Assembly (NCBI GenBank): GCA_051294375.1
Contig: JBJCIZ010000358.1
Coordinates: 85,726 to 103,444, forward strand
Source: Paraspadella gotoi
Taxonomy: Eukaryota > Animalia > Chaetognatha
Direction: 5' to 3'
Length of the DNA: 17,719 nucleotides
The notes under the pieces: model-generated
Seen by the model: only the letters and a program-made list of their open reading frames with translations
Database searches by the model: none
What the model was told of the DNA's origin: nothing
In this document: piece after piece, positions 1-17,719 of the stretch
How the letters are laid out: the number at the start of each line of letters is the position of its first letter
Position numbering within the stretch: the stretch's first letter is position 1
Translations under genes and position numbers: made by a program

Positions 1-43
1 CGGACTAAAAAGGTTTAGGATCGACTTTCGGAATTTGGTTCTA
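1..43 (-). mobile_element. Terminus of a DNA transposon copy (same family as 13228-14559), running off the window start
   Basis: Reverse complement of 18-43 (TAGAACCAAATTCCGAAAGTCGATCC) is identical to 13228-13253; similarity stops exactly at the TAG terminus. Confidence 0.7.
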
Positions 44-711
44 CTTAAGTGATTAATGATAAAAATATATGAAAATATACTGATTATATTTAATGATAGT
101 ATTAATTAATTAATATTTTTTATGGTAAACAGAAATGTAATAAATATAAATATTATATTTTCTGAATAAAACCTGTTATGAAAAAAGTATATAAACTTAA
201 TCTTATTAGAAAATAGTAATTAAATATAGTAAAAATAGTAATAATTTGATATAAATATGCATCATAAACATTTATATAAATTACTAATACATTGAAAATT
301 GAAGTACATCTTTAGTACATGTTTTTGCTGAACTTGTCTTTTGGGCTAAAAATAAATTTTGATGTTTGGATAAAATTGTTGAGTTAATTTAATAAAATAT
401 TAAGGTGTTTAATTATGCTAAGATTTTTTCCTGACGTCAATATATTATTTTCCCGCATTCTCATTAATTTACTCCTGGTTAGGATACCTTTTTGGAGAAT
501 TTATTAACATGTGACAGAAGTAGTAAGAGTACTGATTAGATGAGTATAAGTTGAGATTTTTGCGTGTGATAACTATCTTAAAGAAGACGCCTAACGTTTT
601 TAAATAAGTAGAAAATAGCAATCCATTTTTAATGTGTCGCTCTTTTAACCATTTACAGATTCATGATTAGGATTACTTAATAATTATAATAATAATTAAT
701 TACTGATACTT

Positions 712-758
712 CTCAAGTTCCCTTGGAGGCGTGGGTTCGAAGTTCCCATCGAGTGCCA
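712..758 (+). pseudogene. Degenerate 3' half of tRNA-Leu (variable arm, T arm, acceptor strand)
   Basis: CTCAAGTTCCCTTGGAGGCGTGGGTTCGAAGTTCCCATCGAGTGCCA resembles eukaryotic tRNA-Leu(AAG/TAG) CTCCAGTCTCTTCGGAGGCGTGGGTTCGAATCCCACCGCTGCCA; no D arm or A box upstream. Confidence 0.7.
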
Positions 759-1988
759 CACACATTAAGTAAGCGCAAGACGCAGGGATTTCAAATGAGA
801 TCTCCAACAGTGGATTTTATGGCGTCGCGCCAGAATCCGTTCGAAATCCATTCCAGGAATTGTCTTCGTCTCGCGGAATCCCTCATTCCTTAATCCTTTT
901 CTTCTGTTTCCGGTTTTTTCATAAGCTTGTGGATGAATTAGGTTTAGGGTTTTTTTATCACTAAATATTATCACTTTACTTTGATAAAATGACTCTAATT
1001 GTTAGATTGAAATTTTTGCTTCGAACAAGTTTGATGTATTCATATTACAGAGTTAGTAGTTAAAACAACTTTAGTGAATAGTTAAGGTTATAATGAAGGG
1101 AGCGTCTTATGATATTCTTATTATATGGTTTATGATAATTTTGTTTTTTTGGTTTTTTTTAGTTGGGTTTTTGTGGTGGGTTTTTAAGATGCCCTGATCG
1201 GCTAGCTAATTTTTTTTTCATTCTTTGTTTTTTTGAGAAAATCGATCAATAAGTGCTTGCGACTCTTTTTCAGAATATTTGCAAAAAAAAGGTTTTTTCT
1301 TCATTAAATTTTAAATGATGCTTAAAACAATATCGAGTCCGGAATATTTTGAACTGCGTCAACTTAATAGCAGGCAGGAAAAAATTACTTTTCATTACAT
1401 ACTTTATATTTTTAAAAATACAAAATACTTTCATTATTGCATGTTTAAAAACGAATTCTCGAGGCAGTTTTTAAGTGACTTTTGTTTTTCACCTTTGTAG
1501 CTTTGAATAATTGTAAATAATGTTTAATAACAGAGTAACAAGCTTTGGGCTTTCTATTGGCCGTACATAGGTATTAGTTTGTTAATTTGTACAGCGATGA
1601 TAATTGCTTAATTCGTAAAAAAATTTAAATAATATTTATTTATTATGTTTTGTGTGCGTGCTTACAATTTTGGAAATGTTGTCATTAAATTTCCTATTCA
1701 ATATCTGAAAGAACATCAAAGCTTTTATTTCTGGAGGATCTCCAGTTTATTACGATTTTTGGTGTTTTTGTAATGTATACATTAATAATGTTAGATATGG
1801 TGTGGATTAATTGGAATTTTAGCAACTTTTAAAACGGATTATTTCTTAAAAATAGAGATACAAAAATGTAGTTCTACTTATTGAGCCTTAGAACAAATTT
1901 CTAAAAAATAAAAAAAATAAAAATTTATAATAAAAAATAAGACAAAGTTTGAAGAGAGATTTAACAACGATTTTTATTTCATAGTGAA

Positions 1989-2028
1989 ACGGGCATTTTT
2001 TGACTCACATACGTGTCTTCTTCAGCGC
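1989..2028 (-). ncRNA. Degenerate minimal type I hammerhead ribozyme
   Basis: Minus strand: GCG-CTGAAGA-A-GAC-ACGTATGTGA-GTC-AAAAAATGCC-CGT; CUGANGA box and stems I/II are present, but the GAAA box reads AAAA and the cleavage triplet is decayed. Confidence 0.55.
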
Positions 2029-2174
2029 CAATTCAATTTGTGAATTTGAAGAGAATTTTGTGCATAAAGAAAGAGAGAGACAGAGCAAAGTTTCCAACAC
2101 AGGATAGTGTTCAGTTTTTTTATTATTAGGGACAGGTGAAGGTGAGGACAGAGATAGTTTGTGAAAAGAAATTG

Positions 2175-2179
<5 letters not shown>

Positions 2180-2215
<36 letters not shown>
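2180..2215. repeat. (GA)n microsatellite
   Basis: Direct reading; source of the spurious SLSLSL ORFs. Confidence 0.95.
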
Positions 2216-2218
<3 letters not shown>

Positions 2219-3320
2219 TGCTTGAAAATATAATACATACATACAAAAACATAATAAAAAATAAATAAAACAGATTATTAATTTTTTTTTATAAAAATAT
2301 ATGATATATAATTAAAACTTAAACTCAAATAAAGTAACAGGTATATATATATTAGTTGAGTGCTTTAATTCAATCTCATATTCAACTTTTAATAGTAATA
2401 TTATTTGTTATTATTTATAAAAAACTATTATTTTTTTTTAAATTTATCATTAAAAAATGTTAAAATCATTTTCTGAACTTTAATTTTATAATATTTACCC
2501 ACTTTATCCTCATTCCCAATCCTTTAAAGTCGTAGTTTGACTAAAGCTTACAGGGTTTGGCAGATTTTTTAAAATGATTTTAGATCCTAATAATTTGAGA
2601 TTGGACGAATGCGGAATAAAACCGGTAACATTTTTAGAACCTGTTTAATCTCAGCTTTCAGTGAAAAAATTTAAATGGAAAACGCGATAGTGAGCACTTT
2701 TTAAAAAACTACCTTCCAAATATGTAATTTAAGTAGACATCCTAACCCTAACCTGCTTTCAAAAAGTATAGAATAATCCTTACTTTTTATATCACTTATC
2801 AGATTTTAAGAGCAAGATCTTTGCACAACGAATTACTAAGTTATAATCGGAATTTAAAACACTGCAAAGGCTCTTAGAATATTAGTTAATTTAAAAGTGA
2901 CAAGCATTCACAACCAGAAATAGCAAAATTTAATTCTTGATCATTTTTTTAATTTGATCTAAAATAAAACAACATTAACTTCAAGAAAAATTTAACAGTG
3001 TGGGAAGAGCCAACGAGTATAGAGTAGGGAGGACATTTATTATGTATGAGGTAAAACATTGAAGAGACATATCACTAGTGAATATGTTGAAAACATAGGA
3101 GCATAACTGTGTACAGGCTTCGAAAGCTGGAAACCGGTTGTGTCTCTCGTTGCGACGGCCACGACACGGAAGAACCACACTCTCGGATTGCGAAGGACCC
3201 GTTGACGAGATCCGAGACAATGATGAGACTACTGAGGTCATGTGGTCCGTTGAGGGAAAAGCAGAGTCGAGGTAACTCCGGGCTCCCTCAGACTAGGTTT
3301 GTTAAATTATGATAAATCCG

Positions 3321-4197
3321 CTAGTACACACATCTCTCCACGGCAATACCTTTCATTTTAAGAGCGCGATCGAGTTTTCTTCGTCCCTGATTTTTCTTCA
3401 AGCTCTCATGCCGCTTAACAACTAGAATTGCCGTTTCTCTAATCTGTTGATCCTCTTTTCGTAGTTTAACAGCTAAATCATTGGTAGTTTTTATCCCACG
3501 TTCACAACTGTCATTTACTACTGCTAAATTTGAAACAATTTTTTTAAATATTTTGTACCCTTCAAAATCTTCCCATTGAAGAACAGGTTTAAGCAACCAA
3601 TCCATGCAAATATTTTGTCTTTTGAAAATGAATAAAGAATTTTCATTAATTCGTGAACTTAACGTTGTTTGACTTGAAACAGCTTTCATTTCAGGTCGGC
3701 CTAAAGTTAATTTTCCTTTTTCATATTTTATTATTTCTTGAGCAATAGCTTGTTTTTCTTGAGTTTTAACTAAGCCAGAACAGAGGGCTAAAGGTGTTAA
3801 TTCAGCGGTAATATACCATAAGTGTTGGTTCATTTTTTTAAGTACAATATTAGATATTTCATTATCTATTTCTGACCAATGGCATAAATCTTTATATAGC
3901 TTAATGGTGTTATGCGGTGCATCAGCTGCGTTTTTGCAATTAAACCACTGGTATATATATATAATACGATAGCTTTTTCTTCCAAATCAAGAGGAACTTC
4001 ATCTATCAATAAAGCAGTTTTAAAAAGAACTATAATCTTTGCCATCCACCTTGCATTTGAAATTGCTCCAATCTTGCGTATAGGTTTAAATAGTTTTTCG
4101 CAATTAATATCTGCAAAATGTTTTATTTTAACAAAATTTTATTTAGAAACAGAAAAAATAAATAAATCTTACCAATGTTAACTCAATAACTTCTTTA
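3321..4197 (-). pseudogene. C-terminal part of a hAT-superfamily (hATm/hATw-like) transposase, frameshifted, with a 62-bp intron; 5' part lost in the gap
   Basis: Manual translation: KEVIELTL | intron 4172-4111 GTAAG...TTTTGCAG | KPIRKIGAISNARWMAKIIVLFKTALL ... YQWFNCKNAADAPHNTIKLYKDL ... KKMNQHLWYITAELTPLAL ... LAVVNDSCERGIK. GAxxxARWMAK, HLWY and VVNDxxERG are motifs I recognise from this transposase group. Two frameshifts (~4105, ~3960). Confidence 0.8.
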
Positions 4198-4275
4198 NNN
4201 NNNNNNNAAAAAATAGGAAAAAATTAGAAGTATATAGGACTAATTTGTACTATAGTGCTAAATTCTGTAAAAAAA

Positions 4276-4620
4276 NNNNNNNNNNNNNNNNNNNNNNNNN
4301 NNNNNNNNNNNNNNNNNNNNNNNNNNNNNNNNNNNNNNNNNNNNNNNNNNNNNNNNNNNNNNNNNNNNNNNNNNNNNNNNNNNNNNNNNNNNNNNNNNNN
4401 NNNNNNNNNNNNNNNNNNNNNNNNNNNNNNNNNNNNNNNNNNNNNNNNNNNNNNNNNNNNNNNNNNNNNNNNNNNNNNNNNNNNNNNNNNNNNNNNNNNN
4501 NNNNNNNNNNNNNNNNNNNNNNNNNNNNNNNNNNNNNNNNNNNNNNNNNNNNNNNNNNNNNNNNNNNNNNNNNNNNNNNNNNNNNNNNNNNNNNNNNNNN
4601 NNNNNNNNNNNNNNNNNNNN
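4276..4620. other. Assembly gap (N run); a second 10-bp gap lies at 4198-4207
   Basis: N characters; the poly-X ORFs are artefacts. Confidence 1.
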
Positions 4621-4709
4621 CGATAATTCTTTTAATTTGTGATCCTAACTGATCAGAACAGATCGTACCAATACATGTAAAGAATTTTTTTAATCATTAT
4701 TATTTTTTT

Positions 4710-4841
4710 AACTGGCATCATTTTTTCAACTCGCATCATTTTTTCAACTCGCATCATTTTTTCAACTGGCATCATTTTTTTAACTTGAATAATATTTTTA
4801 ACTTGCATCATTTTTTCAACTTACATCATTTTTCAACTTGC
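4710..4841. repeat. Minisatellite, ~18-bp unit AACTCGCATCATTTTTTC, about 7 copies
   Basis: Direct reading of tandem units. Confidence 0.9.
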
Positions 4842-4842
4842 A

Positions 4843-5025
4843 AAGCGATTGCGACGATATTGCTGTGGTTTTGCGCATAAGTGGCGTCGTCGTCGTCGTC
4901 GTCGTCGTCGGCGTTCCAAATTATAGATCGCCTTTTTTATGATTAAATTTGGGTGTATGAAGCTGAAAATTTATATACAGCTTCTCATCATCGATGTCCT
5001 TAAAATTGAGTCAGGACAGTTATTA
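4843..5025 (+). mobile_element. HINE/DINE-1-like (non-autonomous Helentron) 5' region with (GTC)n microsatellite
   Basis: GCGATTGCGACGAT followed by (GTC)8 at ~4886-4909 and GCTGAAAATTTATATACAGC. The motif recurs as GCGATTGCGATGAT at 7239-7252 before a T run, like a 3' subTIR. Confidence 0.45.
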
Positions 5026-5423
5026 AATATTTTGTTTACGTTTTATCAAAACAAACAAATTTTCTCTTTTATTTTTATATTTCTTTTTCTCTCTCTTTTC
5101 TCTTTTAATTATATGTCTATCTCCCTCTCTCTTTTCCCTAGTCACTGATTCATAGGGGAAAAAACGAGTCTGCAGCTGTTTCTGCAGGGGCTAATTTTTT
5201 TTCTCTTTTCTCCTGCTGCCTTTTGATTTCTTTCTTTTTTTCTGGGTGCTTCTGCTGCTGCCGCTGCTGATTCGTCCGAAAACGATTTGCTTCTTTCTCT
5301 CTCTGATTAATTTTTTTCCTCTAAAAACTTTTATTATCGTCATTTATTCCCAAATTTACATCCGAGATTTTCATGGATTTTTTTCTAAATATTCTAAATA
5401 TCAATCAGAATAATTATTATTAT

Positions 5424-6170
5424 TGAATTTAAATAAGTTCGGAGAAGTGGCGCCTTTGAATTCTAACTGACTGGACTAATTCTGCGCATTGAAGACGAAA
5501 TAAATTCGGGTATAAATGGCGCAGAAGAGACGATGGCGCCGGTCAAGACGCCCTGGAGATGACGACGACAAAGTCTCAGTAGACGACGTCGGCTAAGGCC
5601 GAAATGACGACGAACTACAAAGCCAGGACTTGACAAAGTGTCGGTGATGTCTGATGAAGAGTAGAGAGGAGAGTGAGTTGTAGTTAGAAGTCCTGGGCAA
5701 GGAATACAAAACATTTAGTACAAACTCAGCAAATATATATAAATTTAAAGTGTCTTTCTTACTTGTTTCTGAAGCCAATATTAACCAAAAAAGAATTGCT
5801 TCTCTCATAGAAAAGTCCACAAACCAGCGATCACACAAAAAATAAGATTCCGAGATATATGATAAGAGAGTTTAAATGCTCTGAAAAGAACTAAAAACCC
5901 AGTGACAACTTTGAGATCTGAAGATACCACGTGGCACATAATTCGATCAGAATCAAATCGAAATCTAGGGCACCAATCAGAATCAGCTGTACACTGCCTT
6001 CGGAAATCTGTACTTAAGTATAAACAAAAAGAGAGAGCCTAAAGATGTCGTGGCGATCGCTAGAAACGGAGGCATTTTCGATGTCAGTAAAAAAGAACAA
6101 AAGAGCATTGGGAGAAAAGATAGAGAATGCTGGATTTCCTCGTAATATAAAAGATAGTTATTTCGTAACA
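5424..6170 (+). mobile_element. LTR-like segment, candidate solo LTR of a Gypsy-type retrotransposon
   Basis: TG...CA boundaries ending in CGTAACA (common Gypsy LTR end), TATAAA at 5511-5516 and higher GC than the flanks. ATTAT flanks both sides, but within an (ATT)n run, so TSD support is weak; the 5' end does not mirror TGTTACG. Confidence 0.5.
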
Positions 6171-6539
6171 ATTATTATTATTATTTATTATTTTATTTTA
6201 CTTCATTTTAATTCATTTTAGTCTTTACTTCACTTCGTCAGTCTGATTCAAGTTTCACTTTGTCTTTTGTCTGGGACTGTTGACAGTGTTTAAAGAGGTC
6301 GCATTCGATCAAACTGCTCGCTTATGCGGGCTAAAAGTAAAACAAAATTACCTTCAACAATGTCTCTCCGGATTTAGCACTTGCTAAAAATTAAACTCAA
6401 AAATAGGTTATTTTACTGTTATATATTTATCATTTTTTTTATTCTTTTCTGTTTATAAATTAATTTTCTTTTCTCAAATTTGATTTTTTTAGTATCAAAA
6501 TTCAGATTTTTCTTATTTCTTTTTTTAGTATCAAAATTG

Positions 6540-7142
6540 TTCTTTCTTTCCTTTCTATTCTTTCTTTCCTTTCTATTCTTTCTTTCTATTCCATTCTTTT
6601 TTTTCTTTCTATTTTTTCTTTTCTTTCTATTCTTTCTTTCCTTTCTATTTTTTCTTTCCTTTATAGAAGACGAAAATATGAGAAAATAAAGGTAGGAAAA
6701 AAGGTGAAGAATTGTGACAATGTAAGAGAAGCAGAAAAGAAGTGAGACAAGCTCTCTCCTGATCCAATTTTATCATCGCCCGGACCAACTTGACCTTACG
6801 GTCGCCTCAGCCCTATTACTATGTCCGGTCAATCTAAGGTCATTGAAAAGCTAGGGCAAAGTGACCGTGTGGATAGACCGGATAGAGAGAGATAGAGATA
6901 GAAAGAGAGGAAGGGTTTAGAGAGAGAGACCGGTGGTAAGTCGCCTCACCTTTCTATTTTTTCTTTTCTTTCTATTTTTTCTTTTCTTTCTATTCTTTAT
7001 TTTTTTTCAATTCTTTCTTTTATTTCTATTCTTTCTTTCATTTTTATTATTTCTTTCCTTTTTATTCTTTCTTTCCTTTCTATTCTTTCTTTCCTTTCTA
7101 TTCTTTCTTTCTTTCCTTTTTATTCTTTTTTTATATTTATTC
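6540..7142. repeat. 18-bp pyrimidine minisatellite (TTCTTTCTTTCCTTTCTA) interrupted by an unrelated ~285-bp insert at ~6664-6948
   Basis: Tandem units at 6540-6663 and 6950-7142; flanking block ~6445-6514 is duplicated at ~7155-7237. Explains the F/L-rich ORFs. Confidence 0.85.
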
Positions 7143-7696
7143 TTTTCTTCTTTTTTTTCTGTTTATTAATTAATTTTATTTTCTCAAATTTGATTTTGTT
7201 TAATATCAAAATTTGTCGTCAATCCAGATTTTTCTTATGCGATTGCGATGATCCTTTTCCTTTTATGATTTTTTTATCATTAAAAACAGGTAGAGATAAT
7301 TTTAACCAATCCCTAGTTCGGCCCAATTTGTATTGTGATACAAATTAAATTGATATTTTATGTAACAACTGAACATTGAACATATTGGTTTTTTTGCTAA
7401 ATGCGACGTTTGTAAGCGGAACCCTAAGCAATGAAAAACCCAGATCAAATATATCTTTTTACAATAATGAATTTTAGCGGTTTCTTTTTTGTCACTTGTT
7501 TTAGGGATAAGAAAACATATTCATTGACTGATTGAGGAAAAAAATTAAAAATTAAATATTTTTAATGGTTTCTTTATAAGCTATAAATAGAATGGAGTAA
7601 ACTATAAATTATGAAATTAAAAAGTAGAATAAATTTTTGTTTAAAGTATTATTTTTAAAAAATAAACTAGCTATATTTTTTATTTTTTATATTTTA

Positions 7697-7738
7697 TTAA
7701 TCCTGGGGTCGTGGGTTCGAGCCCCACATTGGGCGCCA
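7697..7738 (+). pseudogene. 3' half of tRNA-Lys(CTT) including genomic CCA
   Basis: TTAATCCTGGGGTCGTGGGTTCGAGCCCCACATTGGGCGCCA versus eukaryotic tRNA-Lys(CTT) TTAATCTCAGGGTCGTGGGTTCGAGCCCCACGTTGGGCG+CCA; 5' half absent. Confidence 0.9.
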
Positions 7739-8026
7739 CTCTATCTGGGATGGGGGTAATCTGGGTCTAACTAACGAAGGCAAAAAGAAGGCAAAAATGT
7801 GGGAAAACGTGTATGTACTACTAAAAAGTTAAAAAAAGGTGTACAAAAACGGGAGGGAAAATCGGAAGGAGCGGAGAGGAGAAAGTAAGAGAGAGAAGGT
7901 GAAAACGAGAAGTGAAAAACTGGGTGAGCCTCGAGCCCTGGGTGCTAGGAGGAGGAAGAGGAGGGTGAATGCGTGGATGACGAGACACGAGACTCGCGCT
8001 CGGGCTGGTTTGGTCGTTGATTAAGA

Positions 8027-8910
8027 CACTATTTTAAAAAATTTGAACCACTTAATTGAAAGTAGGGGACAAATTACAGCATGAGAAGTCCGAAACCCTA
8101 ATTTTTTTTTGTTATAACAATAAAAGCTATGAAAAAAAAATTCATTTTTTGGTCCTTATCCTGTATTTACTATCTAGGAAAAAAGTTAGAAACATTTTTT
8201 TAAAGTTATTTATTCAATAAAAAATATACAAAACATGGGTAAAACATTCTCATATTTGGTATGCCCTCCCTCGGCATGACCACTGCCTGCATTCGTCTGG
8301 GCATGCTCTCGTAAAGCTGACACACCAAATGTTTTTGATTTGTTGTATCGCCGTAAAAAATTTTGCAATGGTGGAACAGGGATTCCAAGTCTATTGCTGA
8401 TGAATTGTTGCGTCTTTCCCTCTTTTTCTCAGAGCTACAATTGCACCTTTATGAACCAAAGAGAGGGGCTGTCTATTCGGCATAACCAAATTTAAAAAAA
8501 ATTGAAAAAAATAACTAACTCAATTTGAAATAAAACAAATAAATTCAATACCAAGAATGTGGAAAACTAAAGGCGATTTTTTCCGCCATTTTTCACTAGA
8601 GTAGCCAATATTATTTTGCCTCTAACTTCTATACGGTTGGATCTACGAAAAAATGGAAGGAAGCAACTGAAAGGAAATTTAGTGTAGAATCTGAAACATC
8701 CTGATTTTTTAAAAATCGAGCAAGTTTTCGAGTAGATATCCTCATTAAAAAATGTTTCTAAACTTTTTCCTAGATAGTAGTCATATCTTTCATACCATAT
8801 AAGATTTTGCATTAATATTTTTTGGACTTATCTAAAAAAACATGATGTTTCAGACAACCTATTCAAAGGCAAGATTTAAAGTCACCGAATTTTTTTTATT
8901 TCTGCATAGT
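8027..8910 (-). mobile_element. Internally deleted, decayed Tc1/mariner transposon
   Basis: Inverted repeat 8167-8202 / 8747-8779 (TACTATCTAGGAAAAA-GTTAGAAACATTTTTT); Tc1-like end CACTATTTTAAAAAATTTGAACCAC at 8027; transposase remnant inside. Outer boundaries approximate. Confidence 0.65.
8250..8483 (-). pseudogene. Tc1 transposase remnant (N-terminal HTH fused to extreme C-terminus)
   Basis: With frameshifts: MPNRQPLSLVHKGAIVALRK..GKTQQFISNRLGIP.STIAKF.RRYN, then QLYESMPRRMQAVV.AEGGHTKY, matching the Tc1 C-terminal LxxSMPRRxxAVIxAKGGxTKY motif. Confidence 0.8.
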
Positions 8911-9513
8911 CTCCGCCACGTTAACTTGCATCGTGTCATATATCGTTTAATTTGTTTAGTTAAATCCCTTTAAAGCGATTAACTAGGAGTCGACGTCGTT
9001 TTAGAGATCGAGGAAGATTTTTTCAATGGAGATTATCATTCAAATCTGGGAAAAATTCCGATAAAAAATTAATGTAAAAAGACTCGATTCAAATCCTGTT
9101 GCATCTGAAGGGCTGGCATTTTTTTTCTCTTCATGATTTACTATAAACTTCAAATTCAGGATTCCGATAGCCATATGTCTGAAGGGCTCTCAAAATTTTT
9201 CTTTACATTTTATTTAGTTATTTTAATATGATACGATCATTGTAAAATGAATTAGTCCATTTTGGTGAAATTTTTATTGAAAGTAAAAGTAAGAGGAGCT
9301 AACGATCGGAATTTTCAACCGGGAGTCACATTCGGGAAAAATCTTCTATGGCGAAAATCTTCTAAAGAAGGGGTGGATTATCCGAAGATTTTGATTTTTG
9401 TTTAATATTTTCTATATTTATGATCGGATTTTTTTGAAACTTAACAATAGCAATATTGCCATCATTCTACATTGGCCGGTAAAAGAATATATTTAAACAA
9501 GTTTGAGCAAACG

Positions 9514-9541
9514 ATGTCGGATCTGCCCAGGATCATTATCG
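9514..9541 (+). CDS. FARSA: Probable first coding exon of phenylalanine--tRNA ligase alpha subunit (MSDLPRIII, phase 1)
   Basis: ATG in AAACGATG context, GC-richer than flanks, followed by a GTAATT donor; phase-compatible with the exon at 10016. Confidence 0.5.
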
Positions 9542-9542
9542 G

Positions 9543-9652
9543 TAATTAATTAATTAATTAGGCAATTAATTAATTTGATCTGAAATGTTTGTTTTGATTG
9601 ATTAATTATTAATTAATTAATTAATTAACTGATTAATTATTTGATTAATTAA
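9543..9652. repeat. (TAAT)n degenerate microsatellite
   Basis: Direct reading. Confidence 0.85.
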
Positions 9653-9699
9653 TACATTTTGCATTTACATTTAATATAAAAGGAAAAAGAAGCATAATC

Positions 9700-9736
9700 G
9701 AGTCGGGATCTGCTTATCAGCAGATCCGACTAAAAA
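9700..9736 (-). mobile_element. HINE-like 5' terminal hairpin (truncated), same family as 10587
   Basis: Minus strand TTTTTAGTCGGATCTGCT-GATA-AGCAGATCCCGACT matches 10587-10620. Confidence 0.55.
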
Positions 9737-10015
9737 CCTCTGGCTTTTTTCGTCAGAGCTTAGTTCTATTTATAGATGTTTATTGTTTAGATATGTTTTA
9801 CAAAAATGCAAAAATGCAACAATTTTCAGATTTAGAATGAATTTATTCTTCAACAAGGTTTTAAACAATAACAATGGTAAGCTCAAATGCTAAGTCTATT
9901 ACCAGGGTATTAACAATGTCAAAAGTTTAACAATGGAGGCAGAGGGAGAGAAAGACGAGTTTTGTGAGGTTTTTTGTCATCGTTGTTTATCCACAATATT
10001 TCTATTATTCAACAG

Positions 10016-10243
10016 CCATGCAGGCGGGATGGATTTCAATTGACAAGTCTGATCCTTCGGGGCCTCGGATCCGGAAGACGACTTTGAAGATCGAAGATGG
10101 AGTCCAGGCGGCGCTGAGGGGAATCGCTGAGATGCGGCTTGACGTTGAAGATAAAACCAAAGCAGAACTTAAAAAGCGGAAGCTTCTTGTCGATACGGAG
10201 CTCAAATTTTATGAGATCAGCAAGGGTCCCAGTTTCGGCACAG
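10016..10243 (+). CDS. FARSA: Phenylalanine--tRNA ligase alpha subunit, internal exon
   Basis: AMQAGWISIDKSDPSGPRI...EDGVQAAL...KAELKKRKLL...YEISKGPSFGT aligns with the FARSA N-terminal region; bounded by CAACAG and GTGAGA. Confidence 0.9.
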
Positions 10244-10310
10244 GTGAGAAATACTATAATATCCTTGGATTTAATTTAATTGGATTTAAGAAAGAGTTGT
10301 CGTCACTAAG

Positions 10311-10552
10311 TGATTTCCGAAGTGGAGACCGATTTGACGGGGGAAATGCTCCAGGATGGCTCCTGGCAAGCCTCGGCCTTTAAGTCTTACAACTTCAATG
10401 CGCTGGGCATTATGCCTGCCAGCGGCCACCTCCACCCGCTTCTCAAAGTCAGATCGGAATTTCGCCAGATCTTTCTGGAAATGGGATTCACAGAAATGCC
10501 CACCAACAACTTTGTCGAGTCTTCCTTCTGGAATTTTGACGCTCTTTTTCAG
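10311..10552 (+). CDS. FARSA: Phenylalanine--tRNA ligase alpha subunit, internal exon
   Basis: [14 protein letters not shown]...YNFNALG...[43 protein letters not shown] is the highly conserved eukaryotic PheRS-alpha sequence; ends CAG|GCAAG. Confidence 0.97.
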
Positions 10553-10586
10553 GCAAGATTTTCAATATATTTTTTTTCGGTTATCA

Positions 10587-10660
10587 TTTTTAGTCGGATC
10601 TGCTTATCAGCAGATTCCAATTCTATAATTCACTTTGTTGGTCTGTTGGTCCCACCCCCA
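10587..10660 (+). mobile_element. HINE/Helentron-like 5' end
   Basis: T run + AGTCGGATCTGCT / AGCAGATTCC stem-loop + CTATAATTCACTTT + GTTGGTCTGTTGGTC tetranucleotide-type repeats, the usual layout of these elements. Confidence 0.55.
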
Positions 10661-11151
10661 AATCTTGTCGGTAAATCATTATTATCATATCAGAACCACA
10701 AATTATGATAAATTATGCAAAAAAAATGTTCGTTAAACCGTAGTAAAAATTCTAAATTTAACTTTAATTAAAATTATAAAAGTGAGGAACGAACAACATA
10801 CTAATGAACATTTATGTATAAAAAAATTTATAATAAATTTTACAATTTACGCAGGAGGCCATATTTATACTACTACTAATCCAATAAATGTTAAAATTTC
10901 AAAAAAATTTTTTGTAAGATTTTTTTGCAGATTTAGATTCGTCATAAAAAGTTGATAGAAAGAAATATAACTCTTTTTTAAAAATTGTTTCATTAAGTTG
11001 ATCAAATTTATAAAAAAGCTATATTTTAAGCCAAAAATTAACTTTTTTATATTAAATATAGTTTTTTTAATTTTTAACCCACTTAATGAAAGAATTGTAG
11101 TCGGGCATTGCCTAGGTTCACCCCGCCTATAAGCATGACACCCTCAGTCCT

Positions 11152-11224
11152 GACCCGGTGGCTCATTGAGTAAAGCCATCAGCTCATGACCATTAGGTAA
11201 CGGGTTCAATCCCAACCCGGTACC
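11152..11224 (+). promoter_or_regulatory. tRNA-derived Pol III internal promoter (copy 1; copy 2 at 11544-11616)
   Basis: A-box-like TGGCTCATTGAG (11159-11170) and B box GGTTCAATCCC (11203-11213) at tRNA spacing; stems too degenerate for a true tRNA. Confidence 0.75.
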
Positions 11225-11247
11225 TACCCCGTGGGAAGCGTGAGGAC

Positions 11248-11331
11248 GGCCGTAAGCCACCTTGGGGGCGTGGCAACCCCTCAAGCCTGGTTCCAAGCCC
11301 AGGACCCGTTCCATTGCTACTAAAGGGGGTT
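11248..11331 (+). ncRNA. Twister-like ribozyme, copy 1 (probably inactive)
   Basis: UAA, P3 CTTGGGGG/CCCTCAAG, P4 CCTGG/CCAGG with loop TTCCAAGC; conserved GC reads AC and GA-GGG reads AA-GGG. Confidence 0.5.
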
Positions 11332-11639
11332 ATAGAAGTTACGGATAGTCATCTTCAGCCCACTTAGCGCCTTGCCCATCCTGTCGAGCGTATTCCAACC
11401 TTCTGATTCCAGGCCCATGGACGTGCCGAAGATTGCTCCCCTCCCTCCACTAGAAGCAGTGCAGGGTGGGTTACAATCTGGGGGGCATATAGTCGGGCAT
11501 TGCCTAGGTTCACCCCGCCTATAAGCATGACTCTTTCAGTTGTGACCCGGTAGCTCATTGAGTAAAGCCATCAGCTTATGACCACTAGGTACCGGGTTCA
11601 ATCCCAACCCGGTACCTACCCTGCGGGAAGAGTGAGGAC

Positions 11640-11724
11640 GGCCGTAAGCCGCCTTGGGGGGCGTGGCAAACCCTCAAGCCTGGTTCCAAGCCCAGGACCC
11701 GTTCCATGTCTGCTAGAGGGGGTT
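11640..11724 (+). ncRNA. Twister-like ribozyme (type P1 layout), copy 2
   Basis: GGCC-G-TAA-GCC-GC-[CTTGGGGG...CCCTCAAG]-CCTGG-TTCCAAGC-CCAGG-A...GCTA-GA-GGG-GGTT, compared with canonical UAA-P2-GC-P3-CCGG-UCCCAAGC-CCGG-A...-GAGGG. P2 pairing is imperfect. Confidence 0.6.
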
Positions 11725-12015
11725 ATAGAAGTTACGGATAGTCATCTTCAGCCCACTTAGCGCCTTATCCTCAGAATTTTTAAAAATGATTTATATTTTC
11801 TTTTATCAACTTTTGACAAGGAATTCAAATCTGTAATCGAAATTAAAAAAAGCTTGTTTTAAAATTTTTTGATTTTATAAGGATAGTAATATATAGTCTG
11901 CTGCGAAAATTGAAGAACATAAAATAAATTTTTTTACAAATTAATGTTTACTGATGGTATGTTGTTCATAATTGACATTTAGTATTTTTGTATGTAACTT
12001 TCACTACGCTCTAAT

Positions 12016-12030
12016 GTCCGTCCGTCCGTC
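12016..12030 (+). repeat. (GTCC)n microsatellite, possibly another HINE remnant
   Basis: GTCCGTCCGTCCGTC read directly. Confidence 0.6.
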
Positions 12031-12241
12031 CCCCATTAGTAGGGGGATCCTAACTCAGTAAGGTGGTTAAGAAATTTGAATTAAGCAGCTGCTCAAACGA
12101 AAATTTAGACATTTTTAAAAAAAATTGAATAGACAAAAAATTTTAATATTACTCCATACTCCATATATTAATTTTTTATTATTTATTTATTAGAGGAAAA
12201 ACGAAATTTTTTTCGCGATTTTACAACATTTATTTTTATAT

Positions 12242-12285
12242 AATGGACAAGTTTTGACTCTAGTTTTCGAGTCTTCATCAGCATT
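12242..12285 (-). ncRNA. Minimal type I hammerhead ribozyme with GAAA->AAAA substitution
   Basis: Minus strand AATG-CTGATGA-A-GACTC-GAAAACTA-GAGTC-AAAAC-TT-GTC-CATT. Confidence 0.8.
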
Positions 12286-12305
12286 GCAAAAGACACTTTC
12301 ACAAA

Positions 12306-12884
12306 CTATCGGCAGTTGCAGAACATGCAACAAACTCGGGCCATCTGTTTAGAGAGGAAGACTGTCTCGTGCTGTCCCATGACCAAAACTTGTTCTCAAG
12401 AGGCATTAGAGAGGCGATTTGCATCAAAGCCCTCGAACCCTCTTTGAACCGTGGAGGACAATTCAAACTCCCTCCAAGCTATGATTCGCTAATCAAAACT
12501 GTGGTAGAGCACCCAACGCCACCTCAGCCGCACGGTGATTCCCCTGTCCCCACTCAACGGGTCAGGTGGAGACCTCCTAGCAGGCAATGGACATCTGATG
12601 CCTCTCCTGAGCCTGCAGCAACTTGGCACGACTCTTCTAGTGCTGAGCGCCGCCCAAAACGACGGCTGCAAGAGGAGGGAGAGGAGTCTGTATCTCCCAT
12701 TTCAAAACAGGCCAGAACAGATATTTGCCCTCCTCACCGTCAGATGAGAAGAGGGCTCTCGGCAGGCCTATCAGGCCAGAGAGATATACAAGTGGCACTT
12801 GGCATTTTTCCAGCCGGATCTTTGCCAGACCCAAATCAATCCCACTCCACCACAATATCCTCTCAGCCCATTACAGGCCAATGA
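12306..12884 (+). pseudogene. C-terminal fragment of a Penelope-like ORF: end of the GIY-YIG endonuclease plus a low-complexity tail
   Basis: LSAVAEHATNSGHLFREEDCLVLSHDQNLFSRGIREAICIKALEPSLNRGGQFKLPPSYDSL matches the SAVxEH..GH...R.I.EA..I...P.LNR..G..L...Y pattern of PLE GIY-YIG domains. Confidence 0.88.
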
Positions 12885-13227
12885 ACCGAGCACATCGGTA
12901 ATGTCCCTCATTTGCCCGGCCAGGGGGGGGGGCCAGCTCATTTTGAGCTCTTTCTCATCTTATTTTTCTCTAAAACATACCTTAGCTATCCCTCACAACT
13001 TATTCTTCCATTTCATATTTCATTCTTTCTATTAAACCAAATTCTCACAAACATTTATTTATTTATTAACTTATGTTATTTTAGTTTTTCACTTTTATTC
13101 TCTGTTGTACATTGCCAAATGTATTGATGTCTCTCTCTCTCTTTCTTTTTCACCAATCTCAATTCACTCACTCTCCTTCCTTTCCCTCACTTTCTCCTGT
13201 CCTAACATCTGACCACTGTTCTTTACT

Positions 13228-14559
13228 TAGAACCAAATTCCGAAAGTCGATCCCAAAACTTTTTTCAGAATATTTTTATATTTTTAGATAGAGAATGACT
13301 GGAACAATGTAAATCTTAAGTCACGTCTAAATTGGCCAATGGGTTTAGAAGAAATAGACCAAAAACAACCAAAATTCCTCTCCATTTTTTCAACATTCTC
13401 GCTTTTTAAGATTCTCGCCGATTCTGACTTCCTTTTTCAAACTTATAATTCCGCAAGTTAATTTTTTTTATTTAAACGAACGAAAGGAATCCATAACTTT
13501 ATTATTTTTTTAATTTTTGGGTAAAAATATATAATTAATTACATTAACATTGTGACACTATGAAAGTGTAATGTCTTGTGAAGCCTGTGAGAGTTAAATA
13601 ATTAAAAATTCGCTTATTTTATTATTGAAAAATAACATCACAGCTCCTTTCAGTAACATCCTGTTCTCTAACATAAAATAATGTTTACTTTTTGCTGATG
13701 GAAAAGAAAGATAAATACTTAGGCTGTGATGGGGTGAATAATATTTTGTAGAATTTTGTAAGCATGCTTGTAATATCAGTCAAGCAAATATTTAAGTGAA
13801 AATAAAATTATATTTTCTTTATCCAAAAACTTTAAATCTTTACTAGAGTACAATTTAGCCTTTTTTCTTTCAGAATCACTAAAAAGAATTTAATTTTCAT
13901 TTATTTTTATGGGGTTTCATTAGTTTTAAAATTCATTATAGTTTTGACTTAGTTTGACACTCACCCTGTAAAGAGGTTTCCGCAAAAATAATTCTAAAAT
14001 TGTAACTTGTATGTGCCCAATGATTATGGCTTCATTTTGGTACTATTGCCATCCCTGTATCTTTGTTCCTTCAAAAGATATTAGGAAAAATCAGTTTTTT
14101 CTTTCAACCTTCCTTTTAATTTCTTTTTAAATAAAAATTTCATGTTGTCAAACCAGACCAATAGACTTTACCACGTTAGTTTACTATGAAGAGTTCGGTC
14201 AATAATGAAAAGAAAAATTTGGAATGCTCTTGAGACAAGACAAGACATACCATAACCCCGTTTGCAATTTTCAAAAAGCAAAATTTCCCGTTCATTTCTA
14301 TAGTAAAAATGAGGTTTGGAAATTCTCCGGAGATGACTAGTGCATTTCCCCTGGCTTGTTTGATATTAAATCCTTTAACAAATGCCATAAGACGAATTTG
14401 ACAAGCTGTTAAGATATAACGCTATCGGAATCGTGCGTTTTCACAACTCTTTTTTACCAGAATTTCTGGCAATCGCATTTGCAATTTGGGTAGTCAGATT
14501 TTAACGGAAATCTCTATTAGAAAAATGTTGAATTTTTTTTAAAGCAAGATTCTTGTCTA
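13228..14559. mobile_element. Non-autonomous DNA transposon (hAT-like), TAGA...TCTA ends, 7-bp TSD
   Basis: CTTTACT at 13221-13227 and 14560-14566; removing the insert restores a PLE 3' UTR collinear with the related copy at ~16915-16970; left end also present at 18-43. Confidence 0.75.
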
Positions 14560-14669
14560 CTTTACTAAATTTCTTTGTTGGAAACTCTCTCACTCTCTCT
14601 CCCTCAATATCTCCCTCCTTCTCTCTCTCCCTTAAACCAATATAAAAAATTTGTGAAATTGTCTTTTTC

Positions 14670-14711
14670 ATGCTGATGAAGACTCGAAAACTAGAGTCGA
14701 AACTTGTCCAT
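14670..14711 (+). ncRNA. Minimal type I hammerhead ribozyme (intact core)
   Basis: ATG-CTGATGA-A-GACTC-GAAAACTA-GAGTC-GAAAC-TT-GTC-CAT; predicted cleavage after C14708. Confidence 0.88.
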
Positions 14712-15659
14712 TATATAAAAATAAATGTTGTTAAATCGCGAAAAAAATTTCGTTTTTCCTCTAATCTATTTCCACCAACAAACGAAAGGATTATCACAAA
14801 TAATTATTTATAAATAAGAAAGGCTAAAAATTTTTTTAGGATTTTTTTATTTTTTAGGTAAGATTCATGAAGCTCGCAAAAAGTTGTCTATACAAAGTAT
14901 AATTCTTTTTTCAATATTTTTATCATAAGTTGGGAGCTGAAAAATTTGAAAAACTATTTATAAATCATCATCTTTTCGATAATTTTATTGCCTTTTTCTT
15001 AAATTTTGACGAAGAAACATAAACATTTTTTGAAAAGTTGTAAGTTATATTTTTTATTATAACTTTTATGGCTCAAATCAGAATCACATCAAAAAAAGTT
15101 AAGATTGATTTAAAAAGAAAATTTTTTTTTTGCAATTAATATCATAATTAAATAAAAAGACGTAATATTATAATTTTGGATACGTAGGCAAGAATAAAAG
15201 CATTAAAATCAAATTATTTTTAAAAAATTCTTTTTTTAACCTGAAAGTAGACTTCAAGACTAAAGTTTTGAAACCCTCGCGCGCCTATTGAATTTAATTT
15301 CATAGTATCACGTTTACATTAGCATTAAACTCGCAATTACCTCAGTGATTGGAATTGACGAAATTGGAATGAAATTTCTGGTGTTGGTAGAGGAGAGTTG
15401 TGTGATTGAGCTGGATATATTAGGTCTTCAAATGGAAAATCGTTGCATCGTGGAAATGAAAGTTTAAATGGAAAAAAACATAAGTTCATGATTTTTACTG
15501 TCAACGCATTTTACTGTATAAATTATTAATTAATTACTTTTTACTCATAATTAATTATAAGTTGATAAAAAAAAAAAAAAAAAAAAAAAAATAAACTTGA
15601 TAAGATAATTGAGGGCAAAATGGTTTTTGGTTCACAACGAATTTTAATTTTTCATAGAA

Positions 15660-15705
15660 ACGTACATGTTTTCGGCTTTGGATGGCAAGCCTATCCTATC
15701 AGCGT
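15660..15705 (-). ncRNA. Hammerhead ribozyme copy with indels
   Basis: Minus strand ACG-CTGATAGGATA-GGCTT-GCCATCCA-AAGCC-GAAAAC-AT-GTA-CGT. Confidence 0.65.
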
Positions 15706-17052
15706 GCAGATGTTTGTGAAATTTGTGGACAGTTTTTTGTGGTGAAAGAAGGGGGAGAGAGAGAGAGAAAGGGCAAACGTTTCCAAACACAGAGTTGAGA
15801 AAGAGAATAGTGGTCAAGGTGGTGAGGACAGGTTAAGAATGAGGACAGATAGAAGATTTTAAGTCTTTGAATAAGAAATGAAATGGTCAGAGTGAGAGAG
15901 ATTGAGAGACGAGAGAGGGAAAGAAGACAGGGAGAGAGAAAATACGTAATATATTTCAAATGGTATAATAAATAAAGGTTTAAATCTAAATAAACGGGTA
16001 TTAACACATTAACTATTTAAAGTAAATAAAGTAAGTTTAAGTGAAGGTGAACAATTGAAATGTGAAAGTGAGAAGAATACACTTTAGTGTAAAGAATTGT
16101 TAAATAATGTGTAGACGAACTAAGAGTTAAGATAGAGCTGTGCAACAGTGAGCTGGCCTCCTTGGTTTGGAACAAATGAAGGCTAGGGCCGATGGGGCTG
16201 GGTCATTGGCGTGTCATTGGTTGAGAAGGACCGAACAAACATTTGTCATTGTCGCGCTAGGAGAGGCCTTTCCTTTCGGAAACATTGTCAAGTGCTACTA
16301 CGAATGTCTCTTTGGCCTGATACGCCCCTGCCAGCTGCGCTCTCCTTCTCGCCTGCTGACGAGGTGGGCGTTTGTCAGTTCTTGCCCAATGCTTTGCGAC
16401 AGGAGTGGCTGAACTCCGCTCCTGGAGCCCGTTGTTTTGGGTCGACGCTCGCTCACCCAGCAGACGGAGGGAATTGAATTGCTAGCAGAGTCGAACATGG
16501 TTCGGCTTCAACTTGTAACTCATCAACCAAATGACACGCCAATCGACCGCAGCCCCAATCGCCGCTTACGCCTCTCATTGGTCCAAACCAAGGGGGGCCA
16601 GCTCACTTTGAGATCTATCTTCAACTTCTTAATTTCTAACATTATTAACAATTCTTTACACTAAAGTGTATCTTCTGACTTTCGAACATTCCATTTTCAC
16701 CTTCACTTAAACTTATTTATTTAATAAATAGTTAATTGTTAAGTACCTGTTTATTAGTTTAAAACTTTATTTGGTTGTACATTTGAAATGTGATTAGCTA
16801 ATTTTCCTCTCTCGACTGTCTGCTGCTCGCTCTCTCTCTCTTCAATCTCTATCACTCTGAACATTTCATATTCTTATTGCAAGATAAAATCTGCTATCTG
16901 TCCGCATGCTTTAAACCCTGTGCCTGCACCACTTGACACTTTTCTTTCTCACTCGCTGTGTTGGAAAACTTTGCCCTATCTCTCTCTCTCTGCTCTCTGC
17001 GTCCCTTCTTTCACAACAAAAACCTGTCGGCAAGAATTTCACAAATCATTTG

Positions 17053-17094
17053 ACGCTGAAGAAGGGCTTGCATCCAAAGCCGAAACATGTACGG
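17053..17094 (+). ncRNA. Minimal type I hammerhead ribozyme with palindromic stem III
   Basis: ACG-CTGAAGA-AG-GGCTT-GCATCCA-AAGCC-GAAAC-AT-GTA-CG; the ACATGT palindrome is typical of dimer-cleaving PLE hammerheads. Confidence 0.82.
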
Positions 17095-17544
17095 GTTTTC
17101 TATGAAAAAATAAAATTCACGTTGTGAACGCAAAAAACGCATTTTGCCTCAATACATATAACCAATGAAAAAAAGGTTATTAACGCACGATAGATAATTG
17201 AAAATAAAACTTGTGTGGCAGGAAAAGTTATGTGAATTAAGCTGGATATAAATTTTTGATGAAATTGTAGGAGCGAAAAGAGTTAAATTAGAAAACCAAC
17301 ACTTTTATTTTAATTATTTAAAAGTTTCCTCTCTCTATCTCTCACTGATAGATTGATTAGGATGTTTTGTTATTTTGGTTAAAATGAATTGATTTATAAA
17401 AATTTTTTAATTAATTTAGAAATCTGCTATGATTTTATAATGTTATGGCAATCTAGTTATGATTCAGGTTATGTTTTTCTCTCTATTTATTTATGAATTT
17501 TCTTGTCCACATTCATCGGCACATTCCAATCTGATTAAATTATC

Positions 17545-17588
17545 GTAGGGCAGATCCGTCATTGTTGGCATAGAACTTCTTTTTTTTC
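17545..17588 (+). mobile_element. HINE-like 3' end matching the 10587 family
   Basis: GCAGATCCG (reverse complement of CGGATCTGC in the 5' subTIR) followed by ~20 nt and a T run. Confidence 0.4.
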
Positions 17589-17658
17589 ATCTCATAACAT
17601 AATTACGTACTTCAACAATAAACATCAATTTGAGCAGCATAAATTTTTATTTTTGCAG

Positions 17659-17719
17659 CCGCCAGGCCAACAATCCAGCTCGTGATGCTCATAGCGACAC
17701 TTTCTTTCTCTCACGACCA
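17659..17719 (+). CDS. FARSA: Next FARSA exon (PQQHPARDAHDTFFLSDP), with several small insertions; runs off the window
   Basis: TTTTGCAG acceptor, then CCG..CAG..CAA CA(A)T CCA GCT CGT GAT GCT CAT..GAC ACT TTC TTT CTC, which continues directly from DALFQ. Confidence 0.85.

What the first reader, a model, noticed from the sequence alone, without database searches (positions are those of the whole stretch)
7697..8026. tRNA-Lys 3' half with CCA fused to ~290 bp of LTR-like DNA: captured primer/strong-stop intermediate?
Seen: 42 nt of tRNA-Lys(CTT) from the anticodon loop through CCA, joined directly to a GC-richer, purine-biased segment. On the minus strand this reads as U5-like sequence followed by TGGCGCCCAA-GTGGGGC, a typical Lys primer-binding site, but extended far beyond 18 nt and not followed by gag leader. 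Known: CCA is added post-transcriptionally in eukaryotes, tRNA copying normally stops at m1A58, and Ty1 strong-stop cDNA can be captured at DNA breaks. Inference: an integrated tRNA-primed cDNA whose primer was copied back to about the modified base 37. This is the kind of chimera once proposed as a SINE precursor.
Basis: partly seen in the sequence, partly recalled or inferred. Interest (0 to 1): 0.72.

Follow-up and report, generated by a model that had tools for sequence, protein, structure and literature searches.

The report
Captured LTR piece with over-copied primer
The 3' half of a lysine tRNA, including the CCA end that cells normally add only to the RNA, is joined in this animal's DNA to 281 bases of a multicopy repeat that is likely a retrotransposon LTR; it is most likely a dead-end reverse-transcription product patched into the chromosome, a kind of accident that turns up in other animal DNA too.

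Summary
In detail: 7697-7738 matches tRNA-Lys(CTT) positions 35-76 at 38 of 42 bases, ends in CCA, and no 5' half precedes it. Reads show that the adjoining segment is a multicopy repeat with the last 14 tRNA bases attached in other copies. They move its far edge from 8026 to 8019: a family contig diverges after 8019, and a contig of the flanking repeat aligns from 8020. ATTAA flanks the insert on both sides, and its TTAA doubles as tRNA bases 35-38. The tRNA copy may therefore end by microhomology, not at modified base 37. The piece has no TATA box or terminal TG, so it looks like R-U5, not a whole LTR. A metagenome scan found 24 distinct comparable loci: 18 have an LTR-type TGT within 3 bases of CCA (1.7 expected), tRNA lengths run from 32 to 76, and 0 of 23 start at positions 33-39. 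Best reading: a captured LTR reverse-transcription by-product (0.6). Main rival: a retrocopy of an element that already carries an over-long primer site (0.25). The mechanism is known from HIV and Ty1. The parent element and the empty site were not seen directly.

The parts
7697..7738 (+). tRNA-Lys(CTT) positions 35-76 with CCA. 7701-7738 is unambiguously tRNA; 7697-7700 (TTAA) is shared with the target repeat. A37 = 7699, A58 = 7720.
   Evidence: 38 of 42 identity to the tRNA in L003; alignment A1
7721..7738 (-). The 18 nt that a normal primer-binding site would cover; the other 20-24 nt lie beyond A58
   Evidence: sequence; 18-nt stop at m1A58 from PMC13191261 passages
7739..8019 (-). 281-nt LTR-like piece, likely R-U5; pyrimidine-rich, no TATA or AATAAA-type hexamer, no terminal TG, and no CA next to the primer site
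   Evidence: multicopy depth and family contigs
7916..8019 (-). Sub-segment with several-fold higher summed depth than the primer-side part; shared with variants whose primer-side part differs; likely R
   Evidence: tables 2, 5 (joint 7748 to 7916) and 8
7696..7700 (+). Left copy of the 5-bp direct repeat ATTAA (likely target duplication and microhomology with tRNA 35-38)
8020..8024 (+). Right copy of ATTAA; a diverged contig of the flanking repeat aligns from 8020
   Evidence: table 8 record 7
7499..7695 (.). AT-rich low-copy repeat, left flank (likely the insertion target)
   Evidence: X1 depth about 800-2400 over 7504-7665, diverged contigs, record 10 stops matching at 7499
8020..8167 (.). 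AT-rich low-copy repeat, right flank; continues at 8780 after a MITE-like insertion
   Evidence: X1 depth about 1000-1700 over 8044-8151; the loose end behind 8169 matches the window from 8780

Best explanation
The locus holds the CCA-tailed 3' half of tRNA-Lys joined to 281 bases of a multicopy repeat, and is likely a dead-end reverse-transcription product of an LTR retrotransposon that was likely patched into a chromosome break inside an AT-rich repeat. Inferred steps: (1) tRNA-Lys primed cDNA synthesis at the element's primer site, giving a tRNA-U5-R molecule that stopped at or was trimmed to 8019; (2) its DNA end was joined to the right side of a staggered break; (3) the opposite strand was copied through the DNA and on into the still-attached primer, past m1A58; (4) the copy annealed to the left side of the break through the 4-nt TTAA shared by the anticodon loop and the target, leaving ATTAA on both sides. 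Shown: the chimeric sequence, CCA, the multicopy nature of the segment, both edges, the flanking repeat. It has no A box or reading frame and is predicted to be inert. Within this reading I put about 60:40 on minus-strand strong-stop DNA (R-U5) over a resected plus-strand product.
For: 38 of 42 match with CCA and no 5' half. Contigs from three runs of three studies begin at 7725 and run from the tRNA end into the segment (records 12, 17, 25), so primer-site adjacency is a family trait. X5 record 24 aligns 7943-8019 and carries 39 unlike letters beyond, X9 record 28 ends at 8019, X1 record 7 of the flanking repeat aligns from 8020 after 9 unlike letters. Depth arithmetic puts the edge 1-4 bases after 8016 in 4 of 4 runs. 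An empty site under the 7-nt-repeat model would match only 1 of 10 letters at 8020-8029. No TATA or polyA hexamer, whereas complete LTRs in L031, L022 and L033 show TATA-like boxes by eye. In other animal DNA 18 of 24 distinct loci have TGT 0-3 nt after CCA (1.7 expected). Same-family pairs have different tRNA lengths (L008 60 and L028 72; L024 55 and L035 76), which points to repeated independent over-copying. Reverse transcriptase domains lie next to L005 (E 2e-35) and L022 (E 4e-7), integrase next to L021. Read-through past m1A58 is documented for HIV-1 (PMC13191261 passages) and capture of Ty1 LTR cDNA at breaks for yeast (PMC10802722 passages).
Against: The parent element was not recovered; no gag-pol is linked to this family. 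The segment lacks the CA end next to the primer site, and the main family variant shares this (record 17 has its 3 substitutions elsewhere); this is atypical for an integrase-spread LTR. The empty site was not seen, because 7671-7698 was skipped as repeat. ATTAA is common in such flanks (1.2% of positions; 4.7% for any junction 5-mer). A neat target duplication fits target-primed reverse transcription better than break repair (general knowledge). Where the upstream edge could be read in other loci (L022, L028, L031, probably L035) the LTR looks complete, which is the plus-strand type, not R-U5. A 6-nt match to the tRNA 5' end lies near register at 7667-7672 (chance 0.004-0.02).
Confidence: 0.6

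Rival explanations
1. A master LTR element already carries an over-long primer site fixed by an earlier faulty plus-strand transfer. Its transcript, starting at 8019, was retrocopied by a LINE enzyme that primed internally on TTAA at a nicked ATTAA target (a tailless retrocopy). Same root cause, different last step.
For: It explains the 5-bp duplication, the microhomology and the start at an R-like edge. In the survey several over-long tRNA copies sit inside elements, followed by a second primer-site-like sequence, another LTR or a long frame (L024, L028, L031, L008, L019). Summed depth over the tRNA part is 72,000-103,000 in X1 against 112-225 for identical single-copy contigs, so many loci hold this tRNA part.
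Against: Family contigs break at 7725 in three runs, and in record 12 the two letters before 7725 do not align. This hints at copies whose tRNA match ends after 14 nt. It needs two rare events. The high depth may be ordinary tRNA genes plus other families.
Confidence: 0.25
2. A 5'-truncated copy of a SINE made of a tRNA-Lys+CCA head, a purine-rich body and a LINE-related tail at 7916-8019.
For: Higher depth at the distal 100 nt is what a shared LINE tail or 5' truncation gives; 5' truncation at a microhomology with a target duplication is typical of such copies; the CA end is missing; near-register 6-mer of the tRNA 5' end.
Against: No A-rich or microsatellite tail at 8019, and a family contig continues past 8019 (record 24), so the copy would be cut at both ends. 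No substitution at 7699-7738 appears among the 40 listed rows (75 rows not shown), whereas SINE heads usually drift. Several different sequences follow CCA in this organism (table 7), as expected for several LTR families sharing one primer.
Confidence: 0.1
3. An independent tRNA 3'-half retrocopy happens to lie beside an unrelated repeat.
For: tRNA halves are retroposed in mammals (PMC13174262 passages).
Against: Other copies in three studies have the same tRNA-end/segment junction; no duplication separates the two parts; the same arrangement recurs in 18 of 24 loci elsewhere.
Confidence: 0.05

Closest known systems
Over-extended plus-strand strong-stop products of HIV-1 (P1 whole tRNA, P5 stop at ms2t6A37; PMC13191261, passages read)
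   Same: LTR end, primer site and a copy of the tRNA-Lys primer running past m1A58
   Different: Those are mostly in vitro products with tRNA-Lys3 and a whole LTR. This one is chromosomal, uses the Lys(CTT) type, holds only part of the LTR, and ends on a target microhomology at positions 35-38.
Ty1 cDNA intermediates captured at double-strand breaks in yeast (PMC10802722, passages read; the original 1996 reports are recalled only)
   Same: LTR-derived cDNA inserted without integrase ends
   Different: Experimental breaks in yeast with an iMet primer. Here a natural germline insertion in an animal with 38-42 nt of primer; the passages read do not describe tRNA tails.
Okada-Ohshima model of SINE origin (1993; only its title was seen, in the reference list of PMC13174262; content recalled)
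   Same: tRNA-Lys plus CCA plus U5 complement in one piece of DNA
   Different: The model needs the whole tRNA with A and B boxes. This copy lacks positions 1-34 and has no shown amplification as a unit.
tRNA-half/LINE-1 chimeras (PMC13174262, passages read) and tailless retropseudogenes (recalled)
   Same: Half-length tRNA in a chimeric insertion with a target duplication
   Different: Those join mostly tRNA positions 1-37 to LINE-1. Here the 3' half with CCA sits exactly at a primer-site position.
Helenus TRIMs (Kojima 2024, PMC10886601; first of six parts and passages read)
   Same: tRNA-derived sequence associated with LTRs
   Different: Helenus has tRNA-like sequence inside both LTRs, where it serves as a promoter. 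Here it is outside the LTR at the primer site and there is one LTR piece.

Membership tests
Captured LTR reverse-transcription intermediate | Copy of mature primer tRNA (CCA) beyond position 58, directly at the U5 end | tested here: met
   38-42 nt with CCA; junction shared by family contigs
Captured LTR reverse-transcription intermediate | Adjoining segment is the LTR of a bona fide element (U3-R-U5, polypurine tract, gag-pol) | tested here: inconclusive
   Multicopy and primer-site adjacent, family continues past 8019; parent not recovered, no genome held; CA end absent
Captured LTR reverse-transcription intermediate | Inserted as a unit into non-element DNA without integrase ends | tested here: inconclusive
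   Edges at 7696-7701 and 8019/8020, ATTAA on both sides, no TG...CA ends; empty site not seen directly
Minus-strand strong-stop DNA (R-U5) | Far end coincides with the transcription start | not testable with these tools
   Only contigs were available, which cannot show an RNA start; the absence of TATA is compatible
Plus-strand strong-stop DNA | Whole LTR starting with TG | tested here: not met
   The piece starts at 8019 without TG, and a family contig continues further; resection could explain this
Stop at modified base 37 | Copy ends at position 38 independently of target sequence, and such ends recur | tested here: inconclusive
   Here the end is ambiguous over 35-39 because of TTAA microhomology; 0 of 23 other loci start at 33-39
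tRNA-derived SINE | Head with A and B boxes | tested here: not met
   Only the B box is present in this copy; other copies could not be read 5' of 7699
tRNA-derived SINE | A-rich or simple-repeat 3' tail before the target duplication | tested here: not met
   8019 is followed directly by ATTAA
Solo LTR or intact LTR element | TG...CA ends with 4-6 bp duplication, or primer site followed by leader and gag | tested here: not met
   No such ends; AT-rich DNA with no ORF of 80 aa follows the primer site
tRNA gene | Complete cloverleaf | tested here: not met
   ARAGORN 0 genes; Rfam 16.4 bits, below gathering 29

The most novel reading that the evidence does not exclude
The tRNA-CCA-U5-R chimera is itself amplifying in this genome without integrase: a master copy with the full tRNA head is transcribed by Pol III and retroposed, and this locus is a 5'-truncated daughter. 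That would be the Okada-Ohshima route from primer-plus-strong-stop DNA to a SINE caught at birth. Not excluded, because the main variant lacks the CA end, the tRNA part is several hundred times single-copy depth, the distal 100 nt is over-represented, and the sequence 5' of the tRNA half in other copies could not be read.
Probability: 0.1. Interest if true: 0.75.

Novelty: new member of a known kind. Interest (0 to 1): 0.35.

Why it matters
As one locus it is an inert fossil of a known error. As a class it matters more. One exact-match scan found 24 distinct loci with at least 31 tRNA bases plus CCA that do not look like ordinary tRNA genes, most of them at an LTR-type end. This suggests that animal LTR reverse transcriptases read past m1A58 often enough to leave a germline record. 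Their breakpoints could show which tRNA modifications stop these enzymes in vivo. Five of 23 carry the whole tRNA with both promoter boxes, the substrate that the old SINE-origin model needs. Such copies can also be mis-annotated as tRNA genes with encoded CCA: ARAGORN called a Lys tRNA at 10 of those 24 loci.

Tried and rejected
Only one laying of reads is available; it skipped 7671-7698 as repeat and listed 24 of 200 loose ends and 32 of 1071 pieces. This leaves open the empty site, what precedes the tRNA half in other copies, and what follows 8019. No RNA holder was listed; X9 is only guessed to be RNA and X5 has no cover of the flanks, and neither is used as evidence on expression. Viral contigs: 0 matches. 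I first read the piece as a whole LTR starting with TG at 8028 and flanked by a 7-nt repeat (P about 0.015); rejected after re-reading the strand convention table 8. Rfam hits to plant miRNAs and TCL6_2 are far below gathering scores and were rejected. A 14-nt match between the segment and the L031 LTR, seen by eye, is on the opposite strand and was treated as chance; BLASTN found no match between the window and any of the 39 loci once the tRNA was masked. A search for target duplications in 23 loci gave only weak cases (L035, 8 nt, P about 0.06). The organism could not be placed: the nearest PheRS proteins (P0001, P0002, P0004; 80-83% on one exon, 55-57% on the other) are unnamed and group with no named clade in a 34-of-120-protein tree that did not include the window's own exons. 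Ten paper searches found no paper that surveys such tRNA-LTR chimeras in animal genomes, judged from the listings and the five papers opened; the library lacks most older subscription papers, so this is no proof of novelty. No supplements were read.

Full report
Setting. The window is repeat-rich animal DNA: it holds two intron-separated exons of PheRS alpha and many inverted-repeat pairs. The nearest proteins are unnamed and could not be placed in a phylum. No whole genome is held, so the evidence comes from the sequence, one laying of public contigs (4 of 9 listed runs, three studies) and one metagenome scan.

The tRNA part. 7697-7738 matches positions 35-76 of a complete tRNA-Lys(CTT) taken from locus L003 at 38 of 42 bases, and the 34 bases upstream match at only 4. 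The best match elsewhere in the window is 25 of 42. Three of the four differences are in the 3' strand of the anticodon stem and one is at position 66, which L005 and L029 share. They are probably this organism's own tRNA sequence, since none of the 40 listed substitution rows falls in 7699-7738 (75 rows were not shown). A58 is at 7720, so 20-24 bases lie beyond the normal 18-nt stop. That eukaryotic CCA is added after transcription is established knowledge. One point against a clean half: a 6-nt match to tRNA positions 7-12 lies two bases out of register at 7667-7672, with a chance of 0.004-0.02. A diverged contig of the flanking repeat aligns up to 7668 (record 3), so I treat it as host sequence.

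The adjoining segment is a repeat. In run X1, contigs identical to the left flank have depth 112-225, the main variant of 7747-7830 about 3,100, and summed depth is 16,600-36,500 over 7909-8016 and 72,000-103,000 over the tRNA part. Summed depth is not a copy number, but the ranks are clear. Contigs from three studies start at 7725 and run from the last 14 tRNA bases into the segment (records 12, 17, 25), so the tRNA end is attached in other copies, one of them about 14% diverged. Loose ends behind 7736, 7740, 7743 and 7747 differ from each other. Those behind 7740 begin with G in X1 and X9, which gives a CA end one base before the primer site on the other strand. So other sequences, likely other LTR families, also follow this CCA. 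The window's family lacks that CA end, and record 17 shows that its main variant does too.

The edges. For minus-strand records, table 8 counts from the high coordinate: records 1 and 9 run off the stretch at 7450, and records 8, 14 and 29 agree on the MITE empty site at 8169. Read that way, X5 record 24 aligns 7943-8019 and carries 39 unlike letters beyond; X9 record 28 ends at 8019; X1 record 7, a diverged copy of the right flank, aligns from 8020 after 9 unlike letters. The insert therefore ends at 8019, not 8026. ATTAA occurs at 7696-7700 and 8020-8024. An alternative 7-nt repeat further out predicts that flank copies would match 1 of 10 letters at 8020-8029, which record 7 contradicts. 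The TTAA of the left copy is also tRNA 35-38, so the true end of the tRNA copy lies anywhere from 35 to 39. Limits: ATTAA is common in these flanks; the break at 8019 in X9 could be caused by this very insertion; the 39 letters of record 24 were not printed, so whether they are U3 is unknown; the empty site was hidden by a skipped repeat at 7671-7698.

What kind of piece. The 281 nt are 71% pyrimidine on the element strand, with no TATAA, TATATA, TATTTA, AATAAA or ATTAAA and no terminal TG. Complete LTRs in the survey (L031, L022, L033) show TATA-like boxes about 210-330 nt before the primer site, by eye.

How common is this? An exact scan for tRNA positions 46-76 plus CCA gave 39 loci. I set aside 13 that share a T-rich trailer and look like one family of ordinary tRNA genes (one of them, L017, truncated) and 2 duplicates (L036, L037). 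Of the other 24, 18 have TGT and 20 have TG within 0-3 nt of CCA (expected 1.7 and 5.9), the reverse complement of an LTR's CA end. In 23 loci (L006 is cut by its contig end) the tRNA copy starts at position 1 five times and at 4, 5, 5, 7, 8, 8, 10, 13, 13, 14, 17, 19, 20, 22, 23, 28, 30 and 45; none starts at 33-39. The pattern could not see copies shorter than 31 nt. Anatomies include LTR-tRNA-LTR-primer site-leader (L031), polypurine tract-LTR-tRNA-LTR start-RT frame (L022), LTR-tRNA-LTR (L008), LTR-tRNA-second primer-site-like sequence (L028, L024), a foldback (L007), and a probably complete short LTR with the whole tRNA in host-like DNA (L035). Of 117 frames of 90 aa or more, 62 were scanned with Pfam: RVT_1 at L005 and L022, rve at L021, zf-CCHC at L028, a weak DUF1759 at L019, a hAT domain at L034, three further weak hits (L001, L028, L035), and nothing in the rest. 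Two same-family pairs differ in tRNA length and in flanks, which points to independent events.

Mechanism. The shared root is inferred: reverse transcriptase copied its tRNA-Lys primer past m1A58. HIV-1 products that end at position 37 or run to the tRNA 5' end are described in PMC13191261 (passages), and insertion of Ty1 LTR cDNA intermediates at breaks in PMC10802722 (passages). The best last step is capture of the tRNA-U5-R molecule at a staggered break, closed by TTAA microhomology (0.6). The main rival is a LINE-made tailless retrocopy of a transcript from an element that already has an over-long primer site (0.25); it leaves the same footprint and explains the duplication well. A doubly truncated SINE (0.1) and a chance neighbour (0.05) are weaker. 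A stop at modified base 37 is not needed and is not supported by the survey. Priming by a cleaved 3' tRNA half is another untested way to end at position 35.

Known or new. Each step is known from HIV-1 or Ty1, and the chimera is the one invoked in the Okada-Ohshima SINE model (title seen in a reference list; content recalled). Ten searches surfaced no survey of such fossils in animal genomes, but the library is incomplete. Earlier notes of this scan report similar cases in other genomes (e1-7808317, e1-7807674, e1-9535092); they are unchecked and lower the surprise rather than add support. Three other look-ups returned nothing. Papers seen: PMC13191261, PMC10802722, PMC13174262 and PMC7472051 as passages; PMC10886601 as the first of six parts plus passages; others as listings only.

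Verdict. Real, most likely an inert fossil of primer over-copying, and one of a recurrent class. Interest 0.35; new member of a known kind. The bold reading, a primer-derived SINE at birth, has probability about 0.1 and interest 0.75.

Noticed in passing
window 11096-11773: TRIM-like element: two LTRs 93% identical over 277 nt, each with a tRNA-like A-box/B-box stretch, a short internal part with a purine tract, TG...CA outer ends and a 4-bp duplication GAAT, inside an inverted-repeat element (10807-11948). Fits animal Helenus (PMC10886601: tRNA-like LTRs, 4-bp duplications); membership not tested further.
   Followed up: partly
window 8168-8779: MITE-like element with 33-nt inverted ends inserted at TA; very high depth; the empty site is visible in other copies of the host repeat.
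   Followed up: partly
window 711-760: A second tRNA-like 3' fragment (25 of 42 match to the Lys 3' part; Leu-like by recall) ending in CCA and followed by GC-richer DNA; possibly a degenerate SINE head or another primer fossil.
   Followed up: no
window 12189-12884 and 14670-14765: 96-nt inverted pair with a hammerhead-like core in both copies, next to a 206-aa frame whose start resembles a GIY-YIG C-terminus (recall; no Pfam hit): likely Penelope-type remains.
   Followed up: partly
window 9694-10629: Two PheRS alpha exons (about 10018-10245 and 10291-10553, the second followed by a GC-type donor) lie between 43-nt inverted arms; possibly a gene fragment carried by a TIR element, as no further exons were noticed.
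   Followed up: no
window 3321-3986 (-): 221-aa frame that looks like a DNA-transposon transposase fragment by recall; no significant Pfam hit.
   Followed up: partly
L031, L022, L008, L007, L035: Clear fossils of primer over-copying in other animal DNA: LTR-tRNA-LTR junctions, a foldback, and an LTR with the whole tRNA-Lys plus CCA. L035, L002, L005, L021 and L032 carry all 76 nt and are better candidates for a SINE-precursor chimera than the window's locus.
   Followed up: partly
window 15723-17033: Large element with several nested inverted arms (I5, I8, I11, I24) and a GC-rich core.
   Followed up: no

Follow-up and report, generated by a model that had tools for sequence, protein, structure and literature searches.

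The 678 bp at 11096-11773 of the window, the whole 17,719-nt stretch of Paraspadella gotoi DNA analysed here, are a small non-coding, high-copy mobile element with two terminal repeats. The element is almost certainly a Helenus-type TRIM, and each of its long terminal repeats (LTRs) carries a motif that is very probably derived from a twister ribozyme and that, judging from sequence, is probably active within the family. If this motif cuts, the element would work like an LTR retrozyme.

An LTR element with fixed ends

The element stands out as a GC-rich island within AT-rich surroundings in an intron of the host gene FARSA (Table 1). The exon at 10310-10552 matches PF01409 and animal FARSA, and the next FARSA exon lies beyond 17658 (a weak tblastn match, E 0.02-0.06, with the order along the sequence kept). 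The FARSA proteins nearest to this one group weakly and have an internal insertion; the additional length of nematode FARSA is N-terminal, which gives no support to a nematode host as guessed from protein length. The MITE-like repeat that received the insertion has inverted arms at 10807-10864/11891-11948 and 10886-10986/11775-11875, and many copies of it without the insert are found among public contigs of the same organism. As an earlier note on this DNA had described, the element contains a head-to-tail repeat with a spacing of 392/393 nt (11098-11268 against 11490-11660, 92% identity; 11264-11373 against 11657-11766, 95%), and the aligned parts of the 5′ and 3′ LTRs agree in 259 of 279 columns (93%).

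Table 1. Positions of the element, its parts and the surrounding host features in the window.
Feature	Position	Strand	Basis or remark
Host intron, phenylalanyl-tRNA synthetase alpha gene	10553..17658	+	Element in sense orientation; 7.1 kb
Host AT-rich palindromic MITE-like repeat	10733..12014	.	Limits approximate; element inserted in right arm
Left target-site duplication GAAT, 4 bp	11092..11095	+	Sequence; empty-site joints
5′ LTR, TG start; last 7 nt absent in this copy	11096..11373	+	Contig flanks; identity with 3′ LTR
tRNA-like segment, 5′ LTR	11152..11225	+	A box 11159, B box 11203; ARAGORN at relaxed thresholds only
P5-type twister-like motif, 5′ LTR	11238..11303	+	Predicted cut U11253/A11254
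Internal region, 114 bp here, non-coding	11374..11487	+	Spanning contigs, fold; hairpin 11430-11479
Polypurine-tract-like GGGGGGCA, short	11480..11487	+	Sequence; directly 5′ of 3′ LTR
3′ LTR, 286 bp; TA start here, CA end	11488..11773	+	Loose ends
tRNA-like segment, 3′ LTR	11544..11617	+	A box 11551, B box 11595; ARAGORN 'possible pseudogene' at -ps80
P5-type twister-like motif, 3′ LTR	11630..11696	+	Motif search, pairing, folds
Irregular 3′ LTR hairpin with downstream GAGGG	11712..11762	+	MFE fold of 11700-11773; opposite strand without cleavage-site AA
Right target-site duplication GAAT	11774..11777	+	Sequence; empty-site joints

Public contigs of the same organism were placed on a 971-bp stretch, about 10,500 in run X1 and about 11,700 in run X2; runs X10 and X13 were small, with 10 and 1 contigs, and placement by words favours conserved parts. 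We ranked the loose ends of these contigs by support and used the best 24 of 2,219 rows. Among these, 88, 93 and 47 contigs (X1, X2 and X5) part from the element before 11096 into unrelated AT-rich flanks and a further 51 and 28 part at 11095, with an agreement among contigs of about 0.4 in the flanks left of the element. On the right, and again among the best 24 rows, 104, 88, 76 and 21 contigs (X1, X2, X5 and X9) part behind 11770, their loose letters reading ACA first and then running into unrelated, diverging AT-rich flanks. These two best-supported places set the start of the family at the TG at 11096 and its end at the CA at 11773, and since about 100 different flanks per run reach the same two ends, we consider the ends fixed, in place of the randomly permuted copy ends that had been foreseen.

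Joints in contigs that represent the empty site (11 in X1, 16 in X2 and 1 in X5) omit 682 bases, that is, 678+4, and the host palindrome arms align with a score of 220 after removal of the element plus 4 bp, against 212 with 0 bp and 210 with 6 bp. The target-site duplication is the 4-bp GAAT instead of the AGAATT first suggested, whose outer letters are the T and the A at the two termini of the element itself. Nor does the insertion stop in the middle of a unit, as had been said, but at the end of the LTR (TG...CA). Position 11489 is G in >99% of depth (X1, X2, X5), so that the family 3′ LTR starts with TG. Other copies hold 14 extra nt at 11373/11374, which include the LTR-terminal CA and, one base later, TGG (three X9 contigs and a single X10 contig, which covers 11302-11500). 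This TGG after the LTR is the start of a candidate primer-binding site, and the same site does not occur in the Helenus consensus file. The 392-nt period, previously taken for the unit length, therefore reflects a 14-nt deletion in this copy, and intact elements would have about 406 nt. With the layout LTR, primer site, internal region, polypurine tract and LTR, the apparent 1.7-mer is a normal full element and not a permuted concatemer. The longest stop-to-stop frame wholly within the 678-bp element has 71 aa. In agreement with the earlier note, there is no poly(A) on the element and no T4 run inside it (the first is at 11777), and the fold reproduces the internal hairpin listed in Table 1. 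The copy studied here is old and decayed and probably inactive, its LTRs being 93% alike and its primer site partly deleted. In X2, the summed contig depth is about 4-6x higher over the LTR than over the internal region, which is a weak hint of solo LTRs and not a copy number.

The earlier note had interpreted the repeat as a non-LTR retrozyme, namely a randomly permuted, longer-than-unit tandem made by rolling-circle reverse transcription. Its 1.7 units stand head to tail, what we take to be a remnant of a Penelope-like endonuclease lies 500 bp from the element, and minor end classes could lie beyond the best 24 of 2,219 loose-end rows from which the end classes are known. We nevertheless regard this interpretation as barely credible: the best-supported ends fall at 11095/11096 and 11770-11773 in four runs, and TG...CA, a polypurine tract, TGG after the LTR and a 4-bp target-site duplication are absent from animal non-LTR retrozymes (PMC7229834). 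Of the original proposal, the mobile retroelement headed by a tRNA-like part holds, as do the twister-like motif in both repeats and the cut predicted at U11645/A11646; the permuted, rolling-circle, non-LTR tandem gives way to an element with fixed TG...CA ends, a polypurine tract and a 4-bp duplication.

Helenus-type LTRs with a tRNA-like segment

Each repeat contains the tRNA-type A and B boxes reported before, an A-box-like TRGCTCA at 11159/11551 and a B box GGTTCAATCC at 11203/11595. TRGCT and GGTTC are both present; the YGG half of box A matches imperfectly. ARAGORN at its default threshold called no tRNA, the tRNA-like segments being detected below threshold only. The segment is likely to serve as a Pol III promoter, going by its boxes.

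The presence of tRNA-like A/B boxes within an LTR is what assigns the element to the Helenus-type TRIMs (Kojima 2024). Helenus TRIMs (TRIMp3; PMC10886601) are, like the element, shorter than 1.3 kb and non-coding, with two LTRs that contain a tRNA-like A/B-box segment. The animal families of Helenus further share with it the polypurine tract, the 4-bp target-site duplication (GAAT here), probable solo LTRs and the start of a primer-binding site, the last as a candidate in the element, and they have a Gypsy partner, as we propose for the element (PMC10886601). Unlike Helenus, the element carries a twister-like motif after the tRNA-like part and its LTR lacks a T-run terminator; by eye, several published Helenus LTRs in the supplement of PMC10886601 show a T run directly after the tRNA-like part. 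The word 'twister' is absent from the main text of that paper as accessible, and six 8-mers of the twister P4/L4 yielded no twister-like match in the accessible Helenus consensus file, in which line breaks can hide one.

A twister-like motif of type P5 in each LTR

The rice twister structure is one source of the names of twister parts used here. The names otherwise follow PMC8501958 and PMC11662667. In the 3′ LTR, the motif is composed of P2b (11631-33), GAGGA (11634-38), a palindromic linker CGGCCG (11639-44), U^AA (11645-47), P2a (11648-50), GC (11651-52), P3 (11653-78) and P4/L4 (11679-96). It thereby retains the hallmarks recognized earlier: UAA, GC, an 8-bp P3 and P4 with loop UUCCAAGC. 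With the upstream GAGGA (11634-11638), in the type-P5 register, P2 forms 2/3, P3 8/8 and P4 5/5 pairs, and both pseudoknots are complementary (GGA with UCC, 3/3; GC with GC, 2/2). The conserved core bases (GAGGR, NAA, GC, L4) are complete in the 3′ LTR, in permuted order. In the 5′ LTR, as had been noticed, a conserved G is lost: the pseudoknot G at 11259 is mutated to A, a position that is G in 96.6% of X2 depth.

The motif thus appears best read as type P5, with the upstream GAGGA, rather than as P1-type with the downstream GAGGG. It follows the type-P5 twister (RF02684) in the order P2b-GAGGR-P1-UAA-P2a-GC-P4/L4, in the complementarity of both pseudoknots and in the U/A match between loop and GAGGA. 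It departs from that type in its location within an LTR, its 26-nt P3, a score far below the gathering score and, above all, its P1, which is the 6-nt CGGCCG palindrome only, a single pair with a tetraloop in place of a P1 hairpin, while the seven natural P5 twisters that we recovered have P1 linkers of 17-29 nt, none of 6. As a one-pair hairpin CGGCCG has +4.1 kcal/mol, and as a 6-bp dimer -10.7.

The downstream GAGGG (11716-11720), which the earlier note had made the partner in a P1-type fold, would give an active twister with the same cut site. Wobble lets GAGGG pair with the loop UUCC, 11708-11710 reads GGC in most copies so that pairing with P2a is possible at the cost of a 5-nt insertion, and twisters tolerate many flaws (PMC11662667). 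However, paired directly with the UAA strand in copy 2 it forms 0/3 pairs of P2 and 1/3 of P1, it sits in a hairpin of its own, and its region shows subfamily substitutions and indels, whereas none are listed for the upstream GAGGA. In addition, 8/8 natural twisters with a UUCC loop use GAGGA, and we hold the P1-type register to be very improbable. We also tried a P3-type twister via 11712-11762 and rejected it, as the cleavage strand would read ACU, without the two As.

Database matches, chance and family variation

An Rfam scan of the whole window gave no match at 11098-11771, and a twister was found in narrowed scans only, where Twister-P5 scored 16.1-16.8 bits, below the gathering score of 37.6. 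The Rfam scans gave no hammerhead match in the element. We searched the P4/L4 18-mer of the element against viral and metagenome contigs and obtained 129 matches in 106 distinct contexts, 38 of them with the full twister layout. GAGGA occurs in 8/8 of the full-layout twisters with loop UUCC (the element has UUCC and the upstream GAGGA) and GAGGG in 27/30 of those with loop UCCC, the other three (L016, L021, L101) having been parsed in the wrong register, as GAGGA, and kept among the 38; these counts are indicative only, because the 38 sequences are related and not independent. A 3-nt P2a with an open third pair, as in the element, is found in 17/38 of the full-layout twisters. Blastn among 132 viral and metagenome loci returned unrelated twisters only and no relative of the element.

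The twister motif is unlikely to have arisen by chance, as far as shuffled and searched sequences can tell. In shuffles with P4 fixed, either register together with two P2 pairs appeared in 46/20,000, or in 283/20,000 without the P2 condition, and a 13-nt P4 core appeared in 10/20,000 shuffled LTRs. The bare pattern, a post hoc descriptor written with the element sequence known, matched 48 stretches in 596 Gb of prokaryote genomes and 9 in viral contigs; P2, P4 and T1 also pair in 2/57 of these, and none of the 57 is a convincing short-P1 type-P5 twister. Our own P5 model, constructed from the seven natural P5 twisters, matched both copies at 25 bits, but in another register and mostly on P4, and therefore lends no independent support.

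Among the family variants listed, 0/28 core positions and 19/120 other LTR positions vary (Fisher p 0.025, with two copy-1-private changes set aside and 3 rows outside the listing). With the common change 11256 G>A, present in 118 contigs and 13.5% of depth, a G.U pair of P2 becomes A-U, and with 11281 T>C a G.U pair of P3 becomes G-C, while variation is free at the open P2 position 11239 and in the P3 loop. Stem changes among the listed variants are all one-sided, with no two-sided compensatory change.

Predicted folding and the possibility of a relic

When pseudoknots are left out of the folding model, the 3′ copy in its twister fold is predicted at 12 kcal/mol above the minimum if monomeric and still at 7 kcal/mol per site above it if dimeric; a strand-swapped dimer of the motif lies 18.9 kcal/mol below two monomer twister folds. 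The pseudoknot-free probability of P2 is 0.0 in the element, 0.65-0.98 in 7/7 natural P5 twisters and <=0.05 in 5/7 natural P1 twisters. Of the natural twisters tested in PMC11662667, about 94% cleaved. They tolerated flaws in P1, P2 and a long P3, P1 being reported as dispensable in P1-type twisters, but no flaws in the catalytic bases or the pseudoknots, and it is these that the motif of the element has kept intact. [quoted passage not shown]

Alternatively, the element might be a Helenus TRIM of the usual kind. Its twister-like segment would then be a relic, captured and by now inactive, that stems for instance from the insertion of a SINE with a tRNA head or of the 5′ end of an RTE into the ancestral LTR, or it would be a structure that resembles a tRNA and has been retained for some other reason. 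Such an origin would fit the SINE capture proposed by Kojima for Helenus (PMC10886601) and the twisters at RTE 5′ ends (PMC8501958), as well as the Rfam score below threshold, the almost absent P1 and an active fold that is not the predicted minimum. For the window as a whole, ARAGORN's top sub-threshold call also falls on this stretch (11610-11702), as a long-arm tRNA-Tyr-like 'possible pseudogene'. This tRNA reading of the ribozyme stretch is disfavoured by a T stem with 2/5 pairs and by the lack of U33 and R57 in the loop, and the frequent change 11256 G>A breaks the anticodon-like stem and strengthens the twister P2. A relic is further at odds with the lack of any listed family variant at the 28 core positions while the loops vary, and we rate it as rather improbable, second among the rivals of the mechanism set out below.

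A proposed route through an RNA circle

We propose that the element is a Pol III-driven, Gypsy-mobilised LTR retrozyme in which both LTR ribozymes cut together and the monomer that they release circularises, a model that we consider about evenly poised between right and wrong. Pol III would initiate near 11152 in the 5′ LTR and read through into the 3′ LTR, as no T4 run lies inside. A 6-bp helix formed between the palindromes of the 5′ and 3′ LTRs would complete the one-pair P1 (C-GGCC-G) of each motif. Cutting would thus need both LTRs in one transcript, and solo-LTR transcripts would be spared. Both LTR twisters would then cut at U^A (U11253/A11254 and U11645/A11646). The monomer released, about 406 nt long in intact elements and 392 nt in the copy with the deletion, would lack terminal redundancy, for which reason circularisation would be needed to rebuild two LTRs, as has been proposed for plant LTR retrozymes (PMC4918200, PMC7761336). 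A host RNA ligase, for example RtcB, might close the monomer into a circle. Gypsy-type machinery, primed by a tRNA, would reverse-transcribe around this circle and so rebuild the two LTRs, and a Gypsy integrase would integrate the product. The release of a unit-length monomer by two cuts thus survives from the earlier note, and its retrozyme idea does so only in the form of a plant LTR retrozyme.

In the main rival, the RNA of the element would be cut once and copied by the ordinary strand transfer of LTR elements. An active twister would here act as a 3′-end former, only the 3′ LTR site being cut, in place of an oligo(T) terminator; Pol III would yield a linear RNA that spans about 11152 to 11645 and has an R region of about 100 nt, and no circle would form. 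The LTR without a T4 terminator would be explained in this way, while several Helenus LTRs have a T run, and the strict TG...CA ends are standard LTR chemistry. Cassandra transcripts, moreover, run from promoter to promoter with a short redundancy (PMC10886601). On the other hand, the two LTRs have the same sequence, so that sparing the 5′ site requires context-dependent folding, and the strand-swapped dimer suggested by the dimer fold would cut both sites. We take a 3′-end former to be unlikely, though not negligible. The way in which Pol III TRIMs set the ends of their RNA has no experimental backing in the accessible text of PMC10886601, and the element makes it testable.

Relation to retrozymes and other ribozyme-bearing elements

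Published accounts treat retrozymes as hammerhead elements that are of the LTR type in plants and of the non-LTR type in animals (PMC7229834; bioRxiv 10.64898/2026.07.22.740005), and LTR retrozymes as plant, hammerhead elements (PMC6765202, PMC5680766, PMC10085705; bioRxiv 10.64898/2026.07.22.740005). The closest comparison is with the plant LTR retrozymes (Cervera et al. 2016, PMC4918200), which share with the element a non-autonomous, non-coding LTR structure, a ribozyme-class motif in each LTR, a primer-binding site, for which the element has a candidate, a polypurine tract and a 4-bp target-site duplication. Their Gypsy-type partner and their double cleavage into a unit-length monomer (PMC4918200) are proposed likewise for the element. 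The plant elements have type III hammerheads, a tRNA-Met primer-binding site and circles of 600-1000 nt (PMC4918200), whereas the element has an animal host, an internal tRNA-derived promoter, a predicted unit of about 406 nt and a motif of the twister class, which places it outside the hammerhead-based definition of plant retrozymes.

Metazoan non-LTR retrozymes and the schistosome repeats with a tRNA part resemble the element in their short repeat and a ribozyme-class motif per unit (PMC7229834; bioRxiv 10.64898/2026.07.22.740005), and the axolotl type additionally in the one-pair helix described above. The metazoan elements are, however, hammerhead tandem arrays without LTR, primer-binding site or polypurine tract, with longer target-site duplications and ties to Penelope (PMC7229834), which the element does not match. 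The twister variants at the 5′ end of RTE/Perere-3 LINEs (Liu et al. 2021, PMC8501958) also place a twister-class RNA with an unusual P1 in a retrotransposon; unlike the element, these LINEs are autonomous non-LTR elements with one ribozyme at the 5′ end and a P1 completed by the target-site duplication. Full-text literature searches, which covered few subscription papers, listed no twister-bearing LTR element and no animal LTR retrozyme.

We advance, as a tentative and rather doubtful claim built on sequence features, that the element may be the first animal LTR retrozyme and the first based on a twister: a Pol III TRIM whose one-pair-P1 twisters would cut only when strand-swapped, whose circles of about 406 nt would be reintegrated by Gypsy machinery and whose solo-LTR transcripts would be spared. 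If true, this would be an animal counterpart, with a different ribozyme, of the plant elements that spread via small RNA circles. Both rules for retrozymes, the hammerhead and the restriction of the LTR type to plants, would be broken, the ribozyme class would be interchangeable, and a genomic twister would be given a definite role within an LTR element. The one-pair palindromic P1 predicts poor cutting of single-LTR transcripts and good cutting of two-LTR transcripts; if this holds, dimer gating would have evolved twice, in hammerheads and in twisters. As a separate observation, two published wasp Helenus LTRs contain a hammerhead-core-like stretch, and given these, ribozyme-bearing TRIMs may be a recurring, overlooked class.

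LTR sequence features

In the 3' LTR of the Helenus-type element, a perfect hairpin of 13 bp holds the B box on its loop side. One family variant has A in place of the B box's first T (window 11205, in the 5' LTR). Two wasp LTRs in the supplement of PMC10886601, Helenus-2_SyJa-LTR and Helenus-2_SyUm-LTR, carry by visual inspection a hammerhead-core-like stretch (CTGATGAG...GAAAC) on the 3' side of their tRNA-like part, on which that paper makes no comment.

Host intron and neighboring repeats

The 7.1-kb, repeat-packed FARSA intron that hosts the element begins with GC rather than GT (window 10553) and is probably a GC-AG intron. It also contains nested inverted repeats, which probably represent additional MITE-like elements, and a 2.6-kb unit whose edges are inverted repeats of 98% identity. 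This unit encloses a frame that resembles the C-terminal part of a Penelope-like element, where the GIY-YIG endonuclease lies; a Pfam search of this frame gave no match. Elsewhere in the window, a 221-aa open frame gives the impression of a transposase fragment, and its Pfam search likewise returned no match.

Positions of the features discussed
Feature	Window position	Strand	Basis
B-box regions of the element	11190-11225; 11586-11618		
Open frame, 221 aa	3321-3986	-	
Penelope-like endonuclease frame	12264-12470	+	reading of frame
96-nt inverted repeats of the 2.6-kb unit	12189-12284; 14670-14765		
Nested inverted repeats	15723-17033; 16029-16718		

Unrelated twisters in viral and metagenome loci

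Among the viral and metagenome loci matching the element's P4/L4 18-mer, a eukaryote-like metagenomic repeat family (L036, L039, L046, L070-L072, L075, L085, L104, L105, L117, L118) carries a P1-type twister that is complete and has a P5 hairpin; TGGC/TGGT microsatellite-like repeats often lie on its 5' side. At another locus, L082, two near-identical P1-type twisters lie 314 bp apart on a single contig, possibly as a twister tandem repeat.
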